Assembly: GCA_016716265.1 (NCBI GenBank)
Contig: JADJWQ010000006.1
Coordinates: 2,595,166-2,659,165, forward strand
From: Planctomycetota bacterium
Lineage (GTDB): Bacteria > Planctomycetota > UBA1135 > UBA2386
Length of the DNA: 64,000 nt
Reading direction: 5' to 3'
Shown: positions 1 through 64,000 of the stretch, one piece after another
How positions within the stretch are numbered: the stretch's first letter is position 1
Layout: the number at the start of each line of letters is the position of its first letter
Notes under the pieces: model-generated
What the model was told of the DNA's origin: nothing
Database searches by the model: none
What the model saw: only the letters and a program-made list of their open reading frames with translations
Made by a program: the position numbers and the translations under genes

Positions 1-184
1 GCAGGGATCGACGCCCTCGGGATCACCCTGAACCAGGGGTCTCGGATCGGGACCGGTGGCCGGCCGCTGCCTGTCGAGAAACGCGACAGCCCGGGTGCCG
101 AAACCCGGCTGGGAATCGACCTTGGATCCACCGGGTCACCTGCGCTCCGGTCGTCGCCTCACCACCCGCCGGAGGACCACGACC

Positions 185-1447
185 ATGAGCCAACTGCCCC
201 GTCTGCTACACCGCCTCGCCCTCCTGACCACCGCCGCCGCCGCGCTCGCCAGCGCCGCCGCCGCCCAGTCCGGCCCGCTGATCGGCTTCGGTGCCGACCC
301 GCTCGGCGCCAACCCCGCGACGCTGCGCCAGGCGCTGTGCAATCCGGCGGCGACCGCGTGCCTCAACACGCTGCCCGCCCCCGCCGAGGCGTGGTCGGGC
401 GGCGCCGCGGTCGACCCGGTGCGCAACTCGCTGTGGCACTCGCAGGGCACCCGCCTGCTCGAGCTCGGCCTCGACACCTGCGCGACCGGCTGCGCGATGC
501 CCGCGGACCTCGTGCTCGGCCCGGTCTCGCGCGTCGGCGGCCTGACCTTCGATGCGACCGCCGGAACGCTGCTGCACGTCGAGTCGGTCCCGGGCATCGC
601 CGCGGTCGTCACCTACGGCTTCACGGCGACCGGCGGTTGCCCGACCCGCATCGGCGTGTGCCGGTTCCCGCTGCCGACCGCCGCGCACCACGCCGGAGCG
701 ATCGCGCTCGACCGCGCCGATGATCTGCTGTTCGTGGCGGCGTCCGACTTCGGCCCGGCCGGCCCGCAGAACCGCATCCTGGTCATCGACCGCAATGGCC
801 CGGGCTGCGATCCGATCTGCTACCTGCCGGCACTCGCGTGCAATCGCGGCACCCTGCAGGCGATCCGCGCGATGGCCTACGACGCCTGCGCGCGCCGCCT
901 CTACGTGTCGGACGGCCGGCAGACCGCCGTATTCGTCGTGCAGATGGGCTCGACGCGCTGCCCGACGCTGATCGCCGAGTCCTGCTGCCCCACCGCGGCG
1001 CCCGGCGGCCAGCTCTGGGCGGGCTTCGACCGCCTGCCGACCGCACCGCGCCAGCTCGGCGGCGGCTGCCTGCCACCGCGCGTCTGCCCGACCTGCCCGA
1101 CGGTGCCGCGCCTGACCGCGACCGGACTGCCGGTGCTCGGCAATGCCGGTTTCGGCTTCCGCATCGAGGATGCGCCGAACACTTCGACCGGCTTCGTGGT
1201 CGTCAACGTCGGTCCCTGCGGCAACGTCCCGTTCGGGTGCGGCACGCTGTTCGCGCAGCCGCCGGTGCTCGCGATCGGCCCGGCACCGATGCTCGGCGCC
1301 GCGTGCGGCGGCAGCGGCGCGTTCCCGCTCGCGCTGCCGGACAACGTCGCGCTCTGCAACCTGCTGCTGTGCGCGCAGGGTCTGGTCGTGTGCCAGGCCG
1401 GCGGGCTCGGCCTGACCAACGGGCTGGTCGTGCCGCTGAGCTACTGA
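185..1447 (+). CDS. secreted Cys-rich hypothetical protein with the shared C-terminal module
   Basis: ORF 56..1447. The internal ATG at 185 precedes a signal-peptide-like stretch MSQLPRLLHRLALLTTAAAALASAAAAQ. Composition is protein-like. The C-terminal 100 aa resemble the tails of other secreted proteins in the window. Confidence 0.55.
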   Translation: MSQLPRLLHRLALLTTAAAALASAAAAQSGPLIGFGADPLGANPATLRQALCNPAATACLNTLPAPAEAWSGGAAVDPVRNSLWHSQGTRLLELGLDTCATGCAMPADLVLGPVSRVGGLTFDATAGTLLHVESVPGIAAVVTYGFTATGGCPTRIGVCRFPLPTAAHHAGAIALDRADDLLFVAASDFGPAGPQNRILVIDRNGPGCDPICYLPALACNRGTLQAIRAMAYDACARRLYVSDGRQTAVFVVQMGSTRCPTLIAESCCPTAAPGGQLWAGFDRLPTAPRQLGGGCLPPRVCPTCPTVPRLTATGLPVLGNAGFGFRIEDAPNTSTGFVVVNVGPCGNVPFGCGTLFAQPPVLAIGPAPMLGAACGGSGAFPLALPDNVALCNLLLCAQGLVVCQAGGLGLTNGLVVPLSY

Positions 1448-1544
1448 CGCTCGACGCTCCCGAATCCGCGCGACGCTGTCCTGGGCGCCGGGCTTCTGCT
1501 TCGATCGGGAGCCGCCCCGGCGTGCACCGCCGCGAGATCCCACG

Positions 1545-2126
1545 ATGACGAAGCTCTGGATCGGCCTGCTGCTGTTCCTCCTGGCGATCGGCTCCTGCCT
1601 CGGCGCGCCGGTGCTCGGCCTGATCGAGAAGGGCCAGGAGGGTGTGCTCGCCGAGCTGGAGAAGGCGCTCCCGACGGTCGTCGCGACCCGGGCCGCCGAC
1701 TCGGCGGAGCCGTTCGAGCTCGGCGAGGCCGACTTCCACGGGGTCGGGATCGTCGCGCGCGATTCCGGCGGCGAGCACCCGACCGAGGGCGTGCCTCGCG
1801 ACGGCTTCGCGTTCGTCAACGACGCGGGCGGCCGGATCGAGGTCGTCGCCAGTGGCGACGGCTCGGCGTCCGGGACCCACGACGGCCTGAGCTACGAGCT
1901 GATCGGCCTCGCGCAGGTGAAGCCCGGCCGCTACCACCTCGACCACCCTGCGCTGCCGGACCAGGTGCAGCTCGTCGTGCTGCGCCTCGACATCCCGTCG
2001 CTGCTCGCGAACAGCATGATCGGCTTCGGCCTGTCGCTGCTGCTCGGGTTCGCCGGCGTGATCCTGGTGATCCTCGGCATCGCCGACGGCCGGCGGCGGC
2101 GGCGCGAGGAGCTCTACGAGGATTGA
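1545..2126 (+). CDS. hypothetical membrane/lipoprotein
   Basis: ORF with an N-terminal hydrophobic signal (MTKLWIGLLLFLLAIGSC) and a C-terminal TM helix. Composition is not Arg-rich. Convergent with the downstream lyase gene. Confidence 0.5.
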   Translation: MTKLWIGLLLFLLAIGSCLGAPVLGLIEKGQEGVLAELEKALPTVVATRAADSAEPFELGEADFHGVGIVARDSGGEHPTEGVPRDGFAFVNDAGGRIEVVASGDGSASGTHDGLSYELIGLAQVKPGRYHLDHPALPDQVQLVVLRLDIPSLLANSMIGFGLSLLLGFAGVILVILGIADGRRRRREELYED

Positions 2127-2127
2127 C

Positions 2128-3075
2128 TCACTCCGGCCCGCGCACCGACGCGCGCCGCGCCTCGTCGAGCCACTGGCGCACGCCGAGCGCATCGAGATCG
2201 CGGCGCAGCGCGTCGCGCTGCGCGGACGTCAGCGGTCGCAGCGGCGCGCGGACCGGACCGAGCTCGCAGCCGAGCATGCCGACCGTCGCCTTCGCGCTGC
2301 GCAGGTAGCCGTGCGCGACCAGCGCGTCGATCCACGCGATCGCACGCCGCTGCCAGCGCGCCGATTCCTCGTGCTCGCCACGCTCCTGTGCCGCGAGCGC
2401 GCAGCGGTACAACGGAGCCGCGAAGCCGTAGCTGCTGCCGACCGCGCCGCTGCAGCCGAGCGCCGCGGCCGCGAGCAGCGCCTCGTCGGTGCCGAACAGC
2501 ACGTCCTCGCCCGGCGCCGCCACGGCGAGGCAACGCTGCAGCTCGGCGAGGTCCGGGTTCGTGAACTTGACGCCGCCGAACGAGCGCAGGCGCTCGCGGC
2601 AGGCGACCATCACCTCGGCGGTCGGCAGCGCGACGCCGGTGAACGCCGGGATGTCGTAGTAGAGGAACGGCACGCGCGGCGCCGCCTCGGCGATCGCGGC
2701 GAGCCAGTCGACGAGCTCGTCGACGGTGCGGGGACGGAAGTAGCGGGGCGCGAGCGCGGCGATGCCGTCGGCACGGAGCTCGGCCGCGTGGGCCGCGAGC
2801 TGCCAGGCATCGCCCAGCGCATCGGCGCCGACGTGGATCCACAGCCCGAGGCCCTCGGCGCGGGCGGCCTTCGCCCACGCGGCGGCGAGGCGCTGCCGCT
2901 CGTCGCGGTCGAACGACGGCCCCTCGCCGGTGGTCCCCGCGACGAACACGCCGTCGACACCGAGCCCGCGCAGGAACCGCGCCTGCGCGGCGACGCGGTC
3001 CTCGGCCAGCGCGCCGTCGTCGCGGCAGGGCGTGTGCGGGGCGGCGATCAGCCGGAACGAAGCGCTCGGCACCAA
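2128..3075 (-). CDS. dihydrodipicolinate synthase / N-acetylneuraminate lyase family (class I aldolase) protein
   Basis: GTTGEG motif (VFVAGTTGEGPS), 315 aa, and the overall DapA/NAL pattern of a TIM-barrel aldolase. Confidence 0.8.
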   Translation of the reverse strand: MVPSASFRLIAAPHTPCRDDGALAEDRVAAQARFLRGLGVDGVFVAGTTGEGPSFDRDERQRLAAAWAKAARAEGLGLWIHVGADALGDAWQLAAHAAELRADGIAALAPRYFRPRTVDELVDWLAAIAEAAPRVPFLYYDIPAFTGVALPTAEVMVACRERLRSFGGVKFTNPDLAELQRCLAVAAPGEDVLFGTDEALLAAAALGCSGAVGSSYGFAAPLYRCALAAQERGEHEESARWQRRAIAWIDALVAHGYLRSAKATVGMLGCELGPVRAPLRPLTSAQRDALRRDLDALGVRQWLDEARRASVRGPE

Positions 3076-3383
3076 GGGTGTTCTCCTGCTGGGGAGCGCT
3101 CATGATCGGGTGCGCGTCGGCACTCGCAAGCTTCGGTACCCGAAAGGGCTGCGTCGGTCCGCGCGTGCCGGTTCGGGCGTCCCGGTCCGAGGAAACCGGC
3201 GCACGCCGGAACACCCGGGGCACCACGGCCGGCCGCATCCGTGGTAACAATGACGGATCAGGGAACCGGCGCCACCGCCCCCACGTTCCGATCGGCTCGC
3301 CGATCGGCGCGCGGAACTCTGGCTCCAGGGCCCCGTTGCCGGTCGCCTGCCCGACTCGAACCCGCAGCCCCTCTACGCTCGTC

Positions 3384-5363
3384 ATGCAACGCTACCTCGT
3401 TCCCGTCGCCGCAGCGCTGACCACGCTCGTGCTGAGTACCGGCGAAGCCCTCGCGCAGAGCCCCGCGACGCCACCGCACGTGTGGGTGTCGTCGAACGTC
3501 GACTCCGGCTACCTGCACAACCTCTCCAACCAGCCCGCGGTCGTGTTCAGCGAGCGCATCCGCTACGACCAGACGACCTGGCTGCAGCTGCAATTCGCGC
3601 CCGACGTCAGCCTGCCGGCCGGCTCGTTCCTGCGCATGACTGCAGCGCAGGACGGCGCGATCCAGCGCCACGACGCCCGTACGCTCATCGACTGGAGTCA
3701 CTACTCCGCCCGCTTCAACGGCAACGAGGTGCTGATCGAGCTCGTCGCCGGCCCGGGCACGCGCGGCAATCGCGTCGCCGTCGACCAGGTGGCGCGCGGT
3801 CTGGTGCTGGTGCCCCCGGAGAGCATCTGCGGCAACATCGACATGCGTGTCGCCAGCAACGATCCGCGTCAGGGTCGGCTGTTCATCGGCTGCACCGGCT
3901 GGATGGCGCACTACGAGATCATGCTGACGGCCGGCCACTGCATGAGCGCCGGCGGGCCGGACTTCATCGAGTTCAACGTGCCGCTGTCGACGTCGACGGG
4001 ACAGCCGGTCGCTTCGCACCCCGACGACCAGTATCCGTTCTCGCGCATCCAGTTCCTCGACGCCGGCATCGGTGCCGACTGGGCGGTGTGCCGCGTGCTG
4101 CCGAACAGCAATCACGGCATGCTCCCGACGGATCGCAACAACTTCCAATGGTACGCGCTCGGCCCGGTCCCCGGTGGCGCCGGCAGCAGCGTCATCCGCA
4201 TCACCGGCTACGGCACGACGACCGCGCCCGCGCCGGCCAACCTGAACCTCGCACAGAAGACCGGCATCGGCCCGCTGTCCGTCGTCGGCGTCGACTCGCT
4301 GTGCTACCAGACCGACTCGACCGGCGGCAATTCGGGCGGTCCGATCATCCTCGAGCAGACCGGTGAGTCGATCGGCATCCACACCCACGGCGGCTGCAAC
4401 ACGATCATCGGTTGCAATAGCGGCACGCGCATCGACCGCTCCGATCTCGCCGGCGTCGTCCGCAGCGTGACCTACCGGGCCGGCGCGTTCCAGACCTTCG
4501 GCCAGGGCTGCCAGGGCTCGGGCGTCTCGTTCAACGTCTGCGCCGGCCTCAACACGACCGGCGGCCCGCTGACGCAGCAGACCTCGCCGAACGAGTACGC
4601 CTACGAGTTCGACGCGACGAGCGCGGTGACGATGCTCGGCTTCCGGATCTACTCGTCGTCGTCGACCGGCCAGACCGAGACGGTCAACGCAGCGATCTAC
4701 GCTGCCGACATCCGCGGCAATCCGGTGACGACGCCGCTCGTCACGACGACGGTCGCCATCGGTGCGTCCGCCGGGTTCTACCAGGCGACGCTCGCGACGC
4801 CGCTCAGCCTCGCCGCCGGTCGCTACTTCCTCGCGATCGACCACACCGCGGGCACGACCTACGTCAGCAACATCACGTCGACGACGTTCGGCCGTGCGTT
4901 CCGCCGCCCGAACGCCTCGACCACCTGGTCGCTGTCGTCGCTCATCACGTCGCCGTCCTTCCAGATCCTCTGCACCGGCGGCACGCAGGGCGTCACGCCC
5001 GCGATCTCGGGCAGCGGCACGCCGGAGCTCGGTCAGACGTTCCGCGTCGTACTGAGCGGCGGCGCGCCGAACACGATCGCGACGAAGTTCACCGGCTTCT
5101 CGAACATGACCTGGGCGGCGGGCTCGCTGCCGTTCAACTTCGGCATCCTCGGCGCGCCGAACTGCAACCTGCTGGTCAGCACCGACGCCTACTTCAGCGT
5201 CGGCACCAATGCCGCCGGCGACGCGTCCGTGCCGTTCCTGGTCCCGAACATCTTCACGCTGGTGGGCCAGAAGCTCTACCACCAGTGGGTGATCGTCGAC
5301 CCGAGCGCGAACAACCTCGGCGCGTCGTTCTCGAACGCGCTCGAGACGACGCTCGGCGGCTGA
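3384..5363 (+). CDS. secreted trypsin-like (S1 family) serine protease with C-terminal extension
   Basis: ATG at 3384 precedes signal peptide MQRYLVPVAAALTTLVLSTGEALAQ. His active-site motif TAGHC and Ser motif GGNSGGPI are present. About 300 aa of C-terminal extension end in the shared secreted-protein tail module. Confidence 0.8.
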   Translation: MQRYLVPVAAALTTLVLSTGEALAQSPATPPHVWVSSNVDSGYLHNLSNQPAVVFSERIRYDQTTWLQLQFAPDVSLPAGSFLRMTAAQDGAIQRHDARTLIDWSHYSARFNGNEVLIELVAGPGTRGNRVAVDQVARGLVLVPPESICGNIDMRVASNDPRQGRLFIGCTGWMAHYEIMLTAGHCMSAGGPDFIEFNVPLSTSTGQPVASHPDDQYPFSRIQFLDAGIGADWAVCRVLPNSNHGMLPTDRNNFQWYALGPVPGGAGSSVIRITGYGTTTAPAPANLNLAQKTGIGPLSVVGVDSLCYQTDSTGGNSGGPIILEQTGESIGIHTHGGCNTIIGCNSGTRIDRSDLAGVVRSVTYRAGAFQTFGQGCQGSGVSFNVCAGLNTTGGPLTQQTSPNEYAYEFDATSAVTMLGFRIYSSSSTGQTETVNAAIYAADIRGNPVTTPLVTTTVAIGASAGFYQATLATPLSLAAGRYFLAIDHTAGTTYVSNITSTTFGRAFRRPNASTTWSLSSLITSPSFQILCTGGTQGVTPAISGSGTPELGQTFRVVLSGGAPNTIATKFTGFSNMTWAAGSLPFNFGILGAPNCNLLVSTDAYFSVGTNAAGDASVPFLVPNIFTLVGQKLYHQWVIVDPSANNLGASFSNALETTLGG

Positions 5364-5379
5364 GTCACCCGGTTCTCGG

Positions 5380-5415
5380 CCCGGGTGTGGCGGCTCGGGT
5401 GTGGCAGCCCGGGCG
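5380..5415. terminator. candidate bidirectional hairpin in convergent 3' intergenic region
   Basis: GCCCGGG ... CCCGGGC inverted repeat (7-bp stem, 22-nt loop) between the stop of the protease gene (5363) and the stop of the giant minus-strand gene (5423). No U-tract, but that is expected at this GC content. Confidence 0.2.
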
Positions 5416-5422
5416 TCGCGCG

Positions 5423-8400
5423 TCAGCGCGCGAACGCCGGGGCATTGGGATTGCCGCCCGACTCGAGCCAGGCCAGCAGGTCGAGCAGCGCGTCGAGCGG
5501 CAGCGCCGCGGTCAGTGCGATCGGCATCGGGGAGACCGGCGACGCCTGTCGCGAGACGATGTCGGTCAACGGCACCGTGCGGCGCTCGTCCTGGTAGCTG
5601 CCCTGCGCGATCTCGAGGCGTGACGCGTCCTCGCGCAGCACGCGCCCGACCACCGTGGTGCCGTCGCGCAACGTGAGCGTCGTGTAGCGGTAGACGTCCG
5701 GCACATCGGCCGACGGCTCGAGGATCGCGCGCAGCAGGTCGCCCCGCGCATAGCGGCTGCCGACCGCCGTCAGGTCGGGGCCGAGGTCGCCGCCGGCGCC
5801 GGCGAAGCGGTGGCACGCGACGCAGGCGCAGGTCTCGAACGCGCGCCGTCCCGCGGCGAAGTCACGGCCGCGACCGACCTCGGGCAATGCCGGCAGCAGC
5901 TCCGCCACCGTCCACAGGTGGGTGCCCGCCGCGCGCAGCGCGGTCAGGTCGGGGCGCACCGGCTCCGGTGCAGCGGCGAGCGCCCGCAGCTCGTCGCGGA
6001 GCTCCGCCGGAGCCCGCTCGAGCGCTGCGCTCTCGATCGCGTCGACGTAGCCGCGCAGGCTGAGGCCGCCCTCGAGCGCCTTGGCGCGGCCGAGCAACGC
6101 GAAGTAACGGCGGCGCGCGGGCTCCGACCAGCCGGTCTCGACGAGGCGCAGCGCGTGGGCCGGGTGCAGTGCGGCGGCGAGGTCCGCGGTCTCGGCCACG
6201 GCGAGCGCGCGGTCGACGACGTCCGGGGCGCCCAGCGCGACCAGCAGTTCGAGCAGCGTGCGGTCGGCGACGGCGTCGCCGGCGGGGTAGCGCGGGTCGA
6301 GCAGGTCGAGCAGCCGCGTGCGCAACGTGTCGTCGGGCGGCGCCGCGAGTCGCGCGAGTGCGACGGCCGTGGTGCGCAGCCGGTCGACGCCGAGCGTCCC
6401 GTCGCGCGCAACGAGCGCGCACAGGCGGTCGAGCACCGCGCGGCGGTCGGCGTCGTCGCCGACCCGGGCGAGCGCGAGCAGCGCGTGCGACGCGCGCGGC
6501 TCCGCGGTCTCCCCGAGCGCCCGCGCGCGCCAGACGGCGGGCGCCGCCCGCTCGAGCGCGACGCGCGCCGCGAACCGCACGAAGCGCTCCGGGCGCGCGA
6601 GCTCGCGCCACGCGGAGTCGACGTCGACGTCCGGGCGCTCGAGCGCACGGCGCGCGGCGAGCCCGGGGTCGTTCCACGCGCCGGGCAGGCCCGGCTCGGC
6701 GGCCGCTGTCCTGGTCATCCGGTACAGGCCCGACTGCGTGCCGCGCCCGCCGGTGACGAACCAGAGCGCACGCTCGTCGCCGCGGAACGCGAGGTCGGTC
6801 ACGTTGAGCGGCTTGCCGGTCGCGAGCGGCACGAAGCCGCGATCCGCGAAGCTGCCGCTGCCGTCCGGCACGAGCGGCACCGCCAGGATGCGACCGTACG
6901 CCCAATCCCCGAGCAGCACGGCTCGGCCGGGGAACGGCGCGAACCCGCGGTCGTCGAACAGCACGCCGGTCGGGGACGACAGCCCGACGTCGACGACCGG
7001 CGGCAGCGAGTCGCAATACGCGGTCGGCCATTTCGCCGCGCCGGTCCGCCAGCCGTACTCGCCGCCCGGCACGACGTGCACGACGCGCGTCGGCCGGTAC
7101 CACGGCAGGCCCAGGTCCCACTCCATGTCGGCGTCGAACGTGAACAGCTCGCCGTCCGGCGAGATGCCGACGTCGTACGCATTGCGGAAGCCGGCCGCGA
7201 CGAGCTGCGGTGCATCTGCGCCAGGAACCCAGCGGAGCAGGTGACCGCCCGGCGCGTGCACGCCATTGGCATGGCCTCGCGGGTCCTCGAGCGTCGGCAG
7301 CAGGACGTCCTCGGCGCCGTGGCGGAACGGCGAGTCCGCGGCGAACGTGCGCGGCCGGGCGGACATGTTCCCGTTCATCAGCCACAGCGCGCCGTCGGGG
7401 CCGGGCACGACCGCGTGCGCGCCATGCTCGCCGCCGCTGCCGAGCGCCAGGGCGAGCTCGCAGCGCTCGTAGCGCCCGTCGCCATCGGCGTCGGCGAGCC
7501 GGTACAGCCCGCGCCCATCGTCGCCGACCCCTTGCACCCACAGTGCACCATCCGCGAACGCGAAGCCCTGCGACTCGCGCGGCGTCCCGTCGAGCGGCTC
7601 GTAGCCGACGACGCTCGTCCCGGCGAGCCGCAGCCGCGCGAGCTGGCTGCGCTCGACGGAGACCAGGAGGTCGCCGCTCGGCTCGAAGCCCATCGCGATC
7701 AGGCTGCCCTCGCCCGGCTGCGCCGACCACACGAGCTCGACGGCGTAGCCCGCCGGGATCGTCAGCTGCTCGGCCGGCGTCGCCGTGCGCGGCGCGAGCG
7801 GATCGGGCCACGGCCCCGCCGGCGCCGCCGATGGTCCGAACGAGTGCGCCGGCCCCCACGCCGCCGCGTCGCCGGGCGGCTCGGCGCTCGCCTGCCAGGT
7901 CGAGTCGGTCACGAGCTCCAGCCGCGAGCCGTCGGCGCGCACGAAGCGGAGCCGCGCCAGCAATGCGGCCGGGCCGCCCTCGTTGCGCCCGGCGACGAGC
8001 AGCTGGTGGCGGCCGGGCGCGACCGGACGTCGCACGGTGCGGAGCACCGGCCGCTGCCAATCCTCGCCCCGCGCAAGCTCGTCGCCGTCGAGCGACAGCT
8101 CGAACCGGTTGTCGCAGGTCGCCACGATCTCGATCGCGACCGCGGCCGCCCCGTCGAGCTCGAAGTCCCGGCGCAGCCAGGCGCGCTCGCCATCGCGCGG
8201 CGACGCGTTCGACCAGATCCACTCCGGCGCCCCGCCGGATACGACCGGCGGTGCGGTGAGCGGCCGCACCGGGATCGCGAAGTCCGCCGGCAACGGCCGG
8301 TAGCGCAGGTCGCGATAGCGCACCTCCATCGGCGGCCCCTGGTGGAGCTGCAGCGCGATCGCGCCGCTGCGCAATGCGCCTGGGTGCTCGTCGACGACAT

Positions 8401-8962
8401 CGACGAACGTGTGCCCGTTGATCTCGTGCACGACGCGCGGGCCGACCGCCCACACGACGTAGTCGTTCCAGTCGCCGGGGCGCAGGGTCGCCTGCAGCGC
8501 GTCGGACGACCACCGCGCACCGCGCTCGGTGCGCTGACCGTCCGCCGCGATCGCGATCTGCTGGCCGCGCTGCGCGAGGATGCCGCGACCCTGCTCCTCG
8601 TAGAGGATCCCGGTGTAGCTCGCGCCGGCCTCGAGATCGGCCTGGTAGCCGCGCACGCGGAAGTCGCCGAGATCCGCGCTGCGGTACTGCACGCCCGAGT
8701 TCCCGCCGTCGATGCGGAACGAGAAGCGCAGCTCGAAGTCGGCGATCGTCACCCCGTCGCGCACGAGATAGGTGTTGCGGGTGCACGGCAGCGCGGCGGT
8801 CGAGCGGCCGACGATCGCACCGTCCTCGACCGACCAGTAGCGGGGATCGCCGTGCCAGCCGTCGAGCGAGCGGCCATCGAACAGCGGCACGAAGTCCACG
8901 GCGGGTTGCTGGGCGGGCGCCAGCGTGGCGAGGAACGCGAGGAGGGGCATCGACGCACGCAT
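5423..8962 (-). CDS. large DUF1080 / PVC-type membrane-bound dehydrogenase / HEAT-repeat / cytochrome c domain protein
   Basis: Signal peptide MRASMPLLAFLATLAPAQQ. N-terminal DUF1080-like region (LFDGRSLDGWHG...GNSGVQYRS). Central beta-propeller-like dehydrogenase region. C-terminal CxxCH (CVACHRFAGAGGDLGPDLTAVGSRY), typical of planctomycete giant dehydrogenase-cytochrome proteins. Confidence 0.85.
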   Translation of the reverse strand: MRASMPLLAFLATLAPAQQPAVDFVPLFDGRSLDGWHGDPRYWSVEDGAIVGRSTAALPCTRNTYLVRDGVTIADFELRFSFRIDGGNSGVQYRSADLGDFRVRGYQADLEAGASYTGILYEEQGRGILAQRGQQIAIAADGQRTERGARWSSDALQATLRPGDWNDYVVWAVGPRVVHEINGHTFVDVVDEHPGALRSGAIALQLHQGPPMEVRYRDLRYRPLPADFAIPVRPLTAPPVVSGGAPEWIWSNASPRDGERAWLRRDFELDGAAAVAIEIVATCDNRFELSLDGDELARGEDWQRPVLRTVRRPVAPGRHQLLVAGRNEGGPAALLARLRFVRADGSRLELVTDSTWQASAEPPGDAAAWGPAHSFGPSAAPAGPWPDPLAPRTATPAEQLTIPAGYAVELVWSAQPGEGSLIAMGFEPSGDLLVSVERSQLARLRLAGTSVVGYEPLDGTPRESQGFAFADGALWVQGVGDDGRGLYRLADADGDGRYERCELALALGSGGEHGAHAVVPGPDGALWLMNGNMSARPRTFAADSPFRHGAEDVLLPTLEDPRGHANGVHAPGGHLLRWVPGADAPQLVAAGFRNAYDVGISPDGELFTFDADMEWDLGLPWYRPTRVVHVVPGGEYGWRTGAAKWPTAYCDSLPPVVDVGLSSPTGVLFDDRGFAPFPGRAVLLGDWAYGRILAVPLVPDGSGSFADRGFVPLATGKPLNVTDLAFRGDERALWFVTGGRGTQSGLYRMTRTAAAEPGLPGAWNDPGLAARRALERPDVDVDSAWRELARPERFVRFAARVALERAAPAVWRARALGETAEPRASHALLALARVGDDADRRAVLDRLCALVARDGTLGVDRLRTTAVALARLAAPPDDTLRTRLLDLLDPRYPAGDAVADRTLLELLVALGAPDVVDRALAVAETADLAAALHPAHALRLVETGWSEPARRRYFALLGRAKALEGGLSLRGYVDAIESAALERAPAELRDELRALAAAPEPVRPDLTALRAAGTHLWTVAELLPALPEVGRGRDFAAGRRAFETCACVACHRFAGAGGDLGPDLTAVGSRYARGDLLRAILEPSADVPDVYRYTTLTLRDGTTVVGRVLREDASRLEIAQGSYQDERRTVPLTDIVSRQASPVSPMPIALTAALPLDALLDLLAWLESGGNPNAPAFAR

Positions 8963-9035
8963 GGCCGCGCACTCTACTGGCCCGGACCCGCGGAGCGCTG
9001 CGGCCCTCGGCCTCCGCAACGGAAGAAGAGGTCCG

Positions 9036-11720
9036 ATGCCTCGCCTCGCACTGATGCTCCTGCTGGCGCTGCTCGCGGCCGCGGTCGCGTGGCTCGCGCT
9101 GACCGGAGCGGGGTCCACTGGACCTGCGCCGGCGCCCGTCGACGCACCCGCGGTCGATGGCTCGACGGCGAGGGCGGGAGAGCACCGCGACGCGCACGTC
9201 GAGCCCGCACGCGATGCGCCGAGCCCGACGCCGACCGCACCGGTCCGCGAGCGGGTCGCGACTCCGGTCGTCGACGAGCCGGCCGGCGACGGCCTCGCGA
9301 CGATCGTCGGCCGCTGCGTCGACGAGGATGGCGCGCCGCTCGCCGGCGTCGCGCTCGAGCTGCGCGGCTACGGCGACGACCGGCATGCGGTCACGCTTCA
9401 CGAACTCGATCACGGTCCGATCGACTGGAGCGATCCGCCCCCGGCGCACTCGGACGATCACGGCCGCTTCGAGATCCGCTTCGCGCCGCCACCGCCGTAC
9501 GAGTTCGGCCTCGTCTCCCGCTCCCCCGGTCGGATCGCCGCGAGGACGCAATGGCCTTCGATCCCCGCCGGAGCCCGCATCGACCTCGGCGACGCGGTGC
9601 TGTCGCGCGGCGTGCTACTGCGCGGGATCGTCGTCGATCCGGCGGGGACCGCGCTGCCCGAGTGGCGCGTGTCGTTGATCGGCGCGGGCGGTCCGGGCCC
9701 GACGGCGTCCTCCCCGGTCACGCCGGGCTCCGCGCTCGTGCCGCGCAGGAACCTCGAGCTGACGACCGACGCGGCGGGGGCGTTCAGGAGCGACACGGCG
9801 CTGCCGCCCGGGGACTACGTCCTGTCGACCGCCGGAAAGCTGATCGACCCGCCGGGCCGGGTGGGGCTCGCAGCACCCACGACCGAGCTGCGGATCGTCG
9901 TCGAGCCGTTCCGGCGACCGGAGCAGGTCGGTCCACCGATCGCCGGGGTCGTCACGGACGGCCGCGGTACGCCGATCCCCGACGCGACGCTGCTCGCCGT
10001 GCGGCTCGACCGCCCCGACGGCCGGATCGGACCCGGAGGAATCGGCGTGGGCCGGACCGCGCCCGATGGCGGCTTCCGGATCCCGCAATACACGGGCGCC
10101 GACGAGCGCGGGCTGCGGCTTCGTGTTCTCGCCGATGGCTTCGAGCCCGCCGACACCGGCGAGCCGATCCCCTGGGGCGCGCCCGCCGTGCGCATTGCAT
10201 TGCTCGATGGCCCGAGCCTGACGGTCAACGTCCGCGACGCGACGAGCGGCGCACCGGTCGAGCGGTTCGGAGTGCAGCTCGACGGGCCGGACGCGGTCGA
10301 CACTTCCGGCTTCGTCCGCGGCGACGCCCGCATCCGTGCAGCCGGCCCCCATCCGGGCGGCACGGCGACGATCGAACGCCTGACTCCCGGCCCGTATTCG
10401 CTGCGGATCGTGCCCGCCCCGTCGCTGCAGCTTCCGAAGTCCGATTGGATCAGGCTCGAGATCGAAGCGGGCGTGCCGGCCGTCGTCGACGTCGTGCTCC
10501 TGCCAGACGTCGCGCGCACGATCGTGCTGCGCGATGCCGACGGCGCACCGATCGTGGGCTCGTCCCTCGAGCTCGTGCACCCGCTCGACACCGACCCGGT
10601 CGAGCTCGACACGACGGCCGTGGACCGCGACCAGCCTCCGTCGCGCGCGCCGCGCCGTGCCCGCAGGGTCGACGGCGAGATCCGCTTCGAGCGACAGGGA
10701 GCCGTTCGCGTCGCGACGGCGACGACCGACGCCGCCGGGCGCACGACCCTCGCCGGCCCCGGCGACACCGCCTTCGCGCTGCGCGTGCTGGGCCCCGGAC
10801 ACCCACCGTTCGTCGTGCAGCCGGTCCGGCTCGACGAGCCTGAGCCGCTCGAGATCACCGCACCGAGCGGCGCGACGCTCCGCATCCGCGCGACGCCGGT
10901 AGAGATCGCGACCGCGTACCGGGTCGCCGTCGGGCTCGTCGATCGCGCGGGCCGGCGCAGCTTCCCGAGCGCGCCGGAGTATCGCTTCGGCCCGACCGCG
11001 CCCGACTGGCTGCCTCTCGACGACGACGGCCGCGCGGTGCTGGTGGGCATCCCGCCCGGCCGCTGGGCGCTGCGCGTCGTCACCGTCGGCCACACCGGAG
11101 GATCGGACACCCGAACGCTGATCGAGGAGCTCGAGCTGGCGGCAGGCGAGGCGCGCGACGTCGCGCTCGACCTGAGCGGCGTGGCACCGGCGACCACGAC
11201 GCTCGTCCTCACCTGCAACGGTCGCCCGTTCGAAGGCACCGTCCAATTGCTCGGCTGGCTCGGCGGCGCGAACGACTGGTCGACGCGCAGCCTGGAGACC
11301 GGCGCCGACGGCCGCGTCGAGGTCGAACTCGCTCCCGGCACGTGGCGGACGACGTTGAAGGCCGAAGAAGCGGGCGGCATCGCCGACGTGCGCAGCGAGC
11401 CGTTCCAGATCGGCGCGACCCCGCCCGCCGAGGTCGCGATCCGCGTGCAGTCCGGCCACCGCGTCGTGCGCGTGCTGCGCGCGAACGGCGAGCCGGCCGC
11501 GAACCAGCCGCTCAGCTTCGAGGGCCCGATCGGCAGCAATGCGCGCGCGAACCTCGCCGCGGACGCCGATGGCCGGGCGACGCTGCGCGGCGGCGCCGGC
11601 GCGGTCCGCGTCTTCGGTTCCGTCGGCCGCGGCCCCGACCAGCTGCGCGTGCCGCTCGGCGACGTGCAGCTGCTGCCCGGCGGCGGCAGCGTCGTCGACC
11701 TGCAGCTCCCGCCGTACTGA
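9036..11720 (+). CDS. secreted protein with repeated carboxypeptidase-regulatory-like (CarboxypepD_reg) domains
   Basis: GGAAGAAGAGG RBS-like purine run upstream of the ATG. Signal/anchor MPRLALMLLLALLAAAVAWLALTG. Repeated G-x-V-x-D-x-x-G-x-P ... DG-x-F blocks. Confidence 0.7.
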   Translation: MPRLALMLLLALLAAAVAWLALTGAGSTGPAPAPVDAPAVDGSTARAGEHRDAHVEPARDAPSPTPTAPVRERVATPVVDEPAGDGLATIVGRCVDEDGAPLAGVALELRGYGDDRHAVTLHELDHGPIDWSDPPPAHSDDHGRFEIRFAPPPPYEFGLVSRSPGRIAARTQWPSIPAGARIDLGDAVLSRGVLLRGIVVDPAGTALPEWRVSLIGAGGPGPTASSPVTPGSALVPRRNLELTTDAAGAFRSDTALPPGDYVLSTAGKLIDPPGRVGLAAPTTELRIVVEPFRRPEQVGPPIAGVVTDGRGTPIPDATLLAVRLDRPDGRIGPGGIGVGRTAPDGGFRIPQYTGADERGLRLRVLADGFEPADTGEPIPWGAPAVRIALLDGPSLTVNVRDATSGAPVERFGVQLDGPDAVDTSGFVRGDARIRAAGPHPGGTATIERLTPGPYSLRIVPAPSLQLPKSDWIRLEIEAGVPAVVDVVLLPDVARTIVLRDADGAPIVGSSLELVHPLDTDPVELDTTAVDRDQPPSRAPRRARRVDGEIRFERQGAVRVATATTDAAGRTTLAGPGDTAFALRVLGPGHPPFVVQPVRLDEPEPLEITAPSGATLRIRATPVEIATAYRVAVGLVDRAGRRSFPSAPEYRFGPTAPDWLPLDDDGRAVLVGIPPGRWALRVVTVGHTGGSDTRTLIEELELAAGEARDVALDLSGVAPATTTLVLTCNGRPFEGTVQLLGWLGGANDWSTRSLETGADGRVEVELAPGTWRTTLKAEEAGGIADVRSEPFQIGATPPAEVAIRVQSGHRVVRVLRANGEPAANQPLSFEGPIGSNARANLAADADGRATLRGGAGAVRVFGSVGRGPDQLRVPLGDVQLLPGGGSVVDLQLPPY

Positions 11721-11745
11721 CCGCGCCTGGCGGGATCCTCCCCCG

Positions 11746-12795
11746 TCACGGGAAGCGCGGCAGCCACTCGAGCCGCGACACGCGGCCGCGGCTGTTCCAG
11801 TCGAGCACGTAGAGGTCGCCGTGCGAATCGAACGCGGCGCCGTGCGGCGACAGGAACACGCCGTCCTGCCACTTCTCGCGCGGCACGCCGTTCTGCGCGC
11901 GCAATGCGGCATCGGGCTGGTCGCCGAGGTGACAGACGAGCTCGTTCTTCTCGTCGAGGATCGTGACGCGCCCGGCGAGATCCGGCACGACGAGGTCGCG
12001 CCCGTTGGGGTGCGCGTAGACGTTGCACGGCCGCCGGAAGATGCCGGAGACGATGCCGCGCAGCCCGCCGTCGAGGTCGAAGATCTGCAGGCGGCCGTTC
12101 TCGCGGTCGGCGACGATCAGCCGCGGCTCGCTGCCGCGCGTGTCGAGCAGCAGCCCGTGCGGCGTGCGCATCTGCCCGGGCTCGGTGCCCATGCCACCGA
12201 ACGAGCGCACGTAGTGCCGGTCGCGGTCGAACTGGTGGACCCAGCTCTTGCCGTAGCCGTCGGCGACGAACAGCGAGCCATCGGGTGCGACGACCACGTC
12301 GGTCGGGCGGTACTCGCCGGCGTTCTGGTAGATGCCGGCCTCGGTGGGGTAGCCGAGCGTCCAGAGCACCTCGCCGTCGAGGGTGGTCTTGACGACCTCG
12401 TGCCGTCCGATGTGCGCGAGGTACAGATACTCCTGGTCACCCTCCCGCCGCAGCGTCATGCCGTGCAGGCCGCCGGCGAACTCGGCGCCCCAGGTCTTCA
12501 CGAGCGTGCCGTCGGGCCGGTAGACCATCACGGCGCGCTCGGTGTCGGTGTTGAAGTAGACGTTGCCGGCCGCGTCGACGGCGATGCAGCCGTGCGTGTT
12601 GCCCAGGTCCTGGCCGCCCTCGCGCACGGCGAAACCCGGCACCCAGCGGTAGGTGTGGCGCCCGGCACCGAGCAGCGGCGGGTCGCCGGGGCTGGCGAGC
12701 GCCGGCGGCGCGGCCGCGAGCGACGCTGTCTGCACGGCCTGGGCGGAGACGGGAGCGGCGGCGAGCGCGACGGCGACGGTGAGAGTCCGGCTCAT
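11746..12795 (-). CDS. NHL-repeat (six-bladed beta-propeller) protein, secreted
   Basis: Start MSRTLTVAVALAAAPVSAQA (signal peptide). Repeated motifs of the VAPDGSLFVAD / DSHGDLYVLD type are typical of NHL repeats. Confidence 0.7.
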   Translation of the reverse strand: MSRTLTVAVALAAAPVSAQAVQTASLAAAPPALASPGDPPLLGAGRHTYRWVPGFAVREGGQDLGNTHGCIAVDAAGNVYFNTDTERAVMVYRPDGTLVKTWGAEFAGGLHGMTLRREGDQEYLYLAHIGRHEVVKTTLDGEVLWTLGYPTEAGIYQNAGEYRPTDVVVAPDGSLFVADGYGKSWVHQFDRDRHYVRSFGGMGTEPGQMRTPHGLLLDTRGSEPRLIVADRENGRLQIFDLDGGLRGIVSGIFRRPCNVYAHPNGRDLVVPDLAGRVTILDEKNELVCHLGDQPDAALRAQNGVPREKWQDGVFLSPHGAAFDSHGDLYVLDWNSRGRVSRLEWLPRFP

Positions 12796-13029
12796 GGTGA
12801 TCGGCGGCGAGCGAGGGCGGAGAAGCGAGCGGGCGGCATCACACCGCAACCTGGGCGCTGGCGCCAGCGGCCGGGCCGCCGCTGCGGCTCGACCTCGGCA
12901 TCGCGTCCAACTGTCGATCCGGCGTCGGGCCGGAGTCCGGTGCAACGCGCACCGGGCAGATCCGCTCGGGTGACGACGCCGCCGCGGCACCGCGGCGGCA
13001 GCCATCGCCACCCCCGGAGCGCCCCCGTG

Positions 13030-14070
13030 ATGAGACCACTGATCCGCCCGACGACCGCCCTGCTGCTCGCGACCGGAACCTGCCTCGCCCAGACCGTCTC
13101 GCCCGCCCTGTTCCGCCTCGCGCCGGCGAACTCCTCGGACAGCCGCCCGTTCGCGGCGGCCGGCTCCCGCTGGCTGCAGGTGCACGACGACCTGCGCGGC
13201 CAGCCGATGACCGTGCGCAGCCTGTCGTTCCGACTCGAGGAGGCGCTGAGCGGTTCGCCGATCCCGGCGTTCCAGCTCAACGCGGACCTGTGGATGTCGA
13301 CGGCGGTGACGACCGCGACCGCGCCGAGCAGCACGTTCGCGCTGAACCACGGTGCCGACCGCACGCAGGTGCTCGCCCGCACGCAGATCGTGCAGTTTCC
13401 GGCGATGACCGTGTCGACGCCGCTGCCGGGATTCGAGTACCGCATTCCGCTCGCCACGCCGTTCGTGTTCGGCGGTCAGGGTCCGCTCGCGTGGGAGGCC
13501 CAGGTGCAGAGCACGACGAGCTTCGTGTCGTTCGACGCGGTGCTCGGCTCCCAGACCAATCCGCGACCTTTCGAGCGCGAGCTCGGGGACGGCTGCGTGC
13601 GCAGCGGCGGCGCTCTCGGAATGTCGCTGTTCGGCTACAGCACGGTGTCGTGGTCGTCCGGCGCGATGACGAACAACTACAGCGTGAGCCTCGCGCCGAC
13701 CGGAGCAACGCCCGTCCTGATGATCGGCCTCGGGTACGCACCCATCGTGCTGCCGGGAACGGCCAGCGGCGCGTCCGGGCCGTGTACGCTCGCGACGGTG
13801 CCGGTGAACGTCCTGCCGATGGCCAATCCTACGCGCTATGCGTTACCTCTCGCGCTGTCGCCGGCGTTCCACGGTGCGATCTTGACGAGCCAGGCCTTCG
13901 CGCTCGATCCCGGTGCCAACGCGCTCGGCGTCGTCTCCAGCAACGCATTCACGCAGGTCTTCGCGGCCCCCTACGGTCCGGCGCCGGTCGGCCGCGTGTC
14001 GAGCAGCAGCGCGTCGAGCGCGACCGGTCTCGCATTCGCCAACACCGGCCTCGTCATCGGCGTGCGCTGA
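13030..14070 (+). CDS. secreted hypothetical protein with the shared C-terminal module
   Basis: Signal peptide MRPLIRPTTALLLATGTCLAQ. Protein-like composition. Its last 130 nt are duplicated at 21620..21752. Confidence 0.6.
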   Translation: MRPLIRPTTALLLATGTCLAQTVSPALFRLAPANSSDSRPFAAAGSRWLQVHDDLRGQPMTVRSLSFRLEEALSGSPIPAFQLNADLWMSTAVTTATAPSSTFALNHGADRTQVLARTQIVQFPAMTVSTPLPGFEYRIPLATPFVFGGQGPLAWEAQVQSTTSFVSFDAVLGSQTNPRPFERELGDGCVRSGGALGMSLFGYSTVSWSSGAMTNNYSVSLAPTGATPVLMIGLGYAPIVLPGTASGASGPCTLATVPVNVLPMANPTRYALPLALSPAFHGAILTSQAFALDPGANALGVVSSNAFTQVFAAPYGPAPVGRVSSSSASSATGLAFANTGLVIGVR

Positions 14071-14073
14071 TGC
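13941..14073. repeat. copy A of a 133-bp imperfect direct repeat (3' end of CDS 13030..14070)
   Basis: About 92% identical to 21620..21752. The shared core is ccggtcggccgcgtgtcgagcagcagcgcgtcgagc.cgaccggtctcgcattcgccaacaccggcctcgtcatcggc.tgcgctgatgc. Confidence 0.85.
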
Positions 14074-14316
14074 GCCCGGGCTGCGCTTCGAGACCATTCC
14101 CGTGCTCGCACTTGCCGACACGCGGGGTGCGGTCTTGCGGTAACTCCGTGCTTGCCGACGCACTCCCGTCAGGCTGACCGCGTCCTCGCGTCACTCGCTG
14201 GCGGACGCGCGGCCGGGACGACATCGGGCCGTTGGTCCGGATTCCTGGTGCCGCGACGGCGCTTCGGGTGTGATGCCAAAGACACCGGACCGAGCCCGAG
14301 TCCAGGGGGCACCGCC

Positions 14317-14889
14317 ATGGACGAAACCCACGCCAGCACGGACGACGAGGGGACGCTCGCCGAGCGCGCGCGGCGCGGCGACCAGGGCGCGAAGGCCGAT
14401 CTCCTCGCAGCGTACCGCCAACGGCTCGTCCGCTTCTGCCACGGCTATCTCGGCCGGAGCGAGGACGCCGAGGACGCGGCGCAGGACGTGCTGGCGAAGC
14501 TGCTCGCCGCTCCGTGGCCGCAGGGCAAGTTCCGGCCGTGGCTGTTCTGCGTGGCGCGCAACCACTGCCTGAATCTGGAGCGCCGCGTGCGCGGCAGCCC
14601 GGTCGACTACCGCGGCGCATTCACGACGTCGCACCTGCCTTCCCCGCACACGGGCCCCGCTACCGCGCTCGGCCGGCACGAGCGCGACCGCCGGCTCGCC
14701 GAGGCGATGCAGTCGCTGTCGCGCCAGCACTCCGAGGTGCTGTTCCTGCGCTACTTCGAGGAGCTCGAGCGGGACGAGATCGCGGCGGTGCTCGGCGTGA
14801 CGGCGGCCGCCGTCAAGTCGCGGCTCGCGCACGCGCGCCGCGAGCTGTTCCGGCGCCTTGGCCCGCAGGGGATGGACGAGATGGGCTGA
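14317..14889 (+). CDS. ECF-type RNA polymerase sigma factor (sigma-70 family)
   Basis: Regions 2 and 4 are recognisable (AQDVLAKLL...; EVLFLRYFEELERDEIAAVLGVTAAAVKSRLAHARRELFRRL). 190 aa. Confidence 0.8.
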   Translation: MDETHASTDDEGTLAERARRGDQGAKADLLAAYRQRLVRFCHGYLGRSEDAEDAAQDVLAKLLAAPWPQGKFRPWLFCVARNHCLNLERRVRGSPVDYRGAFTTSHLPSPHTGPATALGRHERDRRLAEAMQSLSRQHSEVLFLRYFEELERDEIAAVLGVTAAAVKSRLAHARRELFRRLGPQGMDEMG

Positions 14890-14943
14890 CGCGCGAGGCG
14901 CCGGGTCGTCCTCCGTGGAGTGGAGATCCGTGACGCCATTGGC

Positions 14944-17931
14944 TCAACGGTCCACAGCGAGGATCTCCAGCCATGCCGCCTGCCGGCCGCGGATCCAGAC
15001 CGCGGCATTGCCGCCGGCGCTCCATCTCGGCAGCGAGGACATGCCGGGCACGCCCCGTGTCACGACCTGGCGCGCCTGCCGGTCGTAAACGTGCACCGGG
15101 CTGCCCTCCGCTGCGCCACCGTAGCTGAAGAAGTAGAACCGCTCGCCGTCCGGGGCCCACGCGCCGATCCAGTCCCAGGAGTCCGACTGCTGGATCGCGA
15201 CCTCGGTCGGCCGGCCGTCGAGCCACGCGAAGCGGATCTGCGAGTCGTTCGCCGGGCCATAGTCGACGTAGGTCACGAACTCCCCGCTCGGATGCCAGAC
15301 CAGACCTTCCTTGTAGCGGGCCTCCTCCGGTGGCGTCATGCGGGTCAGTTCGCCAACCGGGAACGCGATCGCGAACGCGGTGTTCACATGCGCTGCCAGG
15401 TCGGCGTCGGTCGCGTAGCCGAGCGCGGCGATGAAGTCACCGTTCGGCGACCACTCGAGTGTGCCGTCCCAGCGCGGAAGCCGGGCCAGCTCCCGCGGCG
15501 CGTCGCTGCCGTCGGCGGCCACCACGAGGACACTGCGGCCGTCGACGTACGCGAGCCAGCAGCTGTCGGGAGACCAGCGGATCCAGACCGGGCACGAGGT
15601 GCGCGCGAGCACGCGCAGGTCACCGCTGTCGATCGACTGCACGCAGACCTCCGCACGGTCCGGATCGCCCGTCGTCCAGGACGAGAACGCGATCCGCGTG
15701 CTGTCCGGCGCCACGTCGTAGAGCGTGCCGAAGGACATCACGCCCAGCGGGCCCGAGGCGTCGTAGGCAGCACTGGTGAGCAGACGAGCCGCCCCGCCGC
15801 CTCGCGGCATCGCGAACAGGCCGCGCTGGCCGGAGACCTCACCGATGAAGAACACGGTCCGTCCGTCCGCCGACAGGCGCGGGGCACGGCCGCGCGTGTG
15901 CTCCGTGCCTTCCTCGAAGCGGTCCCCCGTCGTCGTCCAGACCGTCGCGGTGTCACGGCGCACGCCGACGAGGAGCGCGCCATCCGACAGGAAGCGCGGC
16001 GCGACGAATCCCTCGTTGTGCAGGAACGTCACCCGTCGTGGTGCGGCGGTCGCGCGACCAGTCTCGCCGTCGACCGCCAGCCTCCAGATGTCGCTCCCGC
16101 TCGCCGCGGGAGTCGTGCCGCTCGCGACGAACCAGACCGAGCGACCGTCCGGTGCCCACACGGGCTGGTGGCAATCGTCCGGCGTCGTCGTGAGCTGCCG
16201 GCTCGAGCCGCCGACGCGTGGGACGAGCCAGAGGTCGCTCCGGGGCGGGCCCTCGGACCGAGTTGCGTCGACCACCAGCCAGCGGCCGTCGGCGGACCAG
16301 CCGCCGAGTGAGCTGACCGGTGGCAGGTCCGTCGGGTGCCGGCGAACCGTGCCGCCGACGAGCCGGATACTGTCGATGCGGTCCGTCAGGCACGTGATCT
16401 CGTGTCCGTCGGGCGTCCAGCAGACGTCTCGGATTCGCGCACCTCGCTCGGGTGCTGGCAGCGCCTGCTCGATCCGCGCCTCCGCAGCGTTCCAGACGAG
16501 CACGAACTGCTCCGCCTCGCCCTGCCGATTGCCGACCGCGGCAATCCGGAGGCCATCGGGTGACCAGCGCGGCGCAGTGCATCGGAACTCGGCGATGTCG
16601 TCGGGTCCGCCCCCGCCGCCGAGCGGCCGGCCGATTCCGGTCACGCGGTCCCAGACGCGCAGCCGAAAGCCCACCGCGTAGACGATCTGCGCTCCGTCCC
16701 CGAGCGCGTCGAACGTCCTTCGGCTGCCGGCATCGCTCAGAACGTCGGGGATGTCGATCGGCATCCGCTGCGCGAGTCGCGGTCGCGTATCGGTGTCCTC
16801 CGACGGGAGGAACAGAATCGCGGCGAGCACCGCAAGAGCGGAGGCGGCGAGCCAGGGCCACCGTCCTCGTCCGAACCACGAAGGCAGCCTGCGCGCCACT
16901 CTCGCTCGGACCGCCTCGCCGGCCAGGTGGCGGCGCAGGTCCGCCGCGAGATCGAGAGCGGAGCCGTAGCGCCGCGTCCGGTCGACGGCGATCGCCTGCA
17001 GCACGATGTCCCGGAGCGGTCGTGGGATCGAGTCGGCCCTCGCCACCGCATGGGCCACGTCGGGCGAGGCGAACGTCCGGACCGCCTCGGCGAGGCTCGT
17101 CGGCGCCCCGTACGGCAGTCGGCCGGTCAGCAGCTCGTGGAGCATCACGCCGAGCGAGTAGACGTCGCTCCGCCTGTCGATCGCCGGCGTGCCCCCGAGC
17201 TGCTCCGGGCTCATGTAGGGGATCGTCCCGCCCGGCGACGCGAGCACGGATCGGGACAACGAGACGTTGCCGTCCGGGCGCAGGAACCGCGCGAGCCCGA
17301 AGTCGAGCACGCGCGGCCGACCGTCGCCGTCGACGAGCACGTTGGTCGGCTTCACGTCCAGGTGGACCACGCCGCGCTCGTGCGCGTGGTGGATCGCCTC
17401 CGCGGTCTGCGCGATCAGCTCGAGGCGTCGCTGGAGCGACGCCGACGTACGCGCACAATGGCGATCGAGGGGTTCGCCCTCGACCAGCTCCATCACGAGA
17501 TACAAGAAGCCGCCGTCGCGTCCGGCGTCGTGGATCACGACGAGGCACGCGTGTCGCAGCTTCGCGAGCGCCTGGACCTCGCGCTCGAAGCGGCGCAGGT
17601 CGCCTGCCGTGGACGGGCCGACCGGTCGTAGGACCTTCAGCGCCACGCGGCGCGCGGGGTTCGGTTGCTCGGCCTCGTACACGACGCCCATGCCGCCCTC
17701 GCCGAGGCGACGGACGATGCGGTAGGGCCCGATCGATGCGGGCAGCGGGGTCGGGTCCGCGCTGCACAGCGCGGTCAGTCCTTCGTGGACGCGCCGCAGC
17801 CGCTCGAGGCATTCGCGGCACGATGGGCAGGACTCCACATGCGCCCGCAGCTCGCGCGGCGCGTCCGCGTCGGGGTCGTCCAGCAGGTCCCAGAGCTGAG
17901 CTTCGTCGATCGCACAACTCCGGGGTTCCAT
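14944..17931 (-). CDS. Ser/Thr protein kinase with N-terminal zinc-finger (anti-sigma-like) region, TM segment and C-terminal TolB/WD40-like beta-propeller
   Basis: HVESCPSCREC motif. Kinase subdomains GEGGMGVVYEA, VALK, HRDVKPTNVLV, DFGLAR and PYMSPEQ. Hydrophobic segment WLAASALAVLAAILFL. Long propeller-like C-terminus. Convergent with the ECF sigma gene. Confidence 0.85.
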   Translation of the reverse strand: MEPRSCAIDEAQLWDLLDDPDADAPRELRAHVESCPSCRECLERLRRVHEGLTALCSADPTPLPASIGPYRIVRRLGEGGMGVVYEAEQPNPARRVALKVLRPVGPSTAGDLRRFEREVQALAKLRHACLVVIHDAGRDGGFLYLVMELVEGEPLDRHCARTSASLQRRLELIAQTAEAIHHAHERGVVHLDVKPTNVLVDGDGRPRVLDFGLARFLRPDGNVSLSRSVLASPGGTIPYMSPEQLGGTPAIDRRSDVYSLGVMLHELLTGRLPYGAPTSLAEAVRTFASPDVAHAVARADSIPRPLRDIVLQAIAVDRTRRYGSALDLAADLRRHLAGEAVRARVARRLPSWFGRGRWPWLAASALAVLAAILFLPSEDTDTRPRLAQRMPIDIPDVLSDAGSRRTFDALGDGAQIVYAVGFRLRVWDRVTGIGRPLGGGGGPDDIAEFRCTAPRWSPDGLRIAAVGNRQGEAEQFVLVWNAAEARIEQALPAPERGARIRDVCWTPDGHEITCLTDRIDSIRLVGGTVRRHPTDLPPVSSLGGWSADGRWLVVDATRSEGPPRSDLWLVPRVGGSSRQLTTTPDDCHQPVWAPDGRSVWFVASGTTPAASGSDIWRLAVDGETGRATAAPRRVTFLHNEGFVAPRFLSDGALLVGVRRDTATVWTTTGDRFEEGTEHTRGRAPRLSADGRTVFFIGEVSGQRGLFAMPRGGGAARLLTSAAYDASGPLGVMSFGTLYDVAPDSTRIAFSSWTTGDPDRAEVCVQSIDSGDLRVLARTSCPVWIRWSPDSCWLAYVDGRSVLVVAADGSDAPRELARLPRWDGTLEWSPNGDFIAALGYATDADLAAHVNTAFAIAFPVGELTRMTPPEEARYKEGLVWHPSGEFVTYVDYGPANDSQIRFAWLDGRPTEVAIQQSDSWDWIGAWAPDGERFYFFSYGGAAEGSPVHVYDRQARQVVTRGVPGMSSLPRWSAGGNAAVWIRGRQAAWLEILAVDR

Positions 17932-18149
17932 CGTCGCACTCGTGGACTCGCCGACGTCCGCCGCGGCTCGCGACCACCGATCGCCAGCCGCGCGAGATGG
18001 TAGCGCGGTTCGGGCATCGGGAGAGGGCTCGCGTCCGGGCGGCCCGGTGGGGCGGGCCGGGATTCGAGGTCCGCGCCGGCTGCCCGGGTGTGCTGGTCTC
18101 CAGGTCGCGCGTAGGCGGCCGAGAACCACGAGTCACGAGGAGGATCCGC

Positions 18150-19113
18150 ATGAAAGTCGCGCGTCGAACACGGAACTGGCCGATCTGGTCGGCCTGTGCA
18201 GTCCTGCTGGTTGCCGGTGCGGCCAGAGCGCAGGGAAACGGCCGTGGTGGCGATGGCGGTGGCGGTAGTGGCAGCAACGGCGGCAACGCCGTCCAGTCGG
18301 ACATCCCGGCGGTCCTCGACGTGACGGACCCGTTCGTGCCGCCGAGCCCGCCGACCGTCGGGAGCCTGTCCGCGGACGTCGCCGGGCTGGGCTACGACTG
18401 CTGGGTGGGGCGCCGTCGGACGATCACATTGACGCTCGCCCGGCGCAGTCCGCGGTCGATGCGCCTGATCCTCGGACCGGAGCTGCCTCCGGACCCAAAC
18501 CCGCTCATGGACAACCCATGGAACAGCCCGCGCGTGTACTTCGGCGCTGGCATCCCGAATCCGTCCTTCGGTCCCGACGGCGTCGCGGACACCCCGGACG
18601 ATCACGAGATCACGGAGGTCTCGATGCAGATCGCGGGGTGGGAGAACGTGTCGGCACTCGGCGCCTTCGCGACGGACGCATCGAGCTACAGCGACGCGGA
18701 CGGCAATCCGATCGTCGTCGATCCGCAGGATCCTGCGACGTTCAGCCACATGGCGACGACGATGCGCATCAGCTTCAAGGTCGGACAGCACATGTGGCGG
18801 CTGGACTTTCGGGACACCGCGCCACGTCGGCACCGGCCGGTTGCCGACGCATCCGGACACCGGGCCGGTCGTCATCCGCCGGTGGTTCGGGAACGGACCC
18901 GCCGACCCGAACGACCCTGCGGTGCCGTGGGAGGTCCGCATCGAGCCGTGGTGGGGGAACGACCCCGCGGTTCCGCGCACCGGCATGGTCGTCGGTTTCC
19001 TGAACTACCTCGGAACCGGCGGGAACACGACGGGAGGGTATGCCGGCGCGTACGACATCCGCTGGTCGGCCGAAGACTGGCCGAGCTGCTGGACCGCCTG
19101 GGCTGCGCAGTAG
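18150..19113 (+). pseudogene. secreted protein gene interrupted by a frameshift (or sequencing error) near 18813..18863
   Basis: GAGGAGG RBS precedes ATG 18150. Signal peptide MKVARRTRNWPIWSACAVLLVAGAARAQ. Frame A is protein-like up to about ...MWRLDFRDT, then turns Arg-rich. The protein-like continuation (VVIRRWFGNGPADPNDPAVPWEVRIEPWWGND...AAQ*) sits in the +1 frame as ORF 18841..19113. Confidence 0.45.
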
Positions 19114-19311
19114 CGACGGCCGGCGCACGGATTCCGCGGGCCGCGGCTCGCGCTCGCGTGTGCTCCCGGACGGCGGGCGCCATGCCGCACCCGCAACGCC
19201 CGAATGACATCGGAGCCCGTGGATGACCTCGCTCTCGCGCGCGTCGCAATCGCGGTCCCCGCTGTCCGGCCGGCTGACGACGCTCTTCTCCGTCGCTGGC
19301 GATTCTCGGCT

Positions 19312-19325
19312 AATCGGCGCCGATT
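19312..19325. promoter_or_regulatory. perfect 14-bp palindrome AATCGGCGCCGATT in a low-GC upstream region
   Basis: It lies in the 428-bp intergenic region 19114..19541. That region has noticeably lower GC than its surroundings and precedes CDS 19542..21161. This is a candidate dimeric transcription-factor site. Confidence 0.25.
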
Positions 19326-19541
19326 GGCGGCACCTCCGGGGATCGAAAGAACCCGTACCGATCAACCCACGCAAACCGTCTCACCACGGAGGTCGATCTC
19401 ATGCGATCGTTCTCGAACTCGCGTCTCCGACTCGGCATCCCCCGGGGTGTATCCATCACGTTCACTGACAGGTCCTGCTACGAGGCTCAGGCACCAGCAC
19501 CTCACTCCTCGCGCCTCCGCTCTGCACGGTCGAGACCGACC

Positions 19542-21161
19542 GTGCGATGGTGGACGTGCCTACTGGTAGCCGTCCTGGCCCTCGCGTCTCCCGTGGCCGC
19601 GCAGAGCGCGTCGCTGACGACCACCTATCGATATGACGGCTTGGGCTACGGCGGCAACGGCGTCTTCTTCGATCTTCAGGTCCACGTGCCGGTCACGATA
19701 GACCGACTCGAGGCGAGCATAACGAATCGTCACCGGGTCGGCACCATCGAGCTGTGGTCGATCCCCGGCGGGCACTCCCTCGCCAACATCACGTCGACGA
19801 ACGGCTGGACCATGCAGGGATCGGCGACGGTGGTTTCCGAAGGCATCGGCGCGCCCTCCAGCGTCGTGTTCACCGACGGATCCGGAAATCCGGCGCCATT
19901 CACGCTGATGCCTGGACTGTACGGAATCGCCCTCTGCTACCAGAATCACGCCCCGGCCTACTCGACCTCCCCCCCGAACAATCGGGTCTACTCCAACAGC
20001 GACATGACCCTGACCGCAGGCTCGATACAGAGTGCCTACTTCGTCACCCCTAGGGCCGGTGCGGCCATATGGAACGGCACGATCTACTACACCGTCTCCC
20101 CGGCCTGGGCAACGTGGCAGTCGTACGGCACAGGCTGTCCGAGCACCTGGGCCGCGTTCTACGAGGGCTTCGGGGGTGCGGTCGATCTGGCCGGTGCGCC
20201 CGGCTCGGAGGGTGTCGTCCGGCTGGATCCGGTCGGGTCCGGATACCTCGTGACGATCGACAGTCCGGCGTGGCACACGCCGACGAGTGCTCCGCTATCT
20301 TTGGGAGACGACACGAACAGCGCACCCCAGTTGCTCCCGTTCACTCTGTCCTATCCGGGTGGGTCGACCAATCGCGTCATCGTCGGGTCCAATGGATATG
20401 TCTACCTCGGTTCAGGTGTGAGCGCACAGGCGTACTATGGGCGAAGGTCCCTGTTCCTCACCGATGGTCCCCGACTCGCAGCCTTCTGGGGCGATCTGAA
20501 TCCCGCCGCAGGTGGCTCGGTGCACTTCGACGTGGACCCGTCTGGCAATGCGGCGTACGTCACCTGGTTGGCGGTACCCGAATACGCGGTGCCGAACGCC
20601 GTGAGCACGTTCCAGATATGTATCCGGTCGAGTGGCATCATCGACTATCGGTACCGGTCCTGCGTGGTCGGTTTCGCCCAGGCGATCGCCGGCTGGAGTC
20701 CCGGCCGTGGCGTCCCCGAGCCCGAGCCGATCGACATCTCCGCAGCCGCCGCGGCGGGATTCGTCACCGGCCCGGATGCGAGGCCCATCACGCTGGGATG
20801 CACCGGCCGCCCGGTCCTCGGTCAGGGCATCAGCCTGGACGTCGCAGGCATACCCACCAACACCGCGCTCGCGGCCGTGTTGATGGGCTTCGGACGGACC
20901 CCGGCACCGGGTCTCTCGCTCGACAACCTGTTCGGCGGCACGGAGGGCTGCTTCCAGCACGTGACGGCCCCTCTGCTGACGGCCGGAGCGCTGGTCGGGC
21001 CCATGTCGACCGGCAGCATCGCGCTGACCGTCCCACTGGATCCGAGCTTCGCGGGCGGCCTGCTGTTCAACCAGGCCGTCGCAGCCATCAGTCCGCCGGC
21101 GTACACGACGAGCGGCCTGATCACCAGCAATGGTGTATGGCTCCTCCTCCAGGGTCTGTGA
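19542..21161 (+). CDS. secreted hypothetical protein with the shared C-terminal module
   Basis: In-frame GTG at 19542 gives signal peptide (V)RWWTCLLVAVLALASPVAAQ. The upstream ATG at 19401 would add a 47-aa Arg-rich leader. Protein-like composition over 540 aa. Confidence 0.6.
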   Translation: MRWWTCLLVAVLALASPVAAQSASLTTTYRYDGLGYGGNGVFFDLQVHVPVTIDRLEASITNRHRVGTIELWSIPGGHSLANITSTNGWTMQGSATVVSEGIGAPSSVVFTDGSGNPAPFTLMPGLYGIALCYQNHAPAYSTSPPNNRVYSNSDMTLTAGSIQSAYFVTPRAGAAIWNGTIYYTVSPAWATWQSYGTGCPSTWAAFYEGFGGAVDLAGAPGSEGVVRLDPVGSGYLVTIDSPAWHTPTSAPLSLGDDTNSAPQLLPFTLSYPGGSTNRVIVGSNGYVYLGSGVSAQAYYGRRSLFLTDGPRLAAFWGDLNPAAGGSVHFDVDPSGNAAYVTWLAVPEYAVPNAVSTFQICIRSSGIIDYRYRSCVVGFAQAIAGWSPGRGVPEPEPIDISAAAAAGFVTGPDARPITLGCTGRPVLGQGISLDVAGIPTNTALAAVLMGFGRTPAPGLSLDNLFGGTEGCFQHVTAPLLTAGALVGPMSTGSIALTVPLDPSFAGGLLFNQAVAAISPPAYTTSGLITSNGVWLLLQGL

Positions 21162-21619
21162 TCCTCGCGGACCGACGGCCGTGCAGAGCTGTGGCCCGCC
21201 CGCGTTCATGGGGATCGGCACGCAGCTCGACGACGTGAAGAGCGCCGACATCGCCTGGCTACCGTGACGGCGTATCCGGTGGCGGCCCATCGCATCGCGG
21301 AGCGACTCGATCTGCCTGGCGCCAACGGGTTTCGGCGCAGTGCTCGCCGTCACTTCGATCACGATCACGCGTCCACCGCCGAAACCGGCGAGCAGATCGA
21401 TCTCGAGGCGATCGCCCTGGTCACGTGACTGGTAGCGGCGGGGCCGACACCGGGACAGCGGGATCTCGGCACGCAGCCGCGACACGACGAGCGTCTCCGG
21501 CCTCCGGCCGCCTCCGTGGAGGTTCGGCCGACCATCGATGGACCGCCACGCGGGCCGGTGGCGCGGAGGTTGGCCCGGTTCACGCTCGGTTCCGAGGATC
21601 CGATCCAACACCGCCCTGG

Positions 21620-21752
21620 CAACGCATTCAGCCAGATCTCCGCGGCCCCGTTCGGATCGGCGCCGGTCGGCCGCGTGTCGAGCAGCAGCGCGTCGAGCCC
21701 GACCGGTCTCGCATTCGCCAACACCGGCCTCGTCATCGGCCTGCGCTGATGC
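21620..21752. repeat. copy B of the 133-bp direct repeat (orphan 3' gene fragment)
   Basis: Near-identical to 13941..14073. Upstream similarity extends weakly to about 21600 (NAFSQISAAPFGSAPVGRV versus NAFTQVFAAPYGPAPVGRV). No intact gene ends here. Confidence 0.85.
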
Positions 21753-21818
21753 CCACACGCCGCTGGCGCCGGCCGCGAGGCGGCGGGACGATGGCGGTCC
21801 CCGTCCCGCACGGCGCCC

Positions 21819-23057
21819 ATGCAGCGAGCCGATCCGCACCTCGACCGCCGCCACTTCCTCGGCCTGACGGCCGCCGCCGGTGCGGCAGCGCTCCGACCCG
21901 CACTGCGCGCAGGTGCCCGCGTGCAGGAGCCGCCGCCCCACCTGCGTGGCCATGCCGAGCTGTTCGCGCGCGACCCGCGCGCCGCAGCCGTCGCGTGGTT
22001 CGCTGAGGCGCGGTTCGGCCTGTTCATGCACTACGGGCTCTATGCGCTGCTCGGGCGCGGCGAGTGGGTGATGTTCCGGGAGCGGATCCCGGTCGAGCAG
22101 TATGCGAAGCTCCAGCAGCGCTTCGCGCCCGACGCGTTCGACGCCGACCGCATCACCGACCTCGCGCTACAGGCCGGCATGCGCTACGTGAACATGACGA
22201 GCCGCCACCACGACGGCTTCTGCCTGTTCCACTCGGCGATGACCGAGTTCACGAGCGTGCGTTGCCCGGCGCGGCGCGATCTCGTCGGCGAACTGGCGGA
22301 GCAATGCCAGCGCAAGGGCCTCGGCCTGTTCCTGTACTACAGCTACGCGCTCGACTGGCGCCACCCGTGGTACTACTCGCGCGCGCACAGCGACATCGCC
22401 CGGCCCGACTACGTCGAGCCCGATCCCGCCTACCGCTGGCAGCGCGACGCGGACTTCGCACGCTACATCGACTACGTGCACGCCCAGCTCCGCGAGCTGC
22501 TGACCGGCTACGGACCGCTCGCCGGCCTCTGGTTCGATCCGATCATGGGCTTCTATGCGCGCCCGGACCTGTTCCCGGTCACCGAGACCTACGCGCTGGT
22601 CCGCGCGCTGCAGCCGCATTGCCTGATCTCGTTCAAGCAGGGTGCGACCGGCACCGAGGACTTCGCGGCTCCGGAGCGCCACGGCCGGTCGCTCGCCGAC
22701 AACGTACAGCGCCGCTTCGGCGACCCGGAGCGCACGCGCGTCGCGGCCGCCGCCTGGGAGGCGAACCGCGACAAGCACAACGAGATCTGCGACACGCTGC
22801 AGCCGGGCGTGTGGGGTTACCGGGCGGCCGACGACGGCAATCACCGCGGCGCCGACGAGACCTGGACGATGCTGCGGCAGGCGGGCGCGGCGCGCTGCAA
22901 CCTGCTGCTGAACACCGGCCCGCTGCCCGACGGCTCGCTACACTCCGACGACGTCGCGACGCTGCACGCGGTCGGCCGACGGATCGCGGCCGAGGGCTAT
23001 CCGTCGGACCGAGCCGCCCGAGGACTCGATGCGAACCGATTCCGATCGAAGCCGTGA
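21819..23057 (+). CDS. alpha-L-fucosidase (glycoside hydrolase family 29), Tat-signal
   Basis: Twin-arginine-like DRRHFLGLTAAAGAAAL. GH29 N-terminal signature FGLFMHYGLYALLGRGEWVM. 412 aa. Confidence 0.85.
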   Translation: MQRADPHLDRRHFLGLTAAAGAAALRPALRAGARVQEPPPHLRGHAELFARDPRAAAVAWFAEARFGLFMHYGLYALLGRGEWVMFRERIPVEQYAKLQQRFAPDAFDADRITDLALQAGMRYVNMTSRHHDGFCLFHSAMTEFTSVRCPARRDLVGELAEQCQRKGLGLFLYYSYALDWRHPWYYSRAHSDIARPDYVEPDPAYRWQRDADFARYIDYVHAQLRELLTGYGPLAGLWFDPIMGFYARPDLFPVTETYALVRALQPHCLISFKQGATGTEDFAAPERHGRSLADNVQRRFGDPERTRVAAAAWEANRDKHNEICDTLQPGVWGYRAADDGNHRGADETWTMLRQAGAARCNLLLNTGPLPDGSLHSDDVATLHAVGRRIAAEGYPSDRAARGLDANRFRSKP

Positions 23058-23400
23058 GAGTGGACGACGGCTGCGCGCCGCGCTCCGCTGCGTCGCGCTG
23101 GGCGCGCTGCTCGCGTTGCCGAGCTGCTTCACCGCCGCGCTGTGGGGCGTCGACGTGTTCGGCGCCGACGAAGAGTTCCCCGACCCGCCGCCGGCCGCCG
23201 GAGCGGACGAGTCGGACGTCGACTGGTCCACCGAGGCGATCATGGGACGGGTCCTGCTGACCCCGATCGCGGTGGGTCTCGACCTGCTCACCTGCCCGAT
23301 CCAGGCCTGGCTGCTCGGCCTGGCCGACGACGACGACGAAGGTCACGATCGCCGGCGCCGGCGCCGCGACCCGGATCCGTGCATCCTACCCGCGCATTGA
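23029..23400 (+). CDS. small hypothetical membrane/lipoprotein
   Basis: Signal-like LRAALRCVALGALLALPSC and a second hydrophobic helix. A degenerate partial copy of this gene occurs at 23860..24010, which argues that it is a real coding sequence. Confidence 0.4.
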   Translation: MRTDSDRSRESGRRLRAALRCVALGALLALPSCFTAALWGVDVFGADEEFPDPPPAAGADESDVDWSTEAIMGRVLLTPIAVGLDLLTCPIQAWLLGLADDDDEGHDRRRRRRDPDPCILPAH

Positions 23401-23656
23401 GGCCCGCGCGTCAGCGCCCCGCGCCGGCCGGGTGCGCATGAGCACGGTCACCGTCCGCGACGACCGGCTCCAGCCGGCCGTGCCATGGCCGGGGACAAGG
23501 CGGATCGTGACCTGCGGATGCTGATCGAGGCTCGGTCCCCGGTTCCACCGCCCTGTCCCGATCGATGGCCTGGTTTCGATCCGCGACGCCCGCGATTTCA
23601 ATCTGCCGGGCTCCAAACCCGCAAACTGCAGGACGATCTGCCTGGGCTCCATCACC

Positions 23657-23880
23657 ATGGAAGCCGGGCGGATGTACCCGCGCCACATCGCCTGGCGCCT
23701 CGCCGAGGCGCTGGAAGACTCGCCGGTGGTGCTCATCCACGGCCCACGGCAGTGCGGCGAGACGACGCTGGCCCGAGTGTGGGGGGAGCCCGAGGGCCAC
23801 GCGTACCGTTCGCTCGACGAGGCAGTGACGCTCGAGGCCGCGCGCCGCTGCATCGCGCTGGTGCGCCAGGGGCGCTGCTC
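23657..23880 (+). pseudogene. N-terminal fragment of an AAA+ ATPase (COG1373 / AAA_14-DUF4143 family)
   Basis: YPRHIAWRLAEALEDSPVVLIHGPRQCGETTLARVW...YRSLDEAVTLEAARR matches the conserved N-terminus of this ATPase family (HGPRQCGETTL is a Walker A GxxxxGKT-like variant). Only about 75 aa are present, after which the sequence diverges. Confidence 0.45.
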
Positions 23881-24010
23881 GCATTGCCAAGCGGGTTCGC
23901 CGACGGCTTTGGGGCGTCGACGTGTGAGCCGACGACGACGACCGCCACGATCGACGGCACCGCCGCCGCGACCCCGATCCGTGCGTCGTCCCCGCGCATC
24001 GAGGCCGGCG
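23860..24010. repeat. degenerate partial duplicate of CDS 23029..23400 (5' and 3' parts, internal deletion)
   Basis: ggcgcgctgctcgc.ttgcc...ggggcgtcgacgtgt...gacgacgacga...cgcgaccc.gatccgtgc.tc...cccgcgcat.gaggcc.gcgcgtcagcgccc is shared with 23095..23440. Encoded peptide GALLALPSGF... versus GALLALPSCF... Confidence 0.7.
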
Positions 24011-24012
24011 CG

Positions 24013-24897
24013 TCAGCGCCCCTCGCCTGCCGCGTGCGCGTGACCGCGGTCGAACAGCAACGTCGCCAGCAGGCGTCGCGCGGCCCCGACGAGCGCGGCG
24101 TCGGCGGACGCCGGACCGTCGAGCAGGGCGGTCAGCTCGGCTGCAGCGCTGCGCGGCTCACCGTGGTCCGCGAGCGCGCGGGCGTGCAGCAGCCGCTCGT
24201 CGCCGCTGCGGTCCGCGGCCGGCACGGCGTCGAGCAGCGCGAGTGCATCGGCCGGGCGGCGCTCGGCGAGCAGTACGCGGGCGGCCAGTGCGCGGGGCGC
24301 CGGGTCGCCGCAGCCGGCGAGCGCTGCGCGCATCGCCCGCACATCACCGCGCGCCTCGTGCACGCGGACCGCGAGCTCGGCGTCGGCGGGCGCGCGCAGC
24401 AGCGACGCGGCCGCGGCGTCCGGCAGTCCGAGCTCGAGCTCGAGCCGCGCGCGGCGCAGCCAGTCGGCAGGCGTGAGGCGGGCACGCCGACGCAGCGCAT
24501 CGAGCTCCGGAGCCGCGCGGCGCGCCACCGCGACGAACGCAAGCCAGTCGGCGGCCGACGCGCCGGCGGGCAGGCGCGCGAGCAGCGCACCGTCGGCGGC
24601 GAGCGCGAAGGTGCCGCAGCCGCGTGCGACGGCGGCGAGTTCTGCCGGCAGCTCCGCGATGGTCAGCTCGGTGAGGTCGACGCGCTCGGCGAGCGCCCGG
24701 ACGTCGCGGCGCGCGAGCACCTCGCGGTCCATCGCGTCGCTGACCGGCCGGCCCGGCCAACGCACGTGCACGAAGCGCAGCGGCGCCGCCTGCGACCCGT
24801 CGCCAGCCGCGCCTTCGCTCCGAGCCGCACGTCCGCACGCGACGACCGCGCAGCACAACGCGATCGACGCCGCGCCTCGTGCGCGGCGCGCGATCAC
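24013..24897 (-). CDS. hypothetical Ala/Leu-rich (TPR-like) lipoprotein, translationally coupled to the upstream C45 gene
   Basis: GTG start overlaps the TGA stop of the C45 gene in the sequence GTGA. Lipoprotein-like signal RRARGAASIALCCAVVAC. Confidence 0.5.
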   Translation of the reverse strand: MIARRARGAASIALCCAVVACGRAARSEGAAGDGSQAAPLRFVHVRWPGRPVSDAMDREVLARRDVRALAERVDLTELTIAELPAELAAVARGCGTFALAADGALLARLPAGASAADWLAFVAVARRAAPELDALRRRARLTPADWLRRARLELELGLPDAAAASLLRAPADAELAVRVHEARGDVRAMRAALAGCGDPAPRALAARVLLAERRPADALALLDAVPAADRSGDERLLHARALADHGEPRSAAAELTALLDGPASADAALVGAARRLLATLLFDRGHAHAAGEGR

Positions 24898-26192
24898 CGC
24901 CCGCCGTCCCCCGCCGCCGCGACGCCCCCCCGCTCCGCCTCGCCGATCAGCGCGCGGATGTCGAGCCCGTCGGCGCGGTCCCAGGCATCCTCGGCCTCCC
25001 CACGCCGCATGCGGACGCCGAACGAGCCGGTGCCGAGGTCGGCGACGCACTGGTAGAGCGTCGTGTCGACCTGCGGCAGCCCGATCGTGCGCCAGGCGGC
25101 GGCCACGTCGAGCACGCTCGAATCACCGCCCGTCAGCGCCCGCTCCAGACGGTCGTAGCGCCAGCAGCGCGGATGCTGGCTCGCTCCGTTGCCCTGGCTC
25201 GGCAGGCGGTGGTGGTTCGTGCAGGCGATCCAATCCGCGCCATCCTGCGGCTCGCGGATCGTGAACTCGTGCTCCGCCGTCGATCGCGTGTCGATCTCGA
25301 GGACGACCGCGCCCGGCGCGTCACCGGCCCACGCGAGCATCACGTTGCCGCCCATGCCGACGCGGTAGCCATGCGCGATGCGCACGGCCTGCTCCGCGGC
25401 ATCGGCCGCCGGACCGAGGCGCTCGACGATCTCCTGCAGCACCAGCGGCCGCGGCGTCACGCGGCGCTCGCCACGGAGCTTCATGAACACGTCGTGCACG
25501 GCGACGGCGACGCCACGCTCGCTGACGGCGGTCAGCACGCCGACGCTGCCCGGCCAGCCGATCTCGACGAAGCCGGCGCGGCCCTCGGCGGGAGCGTGGA
25601 CCTTGACCATCGTCTGCTGCAGCAGCTCGGGCGTGCTGAAGTAGTCGAGATTGCGGCCGACGACGGGAGCGCCGGTCGCGGTGCGAGCCCCAAAGGCCGC
25701 GAACGACGAGCAGGCGAGGCCGGCGATGTCGGGAATCGCGGCCACGCCGAGCAGGTCGTCGACGGTCAGGTCGCGCCGGAGCTCGGGAATCTCGAGCAGG
25801 TCGACGTCGCGCGCGGCGACGCCGTCCAGCAAGCCTCGGCAGCGCTCCTGCACGCGCTCGGGGAAGGTCATGCCCGTGCGCACCTTCGGGAGCACGCCGA
25901 CGTTCCAGCCGGCTGCGCCCCCCGGGACCATGCCGCTCGCGAGCAGGCTGCGGAAGCCGCGGGCCGTCTCGGCGGCCATCAGGTAGCCCTCGGCGAAACC
26001 GCGCTCGTAGTCGGTGCCACGCAGGAACAGGACCTCGACGCCGTCGATCGTGCGGCGGTGGCCGGTCAGCTCGACGGTCGCCGGGGTGGCCTGCGCGACC
26101 AGCTGCGGCACGCACTGCACCGCGAAGGACAGCGCGAGGGCGGCGGCGAACGCATGGGCACGGAGCGGCGGCAGATGGTGACTTGGCTTCAT
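24894..26192 (-). CDS. peptidase C45 family Ntn-hydrolase (acyl-CoA:6-APA acyltransferase-like), secreted
   Basis: Signal peptide [35 protein letters not shown]. Conserved Gly-Cys nucleophile context [11 protein letters not shown]. 432 aa. Confidence 0.75.
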
Positions 26193-26308
26193 GGTCCTCG
26201 GGATTCCCCGCGCGCGGCAGCAGGGCGGGGGCAGACGGGCCAGCAGGCTATCGCCGACTCGCGCGTGTCGGTAGGTGCACCCGCCCCGCTATCCTGCGCG
26301 GTGTCGCC

Positions 26309-28462
26309 ATGACCACCCCCGACTTCACGTCCCTGCGCTACGAGGACTTCGCCGCTCTCCCGCAGCCCGCCGCCGACCCCAACGCGGCACCCGGCCGCGT
26401 GACGACGACGCCGGAGGGCATCGACGTCCAGGGGGCATACGGGCCCGCCGACGTCGCCGGGCTCGACGCGCAGCTCGACTCCCTGCCGGGGTTCCCGCCG
26501 TTCGTGCGCGGGCCGTACCCGTCGATGTACGCGGGCCGGCCGTGGACGATCCGCCAGTACGCGGGGTTCTCGACCGCCGAGGAGTCGAACGCGTTCTACC
26601 GCCACAATCTGGCGATGGGCCAGCAGGGCCTGTCGATCGCGTTCGACCTCGCGACGCACCGCGGCTACGACTCGGACCACCCGCGCGTGATCGGCGACGT
26701 CGGCATGGCGGGGGTCGCAATCGACTCGATCCGCGACATGCGGATCCTGTTCGACGGGATCCCGCTCGATCGGGTGTCGGTGTCGATGACCATGAACGGC
26801 GCAGTGATCCCGATCATGGCGCTCTACGTCGTCGCTGCGGAGGAGCAGGGCGTGCCGCCGGAGCGGCTCAGCGGGACCATCCAGAACGACATCCTGAAGG
26901 AGTTCATGGTCCGCAACACCTACATCTACCCGCCCGGGCCCTCGATGCGGATCATCGGCGACATCTTCGCATGGTGTGCCGAGCACATGCCGAAGTTCAA
27001 TTGCATATCGGTCAGCGGCTATCACATGCAGGAGGCCGGCGCGACCGCGGACATCGAGCTCGCCTACACGCTCGCCGATGGCATGGAGTATCTGCGACAG
27101 GGCGTGAAGGCCGGTCTGGCGGTCGACGACTTCGCGCCCCGCATCTCGTTCTTCTGGGCGATCGGCATGGACTTCTTCATGGAGGTCGCCAAGCTGCGCG
27201 CCGCACGGCTGCTGTGGGCACGCATCGTGAGCTCGTTCGGCAGCACCAATCCCAAGTCGCTCGCGCTGCGCACGCACTGCCAGACTTCCGGCTGGTCGCT
27301 CACCGAGCAGTCGCCGTGGAACAACGTGGCGCGCACCTGCGTCGAGGCGCTCGCCGCCGCCAGCGGCGGCACGCAGAGCCTGCACACCAATGCCCTCGAC
27401 GAAGCCATCGCGCTGCCGTCGAACATGTCGGCGCGCATCGCCCGCAACACGCAGCTCGTCCTGCAGAACGAGAGTGAGCTGTGCCGGGCAATCGATCCGT
27501 TCGGCGGTTCGTACCACGTCGAGCGGCTGACCGCCGACCTCGCGGAACGCGCCTGGTCGCTGATCCAGGAGGTCGAAGAGCGCGGCGGCATGGCGGCGGC
27601 GATCGAGACCGGCCTGCCGAAGCTCCGTATCGAGGAGGCCGCGGCACGGCGACAGGCGCGCATCGATGCCGGCAAGGACGTCATCGTCGGCGTCAATCGC
27701 TACCAGGGTGCCGGTGACGAGCCGATGGACATCCTGTCGGTCGACAACCGGAAGGTGCGCGAGGCGCAGCTGCGCAGGCTCGCGGAGCTGAAGGCGGAAC
27801 GCGACACAGCCGCGGTCGGGTCGAAGCTCGCAGCATTGACCGACGGTGCGCGCGGCCACGCGAACCTGCTCGGACTCGCGATCGACGCGGCGCGCGCCGG
27901 CGCGACCGTGGGCGAGATCAGCTCCGCGATGGAAGAGGTGTTCGGTCGCTACCAGGCCCAGGTGCGCACGATCGGCGGCGTCTACGCGAGCGAGGTGCAG
28001 GACCTCGAGCCGGTGCGCCGCGTGCAGGCATCGACCCGCGAGTTCGCACAGCGGGAAGGACGCCGCCCGCGGATCCTGGTCGCCAAGATGGGCCAGGACG
28101 GTCACGATCGCGGTGCGAAGGTGATCGCGACCGCGTTCGCCGATCTCGGCTTCGACGTCGACGTCGGACCGCTGTTCCAGACGCCCGAGGAGGTCGCGCG
28201 TCAGGCGGTCGACAACGACGTGCACATCGTCGGCGTGTCGTCCCTCGCGGGTGGTCACCGCGAGCTGGTGCCCGCCCTGGTCGCGGAGCTGCGGCGGCAG
28301 GGCGCCGACGACGTGCTGGTGGTCGTCGGCGGTGTGATTCCGCGGCAGGACCATGCGGCCCTCGAGGCCGCCGGGTGCGCCGCGGTGTTCGGCCCCGGTA
28401 CGGTGATCCCGGAAGCCGCGGAGCGCCTGCTGAAGATCCTCGCCCGGCGCCCCGCCGACTGA
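26309..28462 (+). CDS. methylmalonyl-CoA mutase (fused catalytic + B12-binding domains)
   Basis: Conserved MCM substrate-domain motifs ([30 protein letters not shown]; [15 protein letters not shown]; [10 protein letters not shown]). C-terminal cobalamin-binding domain ([23 protein letters not shown]...[13 protein letters not shown]). 717 aa. Confidence 0.9.
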
Positions 28463-28524
28463 CGGCCGGCGCTCCGTTACGATCGAGTTCTCGCCGCCTG
28501 CCCCGCGCCCGCATCCTCCCCTCC

Positions 28525-30285
28525 ATGTCGCTACGGCTCCTCTGGGCGATCCCGACCCTCGGAACGCTCGCGCTCGCGCAATCGCGCGGCTGGGACCTCC
28601 CGCCGCACGGCGCGGCACTGTTCGACCAGACCCGCCGCCTCGAGGTGCGCCCGCCCGAACCCGGCGTCGCCGGGCTGCCGGTGCTCGACCAGGCCGGCAT
28701 CCTGTTCGCGGACGACCTCGATCGCCGCGGTGAGCGCATCGACGCGGTGCCGCTGTCGCTGGTCGAGCTGGTGCCGTTCCTCGCGCTCGACCTGTCGAGC
28801 GCGCGCGGGGCCCGGGCCGTCAAGCTCGATCTGCCGGCGCTCGCACCCGCGGGGCTGCTGCGGCTCGACGGCGACTGGAGCCGTCCCGACGAGCGCGGGG
28901 TGCAGACGTTCGACGGCCGCCTGACGTCGGTCGACCGCGTGCGCGGCGGCCGCTTCGAACTGGACCCGCGGAGCGCGCCGTGGCACCGCTGCACACTCCG
29001 CGCGCAGCTCGGGATCGAGCGCCTGATCGAGGCGTCGACGGGGCGCGTGGCGCGCTTCTCGCTGACGCTGCGGGGTGAGCTGGGTCGCAGCGACGACCGC
29101 GCCGCACCGACCCAGGAGCTGCTGCTCGAGGAGACCTGGACGTTCCGCGAGCTGACGTCCGCCGACGGCGCGTTCAAGGAGCGGGTCGCCAAGGCGATCG
29201 TCGCCGGCCGCGAGCGCTTGCTCAGGGGCCTCGACGAGCACCTCGGCGGGTTGCAGCCGATGGACTGGGAGAAGGGCGGAGGGGTCGACCACATCGGTGG
29301 CGAGCTCGCACTCGTTCTGCTGACGCTCGTCAAGGCCGGGCTGCCGTGCGACGACGAGCTGCTGCAGCGCGGCTTCCGCGAGCTGCGCGCGCGGGAGCAT
29401 CGCGACTCGTACACGCTCGGCGTCGCGCTGATGGCGCTCGAGGCGCTGTACGCGGATCCCAACGAGCGGGACCACCTCGCCAGCGGATTGCTCGATCGGC
29501 CGCAGCCGCGCGACGTCCCCGCAGAGGACCGCGCGCTGATGACCGAGTGGGCACAGCGGCTACTCGGCAATCGGGACTCGAGCGTCGACCCGGCCTACCT
29601 CAGCCGCTGGACCTATACGGGCGGGCCGTACTACGACAACTCCAACACCCAGTACGCGCTGCTCGGCCTGTACTCGGCATCGCTGTGCGGCGTCGAGATC
29701 ACGCCGACCGTCTGGTGGGCCGCGGGCAAGCACTTCGTCACCGCGCAGTGCCCGCTCGAGGCGCCGGCGCGGCTGTCGCTGCTCACGCACCGGCAGGTCG
29801 ACCGGCTCGCCGCCGGGGACCGTCCCACGTCCACCGGTCTGCGCATCGAGCCGGCCGGCTGGTCGTACCGCGGGCCCGACGAACCACCCTACGCGAGCAT
29901 GACCGCGGGCGGCGTCTCGAGCCTCACGATCTGCCTCGCCGCCCTGCGCGGGATGAACGCGCGCGGCGAGGGCATCCGCGACATGGAGATCGCCCGGCAG
30001 CGCGGCCTCGCGTGGCTCGCGGTGCATCACACCGTGCGGCGCAACGAGGGCCACCCGGACCCCGACGCCTGGCACTTCTACCACCTCTACGGTCTCGAAC
30101 GGGCGTGTGAACTCGGGCAGATCGCCCGCCTCGACGAGCACGACTGGTACTTCGAGGGGGCGACGCTCCTGTGCGAGCACCAGAATCCGGACGGCTCGTT
30201 CCGCTTCGCGAGACTCGAAGACGACTGCTTCGCGATCCTGTTCCTCAAGAAGGCTTCGCTGCCCGTCTACACGGGCGGGCGTTGA
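28525..30285 (+). CDS. secreted prenyltransferase/squalene-cyclase-like (terpenoid cyclase fold) repeat protein
   Basis: Signal peptide MSLRLLWAIPTLGTLALAQS. Repeated alpha/alpha-toroid-like motifs (GGW..., YTLGVALMALEAL, QYALLGLYSASLCG, FYHLYGLERA). Confidence 0.65.
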   Translation: MSLRLLWAIPTLGTLALAQSRGWDLPPHGAALFDQTRRLEVRPPEPGVAGLPVLDQAGILFADDLDRRGERIDAVPLSLVELVPFLALDLSSARGARAVKLDLPALAPAGLLRLDGDWSRPDERGVQTFDGRLTSVDRVRGGRFELDPRSAPWHRCTLRAQLGIERLIEASTGRVARFSLTLRGELGRSDDRAAPTQELLLEETWTFRELTSADGAFKERVAKAIVAGRERLLRGLDEHLGGLQPMDWEKGGGVDHIGGELALVLLTLVKAGLPCDDELLQRGFRELRAREHRDSYTLGVALMALEALYADPNERDHLASGLLDRPQPRDVPAEDRALMTEWAQRLLGNRDSSVDPAYLSRWTYTGGPYYDNSNTQYALLGLYSASLCGVEITPTVWWAAGKHFVTAQCPLEAPARLSLLTHRQVDRLAAGDRPTSTGLRIEPAGWSYRGPDEPPYASMTAGGVSSLTICLAALRGMNARGEGIRDMEIARQRGLAWLAVHHTVRRNEGHPDPDAWHFYHLYGLERACELGQIARLDEHDWYFEGATLLCEHQNPDGSFRFARLEDDCFAILFLKKASLPVYTGGR

Positions 30286-30433
30286 GCCCGATCGCGCGCG
30301 CCGCCCCCTCGGCACCGACGGCTCCGGCGAATCCGGCTGCGGCCGGGGGACCGCGTGCACCTATGCTCTCGGAGGCTGCCCCCGTGAATGCCACGGGCCC
30401 TGGCCGTTAGCGGACCCGCACCAGGAGACCCTC

Positions 30434-31066
30434 ATGGACACGTTGTTCTTCTACGCAGCCGTCATCGGTGGAACGCTCCTGGGGATCCAGACGCTGCTCG
30501 CGCTGTTCGGGATCGGCGTCGACGCGGACGTCGGCGCAGACCATGGCTTCGGCGGGCACGGCGATCCCGGTGGCCATGCCGGCGCCGGAGCGAACGCCGA
30601 CTTCGGCGACGGTGGCGCTCACACGGACGCCAGCGCACACGGTCACAGCGACGCGAGCCTGCTCAAGAAGCTGTCGGTACAGACGATCACGGCCTTCACG
30701 ACGTTCTTCGGCCTGACCGGTCTCGCGCTACGGCATTCCGACATCGGCATCGCCACGAGCTCGGTGCTGGCGCTCGGCGCGGGACTCTCCGCGATCTGGA
30801 TCGTCGGCCTGCTGATGGGCTCGCTCGCGCGGCTGCAGTCGAGCGGCAACCTGAAGCTCGAGAACGCCGTGGGCAGCCCGGCACGCGTGCATGTGCGGGT
30901 ACCGGCCAACGGCGGTGGCACCGGCCTCGTGCACCTGACGCTGCAGGGCCGCCGGGTCGAACGCAAGGCGCGCACCGACGGTCCGGAGCTCCCGACCGGC
31001 AGCAGCGTGTTGATCGCCAACCTCGACGCCGACGGCGTGTTCCACGTCACGGCGTCGACCGAGTGA
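30434..31066 (+). CDS. NfeD-like membrane protein (flotillin-associated, OB-fold C-terminus)
   Basis: N-terminal TM helices, Gly/His/Asp-rich linker and C-terminal beta-rich domain. Sits immediately upstream of the flotillin gene, the conserved nfeD-flotillin arrangement. Confidence 0.6.
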   Translation: MDTLFFYAAVIGGTLLGIQTLLALFGIGVDADVGADHGFGGHGDPGGHAGAGANADFGDGGAHTDASAHGHSDASLLKKLSVQTITAFTTFFGLTGLALRHSDIGIATSSVLALGAGLSAIWIVGLLMGSLARLQSSGNLKLENAVGSPARVHVRVPANGGGTGLVHLTLQGRRVERKARTDGPELPTGSSVLIANLDADGVFHVTASTE

Positions 31067-31142
31067 ACACCGGACCCCCCGCGGCGCGCGGGACCCCGTA
31101 CCTCGTCCATCTTCCGCAATCCCCTGGAGAGAGCCAAGCCTC

Positions 31143-32858
31143 ATGCCCGGAGCAGCCAGCCTGTCCCTGGCGACGTCGTGGATCGCAGCGCCGATCCTCG
31201 CCGCCGACACGGATCCGTTCGTGACGCTGATCATCGTCGCCGCGGTCGCGACGTTGTTCGGCTTCTTCGCATTGATCGTCAAGCGCTACAAGCGCTGCCC
31301 GTCGAACCGGATCCTCGTGATCTACGGCAAGGTGCAGGAGGGGCGCTCCGCGCGGTGTCTGCACGGTGGCGGTGCGTTCGTCTGGCCGCTGATCCAGGAC
31401 TACGAGTTCCTGTCGCTGGATCCGATGCAGATCGAGATTCCGCTGCGCGGCGCGCTGTCGATGGAGAACATCCGCGTCAACGTGCCGAGCGTGTTCACGG
31501 TCGCCATCGGCACCGAGCAGAGCGTCATGCAGAGCGCGGCAGAACGCCTGCTCGGGCTCGCCGCGAAGGACATCATGAAGCAGGCCGAGGACATCATCTT
31601 CGGCCAGCTCCGCCAGGTGATCGCCTCGATGGCGATCGAGGACATCAATCGCGACCGCGAGAAGTTCCTCGAGAGCATCCACTCCTCGCTCGCACCGGAG
31701 CTCGAGAAGATCGGCCTGATCCTGCTGAACGTCAACATCACCGACATCACGGACGAGTCGGGCTACATCGAGGCGATCGGCCGCAAGGCCGCCTCCGAGG
31801 CGATCCAGCAGGCCGAGATCGACGTCGCCGAGCAGACCAAGCGCGGTGCGATCGGCGTCGCCGAGGCCAATCGCGAGCAGATGGTGCAGGTCGCGCTGGC
31901 TGAGAAGCTGCGGTCGATCGGCATCAAGGAGGCGGAGCGCGACAAGCTCGTTCGACTCGCCGATCTGGACCGCGACACGCAGGTCGGCCAGCGCACGGCG
32001 GAGCTGCAGAAGGACGCGCAGATCGCCGACGCCGATCGCCACAAGCGCGTGCAGGTCGCCGAAGCCAATGCGTCCGCGGTCACCGGCGAGAACGAGGCGA
32101 AGAAGCAGATCGCCGACACCAACGCGGCGCTGCGCGTGCGCGAAGCCGAGGCGTTCCAGCTCGCCGAGACCAAGGCGCGCGAGGCGGACGCGGCGGTGCG
32201 CCGCGCCCAGTACGTCGCCGAGGCGAAGGCCGCCGAGGCGCTCGCCGGGAAGATCGAGGCCGAGAAGCGCGCCGAGCTCGAGGCGGTCGCCCGCGCCGAG
32301 AAGGCCAAGCTGATCGTCGACGCCGAGGCTGCCGCCGAGCGCGTGCGCATCGACGCGCTGGCGCGAGCCGCCGCGACGTTCGCTCAGCTCGAGGCCGAAG
32401 CGCGCGGTGAATTCGAGCGCCTCGCAAAGAAGGCCGAGGGTCTGCAGCGGATCGTCGAGGGCTGCGGCGGCGCACCCGAGGCGTTCCAGATGCTGATGCT
32501 CGAGCAGCTCCCGCGCCTCGCCGAGACCGCGGCGACCGCGATCTCCAACATCCGCTTCGACAAGGTCGTCGTCTGGGACGGCGGCATGGGCGGTACGGGC
32601 GGCAAGGGTGGCGCGGCCGGCTTCCTGCAGAGCCTCGCCGGCTCGCTGCCGCCGATGCTGCAGATGATGAAGGACGTCGGCGGCGTCGAGATGCCCGAGT
32701 TCCTCGGCAGGCTGGTCAGCACCGAGGCGTCCCCGCCCGACCAGGACGGCGACACCCCGAAGACCGGCGATGGCGGCTCCGCCAAGGCGACCCCCGACCC
32801 GAAGCGCACCCCGAAGCGCAAGCCCGATTCGCGCACGCCGGACGCCGGCGCGAGCTGA
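31143..32858 (+). CDS. flotillin-like SPFH/band-7 domain protein
   Basis: N-terminal TM (FVTLIIVAAVATLFGFFALIV), SPFH domain, and a long coiled-coil region with EA/AEA repeats (KAREADAAVRRAQYVAEAKAAEALAGKIEAEKRAELEA). 571 aa. Confidence 0.85.
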   Translation: MPGAASLSLATSWIAAPILAADTDPFVTLIIVAAVATLFGFFALIVKRYKRCPSNRILVIYGKVQEGRSARCLHGGGAFVWPLIQDYEFLSLDPMQIEIPLRGALSMENIRVNVPSVFTVAIGTEQSVMQSAAERLLGLAAKDIMKQAEDIIFGQLRQVIASMAIEDINRDREKFLESIHSSLAPELEKIGLILLNVNITDITDESGYIEAIGRKAASEAIQQAEIDVAEQTKRGAIGVAEANREQMVQVALAEKLRSIGIKEAERDKLVRLADLDRDTQVGQRTAELQKDAQIADADRHKRVQVAEANASAVTGENEAKKQIADTNAALRVREAEAFQLAETKAREADAAVRRAQYVAEAKAAEALAGKIEAEKRAELEAVARAEKAKLIVDAEAAAERVRIDALARAAATFAQLEAEARGEFERLAKKAEGLQRIVEGCGGAPEAFQMLMLEQLPRLAETAATAISNIRFDKVVVWDGGMGGTGGKGGAAGFLQSLAGSLPPMLQMMKDVGGVEMPEFLGRLVSTEASPPDQDGDTPKTGDGGSAKATPDPKRTPKRKPDSRTPDAGAS

Positions 32859-32894
32859 GCCGTCCCGACCCTCGAGTGAGTGCGAGCTCCGGCG

Positions 32895-33353
32895 ATGACC
32901 GACACCGACCCAGGCACACTGCACGGAATCCTGCACGGCTCGTGTGCGTGCGGTGCATCGCGCTTCGAGTGCGACGCGCCGCCGCGCTTCGTCTGCCATT
33001 GCCATTGCGGCAACTGCCGCAAGGCACACGGTGCCGCGTTCGTCACGTGGGCCGGCTTCCGCGACGAGCAGTTCCGGTGGACGAGCGAGTCGGCGCAGCT
33101 CGGCCGCTGGCTGACGGACACCGGCGCCACGCGGACGTTCTGCACGGTGTGCGGCACGACGATGCTCTATGCGTCACCCCGCTGGCCCGGCGAGGTGCAC
33201 GTCGCCGTCGCCGTGCTCGACGACGCCGAGGACCTGGTGCCGAAGCTGCACGTCTACGCCGATCGCGCGCCGCGCTGGTGTCCGATCACCGACGCACTCC
33301 CGCGCTACGGCGGCCCGACCGGCACCGAGCCACTCGTTCCGCCCTCTGCGTAG
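32895..33353 (+). CDS. GFA (glutathione-dependent formaldehyde-activating / CENP-V) family protein
   Basis: Cys-rich zinc-site pattern CACGASRFEC ... CHCHCGNCRKAHGAAF ... CTVCG. About 150 aa. Confidence 0.7.
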   Translation: MTDTDPGTLHGILHGSCACGASRFECDAPPRFVCHCHCGNCRKAHGAAFVTWAGFRDEQFRWTSESAQLGRWLTDTGATRTFCTVCGTTMLYASPRWPGEVHVAVAVLDDAEDLVPKLHVYADRAPRWCPITDALPRYGGPTGTEPLVPPSA

Positions 33354-33385
33354 CGCCACGCGCCGGCCGCCGCGACACTGGGCGC

Positions 33386-35962
33386 GTGCGACCCGCTCCG
33401 AATTACCGGCGATCGCTGCTCGCCGCCGCCACGCTGCTCGCGCTCCCCGCCACGGCCCAGGCCCCGCTCGCGTGGCGGACGCTGCCCCCGCTTCCCGATC
33501 CGGTCGGTGTGGCAGGCGCGTTCGCCGGCGTCTCGGACGGCGCACTACTGGTCGCCGGCGGCGCCAACTTCCCGGGCGCGGCGCCGTGGGACGGTGGCCC
33601 GAAGATCTGGCACGATCGGGTCTGGATGCTGGCGGCACCCGACGACACCTGGCGGGAGGTCGGCAGGCTACCCGCGCCGCGCGCCTACGGCGCTTCGTTC
33701 GACACGCCGCAGGGCGTGCTGTGCGCCGGCGGCAGCGATGCGGGGTCGCATTCCACCGACTGCATGCTGCTGCGCGCGCGCGGCGGCGGCCTCGAGATCA
33801 CGCCCGCGGCACCGCTGCCGTTCCCGCTCGCGAACGCCGCGGGCGCCGTCGTCGGGAGCACCGCCTACGTCGTCGGTGGTAGCCGCGCGCCGACCGCGAC
33901 CACCGCGGCGGCGGAGCTGCTCGCGATCGACCTCGACCGGCTGGAGGCGGGGTGGCGGCAGCTCGAGCCGTTGCCGGGCGAAGGCCGCATCCTGCCGGTG
34001 GCCGCGGCGCAGGGCGGCACCTTGCTGGTGCTGTCGGGCGCTGCATTGAGCGCCGGTCCGGACGGCACACCGCAGCGCCGCTATCTGACCGAGGCCTGGA
34101 GCTACACGCCGGGTCGCGGCTGGCGGCGCCTTGCCGACCTGCCGCGCGCCGCGGTCGCGGCACCATCGCCCGGTCCGATCGTCGGCGCGAGCCACGTGCT
34201 CGTGCTCGGCGGCGACGACGGGAGCCGCGCAGGACAGCCGGCCGGCCCGGCGCACCCGGGCTTCCGCCGCGACGTGATCGCCTACCACACGATCACCGAC
34301 ACCTGGACGTCGCTCGCGACGATCCCTGCCCCGCTCGACGCAGCCGTCACCGCGCCGGTCGCGCGTTGGAACGACCGGTTCGTGATCGCCAGTGGCGAGA
34401 TCCGCCCGGGTGTGCGCACGCCGCAGGTCGCCACCGTCACCATCGAGAGCTCGCGCGCGTCGTTCGCGTGGCTCGACTGGCTGGTGGTCGTCGTCTACCT
34501 CGGCGGCATGGTCTGGATCGGCGTGTGGTTCATGCGCCGCGACGCCGCGGCGTCCACGGACGCCTGGTTCCGCGGCGGCCAGCGCGTTCCCGCCTGGGTC
34601 GCCGGATTGTCGATCTTCGCGACCATGCTCAGCGCGCTGACCTTCATGGGCATCCCGGCGCGCGCCTACCAGACCGATTGCTCGTGGTACCTCGGACAGC
34701 TGCCGCTGCTCGTCATCGTGCCACTCGTGGTGTTCTGCTACCTGCCGTTCTTCCGTCGCCTCGACGTGACATCGGCGTACGAGTACCTCGAGCGCCGCTT
34801 CGGGCTCGCCTGCAGGCTGTTCGCCTCGCTGTCGTTCATGCTGTTCCACATCGGCCGAATCGCGCTGGTGCTGTACCTGCCGGCGCTCGCCCTCGCGGCC
34901 GTGTCCGACATCGACGTCACCACATCGATCCTCGTCATCGGTGTTCTGTGCCTCGTCTACACTGTGCTCGGTGGCATCCAGGCCGTGATGTGGGCCGACG
35001 CAGTGCAGGCCGCCGTGCTGCTGCTCGGCGCCGGGCTGTGCGTCGTGCTCGCCGTCACCCGCGTCGACGGGGGGCTCGGCGGCGTCGTCGACATCGCGCT
35101 GCGCGACGACAAGCTGCTGCAGGGCGTCGATTGGACCTCGCTCGACATCCGCGACGGCACGGCGTCGGGGCTCGTGATCTTCGTCGCGTTCGGCTTCAAC
35201 TCGCTGGTCTCGTACACATCGAGCCAGGACGTCGTACAGCGCTACGTGACGACGCGAGATCTCCCCGCCGCACGGCGCTCGCTGTGGATCAACATGTGGA
35301 TGTCCCTGGCCGGCTCCGCGTTGTTCTTCGTGCTCGGCGTCGCGATCTACGCGTTCTACAAGATGCAGCCAGCCGAGCTCGACCCGGCGCTCACGGCGAC
35401 CGACTCGATCCTGCCGCACTTCATCGTCGCCGAGCTGCCGACCGGCATCGCCGGCCTCGTCATCGCGGCGATCTTCGCGGCATCGCAGTCGACGATCTCA
35501 TCGTCGCTCAACAGCATCGCGACGGCGTTCGTGACCGACATCGACAAGCGACTGTTGCGGCCGGCACGCGACGACCGCGCCTACCTGCGCAGCGCACAGG
35601 TCGTCGCGGTGGTCGTCGGGCTCGCTGCGATCGGCGTCGCGCTGTGGATGGCGACGGCGCGGATCGAGTCGGCGTTCAAGACGTTCAACACGCTGATCGG
35701 CCTGACCGCCGGCTCGCTCGGCGGTCTGTTCGCGCTCGGCGTGTTCACGCGCCGGGCCAACGCCTCCGGCGCATTGGCCGGTGCGCTGCTCGGGCTCGCG
35801 GTCGTCGTCGCGCTGGAGCTGTCGAACGCCGCGGTCACCGGGATCCTCTACGCGTTCGTCGGGCTCTCGACCTGCGTCGGTGCGGGGCTGCTCCTCAGCT
35901 TCGTGCTTCCCGGACGCGCCGATGCGAGCCTGTCGCTGCGCACCCGCGTCACGCGCCGCTGA
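33386..35962 (+). CDS. fusion protein: N-terminal Kelch/NanM-like beta-propeller (sialic acid mutarotase-like) + C-terminal sodium:solute symporter (SSS family) transporter
   Basis: GTG start at 33386 precedes signal peptide [18 protein letters not shown]. Six Kelch-like repeats ([52 protein letters not shown]). Then 13 TM helices with SSS features ([32 protein letters not shown]). 858 aa. The start codon is uncertain. Confidence 0.75.
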
Positions 35963-37559
35963 AGAAGTCGTTGCCCTTGTCGTCGACGACCAGGAACGCC
36001 GGGAAGTCCTCGACGTCGATCCGCCAGATCGCCTCCATCCCGAGCTCCGGGAACTCGACGACCTCGACCTTCTTGATGTTCTCCTGCGCGAGGATCGCCG
36101 CCGGACCACCGATCGAACCGAGGTAGAAGCCCCCGTGCTTCCTGCACGCGTCGGTGACCGCCTGCGAGCGATTGCCCTTCGCGAGCATCACGAAGCTGCC
36201 GCCGTGCTGCATGAACAGATCGACGTAGCTGTCCATGCGGCCGGCGGTCGTCGGCCCGAACGAGCCGGACGCGTAGCCGGCGGGCGTCTTCGCGGGTCCG
36301 GCGTAGTAGACGATGCTCTGCTTGAAGTAGTCGGGCAGCCCGCGCCCGGCGTCGATGCGCTCCTTCAGCTTCGCGTGCGCGATGTCGCGCGCGACGATCA
36401 ACGACCCGCTCAGCGAGAAGCGCGTCTTGATCGGGTACTTGGACAGCTCGGCACGGATCTCCTCCATCGGCCGCCGCAGGTCGAGTCGGACGACCTCGCC
36501 GCCGAGCTCCGCCTCGTCGATGTCCGGCAGGTATTGCGCCGGCTGCGTCTCGAGCTGCTCCAGAAACACGCCGTCGCGGGTGATCTTCGCCAGGATCTGC
36601 CGGTCTGCCGAGCACGACACGCCCATGCCGATCGGACAGGACGCGCCGTGGCGCGGTAGCCGCACGACGCGCACGTCGTGGCAGAAGTACTTGCCACCGA
36701 ACTGCGCCCCGATACCGAGCCGCTGCGTCATCTGGAGGACCTGCTTCTCGAGACCGGTGTCGCGGAACGCGCGGCCCAGCTCGTTACCGGTCGTCGGCAG
36801 CCCGTCCAGGTAGCGGGCACTGGCGAGCTTCACGGTCTTCAGCGTCGCTTCCGCCGACGTGCCGCCGATCACGATCGCGAGGTGGTAGGGCGGGCACGCC
36901 GCGGTGCCGAGCGAGCGCACCTTCTCCTCCAGGAAGGCCAGCAGCGAGCGTTCGTTGAGCACCGCGCGCGTCTGCTGGAACAGGAAGGTCTTGTTCGCGG
37001 AGCCGCCACCCTTCGTCATGAACAGGAAGCGGTACTCGCTGCCCTTCGTCGCGTACAGCTCGACCTGTGCCGGCAGGTTGGTGCCGGTGTTCTTCTCGTC
37101 GTAGGTCGTCAGCGCCGCCATCTGCGAATAGCGCAGATTGGTGCCGACGTAGGTGTCGAACACACCGCGCGACAGCGCCGCCTCGTCGTCGCCGTTCACC
37201 AGCACACGGTCGCCACGCTTGCCGATCACGATCGCGGTGCCGGTGTCCTGGCACGACGGCAGCACCATGGCAGCGGAGACGTTCGCGTTCTTCAGCATCT
37301 GCAATGCGACGAAGCGGTCGTTCGCCGATGCCTCCGGATCCTCGAGGATCGCACGGAGCTGCGCGAGGTGACCGGGCCGGAACAGGTGCGAGACGTCGCG
37401 GATCGCCTCGCTCGCGAGACGGGTCAGCACGGCCGGCTCGACCTCGAGGAACTCGACCCCCCCGTGCGTCGCGATGCGCACGCCGTCGGCCCCGAGGCTT
37501 CGATACGGCGTCGCGTCCGGCGCGGACTCGAACAGCGTCTGGTGCTGGAACGCGGTCAT
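35949..37559 (-). CDS. fumarate hydratase class I (Fe-S dependent)
   Basis: Start [11 protein letters not shown]. Conserved class I fumarase blocks ([13 protein letters not shown]; KGGGSANKT; [12 protein letters not shown]; TGDARD-like C-terminal domain with [17 protein letters not shown]). 536 aa. Confidence 0.9.
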
Positions 37560-37718
37560 GCGCGCACCGTACGCACGGCACCGCAGCGAAGCGAGCGCGG
37601 CGATTCCCGGGGTGCCACCGGCCTCGCCCTCACGAGCGGGGCGCCGCGCAGCTCCCGTCGTGGTCGGGATCCCGGAGCCGCCGCCGGCCTGCATGGCGGG
37701 CCGAGACCGCCCGGCGCG

Positions 37719-39206
37719 TCACTCCGGCTCCGACGCCAGTGCCCGGATCCGCTCCCAGGTGGCACGGACGTGACGCTCTTCCGTCGCCGCTGCGCCGATC
37801 GCCATGCGCAGCACGAAGCGCGGCGAGCCGGCGGGATCCGGCAGCGTCGTGTGGCTCAGGTAGGCGTGACCGGAGGCATTGAGACACTCGAGCAGCTCGC
37901 GGTTGCGGTCGTCGTCGCCGCGCAGCCGGAAACAGACCAGCGACAGCGTCGTCGGGGCCGCGATCTCGAAGCGCGCGTCGGCACGCACCAGCGACTCGAA
38001 CAGCCGCGCCAGCTCGACGTGGTGGCGGATGTGGGCACGGAGGCCATCCAGCCCGAAGTGGCGTAGGACGAGCCAGAGCTTCAGCGCGCGGAAGCGACGG
38101 CCGAGCGGAATCTGCCAGTCGCGGTAGTCGATGACGTCGCCGCTCTCGGTAGCACGATTGCGGAGGTACTCGGGCGTGACGCTCAGCGCGTCGACCAGGC
38201 TCGCCCGGTCCCGCGTCCAGAACGAGCTGCAGTCGAAGTTCGTCAGCAACCACTTGTGCGGATTGAAGCAGACCGAGTCTGCGTGCTCGACGCCGGTGAG
38301 CAGGTGCCGGTGCTCCGGGCAGATGCACGCCGCGCCCGCGAACGCGGCGTCGACGTGCAGCCAGCCACCCTGGCCGAAGAACGGCGTTCCGGACAGCGCT
38401 TCGGCGACCGGGCCGAGCGGGTCCATCGCGGTCGACGACGTCGTGCCGACCGTCGCACACACGAAGAACGGCGTGCGTCCCGCCGCCACGTCTGCGCGAA
38501 CGGCTGCGGCGAGCGCGGCAGGATCCATAGCCAACCTGGCATCGACGCCGACGAACCGGACGGTCTGCATGCCGTCCTCGTTGCAGCCGCCGGCGTCAGT
38601 GCACAAACCCGCGATCATCGCTGCCTTGACGATCGACGAGTGGCCCTGCGTCGATGTGTAGGCGACCAGCGCACGCGGGTCGCCTCCGGCAGCGCGCTGC
38701 AGGACCCGCCGGCGCGCCGCAACCATCGCGACCAGCGTCGACTCGCTCGCCGTGCCCTGGATGCAGCCACCGCCGGCCGACCCGCGGAACGTCGCCGGCA
38801 GCCCGATCGCCTCACCGAGCCAATCGAGCACGCGCGTCTCCAGCTCGGTCGCGGCCGGGCTCGTCGCCCACAGCATGCCTTGGATGCCGAGTCCGGCCGA
38901 GAGGAGCTCGCCGACGATCGCAGGCCCCGACGCGCTGCACGGGAAGTAGGCGTAGAAGTTCGGCGATTGCCAGTGGGTGACGCCCGGCAGGATCAGCCGG
39001 TCGAGATCGGCGAACACGGCGTCCCAGCTCTCGGCGCGATCGCCCGACGCAGCGAGCCCGCGCTCCGGCGCATGCTCGGGCAGCGCGCGCAGCAGCTCGC
39101 CGGGCGCCTGCTGCGACCGCACCGGGAACGACTCGACGCGCGCGAGATAGTCCGCGACCCAATCCACGGCGCGGTGGCCGAGGGCACGGAAGGTCTCGGG
39201 GTCCAT
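37719..39206 (-). CDS. pyridoxal-phosphate-dependent aromatic-L-amino-acid decarboxylase family (group II decarboxylase)
   Basis: NPHKW PLP-lysine motif (SVCFNPHKWLLTNFDCS). N-terminal METEFR-like stretch (MDPETFRALGHRAVDWVADYL). Conserved block HWQSPNFYAYFPCSAS. About 495 aa. Confidence 0.85.
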   Translation of the reverse strand: MDPETFRALGHRAVDWVADYLARVESFPVRSQQAPGELLRALPEHAPERGLAASGDRAESWDAVFADLDRLILPGVTHWQSPNFYAYFPCSASGPAIVGELLSAGLGIQGMLWATSPAATELETRVLDWLGEAIGLPATFRGSAGGGCIQGTASESTLVAMVAARRRVLQRAAGGDPRALVAYTSTQGHSSIVKAAMIAGLCTDAGGCNEDGMQTVRFVGVDARLAMDPAALAAAVRADVAAGRTPFFVCATVGTTSSTAMDPLGPVAEALSGTPFFGQGGWLHVDAAFAGAACICPEHRHLLTGVEHADSVCFNPHKWLLTNFDCSSFWTRDRASLVDALSVTPEYLRNRATESGDVIDYRDWQIPLGRRFRALKLWLVLRHFGLDGLRAHIRHHVELARLFESLVRADARFEIAAPTTLSLVCFRLRGDDDRNRELLECLNASGHAYLSHTTLPDPAGSPRFVLRMAIGAAATEERHVRATWERIRALASEPE

Positions 39207-39271
39207 GCGGCCGGGCGGCGGGCTCATGCCCCGTGAGTGTACCGACGGGGCCGGACGCTACGCTGCCCGAC

Positions 39272-41027
39272 ATGCGACCTTCGCACCGCCCGACTCCTCC
39301 CGCGAACCGGCGGAGCTTCGGTCCACGCCGGCGTCGCGCCGTCGCATCGCTGCTGATCGCCGTGGCGCAGGCTGGCGCGCAGGACCGGCCCCCGACGCTC
39401 CCGGCGGGACTGTTCGACGAGCTGGAGCTGCTGTATCCGGACACGCCGGTGGCGAGCGGCGCAGACACGCTCCACGTCGACGTTCCGCGCGGCAGCTTCG
39501 CGGCGGCACACGTGCTGATCGCGCCGGGCGCACCGGCCGACCAGCCGGCCGACGCGCTGCTCGAGGTCCGCTTGGACGTGACCGGCCTGCCGCTCGGAGC
39601 ACCCGTCCTGTATCGCCTCGTCAGCGTCCCGGTCGAGGAGAACACCGGCATCGAGAGCCGCACCGAGCGCTGGGACGGTCGCACCAATCCGTTCGTCGTG
39701 CGGCGCGCGCCGTTCCGAGTGTTCGAGGCGATGGCCCCCGCGACCTCGCCATTGCGAGGCGAGGACTCGACGCTCGCGCTACGCATCGAGCTGACGGTCC
39801 CGCCCGACAGCGACCCGGGCAGCCGATCGGTGTCCGTGACCTTGCAGCGCGGGAGCTCCCGCGCCGAGCTGGAGCTCGACGTGACCGTATACGCGTTCGT
39901 CGTACCGCCCACGGGCCGCGATACGACTCGCTACACGAACTGGTTCAGCCTCGGCCGGATCGCCACGGACCGTGGCGTCGAGCCGTGGAGCGAGCCGTTC
40001 TGGGACGCGCTCCAGAGCTGCGCGCGGCTGATGGCCCGCGGGCGGCAGAACACCTTCTGGGTGCCGTGGAGCGCGATCTTCGAACGTGGCGCGGACGGCC
40101 GCCCGCGCCTGCTCACCGAGCGATTGGCACGCTACGTCGCGACGTTCGAGACCGCCGGCCTGTGGTGGATCGAGGGCGCACCGTTCGCGCGACGGCCCGG
40201 CGGCGACTGGTCGCGGCCCGATCTCGAGCTGTCGATCGTCGACCTGCCCGCTGCGAGCGAGGCGGGCCGTGCCGCGCTCGCCGACATGGCGGGTCAGCTC
40301 GCTCGCATGATCGAGGCACGTGGCTGGCGTGACCGCTGGCTCCAGCACATTGCCGACGAGCCGACCGACACCAATGCCGTCGCATATCGCGAACTCGCAG
40401 ACGTGTTGCGCGAGCACCTGCCCGGCGTGCCGATCGTCGAGGCGACGATGTGTCGGACAGTGGCCGGCGCCGTCGACATCTGGTGCCCGCAGGTGCACCG
40501 GTTCCAGGCGCACCGGGACTTCTTCGCGGAGCGGCGCGCGCTCGGGGAGCGCGTGTGGGTCTACACCTGCCTCGTGCCCGGCGGACCCTGGCTCAACCGG
40601 CTCCTCGACCAGGAGCGGCTGCGGCCGGTGCTGATCGGCTGGGCGCTCGACCGCTTCGACCTCGACGGGTTCCTGCACTGGGGCTTCAACCACCAGCGCA
40701 CCGACCCGTTCGCGCAGAGCGTCGTGCCCCACGGCTCCGAGCCGAACAACCGGCTGCCGGCGGGCGACAGCCACATCGTCTTCCCGGGTCCGGGCGGCCC
40801 ATGGTCCGGCCAGCGCTTCGAGGCGCACCGCATCGGGCTTCGAGGACCGCGAGTGCCTGCGCGCACTGCGCGCGCGCGATCCTCGGCGGGCGGACGCGAT
40901 CGTCGGCTCGGTGCTGCGCGGCTTCGACGACTACACGACGAGCGTCGCCGACTACCGCGCGGCGCGCCGGAAGCTGCTGGAGGCAGCCAGCGAGGCCGGG
41001 CGCCGGGCCGGCGGGTGACCCCGCCCC
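39272..41027 (+). pseudogene. secreted (Tat-like signal) hypothetical protein, reading frame broken near 40816..40845
   Basis: Signal RRRRAVASLLIAVAQAGAQD. Frame 1 is protein-like up to ...WSGQRFE, then Arg-rich. The protein-like continuation GFEDRECLRALRARDPRRADAIVGSVLRGFDDYTTSVADYRAARRKLLEAASEAGRRAGG* is in the +1 frame and ends at the TGA at about 41025. Confidence 0.45.
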
Positions 41028-41094
41028 GCGGCCGCGCCGGTCTGGTAGCTTGTCCGCCCGAACCCGCCCGGGTGGGCGGGTCGACGCCCCCGTC

Positions 41095-42165
41095 ATGAAC
41101 GAACTCCTCCGCACCGCCGTCCGCGCGGTGGCCGTGGCACTGGCGTGTGCCGTGGCCGCACCCGCGCAGCGCCCGCAGCCGACGCCCGAAGAGCTGCAGA
41201 AGAAGTACGACGAGGAGCTCGCGCTCCCGTTCGTGCAGAAGGGCAACTGGATCGTCGACTACGACGAGGCCCGCGCCCGCGCCCGGCGGGAGGGCAAGCT
41301 GATCTTCGCCTACTTCTCACGCAGCTACGCCTATTGAGGGCCCTGCAAGGCCCTGGAGAGCCGTGCGCTCTCCGACGATCGCATCACCGCATTCACCGCC
41401 ACCGTCGTGCCGTTCCTGCACGTGACGACGCACATTCCGGGTAGGCCCTACGACGACCTGCTGCGGCAGAAGGGCTTCGGTGGCTTCCCGACGCTCTGCG
41501 TGATGGACGCAGACGGCGAGGTGCTGTACCAGCTGCCCGGAAGCGACCGCTCGATCGAGGGCTTCTACGCCGCGGTCGACCGCACCGAGCGCCTGCTGCG
41601 CGCCCGCAAGGCGGTCGAGACCGGCGAGCCCGGCGCACGCAACAAGCTCCTGCTGCTGTTGCTCGACATGGGACAGGTCGGCTTCGACGACGCGCTCGCG
41701 CAGGCGAAGGAGCTGACGCTCGATCCGGACGAGCAGATCGTCTTCCAGGTGCGCCTCGTCGAGACGCTGCGGCGGTTCCGCGGCGCGGACCTCGACGCGG
41801 CGATCGAGCGCGTCGACTGGCTGCCGGCGCCGCGGGCGCGCGCCGCGGAGATCCGCAGCGACACCCGCCTGATGGAAGACCTCGCCCCGCTGATGGCGCC
41901 GATCCGCGCTGTGCGACCGGGCGAGACGCCGGAGCCGCGGCCGTACGGAATCGCCTACGAGCTGTGGCAGCAGGGTCGCAAGCCGAGCCCGTCGTCGCCG
42001 GTCGAGATGCTGTATTGGGACGCCGTCCGGCGCGCGAGCGTGGAGCGGAAGGACCTCGCGGGGTTCGAGGACGCGGCAGCGGTGCTGCGCAAGCGGTTCG
42101 CCGACAACGCGGCCTACCTCGAAGGGCTGGACAAGGACCTCGCAACGCTCCGCGGCGGGCAATGA
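41095..42165 (+). CDS. secreted thioredoxin-fold protein with in-frame TGA (candidate selenocysteine, U-G-P-C redox motif)
   Basis: Signal peptide MNELLRTAVRAVAVALACAVAAPAQ. ORFs 40450..41337 and 41407..42165 are in the same frame and are separated only by the TGA at 41335..41337. Read-through gives ...KLIFAYFSRSYAY-U-GPCKALE...VVPFLHVTT...GFGGFPTLCVMDADGEVL, a canonical thioredoxin motif with the TGA at the first Cys position. The stop TGA overlaps the ATG of the downstream sigma factor (ATGA). Confidence 0.6.
41337..41373 (+). promoter_or_regulatory. SECIS-like hairpins immediately downstream of the in-frame UGA
   Basis: Hairpin 1, AGGGCC/CUGCAA/GGCCCU, spans 41337..41354. Hairpin 2, GGAGAGC/CGUGC/GCUCUCC, spans 41355..41373. 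Its apical loop lies about 25-30 nt after the UGA and contains GU, which fits the spacing of bacterial SECIS elements. Confidence 0.4.
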
Positions 42166-42726
42166 CCGACCGCAAGCCGGCGAGCCCTGATGTAAAAATC
42201 GTACGCGGTACCGATCTGAAGTCTGCGGGGCAGCTGTTGCCGGTGGTGTACGACGAGCTGCGGCGGCTCGCGCGGAAGCGGTTGCGTAGTGGCGGGGCGG
42301 TGACGCTCGATGCGACGGCGCTCGTGCACGAGGCATACGCCAGGCTGGTCGTCGACGATGGCGCGTCGTTCCGTGGGCGCGACCACTTCTTCGCTGCGGC
42401 GGCGCTCGCGATGCGGCACGTGCTGGTCGACTGCGCGCGGCGCCGGTCCCGGCTGCGGCACGGCGAGGGGCGGCGACCGGTGACGCTGTCGGGCCACGAC
42501 CTGACGGCCCGCGACATCGACCTGCTCGAGCTCGTGGCACTGGACGACGCATTGAAGAAGCTCGAGAAGCTCGCTGAGCGCAAGGCCAAGGTCGTCGAGC
42601 TACGCTTCTTCGGCGGGCTCTCCAATGCCGAGATCGCACGCGCACTCGACATCAGCGACGCGACCGTCGAGCGCGACTGGCAGTTCGCCCGCGCCTGGCT
42701 GTCGCGGGAGCTGGCCGGAGACCCGA

Positions 42727-42737
<11 letters not shown>
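42162..42737 (+). CDS. ECF-type sigma factor (Ser/Thr-kinase-associated ECF group)
   Basis: LPVVYDELRRLARKRL ... LDATALVHEAYARL ... LSNAEIARALDISDATVERDWQFARAWL are hallmarks of planctomycete-type ECF sigma factors. The ATG overlaps the upstream stop (ATGA). Confidence 0.8.
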
Positions 42738-45576
<2,839 letters not shown>

Positions 45577-45683
45577 CGTTGCCCGCCCGCGTTTTTTCCG
45601 GCTCCGCGTGAGGGTCCCTGCGACGTCGCGGCGTGTCCGAGGTCGAAGCGCGCGGAATGGTCCGCGCCCGATCGAGACCTCCG

Positions 45684-46256
45684 ATGCACACCGTACTCCT
45701 GCCCCGCGTCCTGACGCTCCTGACCCTCGCGACACTCGGCGCCCTCGCCGGCTGCTCGAGGGACGGAGCGGCGAGCACCCAGAAGTCCGACCTCCTGGCC
45801 CGCGGCCGCTACCTCGTGCAGACGATGGGCTGCGCCGACTGCCACTCACCGCACGGGCCGGACGGCGCCGTGCTGCCCGGCCGGGAGCTCTCCGGCCACC
45901 CCGAGTCGGCCCCGCTGCCGCACTGGACCCCGGACATGCTCGAGCAGCACACGCTGGCGACGACCGCCCCGACCGGCACCGCCTTCGCCGGCCCGTTCGG
46001 TCTCAGCGTCGCGTGCAACCTGACGCCGGACCCCGAGACCGGCATCGGCGCGATGACCGCCGACCAGCTCGTCGCGAGCTGGCGCAGCGGCCGCCACTGG
46101 AAGGAGGACCGCAACGTGCTGCCGCCGATGCCGATCCCGGCACTCGCGCACTGCGAGGAGAGCGACATCCGCGCGATTCACGCCTATCTGCACTCGCTGC
46201 CGCCGGTCCGCAACATGTGCCCGCCATCGCGGGTTGCGGGTGCGACCTCGGACTGA
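45684..46256 (+). CDS. c-type cytochrome lipoprotein (single CxxCH)
   Basis: Lipoprotein signal MHTVLLPRVLTLLTLATLGALAGC. Heme-binding CADCH. About 190 aa. Confidence 0.7.
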   Translation: MHTVLLPRVLTLLTLATLGALAGCSRDGAASTQKSDLLARGRYLVQTMGCADCHSPHGPDGAVLPGRELSGHPESAPLPHWTPDMLEQHTLATTAPTGTAFAGPFGLSVACNLTPDPETGIGAMTADQLVASWRSGRHWKEDRNVLPPMPIPALAHCEESDIRAIHAYLHSLPPVRNMCPPSRVAGATSD

Positions 46257-46278
46257 CGGCGAGGCGTCCGAGCCACGC

Positions 46279-47262
46279 TCAATGATTGGCGACAGCCTTG
46301 CGGACGTACGCCTCGGCGGCGTCCAGCGCGGCCTGCACGATCGACAGGCTGCGGGTCGGCGGGGTGTGATAGCCGGCGGTCTTCGTCGTCTTCTGGCGCA
46401 CGATCACGACGTCGATGTCGTCCTTGCGCTGCGTCTCGCGCACGACTCCATTCGGTAGCTTCATATGGGCGGTCGCCTCGAACAGCCGCGCACCGGAGCG
46501 GGCGACGAGGACGGCGTAGCAGTACGGGTACGGCGTCCCCTGCACGCGGTTGATCACGACCTGTGCCTGCAGCCCGTAGAAGGCGGCGGGGCCGTCGGGG
46601 AAGGTGACCGCCAGCTTCACGCCGATCGGTGTGCGCCGCTCGTCGCCACCCGCCATCAGCAGCTGCGCGCCGAGCTTGCCACCGGTCCGGCCGTCGATCT
46701 GCAGCGCCTCGCCGATTGGCTTCAGGCTCCGGGCCTGCAGCACGAGGTCTGGCTTCCGGCTGACCGTGCGCATGCCGCTGAACCACTGCGAGGCCAGCAG
46801 CAGCACTCCGTCCATCCCGACGATCCACGCGAGGTCCGCGGAGAAGCTCCCCGCAGCCACCGTGGCGATGCCGAGCACGAGCAGCGCGACGAGCCACGAC
46901 ACGACGCCCGCACCACTGGTGATGTCGAGGGCGCTCTCGTCCCAGCGACGCATCCGACCGTCGACGAGGAGGATCTCCTGGACCCGGTCGAACGCACAGC
47001 TCTCCCACGCAGCTCCCGAGCGGAAGCCGCGCGGGTCGGTGCGCACGTCGAAGCCGACGACCCACGTCATCAGCAATGCGGCGACCAGCAGTGGCACACC
47101 GATCCACACCGACAGCGTCGCGACCTGCAGGATGACGCCACCTGCGGCCAGCACGAGCGCCCACCGCGTCCGCGCACCGTAGCCGAGCTTGCGGAACCAC
47201 GCGAACTGCAGCAGCGGCTCCGCCCGCTCGGCGGCGACCAGCGATCCGGGCTCTGCGCTCAT
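46279..47262 (-). CDS. hypothetical integral membrane protein (4 TM + soluble domain), third gene of the rSAM operon
   Basis: ATG overlaps the stop of the upstream rSAM gene (ATGA). GGAGGAGA RBS upstream. Hydrophobic helices are followed by a 150-aa soluble domain. Confidence 0.55.
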   Translation of the reverse strand: MSAEPGSLVAAERAEPLLQFAWFRKLGYGARTRWALVLAAGGVILQVATLSVWIGVPLLVAALLMTWVVGFDVRTDPRGFRSGAAWESCAFDRVQEILLVDGRMRRWDESALDITSGAGVVSWLVALLVLGIATVAAGSFSADLAWIVGMDGVLLLASQWFSGMRTVSRKPDLVLQARSLKPIGEALQIDGRTGGKLGAQLLMAGGDERRTPIGVKLAVTFPDGPAAFYGLQAQVVINRVQGTPYPYCYAVLVARSGARLFEATAHMKLPNGVVRETQRKDDIDVVIVRQKTTKTAGYHTPPTRSLSIVQAALDAAEAYVRKAVANH

Positions 47263-48617
47263 CGATCGTCTCCTCCGCCCTGCCGGACGGCGCGCAGCTC
47301 CTCGCAGCCGAGCTGGCGCCAGTACAGCGGACAGGCACCGTTGCAGATGTCGAAGTTGTCGCAACCGCGACAGGTGACGGGCGCCCGCGCCTTCGCCCGG
47401 AAGGCCCGCGCCCGCGGGCTCTGCCAGACGGCGTCGAAGCCGTCGCGCAGCAGGCTGCCGAGCGGCTCGTCGTAGCTGGCGCACGGCAGGACGCTGCCGT
47501 CGGCGCCGATCGACAGCAGCCCGTCGCAGGCCGAGCATCCCTTGTTGCCGAGGCCGTGCGTGATCGGATTGAAGATGCACATCGGCGTCGGCGAGTACCA
47601 CTTGAACTCGACGCCCTCCGCGCGCGCCGCACGTTGCACGGCATCGATGACCGGTCCGACTTCCGCGTAGCGCACGACCAGCGCGTCATCGCGGGCCGCC
47701 GTACCGGTCGGGATCATCAGGTTCATCGAGATCGTGCGGAGCCCGAGCTCGCGGCGCGCGAAGCCGGGAAACCGTGCGGCCTCGCCGACGTTGTGGCGGT
47801 CGAGCGTCGTGTTGGTATTGACGTTCAGGCCAGCGGCCAGGTAGCGCCGCACCGCGGCAGTCGCCTTCTCGAACGACCCCGGGATGCCGGTGATCCGATC
47901 GTGCGTGGCGTCGGTCACGCCCTCGATGCTGACCTGCACCGACTGCAGCCCCGCCTCGACCAGCTCCGTGACACGCCGCTCGTCGCTCAGGATCCCGTTG
48001 GTGATCAGGTTGACGCGCAGGCCGATCGACCGCGCGTATTGCACCATCTCGGCGAGGTCCCTACGCAACGTCGCCTCGCCCCCGGTGAAGCTGACGCTCG
48101 GCACCTGCGCGTCGTTTCGGATCGCGTCGAGCACCCGCCGCACGTCGTCGAGCGTCATCTCGACATCGCTGCCGACCGGATTGCAGGTGCAGTTGCAGCC
48201 GGCGTAGCAGAACTCGCAGCGGGCGTTGCAGCGGTACGTCACCGCGACCTCCGCCATGACCGGCAGCGGCGAGAAGCTCGCCGCGAACGGCTGCTTGTCG
48301 ACCGCCGGCGACTCGTAGGTGTCCGCGAGCCCGTCCTGCAGCAGCTTGCGGACGTCGAGCAGGAACCGCTCGACGTCGCACCAGACGTCCGCGCGGCGAC
48401 CCCAGGGTGCGAGCACCTCGGCGATCGGCACGCCGCGCAGCAGCGGCTCCAGCACGGCGACACCACGCTCGTTGAGGTGCACGGCGCGGTTCGGCCGCTG
48501 GATGAACACGCGATCGACCGCGCGCACGAAGACGTGATCGCGGACGTTCGCAGCCCAGTCATCGACCCAGGCGAGATCGGGAAGTCCGGGCTGCACCGGC
48601 TCGCATCGCACGTCCAT
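47259..48617 (-). CDS. radical SAM / SPASM-domain peptide-modifying enzyme with N-terminal PqqD-like RiPP recognition element
   Basis: CX3CX2C (CNARCEFC). GGE motif FTGGEATL. C-terminal twin-cluster Cys pattern (CSACDGLLSIGADGSVLPC ... CRGCDNFDICNGAC). The N-terminal 110 aa resemble a PqqD/RRE domain (RAVHLNERGVAVLEPLLRGVPIAEV). The ATG overlaps the stop of the upstream gene by 1 nt (TGATG). Confidence 0.85.
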   Translation of the reverse strand: MDVRCEPVQPGLPDLAWVDDWAANVRDHVFVRAVDRVFIQRPNRAVHLNERGVAVLEPLLRGVPIAEVLAPWGRRADVWCDVERFLLDVRKLLQDGLADTYESPAVDKQPFAASFSPLPVMAEVAVTYRCNARCEFCYAGCNCTCNPVGSDVEMTLDDVRRVLDAIRNDAQVPSVSFTGGEATLRRDLAEMVQYARSIGLRVNLITNGILSDERRVTELVEAGLQSVQVSIEGVTDATHDRITGIPGSFEKATAAVRRYLAAGLNVNTNTTLDRHNVGEAARFPGFARRELGLRTISMNLMIPTGTAARDDALVVRYAEVGPVIDAVQRAARAEGVEFKWYSPTPMCIFNPITHGLGNKGCSACDGLLSIGADGSVLPCASYDEPLGSLLRDGFDAVWQSPRARAFRAKARAPVTCRGCDNFDICNGACPLYWRQLGCEELRAVRQGGGDDR

Positions 48618-50320
48618 CAGAACGACCCTCCGCTGTGGCAGGCCGAGTGACACGCGGAATGGCAGGCCGAGTGGCACGCCGAGTGACAGGCCGAGTGACA
48701 CGCTGAATGGCACGCCGAGTGGCAGGCCGAGTGGCACACGTTGACGGGCACCGAGTCGCCCAGGAACGCCTCGTACGACACGTGGTCGACCGCGACGTCG
48801 ATGCCACGGGCGAAGCGGTCGGGTCGCAGCGAACGGTCGTAGTCGGTGTAGCCGTACTGCCAGAAGTACCAGTGATGCCAGCCGTGGTGCCGGTCGATGT
48901 AACGACGCGCGTCGTCGTCGGCGCGCGCCTCGTGCCCTTCGCGTGCGCGCTCCTCCCACACCGGGCCGATCTGCCCGCGCCAGTACTGCTTGGTTGCCTC
49001 GATATCGCAGTCCCAGGCCTTCTTCTGCACGTTCTCGACGACCATGTCGAGCAGGTCCTCGAGCTCGGCCCGGGAGAACGCGCCGTCGTCCTCCGCAGCC
49101 TGGATCATCGCGATCTCGTAGTTCTCGAGCTTCGCGCGGTCGTTCGGGTGTCGCTCGAGCACGCGGACGAGCAAGGGCTCCTCCCGCACCACCTCGAGGA
49201 AGCCGGCCTGCAGCAGTCGCTGCAGCATGACGCTCAGGATGCGCCGGTACGGAATCTCGAGGAAGAACGCGACCTCGATCGGCGTCAGGTCGGTGCAGAC
49301 CTTGCCGGGCTTGCGGAAGGTCGACAGCACGAGCTTCGGCGGCGTCCAGTCGACGCTCGCCCAGCTCACGTCGTCGATCGTGGCCCGTGCGTGCCGCGTC
49401 TCGCGGTGCTTGCTCCGGACGAGGAGCACGAACGCCCCGACCACGATGCCGCCGAGCAGGGCGGCCAGCGCGCGCGTGGTCGCGCGATCTTCGACCGGTT
49501 CACGCGTCGGCGGGCGCGGCGGGCGCGGCGCAGCGGGCTGGATCGGTCCGCGGACCGGTGCACGGGCCGGCGCCGGGCCGGCCGCGCCGGCGGCGCGCGT
49601 CCACGTCGCGGGCTCGAACACCGACGCCCGCACGTACTGCTGGATGTCGAACCGCGCGTCCTTGGCGAGGTTCTCCTGGTGCAGGAGCACCTCGAAACGA
49701 CCGTCTTCCGCCGTTCGGTAGTCGATCCGGTAGCGGTCGTTCATGAACTTCTCGGTGCGGAAGTGCAGCCCGTCGAGGAACGCGGGAGACCGCGGATCGC
49801 CGATCACCTCGGTCGGATAGCGCACGCGCACCGTGGCGTGCTGTAGCGCGTGATCCCAGGTCGACGGCGCCCAGTGGAACACCGCCAGCTCGGTGCCATC
49901 CGCGTCGGTCGTCCGCGCCAGGAAGCCGTGCGCCGCGAAGTCGGTCGCGAAGCGGAACCGGAAGATCACCTCGCCCTCGCGCACTCCGGCGCCGCCGGCC
50001 AGCTCGATGGTCTGCCGGCCGTTCCGATTACCCCGGATCAGGCGGTACTCGAGGCCGGAGGTCGTCGTCGCGCGCCCGAACCCGTCGTCCCAAACCGGCG
50101 CCAGCGAGTCGATCTGCGGCCCCGCGAACCAGAACCCGTGCAGCTCGCCGGTCGCCGCGTAGCACACGGTGTAGGTGACCGACGAGCGGCCGTCGGTGCC
50201 GACGTCGACGTCGACCTCGCACCACACCGGATGGCCCTGCTGCGCCGGCAGCCGCCCGCCGGAAAGGCCGAGAGCGACGATGGCGATGCCAGCCCGGAGA
50301 ACGCTGCCCGAGGACCCCAT
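48617..50320 (-). CDS. bitopic membrane protein (signal peptide, periplasmic domain, Pro-rich linker, TM, cytoplasmic domain) ending in a (Cys-His-Ser-Ala)x9 tail
   Basis: Signal MGSSGSVLRAGIAIVALGLSG. TM ALAALLGGIVVGAFVLLV. The C-terminus is VNV-CHSACHSACHSACHSACHSACHSACHSACHSACHS-GGSF*. Architecture resembles DUF2207-type proteins, but with a Cys/His repeat tail in place of a Gly-rich tail. Confidence 0.65.
   Translation of the reverse strand: MGSSGSVLRAGIAIVALGLSGGRLPAQQGHPVWCEVDVDVGTDGRSSVTYTVCYAATGELHGFWFAGPQIDSLAPVWDDGFGRATTTSGLEYRLIRGNRNGRQTIELAGGAGVREGEVIFRFRFATDFAAHGFLARTTDADGTELAVFHWAPSTWDHALQHATVRVRYPTEVIGDPRSPAFLDGLHFRTEKFMNDRYRIDYRTAEDGRFEVLLHQENLAKDARFDIQQYVRASVFEPATWTRAAGAAGPAPARAPVRGPIQPAAPRPPRPPTREPVEDRATTRALAALLGGIVVGAFVLLVRSKHRETRHARATIDDVSWASVDWTPPKLVLSTFRKPGKVCTDLTPIEVAFFLEIPYRRILSVMLQRLLQAGFLEVVREEPLLVRVLERHPNDRAKLENYEIAMIQAAEDDGAFSRAELEDLLDMVVENVQKKAWDCDIEATKQYWRGQIGPVWEERAREGHEARADDDARRYIDRHHGWHHWYFWQYGYTDYDRSLRPDRFARGIDVAVDHVSYEAFLGDSVPVNVCHSACHSACHSACHSACHSACHSACHSACHSACHSGGSF
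48632..48739. repeat. 12-bp tandem repeat x9 encoding (CHSA)n
   Basis: On the minus strand, units follow the pattern TGY CAY TCN/AGC GCS. The units differ at synonymous third positions (tgc/tgt, cac/cat, tcg/tca/tcc/agc, gcc/gcg). Confidence 0.9.
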
Positions 50321-50371
50321 GCGGCGAAGAACCCCGCCGCGCCGCCCGTGTTTCTCGAGGTTCGGCCGGCT

Positions 50372-52600
50372 TCAGTAGTCGAGCCGCGCGTGCAGCTGCG
50401 GCGTGGCTCCCCAGCCCGCGATGCAGCTCGCGGTCAGCGACGGCTCGTTGACCAGCCACTGGAACGTCACGCGCGCGCCGATCATCGTCAGCAGGCACGG
50501 CACCTCGAACACGTACGAGGCGGAGCCGAGCACGATCGGGCTGCCGCTGATCAACACCGGTTGCGTGATGACGCAGGCGCCGCACGGGATGTCGAGCCCC
50601 GGCACACCGACCAGGGCGAGCGCGATGTTGCCGGTCGAACCGCTCAGCGTGACGCGGAAGTCCCGGTTGCCGATCGCGAACGGGCCGTCCGTCCCGATCG
50701 TCCCCACCGTCCGAGCCGAGCCGCACTGACCACCGGCGGTCACGATCGAACCACCCGCGCCGAACGCCGAGAAGCGCGTTGCCAGGATCCCCTGGTCTTG
50801 CCCGACAAGTCCGGTTTGGGTGAACAGCAGCAGCGCATCGTTCGAGCTCGCTCCGGATGACCGCTGCGACGCGATGCATGCTCCGCTCACGGCGATTCCA
50901 AACGGACCGACGGGCGTGATCGTGATCGGGAGACCACACGGCATGCAGCGCGGATCGAGCTCCCGCCCCTCGATGCGCGCGGTGCTCGAGGTGGCGACCA
51001 AGAAGAATACGCCATACTTCGAGCCGAGCCATCCGACCGAAGGATAACGCTCCGAGTAGGTCGGATCGGTAGCGATCGCGAGAACGGGGCTCGCGGTCAC
51101 CGGTGGGCGACCAGGGTCCGCGAAGACCAGCCGTCCGTACAGATTATAGTCGCCGGTGCCGTCATCGCGCTTCGCCCACAGGACGAGGCCGCCACTGGTG
51201 GAGGATTCCACCGAGACCTCGTAGAAGATGCGATTGACGCTCGTGAACGAATCGAGGTAGAGCGGGTTGGAGACAGGAGCGCCCCGTGCGTCCACCTCGA
51301 TGACGACTACGGCCGACTGCAGGAAGTTGAACTGACTCCAGGCGATCAGCGCCCGATCACGGTCGTATCCCACATCGACGTCCAGATAATCGAGAGCTCC
51401 GCTCGCGAGGATGCTGGTCTGCCAAGGAACCGGCGCGGACAGACCGACCGTGACCGCGGTGCTGTAGACTCCCATCGCCTGGCCCGTGGTGGGATTCTTG
51501 GGGATCCACGCAACGCGGGCCCGATCGGATTGCGGGTCGCCACCCGCAGCCAGCTGGAGGATCGGCGAGAGCGACAGCGTCACCTGACCCGAACGCAAAG
51601 GTGATCTGGGATCGACGGACTGGCAGTACAGCCCGGTGTCGCCGCCGTACACGACCAGGAATCTGCTGTATGCGGCGACGTACACCACCTGCACGACGGG
51701 GGAAGCGTTCGGTCCGAACTGGGCAAGCCGGATCGGTGACCCTGCCGACTGGCCGGTCCAGTCCAGCTTCATGATCCAGACCTCCGGGTTCTGGCCAAGG
51801 AACGGATTCCCCGAACGCGTCCACCCAACGAGGTAGTTGTTTCCCGACGGCGCGTAGGCGCAGTCGATTTCCGCGGGCGCGTAGCCGGGGTTGATCGACG
51901 TCACGATCGAGCCGACCAGCGGATCGAGCGTCAGGGGGTAGCTCGCCGCGTCGACGAAGCTCCCTGGCAGCTCGAGCCGCAGCGTCCGACCGTCGAGCCG
52001 CAGGAGGCCCGCGACCGACGCGCCCTGGGCGTCGACCCCGGTGACCGCGCCGATCGACACACCGCCACCGTCCTCACCGCGGAGCTGCAGCGTCCCGTCC
52101 GTGGCGAGCTCGGTCTGGAGCTCGGTGTGCAGCGACGCCTCGACGATCAGGTCGCCGGAGCCCGCGGGCCGTTGCTCGAACACCAGCGTCCACTCGAGCC
52201 CGTCCGGCCGCACTTCGAAGCACTCGCGCACGCCTTCCGTGCGCTCGAACACCGCGCACGCACCGTCCTCGGCCGGCTCGACGCCGGCCGGCACCCCGGC
52301 GACCCGCGTGCCGTCCGCTCGCCGGATCTCACCCAGCTCGATGTCGAGCGCCGCGCTGCGGCCGCCATCGACGCCGGCCGACGCAAACGCCACGACGCCC
52401 GCGCCGAACCTGGCGGCGTAGTCCTGGCCGCGGGCAGTCAGCGCGCCGGCCGGATTCCGCTCGAGCGTCACCGGCGGCACCCAGGATCCGTTGATCCGGA
52501 CCGGGTCGAGCGCACGCTGCGCGAGCGCGGGGCAGGTCAGCAGAAGGATCGTCAACGCGATGGCATCGCGCTGAACCGTGCGATGGGGAGATCTGGCCAT
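50372..52600 (-). CDS. secreted hypothetical beta-rich protein with the shared C-terminal module
   Basis: Signal MARSPHRTVQRDAIALTILLLTCPALAQ at the internal ATG 52600. Protein-like composition over 740 aa. Confidence 0.6.
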   Translation of the reverse strand: MARSPHRTVQRDAIALTILLLTCPALAQRALDPVRINGSWVPPVTLERNPAGALTARGQDYAARFGAGVVAFASAGVDGGRSAALDIELGEIRRADGTRVAGVPAGVEPAEDGACAVFERTEGVRECFEVRPDGLEWTLVFEQRPAGSGDLIVEASLHTELQTELATDGTLQLRGEDGGGVSIGAVTGVDAQGASVAGLLRLDGRTLRLELPGSFVDAASYPLTLDPLVGSIVTSINPGYAPAEIDCAYAPSGNNYLVGWTRSGNPFLGQNPEVWIMKLDWTGQSAGSPIRLAQFGPNASPVVQVVYVAAYSRFLVVYGGDTGLYCQSVDPRSPLRSGQVTLSLSPILQLAAGGDPQSDRARVAWIPKNPTTGQAMGVYSTAVTVGLSAPVPWQTSILASGALDYLDVDVGYDRDRALIAWSQFNFLQSAVVVIEVDARGAPVSNPLYLDSFTSVNRIFYEVSVESSTSGGLVLWAKRDDGTGDYNLYGRLVFADPGRPPVTASPVLAIATDPTYSERYPSVGWLGSKYGVFFLVATSSTARIEGRELDPRCMPCGLPITITPVGPFGIAVSGACIASQRSSGASSNDALLLFTQTGLVGQDQGILATRFSAFGAGGSIVTAGGQCGSARTVGTIGTDGPFAIGNRDFRVTLSGSTGNIALALVGVPGLDIPCGACVITQPVLISGSPIVLGSASYVFEVPCLLTMIGARVTFQWLVNEPSLTASCIAGWGATPQLHARLDY

Positions 52601-52864
52601 GGCAGCTTCGTCGAGGGAGTCGAGACCGCGCTCCCGCCGCGCGCCGGGACCGGGCCGAGCCAACGGCTCCGACCGGTCCCATCAGCGCTACGTGCGGTCG
52701 CGCGAGGTCCCAGCGCGGCAGCGCCGCCGATCCGTCATCCCGTCCGCAAGTTTTTCCTCCTGACGACCGCCGACCGGGCCGGGTCGCCGCGAGGCCCTCA
52801 CCTCCCACGATCCCGTGAGGGTGGCGCGACCCGGAGCGCGTGTGCCCCGGCGGAGCACGTCGAG

Positions 52865-55800
52865 ATGACCATCACCCCGCCCCCACCGCAGAGCCGCTGG
52901 CTAACCGCCGCCCTCGCAGCGAGCTGTGTCGCGCTCGCCCCCGCCCAGTCGATCGTCCGCGACATCCGCACCACGCCGGGCCCGCTCGTTCCGCAAAGCA
53001 ACCCGGGCGAGTTCGTCGCGCTCGGGTCCATCGCGGTGTTCGTCGCGACCAGCGAGTACGGCACCGAGCTGTGGCGGACCGACGGCACCGATGCCGGCAC
53101 CTACGTGCTGCGCGACATCGAGCCGGGTCCTGGCTCGTCGAACCCGCGCGACCTCCGCCGCGTCGGGAATCGCGTGTTCTTCAGCGCCGAGGTCCAGGGC
53201 CTCGGCCGCGAGCCATGGAGCACCGACGGCACGCCGGCGGGCACCGTGCTGCTCGGCGACCTGCAGCCTGGCGCGGGAACCTCGCAGCCGACCCCGGCAA
53301 TCGAGTTCCGCGGTCGCGCGGTGTTCGCCGCCCTCGACGGCGTGCACGGCTTCGAGTACCGGATCAGCGACGGCACGCCCGCCGGGACCTCGCTGATGTT
53401 CGACCTCGTGCCCGGCAACGGCAGCGGCGCATCGGCCTCGTTCTGCGCACTCGGCGACCGCCTGATCCTCAGCGCGGGGCTGCCGGGCGTCGGCCAGGAG
53501 CTGCTCAGCTCCGACGGCACGCTCGCCGGCACGTCCGTGCTGTTCGACATCCAGCCCGGCCCGAGCGCGAGTCGGCCGGCGGCATTGACCGTCGCCGGCG
53601 ATCGCGTGTTCTTCGTGGCCACGACGCCCGACGCGCTCGGCGTCGAGCTCTACGTGACCGACGGCACGCCTGCTGGCTCCCGCTTCATCGCCGACGTGCG
53701 TCCGGGCGGAGCGAGCCCGGGCATCACCGCGATGACAGCACTCGGCCGCGGCGTCGTGTTCGCGGCCGACGACGGCACCCACGGCGTCGAGCCCTGGTTC
53801 TCCGACGGCACTGCCGCGGGCAGCTTGCTGCTGGCCGACCTCGAGCCCGGCAGCGGCAGCAGCAACCCGGAGCAGCTCGTGGCGATCGCGGCCGGCCGCG
53901 CGGTGTTCCGCGCGACGACGACCGCCACCGGCGGCGAGCTGTTCGCGACCGACGGCACGCCGCAGGGCACCGCTCTCGTCGCCGACCTCCTGGCCGGCCG
54001 CGGTGGCTCGAGTCCCTCCGCGCTGGTCCCCGCGCTGGGCGGCGCCGTGTTCGCCGCCGCGGACACCGCGGCCGGCATCGAGCCATGGTTCACCGACGGC
54101 ACCGCTGCGGGAACGCGCCGGATCGTCGACCTGCGGCCGGGGACGTCCGGCAGCGCACCGACCGCGTTCGCCCCGGCACTCGGCGGCGTCGTGTTCCGGG
54201 CGGTCGCGCCGGACGGCGGCACCGAGCCGTTCTTCACCGACGGCACCACCGCCGGCACGCGGATGATCGCCGACGCCTACGCGCGCGTCGGCAATGGCGA
54301 CCCGGTGCTGCTCGGCGCGGCCGCCGGCGACCGCCTGCTGTTCGAGGTCGTCGACGAGACCGGCAGCCGCCAGGTGTGGAGCACCGACGGCACCGGTCCC
54401 GGCACGTTCGCCATCTCGATGCCGCCCGGCAGTCCGCAGGTCGCCAGCTCCAAGCCAGTGACGTTCCGCAACGAGCTGTGGATGGGCTGGACCAGCAACC
54501 AGGGCGGCCGCGAGCTGTGGGCGAGCGACGGCACCGTGGCCGGGACGCGGCGCATGGTCGACGTCTGGGTCGGGCCGAGCTCGTCGGAGGTGTCGGCGCT
54601 GCGCACGGCGGGCGACCGCTTGTGGTTCCAGGCGCGCGACGGCCTGCTGCCGGGCTACGGACCGTTCGTGTCCGACGGCACGCAGGCCGGCACGACGCGC
54701 ATCGGTCCGCTGTCCGGCCCGGAGGTGCTGACCGCGGCCGAGGAGTTCACCGCCTTCGCCGGTCGCGTCGTGTTCCGCGGCACCGACAATGCAATGGGCC
54801 CCGAGCTGTGGCAGAGCGACGGCACGCAGGCCGGAACGGTGCGCTGCTTCGACCTGGTGCCCGGCTACTTCGGCTCGAGCCCGGGCTCGTTCGCGGTGCT
54901 CGGCGGGCAGCTCCTGTTCGCCGCGCGCGACAACAGCGTGTCGACCGAGCTGTTCGCCTGGGACGGCGTCGCGAGCCTGCCGACGCTGGTCCGCGACATC
55001 TTGCCGGGCAGCGGCAGCTCCGAGCTCGCCGAGCTGACACCGGTGCTCGACCGCGTCGTGTTCCGCGCGCGCACGCTCACGGACGGCGAAGAGCTGTGGG
55101 TGACCGATGGAACGACCGCCGGCACGGTCCTGATCGCGGATCTCGCGCCGGGCAGCGCGAGCTCTCGTCCGCGCGAGCTGACGCGCTCGGGAGCACGCGT
55201 GTTCTTCTTCGCGGACGACGGCCGGAGCGGCGTCGAGCTGTTCGTGACCGACGGCACGCCGCAGGGCACGTCGCAAGTCGTCGATCTGTGGCCCGGCCTC
55301 GCGTCGGGCGTGCGCACCGGCTCGCTGACGCCGGTCGGCGACACCGGGCTGGTCGCGTTCGCCGGCACCGACGGCGTGAGCGGGTTGCAGGTGTGGCTGT
55401 CCGACGGCACCGCCGCCGGCACGCGCGCGGTCGGCCCGGTGCGCCCGCGGCCCGGTGCCGGCTTCGCGTGGATCGGTCAGCTGCGCGCGGTCGGCGCGTG
55501 GCTCCTGTTCACCGCCGACGACGGCATCCACGGCCGCGAGCTGTGGCGCATGTCGTTGACCGGCCAATCGGTCGCCGCCGCACGCAACTTCGGCGTCGGC
55601 TGCGTCGGCTCGACCGGCACCGACCCGCGGATCGGAGCGGTCGCGACGCCGACGGTCGGCGAGGCCGGCTTCGGCGTCACGCTCGACCGCGCGCTGCCGA
55701 ATGCACCCGCCGTCCTGAACGGCGCCGTCGCCGCCGGCGCGCTGCCGATCGGCACATGCACGCTGCTGGTCGCGCCGCCGGTCCTGCCGCTCGCGACGGT

Positions 55801-55966
55801 CGCGACCGACGGCTCCGGCCGCGCGCTGTTCGCATTGCCGATCCCGAACGACCCCGCACTGCTCGGCGGGACGTTCCACGCGCAGTGGATCGTCGCCGAT
55901 CCGGGTGGCCCGCTGTTCGGCGTCGCGACATTGAGCGACGGACTGCAGGTGCTGATCGGGCGCTGA
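52865..55966 (+). CDS. secreted ELWxxDGT-repeat protein with the shared C-terminal module
   Basis: Signal MTITPPPPQSRWLTAALAASCVALAPAQS. About 17 tandem units of the (E/Q)LW(R/S/T)(T/S)DGT(A/P)AGT type. Confidence 0.75.
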   Translation: MTITPPPPQSRWLTAALAASCVALAPAQSIVRDIRTTPGPLVPQSNPGEFVALGSIAVFVATSEYGTELWRTDGTDAGTYVLRDIEPGPGSSNPRDLRRVGNRVFFSAEVQGLGREPWSTDGTPAGTVLLGDLQPGAGTSQPTPAIEFRGRAVFAALDGVHGFEYRISDGTPAGTSLMFDLVPGNGSGASASFCALGDRLILSAGLPGVGQELLSSDGTLAGTSVLFDIQPGPSASRPAALTVAGDRVFFVATTPDALGVELYVTDGTPAGSRFIADVRPGGASPGITAMTALGRGVVFAADDGTHGVEPWFSDGTAAGSLLLADLEPGSGSSNPEQLVAIAAGRAVFRATTTATGGELFATDGTPQGTALVADLLAGRGGSSPSALVPALGGAVFAAADTAAGIEPWFTDGTAAGTRRIVDLRPGTSGSAPTAFAPALGGVVFRAVAPDGGTEPFFTDGTTAGTRMIADAYARVGNGDPVLLGAAAGDRLLFEVVDETGSRQVWSTDGTGPGTFAISMPPGSPQVASSKPVTFRNELWMGWTSNQGGRELWASDGTVAGTRRMVDVWVGPSSSEVSALRTAGDRLWFQARDGLLPGYGPFVSDGTQAGTTRIGPLSGPEVLTAAEEFTAFAGRVVFRGTDNAMGPELWQSDGTQAGTVRCFDLVPGYFGSSPGSFAVLGGQLLFAARDNSVSTELFAWDGVASLPTLVRDILPGSGSSELAELTPVLDRVVFRARTLTDGEELWVTDGTTAGTVLIADLAPGSASSRPRELTRSGARVFFFADDGRSGVELFVTDGTPQGTSQVVDLWPGLASGVRTGSLTPVGDTGLVAFAGTDGVSGLQVWLSDGTAAGTRAVGPVRPRPGAGFAWIGQLRAVGAWLLFTADDGIHGRELWRMSLTGQSVAAARNFGVGCVGSTGTDPRIGAVATPTVGEAGFGVTLDRALPNAPAVLNGAVAAGALPIGTCTLLVAPPVLPLATVATDGSGRALFALPIPNDPALLGGTFHAQWIVADPGGPLFGVATLSDGLQVLIGR

Positions 55967-56012
55967 GCGGACGCCGGGCCCGGCTGATCGACGGGGTCCC
56001 GCCGCGAGATGG

Positions 56013-57713
56013 CTATCTCCCGTCGCCGCTCACGAACGGCGCCACCAGCTCCGCCATGAGCGCATACCCGCGATCGGTGCAGTGGATCTCGTCGACGAAC
56101 CAGTCCGACCAGGCCGTCGTGGCGAGCTCGCGCTCGAAGCGCGCGTGCATGCTGACGAACGGGACGCGCAGCTCCGCGGCGAGCGCGGCCACCACGTCCT
56201 CGTGGCGCGGCATCGCGAACGGGTAGCCGAGCAGGACCACGCGCGCGCCGGCGGCGCGCCCGAGCCCGACGATCATCCGCAGATGACCATCGAGGACACG
56301 GAACACGTCGTCCTCGCCCGCAGTCGCGCGGCGCAGGTCCTGGCCGAGCGCGGCGCGGATCGGCGCCGCCACCGGCGCCCGGTCGACGGCACGCTGCAGC
56401 GCCGTCACGTCGGCACCGGCCGCCACCGCGCGGCGCAGCGCGGCGAGCACCTCGTCCTGCCCGGCGCCGTGCTCACGCGCGCTTGCGGCGTCCGCGATCG
56501 CGCCAGCGGGGTCGAGCGGTGCCTCGGCGACCGCGCGCTCGAGCAGCAGCAACGCACGGGTCCACGCCGAGCCCTCGGCGGCGATGGCGGGGCCGAGCGC
56601 CGCGGCCGTCGCGCTGCGCGCCGCCGGGTCGGGATCCGTATCGACCACGATGCGCCAGCAGCCGACCGACCCGGGCCTGCTCGCCACGACCTCCCGCGCG
56701 ACGCGCCGGGCCCCAGTGCTCGAGCCGGTCCAGGACTCCGCGATCGCGAGCTGCTCCCCCACCTCCGGATCGGCCCCCGATGCGTACGCCGTCCGCAATG
56801 CCGTGACGTGCACGTCGGCTGCATCGCGGTCGCCGCGGTCCGCGCGGATCATCGCCAGTCGCGCATGCGCGCGCGCCGCGTCGGCGCCGTCGAGCGCCGC
56901 CTCGAGCCGGGCGACCGCCTCGTCGACACGGCCGTCGTCGAGCAGGTCCTCGGCGGCCTCGAGACCCGAGCTGTCCTGGGCCAGCCCCCGCCGGGCACGC
57001 TTCAGCGCCGGCCAGCCGACGATGCCGAACCACAGCTCGCCGGCGGCCATCCGCCAACGCACGGGCACGACCTCGCCGTCCGGACGCGTGACGAGGATGC
57101 GATCGCCGGCGAGCGTCCACGGCATCGGTAGCCCACCGATCACGGCCGTGCCGTCCGGGCCGAAGTAGAAGTCCTGCGCGCCGACGTGCCAGGCACCGAC
57201 GAACGGCGTCGCGCTCGCGCGCTCGGCCGGCGCACCCTGGAGCTGTCCTTCGACGTCGGCGGACAGCAGCGCCAGGAGGCGCCGCGTGCGCCACCGGAGC
57301 GGGAAGGCATCGCCGCCGAGCGCAGGCGGGGCCGACGGCAGGGGCCGGCTCCACCCGTCGTTCCAGCCGACGAGCACGCACAGCACGTCGGGGCGCAGCG
57401 ACGCGAGCTGGTCGGGCAGCCGTCGCAACACGTCGGCCGAGTTCTGGCCGGGCCAGGCGCCGCCGACGACGCTCGTGTCGCCGCCGCGATCGCTCAGCAG
57501 TCGGCCGAGACAGGCCGGCCAGGCCCGGTCGCGCGAGGTCGCGCCGAGGCCGTAGGTCAACGAGTCGCCGACACAGAGCACGACGCGGCCTGCCGGTCGC
57601 GTCGCTTCGCGCTCCCGGCTCCACTGCACGTAGGCGAGCACCTGGAGCGCCGCCTCGAGCACGACGAGCGTCGCCGCGACGCAGACGAGGATCGCTACCG
57701 CACGGCGTCGCAT
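56013..57713 (-). CDS. SGNH/GDSL-family hydrolase with inserted TPR-like helical region
   Basis: N-terminal TM. GDS block VLCVGDSLTYG. C-terminal DxxH block (FVDEIHCTDRGY). A 300-aa Ala-rich helical insert lies between them. Confidence 0.65.
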   Translation of the reverse strand: MRRRAVAILVCVAATLVVLEAALQVLAYVQWSREREATRPAGRVVLCVGDSLTYGLGATSRDRAWPACLGRLLSDRGGDTSVVGGAWPGQNSADVLRRLPDQLASLRPDVLCVLVGWNDGWSRPLPSAPPALGGDAFPLRWRTRRLLALLSADVEGQLQGAPAERASATPFVGAWHVGAQDFYFGPDGTAVIGGLPMPWTLAGDRILVTRPDGEVVPVRWRMAAGELWFGIVGWPALKRARRGLAQDSSGLEAAEDLLDDGRVDEAVARLEAALDGADAARAHARLAMIRADRGDRDAADVHVTALRTAYASGADPEVGEQLAIAESWTGSSTGARRVAREVVASRPGSVGCWRIVVDTDPDPAARSATAAALGPAIAAEGSAWTRALLLLERAVAEAPLDPAGAIADAASAREHGAGQDEVLAALRRAVAAGADVTALQRAVDRAPVAAPIRAALGQDLRRATAGEDDVFRVLDGHLRMIVGLGRAAGARVVLLGYPFAMPRHEDVVAALAAELRVPFVSMHARFERELATTAWSDWFVDEIHCTDRGYALMAELVAPFVSGDGR

Positions 57714-57777
57714 CGACAGACGGAGCGCTCGAGGATCGACTGCGTGACGCCGGATCGACAGGCCGCGGGACGGCCGA

Positions 57778-58734
57778 TCAATCGCCGATCACCGCGACGC
57801 CGTAGTCGCTGGCGATCAGGCCGAGCGGGTTGGTTCCCGGCGAGAGCTGGAACCACTGCGCGAAGACCGGATTGCCGACGATCGCGGGGATCGCCGGAAC
57901 CGGCAGCGAGAACGACGCATTGCCGCTGCCGTTGGTCATCGCGGTGCCGCTCGCCTGGACGTCGATGAACAGCGAGCAGCTCGTCGCGCCGATCGGCGTC
58001 AGGTCGATCGGCAGCGGGACGCCACCGGAGGTCACGGTGTCGCTGAAGCCGATCGCGAGAACGGCAGTCGTGTTCGCCTCACCGCGCGTCAGCGTGAGAT
58101 CCAATGAGCCGCCGATCGTGGCGATGCAGCCGGCGATCCGCGGATTCAGCGTGCGGCTGCCGAGCGGGCAGTACGAGCCCAGCGTGATGAACGAGCCGGG
58201 GAACTTCGGCCCGCAGTAGAGTCGGAACTTGTGGTCGTAGCGCACGAATGGACCGTTCCAGCTCTGGCCGCCGTCGAAGCTGCCGCGATACTGCTGCGTC
58301 GACGCGGTGTTGACCCGTTCGATCGGCGACTGCGCGCCATTGGGAGGCCCGAACACGATCCAGAAGTCCGTGTTCGGCGCGAGCAACACCGGTGACGGCA
58401 GCAGGGCACCCTGCCAGCAATCGAGCTGCGTCATCTGCCAGGTGCCGGTGCCGAGGTCCTGCTGCGGGCGGTTGTTGACCGCATCGTGGGACCAGATGCC
58501 GAGCGACGCGGTGGCGACGCGTTCGCCGGAGAACACCTCGGCGGCGAACACGGCGAGACCAGCGCCGCTGTTGAACTTCACCGCGTAGAGCAGGTTCGGT
58601 CCGCCCATCGAGATGTTGTCGTCGAACACGTTGTTCGGCGACGTGTCGAAGCAGGGCACGGACTGGGCCGGCAAGGCAGCTGCGGCGGCCAGAGCGAGGG
58701 AGACGACGAACGGAATGGAGCGCATGGAGTGCAC
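57778..58734 (-). CDS. secreted hypothetical protein with the shared C-terminal module
   Basis: Signal MHSMRSIPFVVSLALAAAAALPAQS. The tail ...GSGNASFSLPVPAIPAIVGNPVFAQWFQLSPGTNPLGLIASDYGVAVIGD* matches the tail pattern of the other secreted proteins. Confidence 0.6.
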   Translation of the reverse strand: MHSMRSIPFVVSLALAAAAALPAQSVPCFDTSPNNVFDDNISMGGPNLLYAVKFNSGAGLAVFAAEVFSGERVATASLGIWSHDAVNNRPQQDLGTGTWQMTQLDCWQGALLPSPVLLAPNTDFWIVFGPPNGAQSPIERVNTASTQQYRGSFDGGQSWNGPFVRYDHKFRLYCGPKFPGSFITLGSYCPLGSRTLNPRIAGCIATIGGSLDLTLTRGEANTTAVLAIGFSDTVTSGGVPLPIDLTPIGATSCSLFIDVQASGTAMTNGSGNASFSLPVPAIPAIVGNPVFAQWFQLSPGTNPLGLIASDYGVAVIGD

Positions 58735-58907
58735 CGAGGTGGAGGCCCGAGGGGATCTGGGGCGAGCAGACTACAGGCTCGACGCCCACGACGATCTCCG
58801 CAAGCTCCCGCCAGGGGCGGAGCGCGAAGCGTCGCATTCTCGTGACCTGGGCGCCGCAGGGCCGTCCCGCCGCCGGCCGCGCACCCGATCGCCCGCTGCC
58901 GTCGGCG

Positions 58908-60530
58908 TCAGTCGCCGAGCTGCTCGCGGAGCTGCGGCGTGAAGCGCGGGTGGAACGCCGACGAGCCCTGCATCTTCGTTCCCGACGTCAGGTCGACGAC
59001 CGTGACGGTCACGCCGAACTCGTCGAGGAAGCGGCGCAGGCGCGTCGTGACCAGCATCCCGGTGCCCTGCTGCTCGAAGAAGGCGATCGATTCCGGAGCG
59101 ATCGCGCCGTCCTCGGTGCTGGCCGCCGCCTCGAGGCGGATGAACGACAGCGCGCGGTCGCGGTCGTGCGGCAGCGGCTGGACCTGCAGGCCGTCGTCGG
59201 ACACCTTCCGGAGCTCGTTGCCGACGATCTCGCCGATCTTGACCGCGAGCTCGCCCTCGCTGCTCTCGTAGAACGACTCCTCGAGGTCGAGCAGCTTGCT
59301 CTTGGCCGCCGCCAGGTTCTCGTAGACGACGTCCTGGATCTGCACGGTACCGGAGTCGGTCAGTGGATCGGCGGCAGGACGGTTGGCGTTCTGCAGCCGC
59401 GCCTCGGTCGAGTCGTAGGCCTGCTGGAAGGCGCGCCGGAACGACGCGAGCTCGGCCGCCGGGCCGCGCGCCGCCGCGATGGAGGCCGGCAGCACGGTCA
59501 GGCGCTGGCCGGCGAGCACGTTGCCGTAGCGGCGGTAGACCGTGTCGACCGCCTCGCCGGTGACGCGCTGCACCTCGTCCGCGAGAGCCGCGACCGACGG
59601 GCTCGCCTTGATCACGACGTCGAGGCGGCGCCCCGACGCGATGACGACCGGCCGCAGGTCGATGCCGTGCTCCTGCTCGAGCGCCGGCGCGACGCTGCGC
59701 AGGGCCCCGAGGATCGTCGACTGGAGGCCGGCGACGCTGCCGCGGAAGCGGATGCGCGACTCGTTGCAGGTGCCGCGCTCGCCGTCGGCCATCGCGGCAC
59801 CCGGGTAGGTCCGGAGCGGCGTGTAGCTGCCGGGCACGACGCCATCCGCGGTCGCCACCGCATTGGACAGCGCTTCGAGCACCTCGCCGAATCGATTGTC
59901 CACGTAGAGCGCGACGGTCATCCGCGCGCCGTTCGCCGCTTCGTCGTTGCGGACCGACGTCAAGGCGGCGACGACCCGCTGGCCGAGGCTGCCGTCGGCC
60001 GCCGGGTCGCACAGCGCCTCGAGGGCCTGGCGGTGGGCGCTGTCATAGCCGTCCATCGTGCGACCGTCGCCGAGACCCTCACCGTTCGCGACGCGCTCGC
60101 CGGCGTCGACGAAGGTCACCCGGAACGCGCCGCGCTGCTGGACGACGTAGCGCCCCTGCTGCTTGCGCTGCCGCACCGGCTGCACCTCGACGCGCACGAC
60201 GACCTCGCACTGCGACAGCATGGCGAGCTCCGCGTCCTCGACCAGCCCTTCCCGGTCACCGAGCCACGACCGCATGATCGACTCCCCGCGCTGGGCGAGC
60301 AGCCGCGCCTGCTCCGCGTCGGTCACCGCGAAACCGGCCGCCTGGATGACCTCCTCGAGCTTGCCGACGGCCTGCTCCGCGTACTGGGCGGGCGTGTCAC
60401 CGGACACGTCGGGAAGCACGAGCACGCGGAACGACGGCAATGCGGAGGCCGGCGCCGCGGCGGGATCGATCTGACCACTCAGGAGGGCAGTCAGGCCGAG
60501 GGACGCGATGGCGAGAAGCGTTGGACGCAT
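58908..60530 (-). CDS. secreted hypothetical protein
   Basis: Internal ATG at 60530 gives signal MRPTLLAIASLGLTALLSGQ. Protein-like composition over 540 aa. Confidence 0.55.
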   Translation of the reverse strand: MRPTLLAIASLGLTALLSGQIDPAAAPASALPSFRVLVLPDVSGDTPAQYAEQAVGKLEEVIQAAGFAVTDAEQARLLAQRGESIMRSWLGDREGLVEDAELAMLSQCEVVVRVEVQPVRQRKQQGRYVVQQRGAFRVTFVDAGERVANGEGLGDGRTMDGYDSAHRQALEALCDPAADGSLGQRVVAALTSVRNDEAANGARMTVALYVDNRFGEVLEALSNAVATADGVVPGSYTPLRTYPGAAMADGERGTCNESRIRFRGSVAGLQSTILGALRSVAPALEQEHGIDLRPVVIASGRRLDVVIKASPSVAALADEVQRVTGEAVDTVYRRYGNVLAGQRLTVLPASIAAARGPAAELASFRRAFQQAYDSTEARLQNANRPAADPLTDSGTVQIQDVVYENLAAAKSKLLDLEESFYESSEGELAVKIGEIVGNELRKVSDDGLQVQPLPHDRDRALSFIRLEAAASTEDGAIAPESIAFFEQQGTGMLVTTRLRRFLDEFGVTVTVVDLTSGTKMQGSSAFHPRFTPQLREQLGD

Positions 60531-60586
60531 CGGAGGACTCGTGGATGGGAAGGGACGGTGGGACGGCGGGAGGCCCCGCACGGGGG

Positions 60587-60892
60587 TCAGCGGATCGGCC
60601 GCAGCACGAGCTTGCGGGTGTTGTTGGAGACCCGAGTCACTTCACCGAGCGTGCCACGCCAGGTCTCGAAGCCCGGCTTGCTGACCTCGATCTCCTCGTC
60701 CTCGTCGATGTCGTAGTTCAGGTCGGCTGGCGTCCGCAGCGACAGGTTGCGCTCGACGAGAAACAGCGCGGCCCCGGGCGGATCGGTCTCGAGTCGCGAG
60801 ATCGGCGGTGACGCCTGGCTGTTCGTGGAGTTGCTGTAGCTGCAGCCGGTGAGGAGCAGCAGTGCAGAGGACAGGACGGCGAGAGTTCTCAT
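60587..60892 (-). CDS. small lipoprotein (about 100 aa)
   Basis: MRTLAVLSSALLLLTGCS lipobox. Its start lies 18 nt downstream of the stop of the 488-aa lipoprotein gene. Confidence 0.5.
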   Translation of the reverse strand: MRTLAVLSSALLLLTGCSYSNSTNSQASPPISRLETDPPGAALFLVERNLSLRTPADLNYDIDEDEEIEVSKPGFETWRGTLGEVTRVSNNTRKLVLRPIR

Positions 60893-60909
60893 GACGGTTC
60901 GGGGGATGG

Positions 60910-62376
60910 TCAGAGCCGTGGCTTCTCGAAGCGCGGATTCGACGGTTCGGCCGGATCGCCAGCGCCGACGTCGAGCTGCCGCGACAGCAGCGGGGGACCG
61001 CCCGCGGCCGTCGGCACGACCGCGAGCACGTAGGTGGGGCGACGCGGATCGACCTGCACCTGGATGGAGATCTGCGCGCCGCTGGGATAGCCGCCCTTCT
61101 CGGCCTGCACGACCACCTCGTGCACGCCGGGATCGAGCTCGAGGCGGAGCGCCTGGCACGTCGCCGGCAGCAGGCTCCAGCAGCGCAGGTCGGCGACCTC
61201 GGCAGCCTGCCAGACCGCGCCGAGCAGCATGATGCCGATGTCGATGAGCTGATCCTCGGCGTTCAGGTTGCCGCTCTCGTCCTGCCGCGCGGCGCGCACA
61301 CCGGCGCGCACGCCCTCGACGATCGCGAACTTGAACGCACGGCGGATCAGTGCGCGCGCGACCCGGTAGTCGTAGGTCGCGTCGTACTCGGCCTGCGCGA
61401 CCTGCTCGACGTCGGTCACGGTGTTCGTCTGGCCGTACTCCTGACCGTCGACCGACACGAGCAGCGCGTCGGGATTGTCGGGGTGGAAGGTCAGGACGTC
61501 GATCGGCACGCCCTTCAGGCTGATCTGCGGCAGCGACTCGTTCGCGATCGCGACGATGATGCCGGCCAACGCCAGGGCCGCCTGGCTCGCCTCGACCTGC
61601 TGCTCCACGCGGTACGGACCGCGGCCGACGAGGCCGAGCACGTGCACCACGCCCTTGCCGGGCTGCGTGACGGGGCCGCGTTCGAGCCGCTGCAGCTCCT
61701 GCTGTAGCCAGGTGCGGTCGGGCTCGAGTTCGACGACCTTGCGCATCTGGAAACGCGCCTCGTCGCGGTTGATCGGGTCGGCCTCGCGCACGATCGCGAC
61801 GACGTAGCTGCCGAACGCGACGTATTTGAAGGCCGCCGACGGCGCCACCAGCGACTTGCCACCCAGGTCGTCGCGCCCCTCGCGGAGCTGCTCCGTGATC
61901 CGGATGTGCTCGTCCAGGATCTGGTTCGCGTAGGCGACGGCGTCGTCGCCGAACATGCGATCCGGCGCGACCAGCTCGGCTGCGGCCAGCAGCGCACGCA
62001 CGAGCACACGCTCGTAGGTCGAGCCTTCGTAGTCGAGCTCGGTGTCGTCGGACATCCACGCGGCGACCGTCTCACCGAAGCCCTCGCCCGCGAGCTCGTC
62101 GAACTTGTCGCGGGCGGCGCGCCAGCACGAGATCGCCGCGTCGGGGTCACCCAGCGCGAGCTCGGTCATGCCCTGCTCGAGCTGGTAGACGTGCGCGTCG
62201 GAGCCCCCGTCGGCGACGAGCTCCTCCACGAGCTGATTGGCACGGACGTAGTCGCCCGCCGAGTAGACCTGCCGCGCCTCGATCATCTCGTCGGTCGCAG
62301 CGCAGCCGGCGGACCACGACACGACGACGGCGAGCAGGGCCCCGCGGACTGCGTTTCGACCAGGGTTCCGGAGCAT
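60910..62376 (-). CDS. hypothetical lipoprotein (488 aa)
   Basis: Lipobox LAVVVSWSAGCAAT. Protein-like composition. Confidence 0.6.
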   Translation of the reverse strand: MLRNPGRNAVRGALLAVVVSWSAGCAATDEMIEARQVYSAGDYVRANQLVEELVADGGSDAHVYQLEQGMTELALGDPDAAISCWRAARDKFDELAGEGFGETVAAWMSDDTELDYEGSTYERVLVRALLAAAELVAPDRMFGDDAVAYANQILDEHIRITEQLREGRDDLGGKSLVAPSAAFKYVAFGSYVVAIVREADPINRDEARFQMRKVVELEPDRTWLQQELQRLERGPVTQPGKGVVHVLGLVGRGPYRVEQQVEASQAALALAGIIVAIANESLPQISLKGVPIDVLTFHPDNPDALLVSVDGQEYGQTNTVTDVEQVAQAEYDATYDYRVARALIRRAFKFAIVEGVRAGVRAARQDESGNLNAEDQLIDIGIMLLGAVWQAAEVADLRCWSLLPATCQALRLELDPGVHEVVVQAEKGGYPSGAQISIQVQVDPRRPTYVLAVVPTAAGGPPLLSRQLDVGAGDPAEPSNPRFEKPRL

Positions 62377-62456
62377 GATTCTCGGGGTTCCTGTGGGCTC
62401 GCCCCCGGTGGCGGCGCGAGCCGGGGTTCAGAGACGCGCAGCCGGCCGTCCGCCGC

Positions 62457-63065
62457 TCAGCGGTTGTATTCCTTGCGAACCTCGGCGTCGGCCTTGAGGT
62501 TCTTGCCGGTCTCCGAGTCGACCATGTCGAGCGTCAGGCGGTAGCGCTGCTGGCGCGTCTGGCCCTGCTGCTGGCTACCGCCGGTCAGCCTCGCCCAGAC
62601 GATCGCCTTCACCGGATTGCCGGCCTGGATCTCGAGCACACGGAAGAACTCGCGCCGCTTGGCCGGGATGAACAGGTCCTCGGTCGTCAGGCCGGTCTCG
62701 TTGAGCGCCGCGCGGACGTAGCGCTGACTGACGGTCGAGAAGCCACGGAAGTCGTTGATCGACGTGTCGATGATCTCGTTGAGCTCGTCGCGCCATTCGC
62801 CGAGCTCCTCGCGCGTCGCGTTCTCGATGCCGGCGAACGCGACGTTCAGCCCGCCCGGCTGGCTGCCGGCGAGCACCTGATCGGTGTACTTCTCGAGCAG
62901 CTCCTGGACGGCGCCCTTGACGAGGCGGTCGTAGGTCGCCGAGCCGGCGCGATCACCGCCGACGAGGTCGTCCTCGTTGTCGTCCATGATGCGCGCCTGC
63001 GGACCGGCGCAGGCTGCGAACGTGAGGCAGGCGAGGAAGAACGCGTGCAGAGGATGACGCTTCAT
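62457..63065 (-). CDS. LpoB-like / COG3417-type lipoprotein
   Basis: Lipobox FFLACLTFAACAG. The C-terminal domain pattern (AIVWARLTGGSQ...RYRLTLDMVDSETGKNL) resembles LpoB/TolB-N-like lipoproteins. Assignment is tentative. Confidence 0.45.
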   Translation of the reverse strand: MKRHPLHAFFLACLTFAACAGPQARIMDDNEDDLVGGDRAGSATYDRLVKGAVQELLEKYTDQVLAGSQPGGLNVAFAGIENATREELGEWRDELNEIIDTSINDFRGFSTVSQRYVRAALNETGLTTEDLFIPAKRREFFRVLEIQAGNPVKAIVWARLTGGSQQQGQTRQQRYRLTLDMVDSETGKNLKADAEVRKEYNR

Positions 63066-63205
63066 CGTGGTCGGATGTCTCTCAGGGGGATCGTGATCAG
63101 GACTGCAGCCGGATCGGCCCGCCCCACGTCTCTTCGACGTGCGCGCCGACCCGGCTGAAACGGACGGAGCTCCCGCCGCGCCGCAGGCGGGGCGGGACAG
63201 GCTTG

Positions 63206-64000
63206 TCAACCACCCAGGATCCTGCGCACCGGCTCGATCATCCACGGCTCGAGCGGGACCATCTCGGTCGCGCTGCGGTTCGGGTTGGCGAGATCGAACA
63301 CGCGGACCGTCAGCACGAAGTCCTCGATGCGCGGGCGCAGCGACGAGCGCACGACGACGTCGGCGGCGCGCGCGTTGACGGTGCCGATCGACGACGACTC
63401 GATGCTGCCCTCGACCTGGAACTCGAGCATGTCGGCCTTGACGAGGCTGAGCGCGACGAGGCGATCGTCGTTCGCGACCAGCTCGACGCGGCCGCCGGAG
63501 ATCAGCTTCAGGGTCTCGCCCATGACGTCGCTGAGGTCGGACGACAGCGCCCCGGCGCGGGTGCCGAACACGTCGGCGCGGCGCGAACGGTAGTCGACGA
63601 GCGCCTCGGCGCCGGTCGCGTAGTCGCGGCCGAGCACCGTCAGCCGGTGGTCGAGCGCGAACTGCAGCGGGTCGGCCTCGCCGGCGTTCTGCGCGGCGCG
63701 CTCGGCGCCTTCGAGCGCGGTCTGGAACGCGTCCTGCCACTTCGCGAGCTCGCGCGCGGCTGCGGCGGTCGCCGGCACCTCGAGCGGCAGCACGACCGCG
63801 CGGCGGTCGATCACCAGCTCGGGCTGGCGGTCGAGGATCCGCGCGAGCGCCATCGTCGCCAGCACGTCGAACTCGCGATCGACGGTCGGCTCGAACGGAT
63901 CGGCCGCGTCCCCGATGCGCCAGTTGCCCGGCTTGCGCAGGTCGTCGAGCAGCGGCGCGACGTTGCGCGCGCCCTCGAAGCGGTGCCGGGCCCGTGCGAG
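63206..64000 (-). CDS. hypothetical protein, 5' end beyond the window edge (partial)
   Basis: The minus-strand frame stays open from 63206 to the end of the window and has protein-like composition. It is the first gene of the co-directional lipoprotein cluster. Confidence 0.45.
   Translation of the reverse strand, partial: LARARHRFEGARNVAPLLDDLRKPGNWRIGDAADPFEPTVDREFDVLATMALARILDRQPELVIDRRAVVLPLEVPATAAAARELAKWQDAFQTALEGAERAAQNAGEADPLQFALDHRLTVLGRDYATGAEALVDYRSRRADVFGTRAGALSSDLSDVMGETLKLISGGRVELVANDDRLVALSLVKADMLEFQVEGSIESSSIGTVNARAADVVVRSSLRPRIEDFVLTVRVFDLANPNRSATEMVPLEPWMIEPVRRILGG

What the first reader, a model, noticed from the sequence alone, without database searches (positions are those of the whole stretch)
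48632..48739. 12-bp tandem repeat maintained at the protein level (synonymous variation between units)
Nine 12-bp units encode CHSA. The units are not identical at the DNA level and differ almost only at synonymous third positions (tgc/tgt, cac/cat, tcg/tca/tcc/agc, gcc/gcg). This pattern indicates purifying selection on the encoded Cys-His-Ser-Ala peptide rather than a recent slippage expansion. It supports the reading that the tail is functional and not an assembly artifact. The locus is still a likely site of copy-number variation between strains.
Basis: seen in the sequence. Interest (0 to 1): 0.55.

Follow-up and report, generated by a model that had tools for sequence, protein, structure and literature searches.

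The report
Radical-SAM-linked Cys-His repeat protein tail
The repeat is the strictly conserved C-terminal (Cys-His-x-Ala)n tail of a membrane protein that always sits next to a radical SAM enzyme, so it is probably the site of an undescribed protein modification, not a slippage-prone repeat.

Summary
On the minus strand, 48632..48736 encodes (CHSA)8-CHS, then GGSF-stop. This is the C-terminus of a 567-aa ORF (48617..50320). All 56 pairwise differences among the eight full units are synonymous.

- 19 distinct DNA sequences from other metagenomes encode one identical 35-aa tail, with about 22 synonymous and no nonsynonymous differences.
- Over 576 units, Cys is 100%, His 99.3% and Ala 99.7% conserved. 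Only position 3 varies.

The prediction of strain-level copy-number variation is not supported. The count is 8 or 9 in 67 of 84 distinct tails.

The context explains the tail:
- Its stop codon overlaps the start of a radical SAM/SPASM gene, which overlaps a third membrane-protein gene.
- Only these three genes are conserved together.
- All 69 related loci with enough upstream DNA carry the tail.

The tail protein is a single-pass membrane protein with a distant DUF2207-like outer domain. Its tail is predicted to be cytoplasmic.

Best reading (0.6): the tail is the substrate of the radical SAM enzyme, with one crosslink per unit. The chemistry is unknown: either Cys thioether or a His-to-Ala cyclophane.

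No Pfam, NCBIfam, PADLOC or literature description was found.

The parts
48617..50320 (-). Gene A: a 567-aa single-pass membrane protein that carries the repeat tail. A Sec-type signal peptide (about aa 1-27) is followed by an extracytoplasmic beta domain, a transmembrane helix, a cytoplasmic domain and the tail.
   Evidence: ORF and translation. AlphaFold2 model with mean pLDDT 76. 499 representative relatives at E<=1e-3. No Pfam or NCBIfam family above its cut-off.
49586..50233 (-). Extracytoplasmic beta-rich domain of A (aa 30-245). It is a distant relative of the DUF2207 N-terminal domain.
49415..49474 (-). Transmembrane helix of A (about aa 283-302), followed by a basic stretch RSKHRETRHAR. 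By the positive-inside rule, the C-terminal half is cytoplasmic.
   Evidence: Sequence. Long helix 279-317 in the model. The topology is inferred, not measured.
48740..49369 (-). Cytoplasmic domain of A (aa 318-527). It contains the most conserved motifs of the family (FRKPGKV, KAWDCDxEAT) and a helix-helix-strand-strand element that I read as possibly winged-helix-like.
   Evidence: Alignments A3 and A5. Secondary structure from the model: helices 347-353 and 358-371, strands 375-379 and 384-387. The winged-helix reading is my own. Its only tool support is a single family member matching Pfam HTH_27 at E=0.017.
48632..48736 (-). The finding itself: (CHSA)x8 + CHS, nine Cys-His units of 12 bp that differ only at synonymous sites.
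48620..48631 (-). Conserved C-terminal cap GGSF. Most relatives have the equivalent ending C-V-S-G-G-[SA]-x.
47259..48617 (-). Gene B: a 452-aa radical SAM/SPASM enzyme. Its ATG shares one base with the TGA stop of gene A (TGATG).
   Evidence: Pfam PF04055 at 5.9e-26 and PF13186 at 2.4e-10. The best NCBIfam hits all fall far below their curated cut-offs. The overlap was read from the sequence. An identical protein is annotated 'radical SAM protein [Planctomycetes bacterium]'.
48207..48230 (-). Radical SAM cluster motif C130-x3-C134-x2-C137 of gene B (CNARCEFC). Conserved C141 and C143 follow it, outside these coordinates.
   Evidence: Sequence. Invariant in 19 homologues.
47331..47579 (-). SPASM region of gene B with eight conserved cysteines: C347, C361, C364, C379, C416, C419, C425, C429. 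The last four form CX2CX5CX3C.
   Evidence: Alignment A4. Pfam SPASM hit covers residues 363-422.
48273..48578 (-). N-terminal extension of gene B, about 100 aa (aa 14-115). It is a possible substrate-recognition (RRE-like) domain.
   Evidence: Conserved in the family. No Pfam match. The only hint is a sub-threshold match to the lasso-peptide RRE protein TfuB1, E=0.47.
46279..47262 (-). Gene C: a 327-aa protein with four predicted transmembrane helices and a C-terminal beta domain. Its start overlaps the stop of gene B (ATGA).

Best explanation
The repeat is the substrate ("core") region of a three-gene protein-maturation cassette.

**The parts.**
- Gene A encodes a type-I membrane protein with a signal peptide, a DUF2207-like outer beta domain, one transmembrane helix and a cytoplasmic domain. 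It ends in a cytoplasmic tail (C-H-x-A)8-9-C-[H/V]-S-G-G-x-x.
- Gene B is translationally coupled to A. It encodes a radical SAM/SPASM enzyme that I infer docks on the C-terminal region of A.
- Gene C is coupled to B. It encodes a four-helix membrane protein that is presumably a partner of the mature protein.

**The proposed mechanism.** B would use 5'-deoxyadenosyl-radical hydrogen abstraction to install one intramolecular crosslink per four-residue unit. The product would be a rigid ladder of about eight small rings at the inner face of the membrane.

**Two candidate chemistries fit the conservation pattern.**
1. A thioether from each Cys sulfur to a carbon of the residue three positions on (Ala, or Gly in the last unit), as in sactipeptides and ranthipeptides. 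I rate this about 0.45, given that the tail is a substrate at all.
2. A three-residue cyclophane from His-C2 to Ala-C-beta on each H-x-A, as the triceptide synthase HaaB makes on HAA. This would leave a row of free Cys thiols. I rate this about 0.35.

In either case the unmodified partner residues (His or Cys) would remain available as a metal- or redox-active array.

**Shown versus inferred.**
- Shown: the gene order, the start/stop overlaps, the co-occurrence and the selection on the peptide.
- Inferred: the topology.
- Hypothesis: that the tail is modified, and the chemistry.
For: - **Selection on the peptide.** All unit-to-unit differences are synonymous. Identical tail peptides are encoded by up to 19 different DNAs. 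Per-position conservation over 576 units is C 100%, H 99.3%, A 99.7%, with position 3 at S 80%, D 16% and others.
- **Obligate linkage to the radical SAM gene.** 69 of 80 loci found with the radical SAM protein carry a tail-ending ORF upstream on the same strand. The 11 exceptions have at most 543 nt of upstream DNA. TGA|TG junctions are the commonest. In the window the A stop and B start share one base, and B and C overlap as ATGA.
- **Only A, B and C are conserved around each other**. The same cassette is seen in a 1.1-Mb Planctomycetota contig whose other neighbours are unrelated.
- **B is a SPASM-type enzyme.** It has CX3CX2C plus eight conserved SPASM cysteines. Its nearest solved relatives are peptide- or protein-modifying: SkfB, PqqE, anSME, SuiB and CteB.
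- **Compartment.** The predicted topology puts the tail in the cytoplasm, the same compartment as the enzyme.
- **Precedents for radical SAM enzymes acting on repeated short motifs.** These are HaaB on HAA, forming His-C2 to Ala-C-beta (PMC11499958); TvgB on TVGG repeats (PMC9062424); PapB on Cys/Asp motifs (PMC9413430); and HxsB/C on the 200+ residue HxsA protein (PMC13128918).
Against: - No modification has been observed; everything is genomic inference.
- B reaches no curated family cut-off, so its chemistry cannot be read from homology.
- The N-terminal extension of B is not a recognisable RRE.
- There is no protease or exporter in the cassette, unlike classical RiPP clusters.
- The precursor is a 567-aa membrane protein.
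- Each chemistry leaves one invariant residue unexplained: His under the thioether model, Cys under the cyclophane model.
- Eight conserved SPASM cysteines could fully ligate both auxiliary clusters. That would remove the open iron site that, as I recall from the literature, some thioether synthases use to bind the substrate Cys. This is a weak argument.
- The model places the tail as a low-confidence helix (pLDDT about 36). It is therefore compatible with a plain metal-binding segment.
Confidence: 0.6

Rival explanations
1. The tail is an unmodified Cys/His metal-binding or redox-sensing segment, comparable to the His- or Cys-rich tails of metallochaperones or to metallothionein-like sequences. 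On this reading the neighbouring radical SAM enzyme acts on something else: another part of A, protein C or a small molecule.
For: Cys and His are the classical soft-metal ligands, and they are the two invariant side chains. The model shows the tail as a possible helix, on which residues i and i+4 would line up. There is no direct evidence of modification. The cassette has no protease or exporter.
Against: This reading does not explain several things. Ala at position 4 is 99.7% invariant while position 3 is free. The unit number is held at 8-9. The radical SAM gene is translationally coupled and co-occurs in every locus that could be scored. No other conserved, substrate-like element exists in the cassette.
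Confidence: 0.2
2. The tail serves the enzyme and is not its substrate. It could be a sacrificial sulfur donor or an iron-sulfur cluster delivery scaffold for the radical SAM protein, or an anchor that recruits B to the membrane.
For: Some radical SAM enzymes consume sulfur from clusters (my background knowledge of biotin and lipoyl synthases). The tail holds 9 cysteines next to an enzyme with three predicted clusters.
Against: SPASM enzymes are not known to need protein sulfur donors. The strict His and Ala conservation and the fixed register are not expected for a simple thiol reservoir. The radical SAM homologues carry their own full set of cluster ligands.
Confidence: 0.07
3. The repeat is a recent slippage expansion, an assembly artefact, or a contingency locus whose length varies freely.
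For: It is a perfect tandem array at the protein level. One close relative assembled with only 3 units (L003). Distant family members have 3-11 units.
Against: The units are only 83% identical at the DNA level, and the longest exact repeat is 17 nt. All differences are synonymous. The same 8- or 9-unit structure recurs in more than 60 independent assemblies whose flanking genes have diverged to 45-68% identity. Units of 12 bp cannot shift the reading frame.
Confidence: 0.02

Closest known systems
Triceptide (three-residue cyclophane) systems, specifically HaaA/HaaB, in which a radical SAM/SPASM enzyme links His-C2 to Ala-C-beta on an HAA motif (PMC11499958)
   Same: The repeat contains H-x-A in every unit. 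His and Ala are invariant and the middle residue is free, which is the aromatic-X2-X3 logic of triceptides with the same two end residues as HAA. Both use a single radical SAM/SPASM enzyme encoded beside the substrate, and both can have multiple motifs per substrate.
   Different: Here every motif is bracketed by invariant Cys. The substrate is the tail of a 567-aa membrane protein, not a short leader-core peptide. Membership of the enzyme in the cyclophane-synthase clusters could not be tested because no HaaB sequence was available. No product is known.
Ranthipeptide and sactipeptide maturation, for example PapB, which forms thioethers between Cys and Asp or Glu residues (PMC9413430). That its substrate PapA carries these as repeated in-line CX3D motifs is my recollection and was not read here. 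SkfB and CteB are further examples.
   Same: A Cys-bearing motif sits next to a radical SAM/SPASM enzyme. The nearest solved homologues include SkfB and CteB. NCBIfam sactipeptide maturase models (StsB, SkfB) are among the hits.
   Different: All those hits are far below their cut-offs, for example StsB at 93 bits against a cut-off of 625. There is no acidic acceptor residue. There is no small precursor, protease or transporter. The His conservation has no counterpart.
HXS antiphage system: HxsA with His-Xaa-Ser repeats, matured by the radical SAM enzymes HxsB/HxsC together with HxsD (PMC13128918)
   Same: A full-size protein, not a peptide, carries a short His-containing tandem motif and is matured by radical SAM enzymes encoded beside it. 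Each repeat is needed for function.
   Different: The motif here is C-H-x-A, not H-x-S. There is one SPASM enzyme instead of two radical SAM enzymes plus HxsD. The HxsC4 model scores 78 bits against a cut-off of 500. There are no PADLOC hits beyond generic viperin-type radical SAM similarity. [quoted passage not shown]
DUF2207 (PF09972) predicted membrane proteins
   Same: Signal peptide plus an N-terminal beta domain and then a membrane anchor. There are weak Pfam matches in 14 of 23 family members. The fold resembles the N-domain of M1 aminopeptidases and ribophorin I. One relative ends CVSGGGGSSGGGGSSGSW (L042), which recalls the Gly/Ser-rich C-termini that I remember for DUF2207 proteins.
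   Different: The window protein is below the Pfam gathering score (16 bits against 24.4). To my knowledge the Cys-His repeat tail and the radical SAM partner are not features of DUF2207.

Membership tests
Radical SAM superfamily (gene B) | CX3CX2C motif that binds the SAM-cleaving [4Fe-4S] cluster, within a partial TIM-barrel core | tested here: met
   C130-x3-C134-x2-C137 is invariant in 19 homologues. Pfam PF04055 scores 92 bits against a cut-off of 29.5.
SPASM subfamily of radical SAM enzymes (gene B) | C-terminal domain with about 7 cysteines, including CX2CX5CX3C, for two auxiliary clusters | tested here: met
   Pfam PF13186 scores 41 bits against a cut-off of 21.5. Eight conserved Cys are present, including C416-x2-C419-x5-C425-x3-C429.
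RiPP-type maturase | A RiPP recognition element (PqqD-like winged helix) in or beside the enzyme | tested here: inconclusive
   The conserved 112-aa N-terminal extension has no Pfam match even at E<=10. Against solved structures, the only relevant hit is TfuB1 at E=0.47.
Classical RiPP gene cluster | A short leader-core precursor, with a leader protease and/or exporter in the cluster | tested here: not met
   The precursor is a 567-aa membrane protein. Only A, B and C are conserved together, and C matches no protease or transporter family.
Triceptides (three-residue cyclophane forming enzymes) | Substrate motif aromatic-X2-X3, with the aromatic residue and X3 conserved | tested here: met
   H-x-A occurs in every unit: His 99.3%, Ala 99.7%, middle residue variable. 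HAA is a proven motif (PMC11499958).
Triceptides (three-residue cyclophane forming enzymes) | The enzyme belongs to the cyclophane-synthase sequence clusters, and the product loses 2 Da per motif through an aromatic-to-C-beta bond | not testable with these tools
   No HaaB or HtkB sequence was available (no supplement is held). No cyclophane-synthase model appears among the 25 best NCBIfam hits. The product needs mass spectrometry and NMR.
Sactipeptide and ranthipeptide maturases | The enzyme matches a curated thioether-synthase family, and the core has Cys donors with defined acceptors | tested here: not met
   Cys donors are present. However, StsB scores 93 bits against a cut-off of 625, and SkfB 78 against 300. 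No acceptor can be assigned.
HXS system (HxsABCD) | His-Xaa-Ser repeats in HxsA, two radical SAM enzymes HxsB and HxsC, and the small protein HxsD | tested here: not met
   No H-x-S register exists in C-H-S-A. There is a single radical SAM gene. HxsC4 scores 78 bits against a cut-off of 500. PADLOC gives only generic pVip matches.
CXXX-repeat peptide maturase system (recalled from TIGRFAMs, TIGR04115; a lead from memory) | A peptide with Cys at every fourth residue, plus a maturase and an accessory protein that match the curated models | tested here: inconclusive
   The Cys-every-fourth-residue spacing is met. No such model appears among the 25 best NCBIfam hits of B, none of which reached its cut-off. 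A and C match no NCBIfam model at all. Only the top 25 of 83 hits are shown, so a weak match cannot be excluded. No paper with 'CXXX repeat' was found.
DUF2207 (PF09972) | N-terminal domain matching the Pfam model above its gathering score | tested here: inconclusive
   The window protein scores E=0.014, 16.1 bits against a cut-off of 24.4. 14 of 23 relatives match at E<=1, best 4.6e-5. The fold is consistent.
Slippage-prone simple-sequence contingency locus | Near-identical DNA units, and unit number varying among close relatives | tested here: not met
   Unit identity is 83% and the longest exact repeat is 17 nt. There are 8 or 9 units in 67 of 84 distinct tails.

The most novel reading that the evidence does not exclude
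The cassette builds a previously unknown protein-derived structure. A radical SAM enzyme would stitch eight or nine consecutive C-H-x-A units at the cytoplasmic end of a membrane-spanning DUF2207-like protein into a ladder of small rings, leaving an ordered row of imidazoles or thiols. That array would act as a metal-binding or electron- or redox-relay element linking the cytoplasm to an extracytoplasmic sensing or binding domain. This would be a new class of post-translational modification on a full-size membrane protein, and it would give a first functional handle on DUF2207-type proteins.
Probability: 0.2. Interest if true: 0.85.

Novelty: new variant of a known kind. Interest (0 to 1): 0.62.

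Why it matters
Radical SAM/SPASM enzymes that act on repeated short motifs have repeatedly revealed new peptide chemistry, such as cyclopropylglycine, cyclophanes and thioethers. This family is large:
- about 500 representative clusters of the tail protein at 50% identity;
- about 1,900 close radical SAM homologues;
- Planctomycetota, Gemmatimonadota, Desulfobacteraceae and Acidiferrobacteraceae named as sources.

It has an almost perfectly invariant, easily synthesised core. Pfam, NCBIfam and PADLOC give no family above cut-off, and the searchable literature has nothing.

It differs from classical RiPPs because the substrate is the cytoplasmic tail of a 567-aa membrane protein. It therefore extends the still small set of radical-SAM-matured proteins (sulfatases, QhpC, HxsA).

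It is directly testable by co-expressing the tail with the enzyme and running mass spectrometry.

It is also a clean textbook case of a tandem repeat held at the peptide level while its DNA is scrambled by synonymous change.

Tried and rejected
- **Heme c attachment.** The tail contains overlapping CX3CH strings, a known variant heme c motif (my recollection). I rejected this because the Sec signal peptide, the single transmembrane helix and the basic stretch after it place the tail in the cytoplasm. Heme c attachment happens outside the cytoplasm.
- **Anaerobic sulfatase maturase-type formylglycine formation.** The C/S-x-P/A-x-R context is absent from C-H-S-A. anSME is only a generic structural relative.
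- **Antiphage defence system.** PADLOC gave nothing for A or C and only generic viperin-type matches for B.
- **Codon-usage test for deliberate DNA scrambling.** The tail's T-ending Cys/His codons (5 of 18) against the three gene bodies (7 of 48) gave p=0.28. GC3 is 0.83 against 0.90-0.92. This is suggestive but not significant in the window alone.
- **Searches with little or no return.**
  - The genome-contig scan with the tail-protein alignment found only one locus, at a contig end. A first attempt failed because the alignment had no conserved stretch.
  - The word-indexed protein search found only 8 relatives of A. The exhaustive HMM search was needed to show the family is large.
  - Literature searches found nothing relevant for 'CXXX repeat', 'CHSACHSA' or CHxA and related terms.
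  - No supplement with HaaB sequences is held.
  - The afdb50 fold library was unavailable.
  - Rfam gave no hits in the window.
- **My own miscount.** I first counted 10 units in L001. The script shows 9.
Full report
**1. What is in the sequence**

The repeat lies on the minus strand. Tandem Repeats Finder reports one array at 48635..48737 (period 12, 8.6 copies, score 129; also period 36, score 143). It is the strongest of the 93 arrays in the window, and the next best scores 76.

Translating the minus strand shows that it is the C-terminus of a 567-codon ORF at 48617..50320. The ORF ends ...VPVNV-(CHSA)x8-CHS-GGSF-stop. There are therefore eight full CHSA units plus a ninth CHS followed by Gly.

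Among the eight full units, all 56 pairwise nucleotide differences are synonymous and none is nonsynonymous. The units are 83% identical on average, and the longest exactly repeated word is only 17 nt. Only 8 of the 36 possible single-base changes to a unit are synonymous. Even five independent changes would all be silent by chance with p of about 5e-4.

**2. Immediate context**

The TGA stop of this ORF shares one base with the ATG of the next minus-strand gene, 47259..48617.

That gene encodes a 452-aa radical SAM/SPASM protein. Pfam gives PF04055 at 5.9e-26 and PF13186 at 2.4e-10. It carries a CX3CX2C motif and eight conserved cysteines in the SPASM region.

No NCBIfam model comes near its curated cut-off. 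The best hits are generic: AhbD, PqqE, NirJ, sactipeptide maturases, WgkB, mycofactocin and HxsC4. The nearest solved structures are SkfB, PqqE, anSME, SuiB and CteB.

An identical radical SAM protein and an identical third protein are on record from a Planctomycetes metagenome-assembled genome with a 4.1-Mb contig.

**3. Relatives**

A word-indexed search found only eight relatives of the tail protein. An exhaustive profile search of 1.84 billion representatives found 499 at E<=1e-3 and 109 at E<=1e-30. The radical SAM protein has about 1,900 homologues at E<=1e-40.

Scanning metagenome contigs with the radical SAM alignment returned 80 loci.
- In 69 of them, an ORF that ends in a Cys-His repeat lies upstream on the same strand.
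- The 11 exceptions all have 543 nt or less of upstream sequence.
- A TGA|TG junction is the most frequent arrangement.

A tblastn search of all window ORFs against the loci shows that only three genes are conserved together: the tail protein (67 loci), the radical SAM gene (82) and the third gene (72). A 1.1-Mb Planctomycetota contig has the same three genes among otherwise unrelated neighbours.

**4. The tail across the family**

I compiled 84 distinct tails containing 576 internal units.

| Position in unit | Residue frequencies |
|---|---|
| 1 | Cys 100% |
| 2 | His 99.3% |
| 3 | Ser 80%, Asp 16%, Asn/Ala/His/Gly rare |
| 4 | Ala 99.7% |

- The last unit is CVSG in 75 tails and CHSG in 9 (the window's clade). 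It is followed by G-[SA]-x.
- The commonest tail is NV-CHDA-(CHSA)6-CVSGGSH.
- 19 different DNA sequences encode exactly this tail, with a mean of 22 synonymous differences per 108 nt and no nonsynonymous ones.
- The window's own 39-residue tail is encoded identically in seven other loci, which differ from it by 15-31 silent changes.
- All six serine codons, from both the TCN and AGY families, occur at the same position.

The unit number is also conserved. It is 8 in 48 tails and 9 in 19, although the adjacent enzymes are only 45-68% identical to the window's.

There are caveats:
- One close relative (L003, 69% identical protein) has 3 units.
- Unit number ranges from 3 to 11 across the family.
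- Frameshifted versions exist in L001, L004, P0148 and P0206. In L001 and L004, whose DNA was read, the shift lies upstream of the repeat and the repeat frame stays open. P0148 and P0206 were seen only as proteins, whose tail region reads like a frame-shifted translation of the repeat. These look like sequencing or gene-calling errors.

**5. The protein that carries the tail**

The AlphaFold2 model has a mean pLDDT of 76. Read together with the sequence, it gives this layout:
- an N-terminal Sec-type signal peptide;
- a confident beta domain, residues 30-245;
- a Pro-rich linker;
- one long transmembrane helix, followed by a basic stretch;
- a helical cytoplasmic domain with a helix-helix-strand-strand element that I read as possibly winged-helix-like;
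- the tail, modelled as a low-confidence helix.

By the positive-inside rule the tail is cytoplasmic. That is where a radical SAM enzyme works. It also rules out heme c attachment to the overlapping CX3CH strings.

**6. How it most likely works**

Four observations make the tail the obvious substrate of the enzyme:
- the enzyme is always present and translationally coupled;
- nothing else in the cassette is conserved and substrate-like;
- there is precedent for SPASM enzymes acting on tandem short motifs;
- the tail and the enzyme share a compartment.

I put this at about 0.6. Two chemistries fit.

(a) Cys thioethers, as in sactipeptides and ranthipeptides. Each Cys would link to the residue three positions on. 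That residue is Ala in the internal units and Gly in the terminal unit of both clades. This explains the invariance of Cys and of the small residue at position 4. It does not explain His.

(b) His-C2 to Ala-C-beta three-residue cyclophanes on each H-x-A. The triceptide synthase HaaB makes exactly this bond on an HAA motif (PMC11499958). The pattern of an invariant first and third residue with a free middle residue is the triceptide signature. The usual terminal unit, CVSG, lacks both His and Ala. This model does not explain why every motif is bracketed by an invariant Cys.

I cannot decide between them from sequence, and I rate them about 0.45 and 0.35, given modification. In either case a regular array of unmodified Cys or His side chains remains. 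That suggests a metal- or redox-active end product.

The main rival is an unmodified metal-binding tail, which I rate at about 0.2. It explains Cys and His. It does not explain the invariance of Ala, the fixed unit number or the obligate radical SAM partner.

**7. Comparison with what is known**

The closest functional analogues are HaaA/HaaB triceptides, PapB-type ranthipeptides, the TVGG/TvgB system (PMC9062424) and the HXS system. In HXS, a 200+ residue protein with His-Xaa-Ser repeats is matured by two radical SAM enzymes (PMC13128918).

The present cassette is a member of none of these:
- the motif register differs from H-x-S;
- there is one enzyme, not two;
- all curated maturase models are missed by wide margins;
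- there is no protease or exporter;
- the substrate is a membrane protein.

A CXXX-repeat maturase family that I recall from TIGRFAMs could not be confirmed. It is not among the 25 best hits, and A and C match nothing.

No paper containing the sequence or motif was found.

**8. Verdict**

It points to an uncharacterised but widespread three-gene radical SAM maturation cassette. I classify it as a new variant of a known kind: radical-SAM-matured repeat substrates, here on a DUF2207-like membrane protein.

Interest is 0.62. The system is sizeable, cleanly defined and directly testable, but the modification and its function remain hypothetical.

Noticed in passing
L001:8990-9040 (Planctomycetota GCA_027493625.1) and L004:985-1000: The tail-protein gene is split by a single frameshift at a homopolymer in two relatives: 'gcgttttcctcgag' in L001 and a C-run in L004. 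The downstream part, including the repeat, stays open in its own frame. These are probably sequencing or assembly errors, but real pseudogenisation is not excluded.
   Followed up: partly
L042:4302-4600 (PDWJ01000206.1): One relative ends ...ACVSGGGGSSGGGGSSGSW, that is, a Cys-His repeat followed by a Gly/Ser-rich extension. This recalls the Gly-rich C-termini of DUF2207 proteins (my memory). It hints that the repeat tail evolved from, or replaced, such a low-complexity tail.
   Followed up: no
P0272 (624 aa): A distant family member has a different Cys-rich tail: [70 protein letters not shown]. It mixes the CHxA unit with a second repeat, CDSCHSS.
   Followed up: no
Many relatives, e.g. P0157, P0176, L065, L071: A second conserved Cys-rich element precedes the repeat in several clades. 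Examples are CFxGCFTH(S/T)A and ACHSACY(V/A)HTA. It is absent from the window's clade, which has ...VPVNV instead. It may be extra crosslink or metal sites, or a recognition element.
   Followed up: no
window 45633..46256 (+) and 42625..45576 (+): Just beyond the third gene, on the opposite strand, lie two ORFs. One is a 207-aa cytochrome c-like ORF with a CADCH motif (Pfam PF00034, 6.7e-5). The other is a 983-aa Ser/Thr protein kinase with a long TPR region. Neither is conserved next to the cassette in other loci.
   Followed up: partly
window 56013..57713 (-) and L005:6705-7820: A GDSL-type lipase/acylhydrolase gene lies 5.7 kb upstream of the tail-protein gene in the window. Another lies directly upstream of the homologous gene in the distant relative L005. 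This may be coincidence.
   Followed up: no
window 50372..52663 (-), 52840..56226 (+) / 52901..55879 (-): Very long ORFs of 763 to about 1,100 aa have no Pfam match. In this high-GC window several long ORFs overlap on opposite strands, so which of them is the real gene was not resolved.
   Followed up: no
window 48635..48737: Tandem Repeats Finder scores a 36-bp period (85% matches) higher than the 12-bp period (79%). Units 3-4 and 7-8 are near-identical pairs (one difference between units 3 and 7; units 4 and 8 are identical), and units 2 and 6 also differ at one base. This suggests that the array grew partly by duplication of multi-unit blocks.
   Followed up: partly
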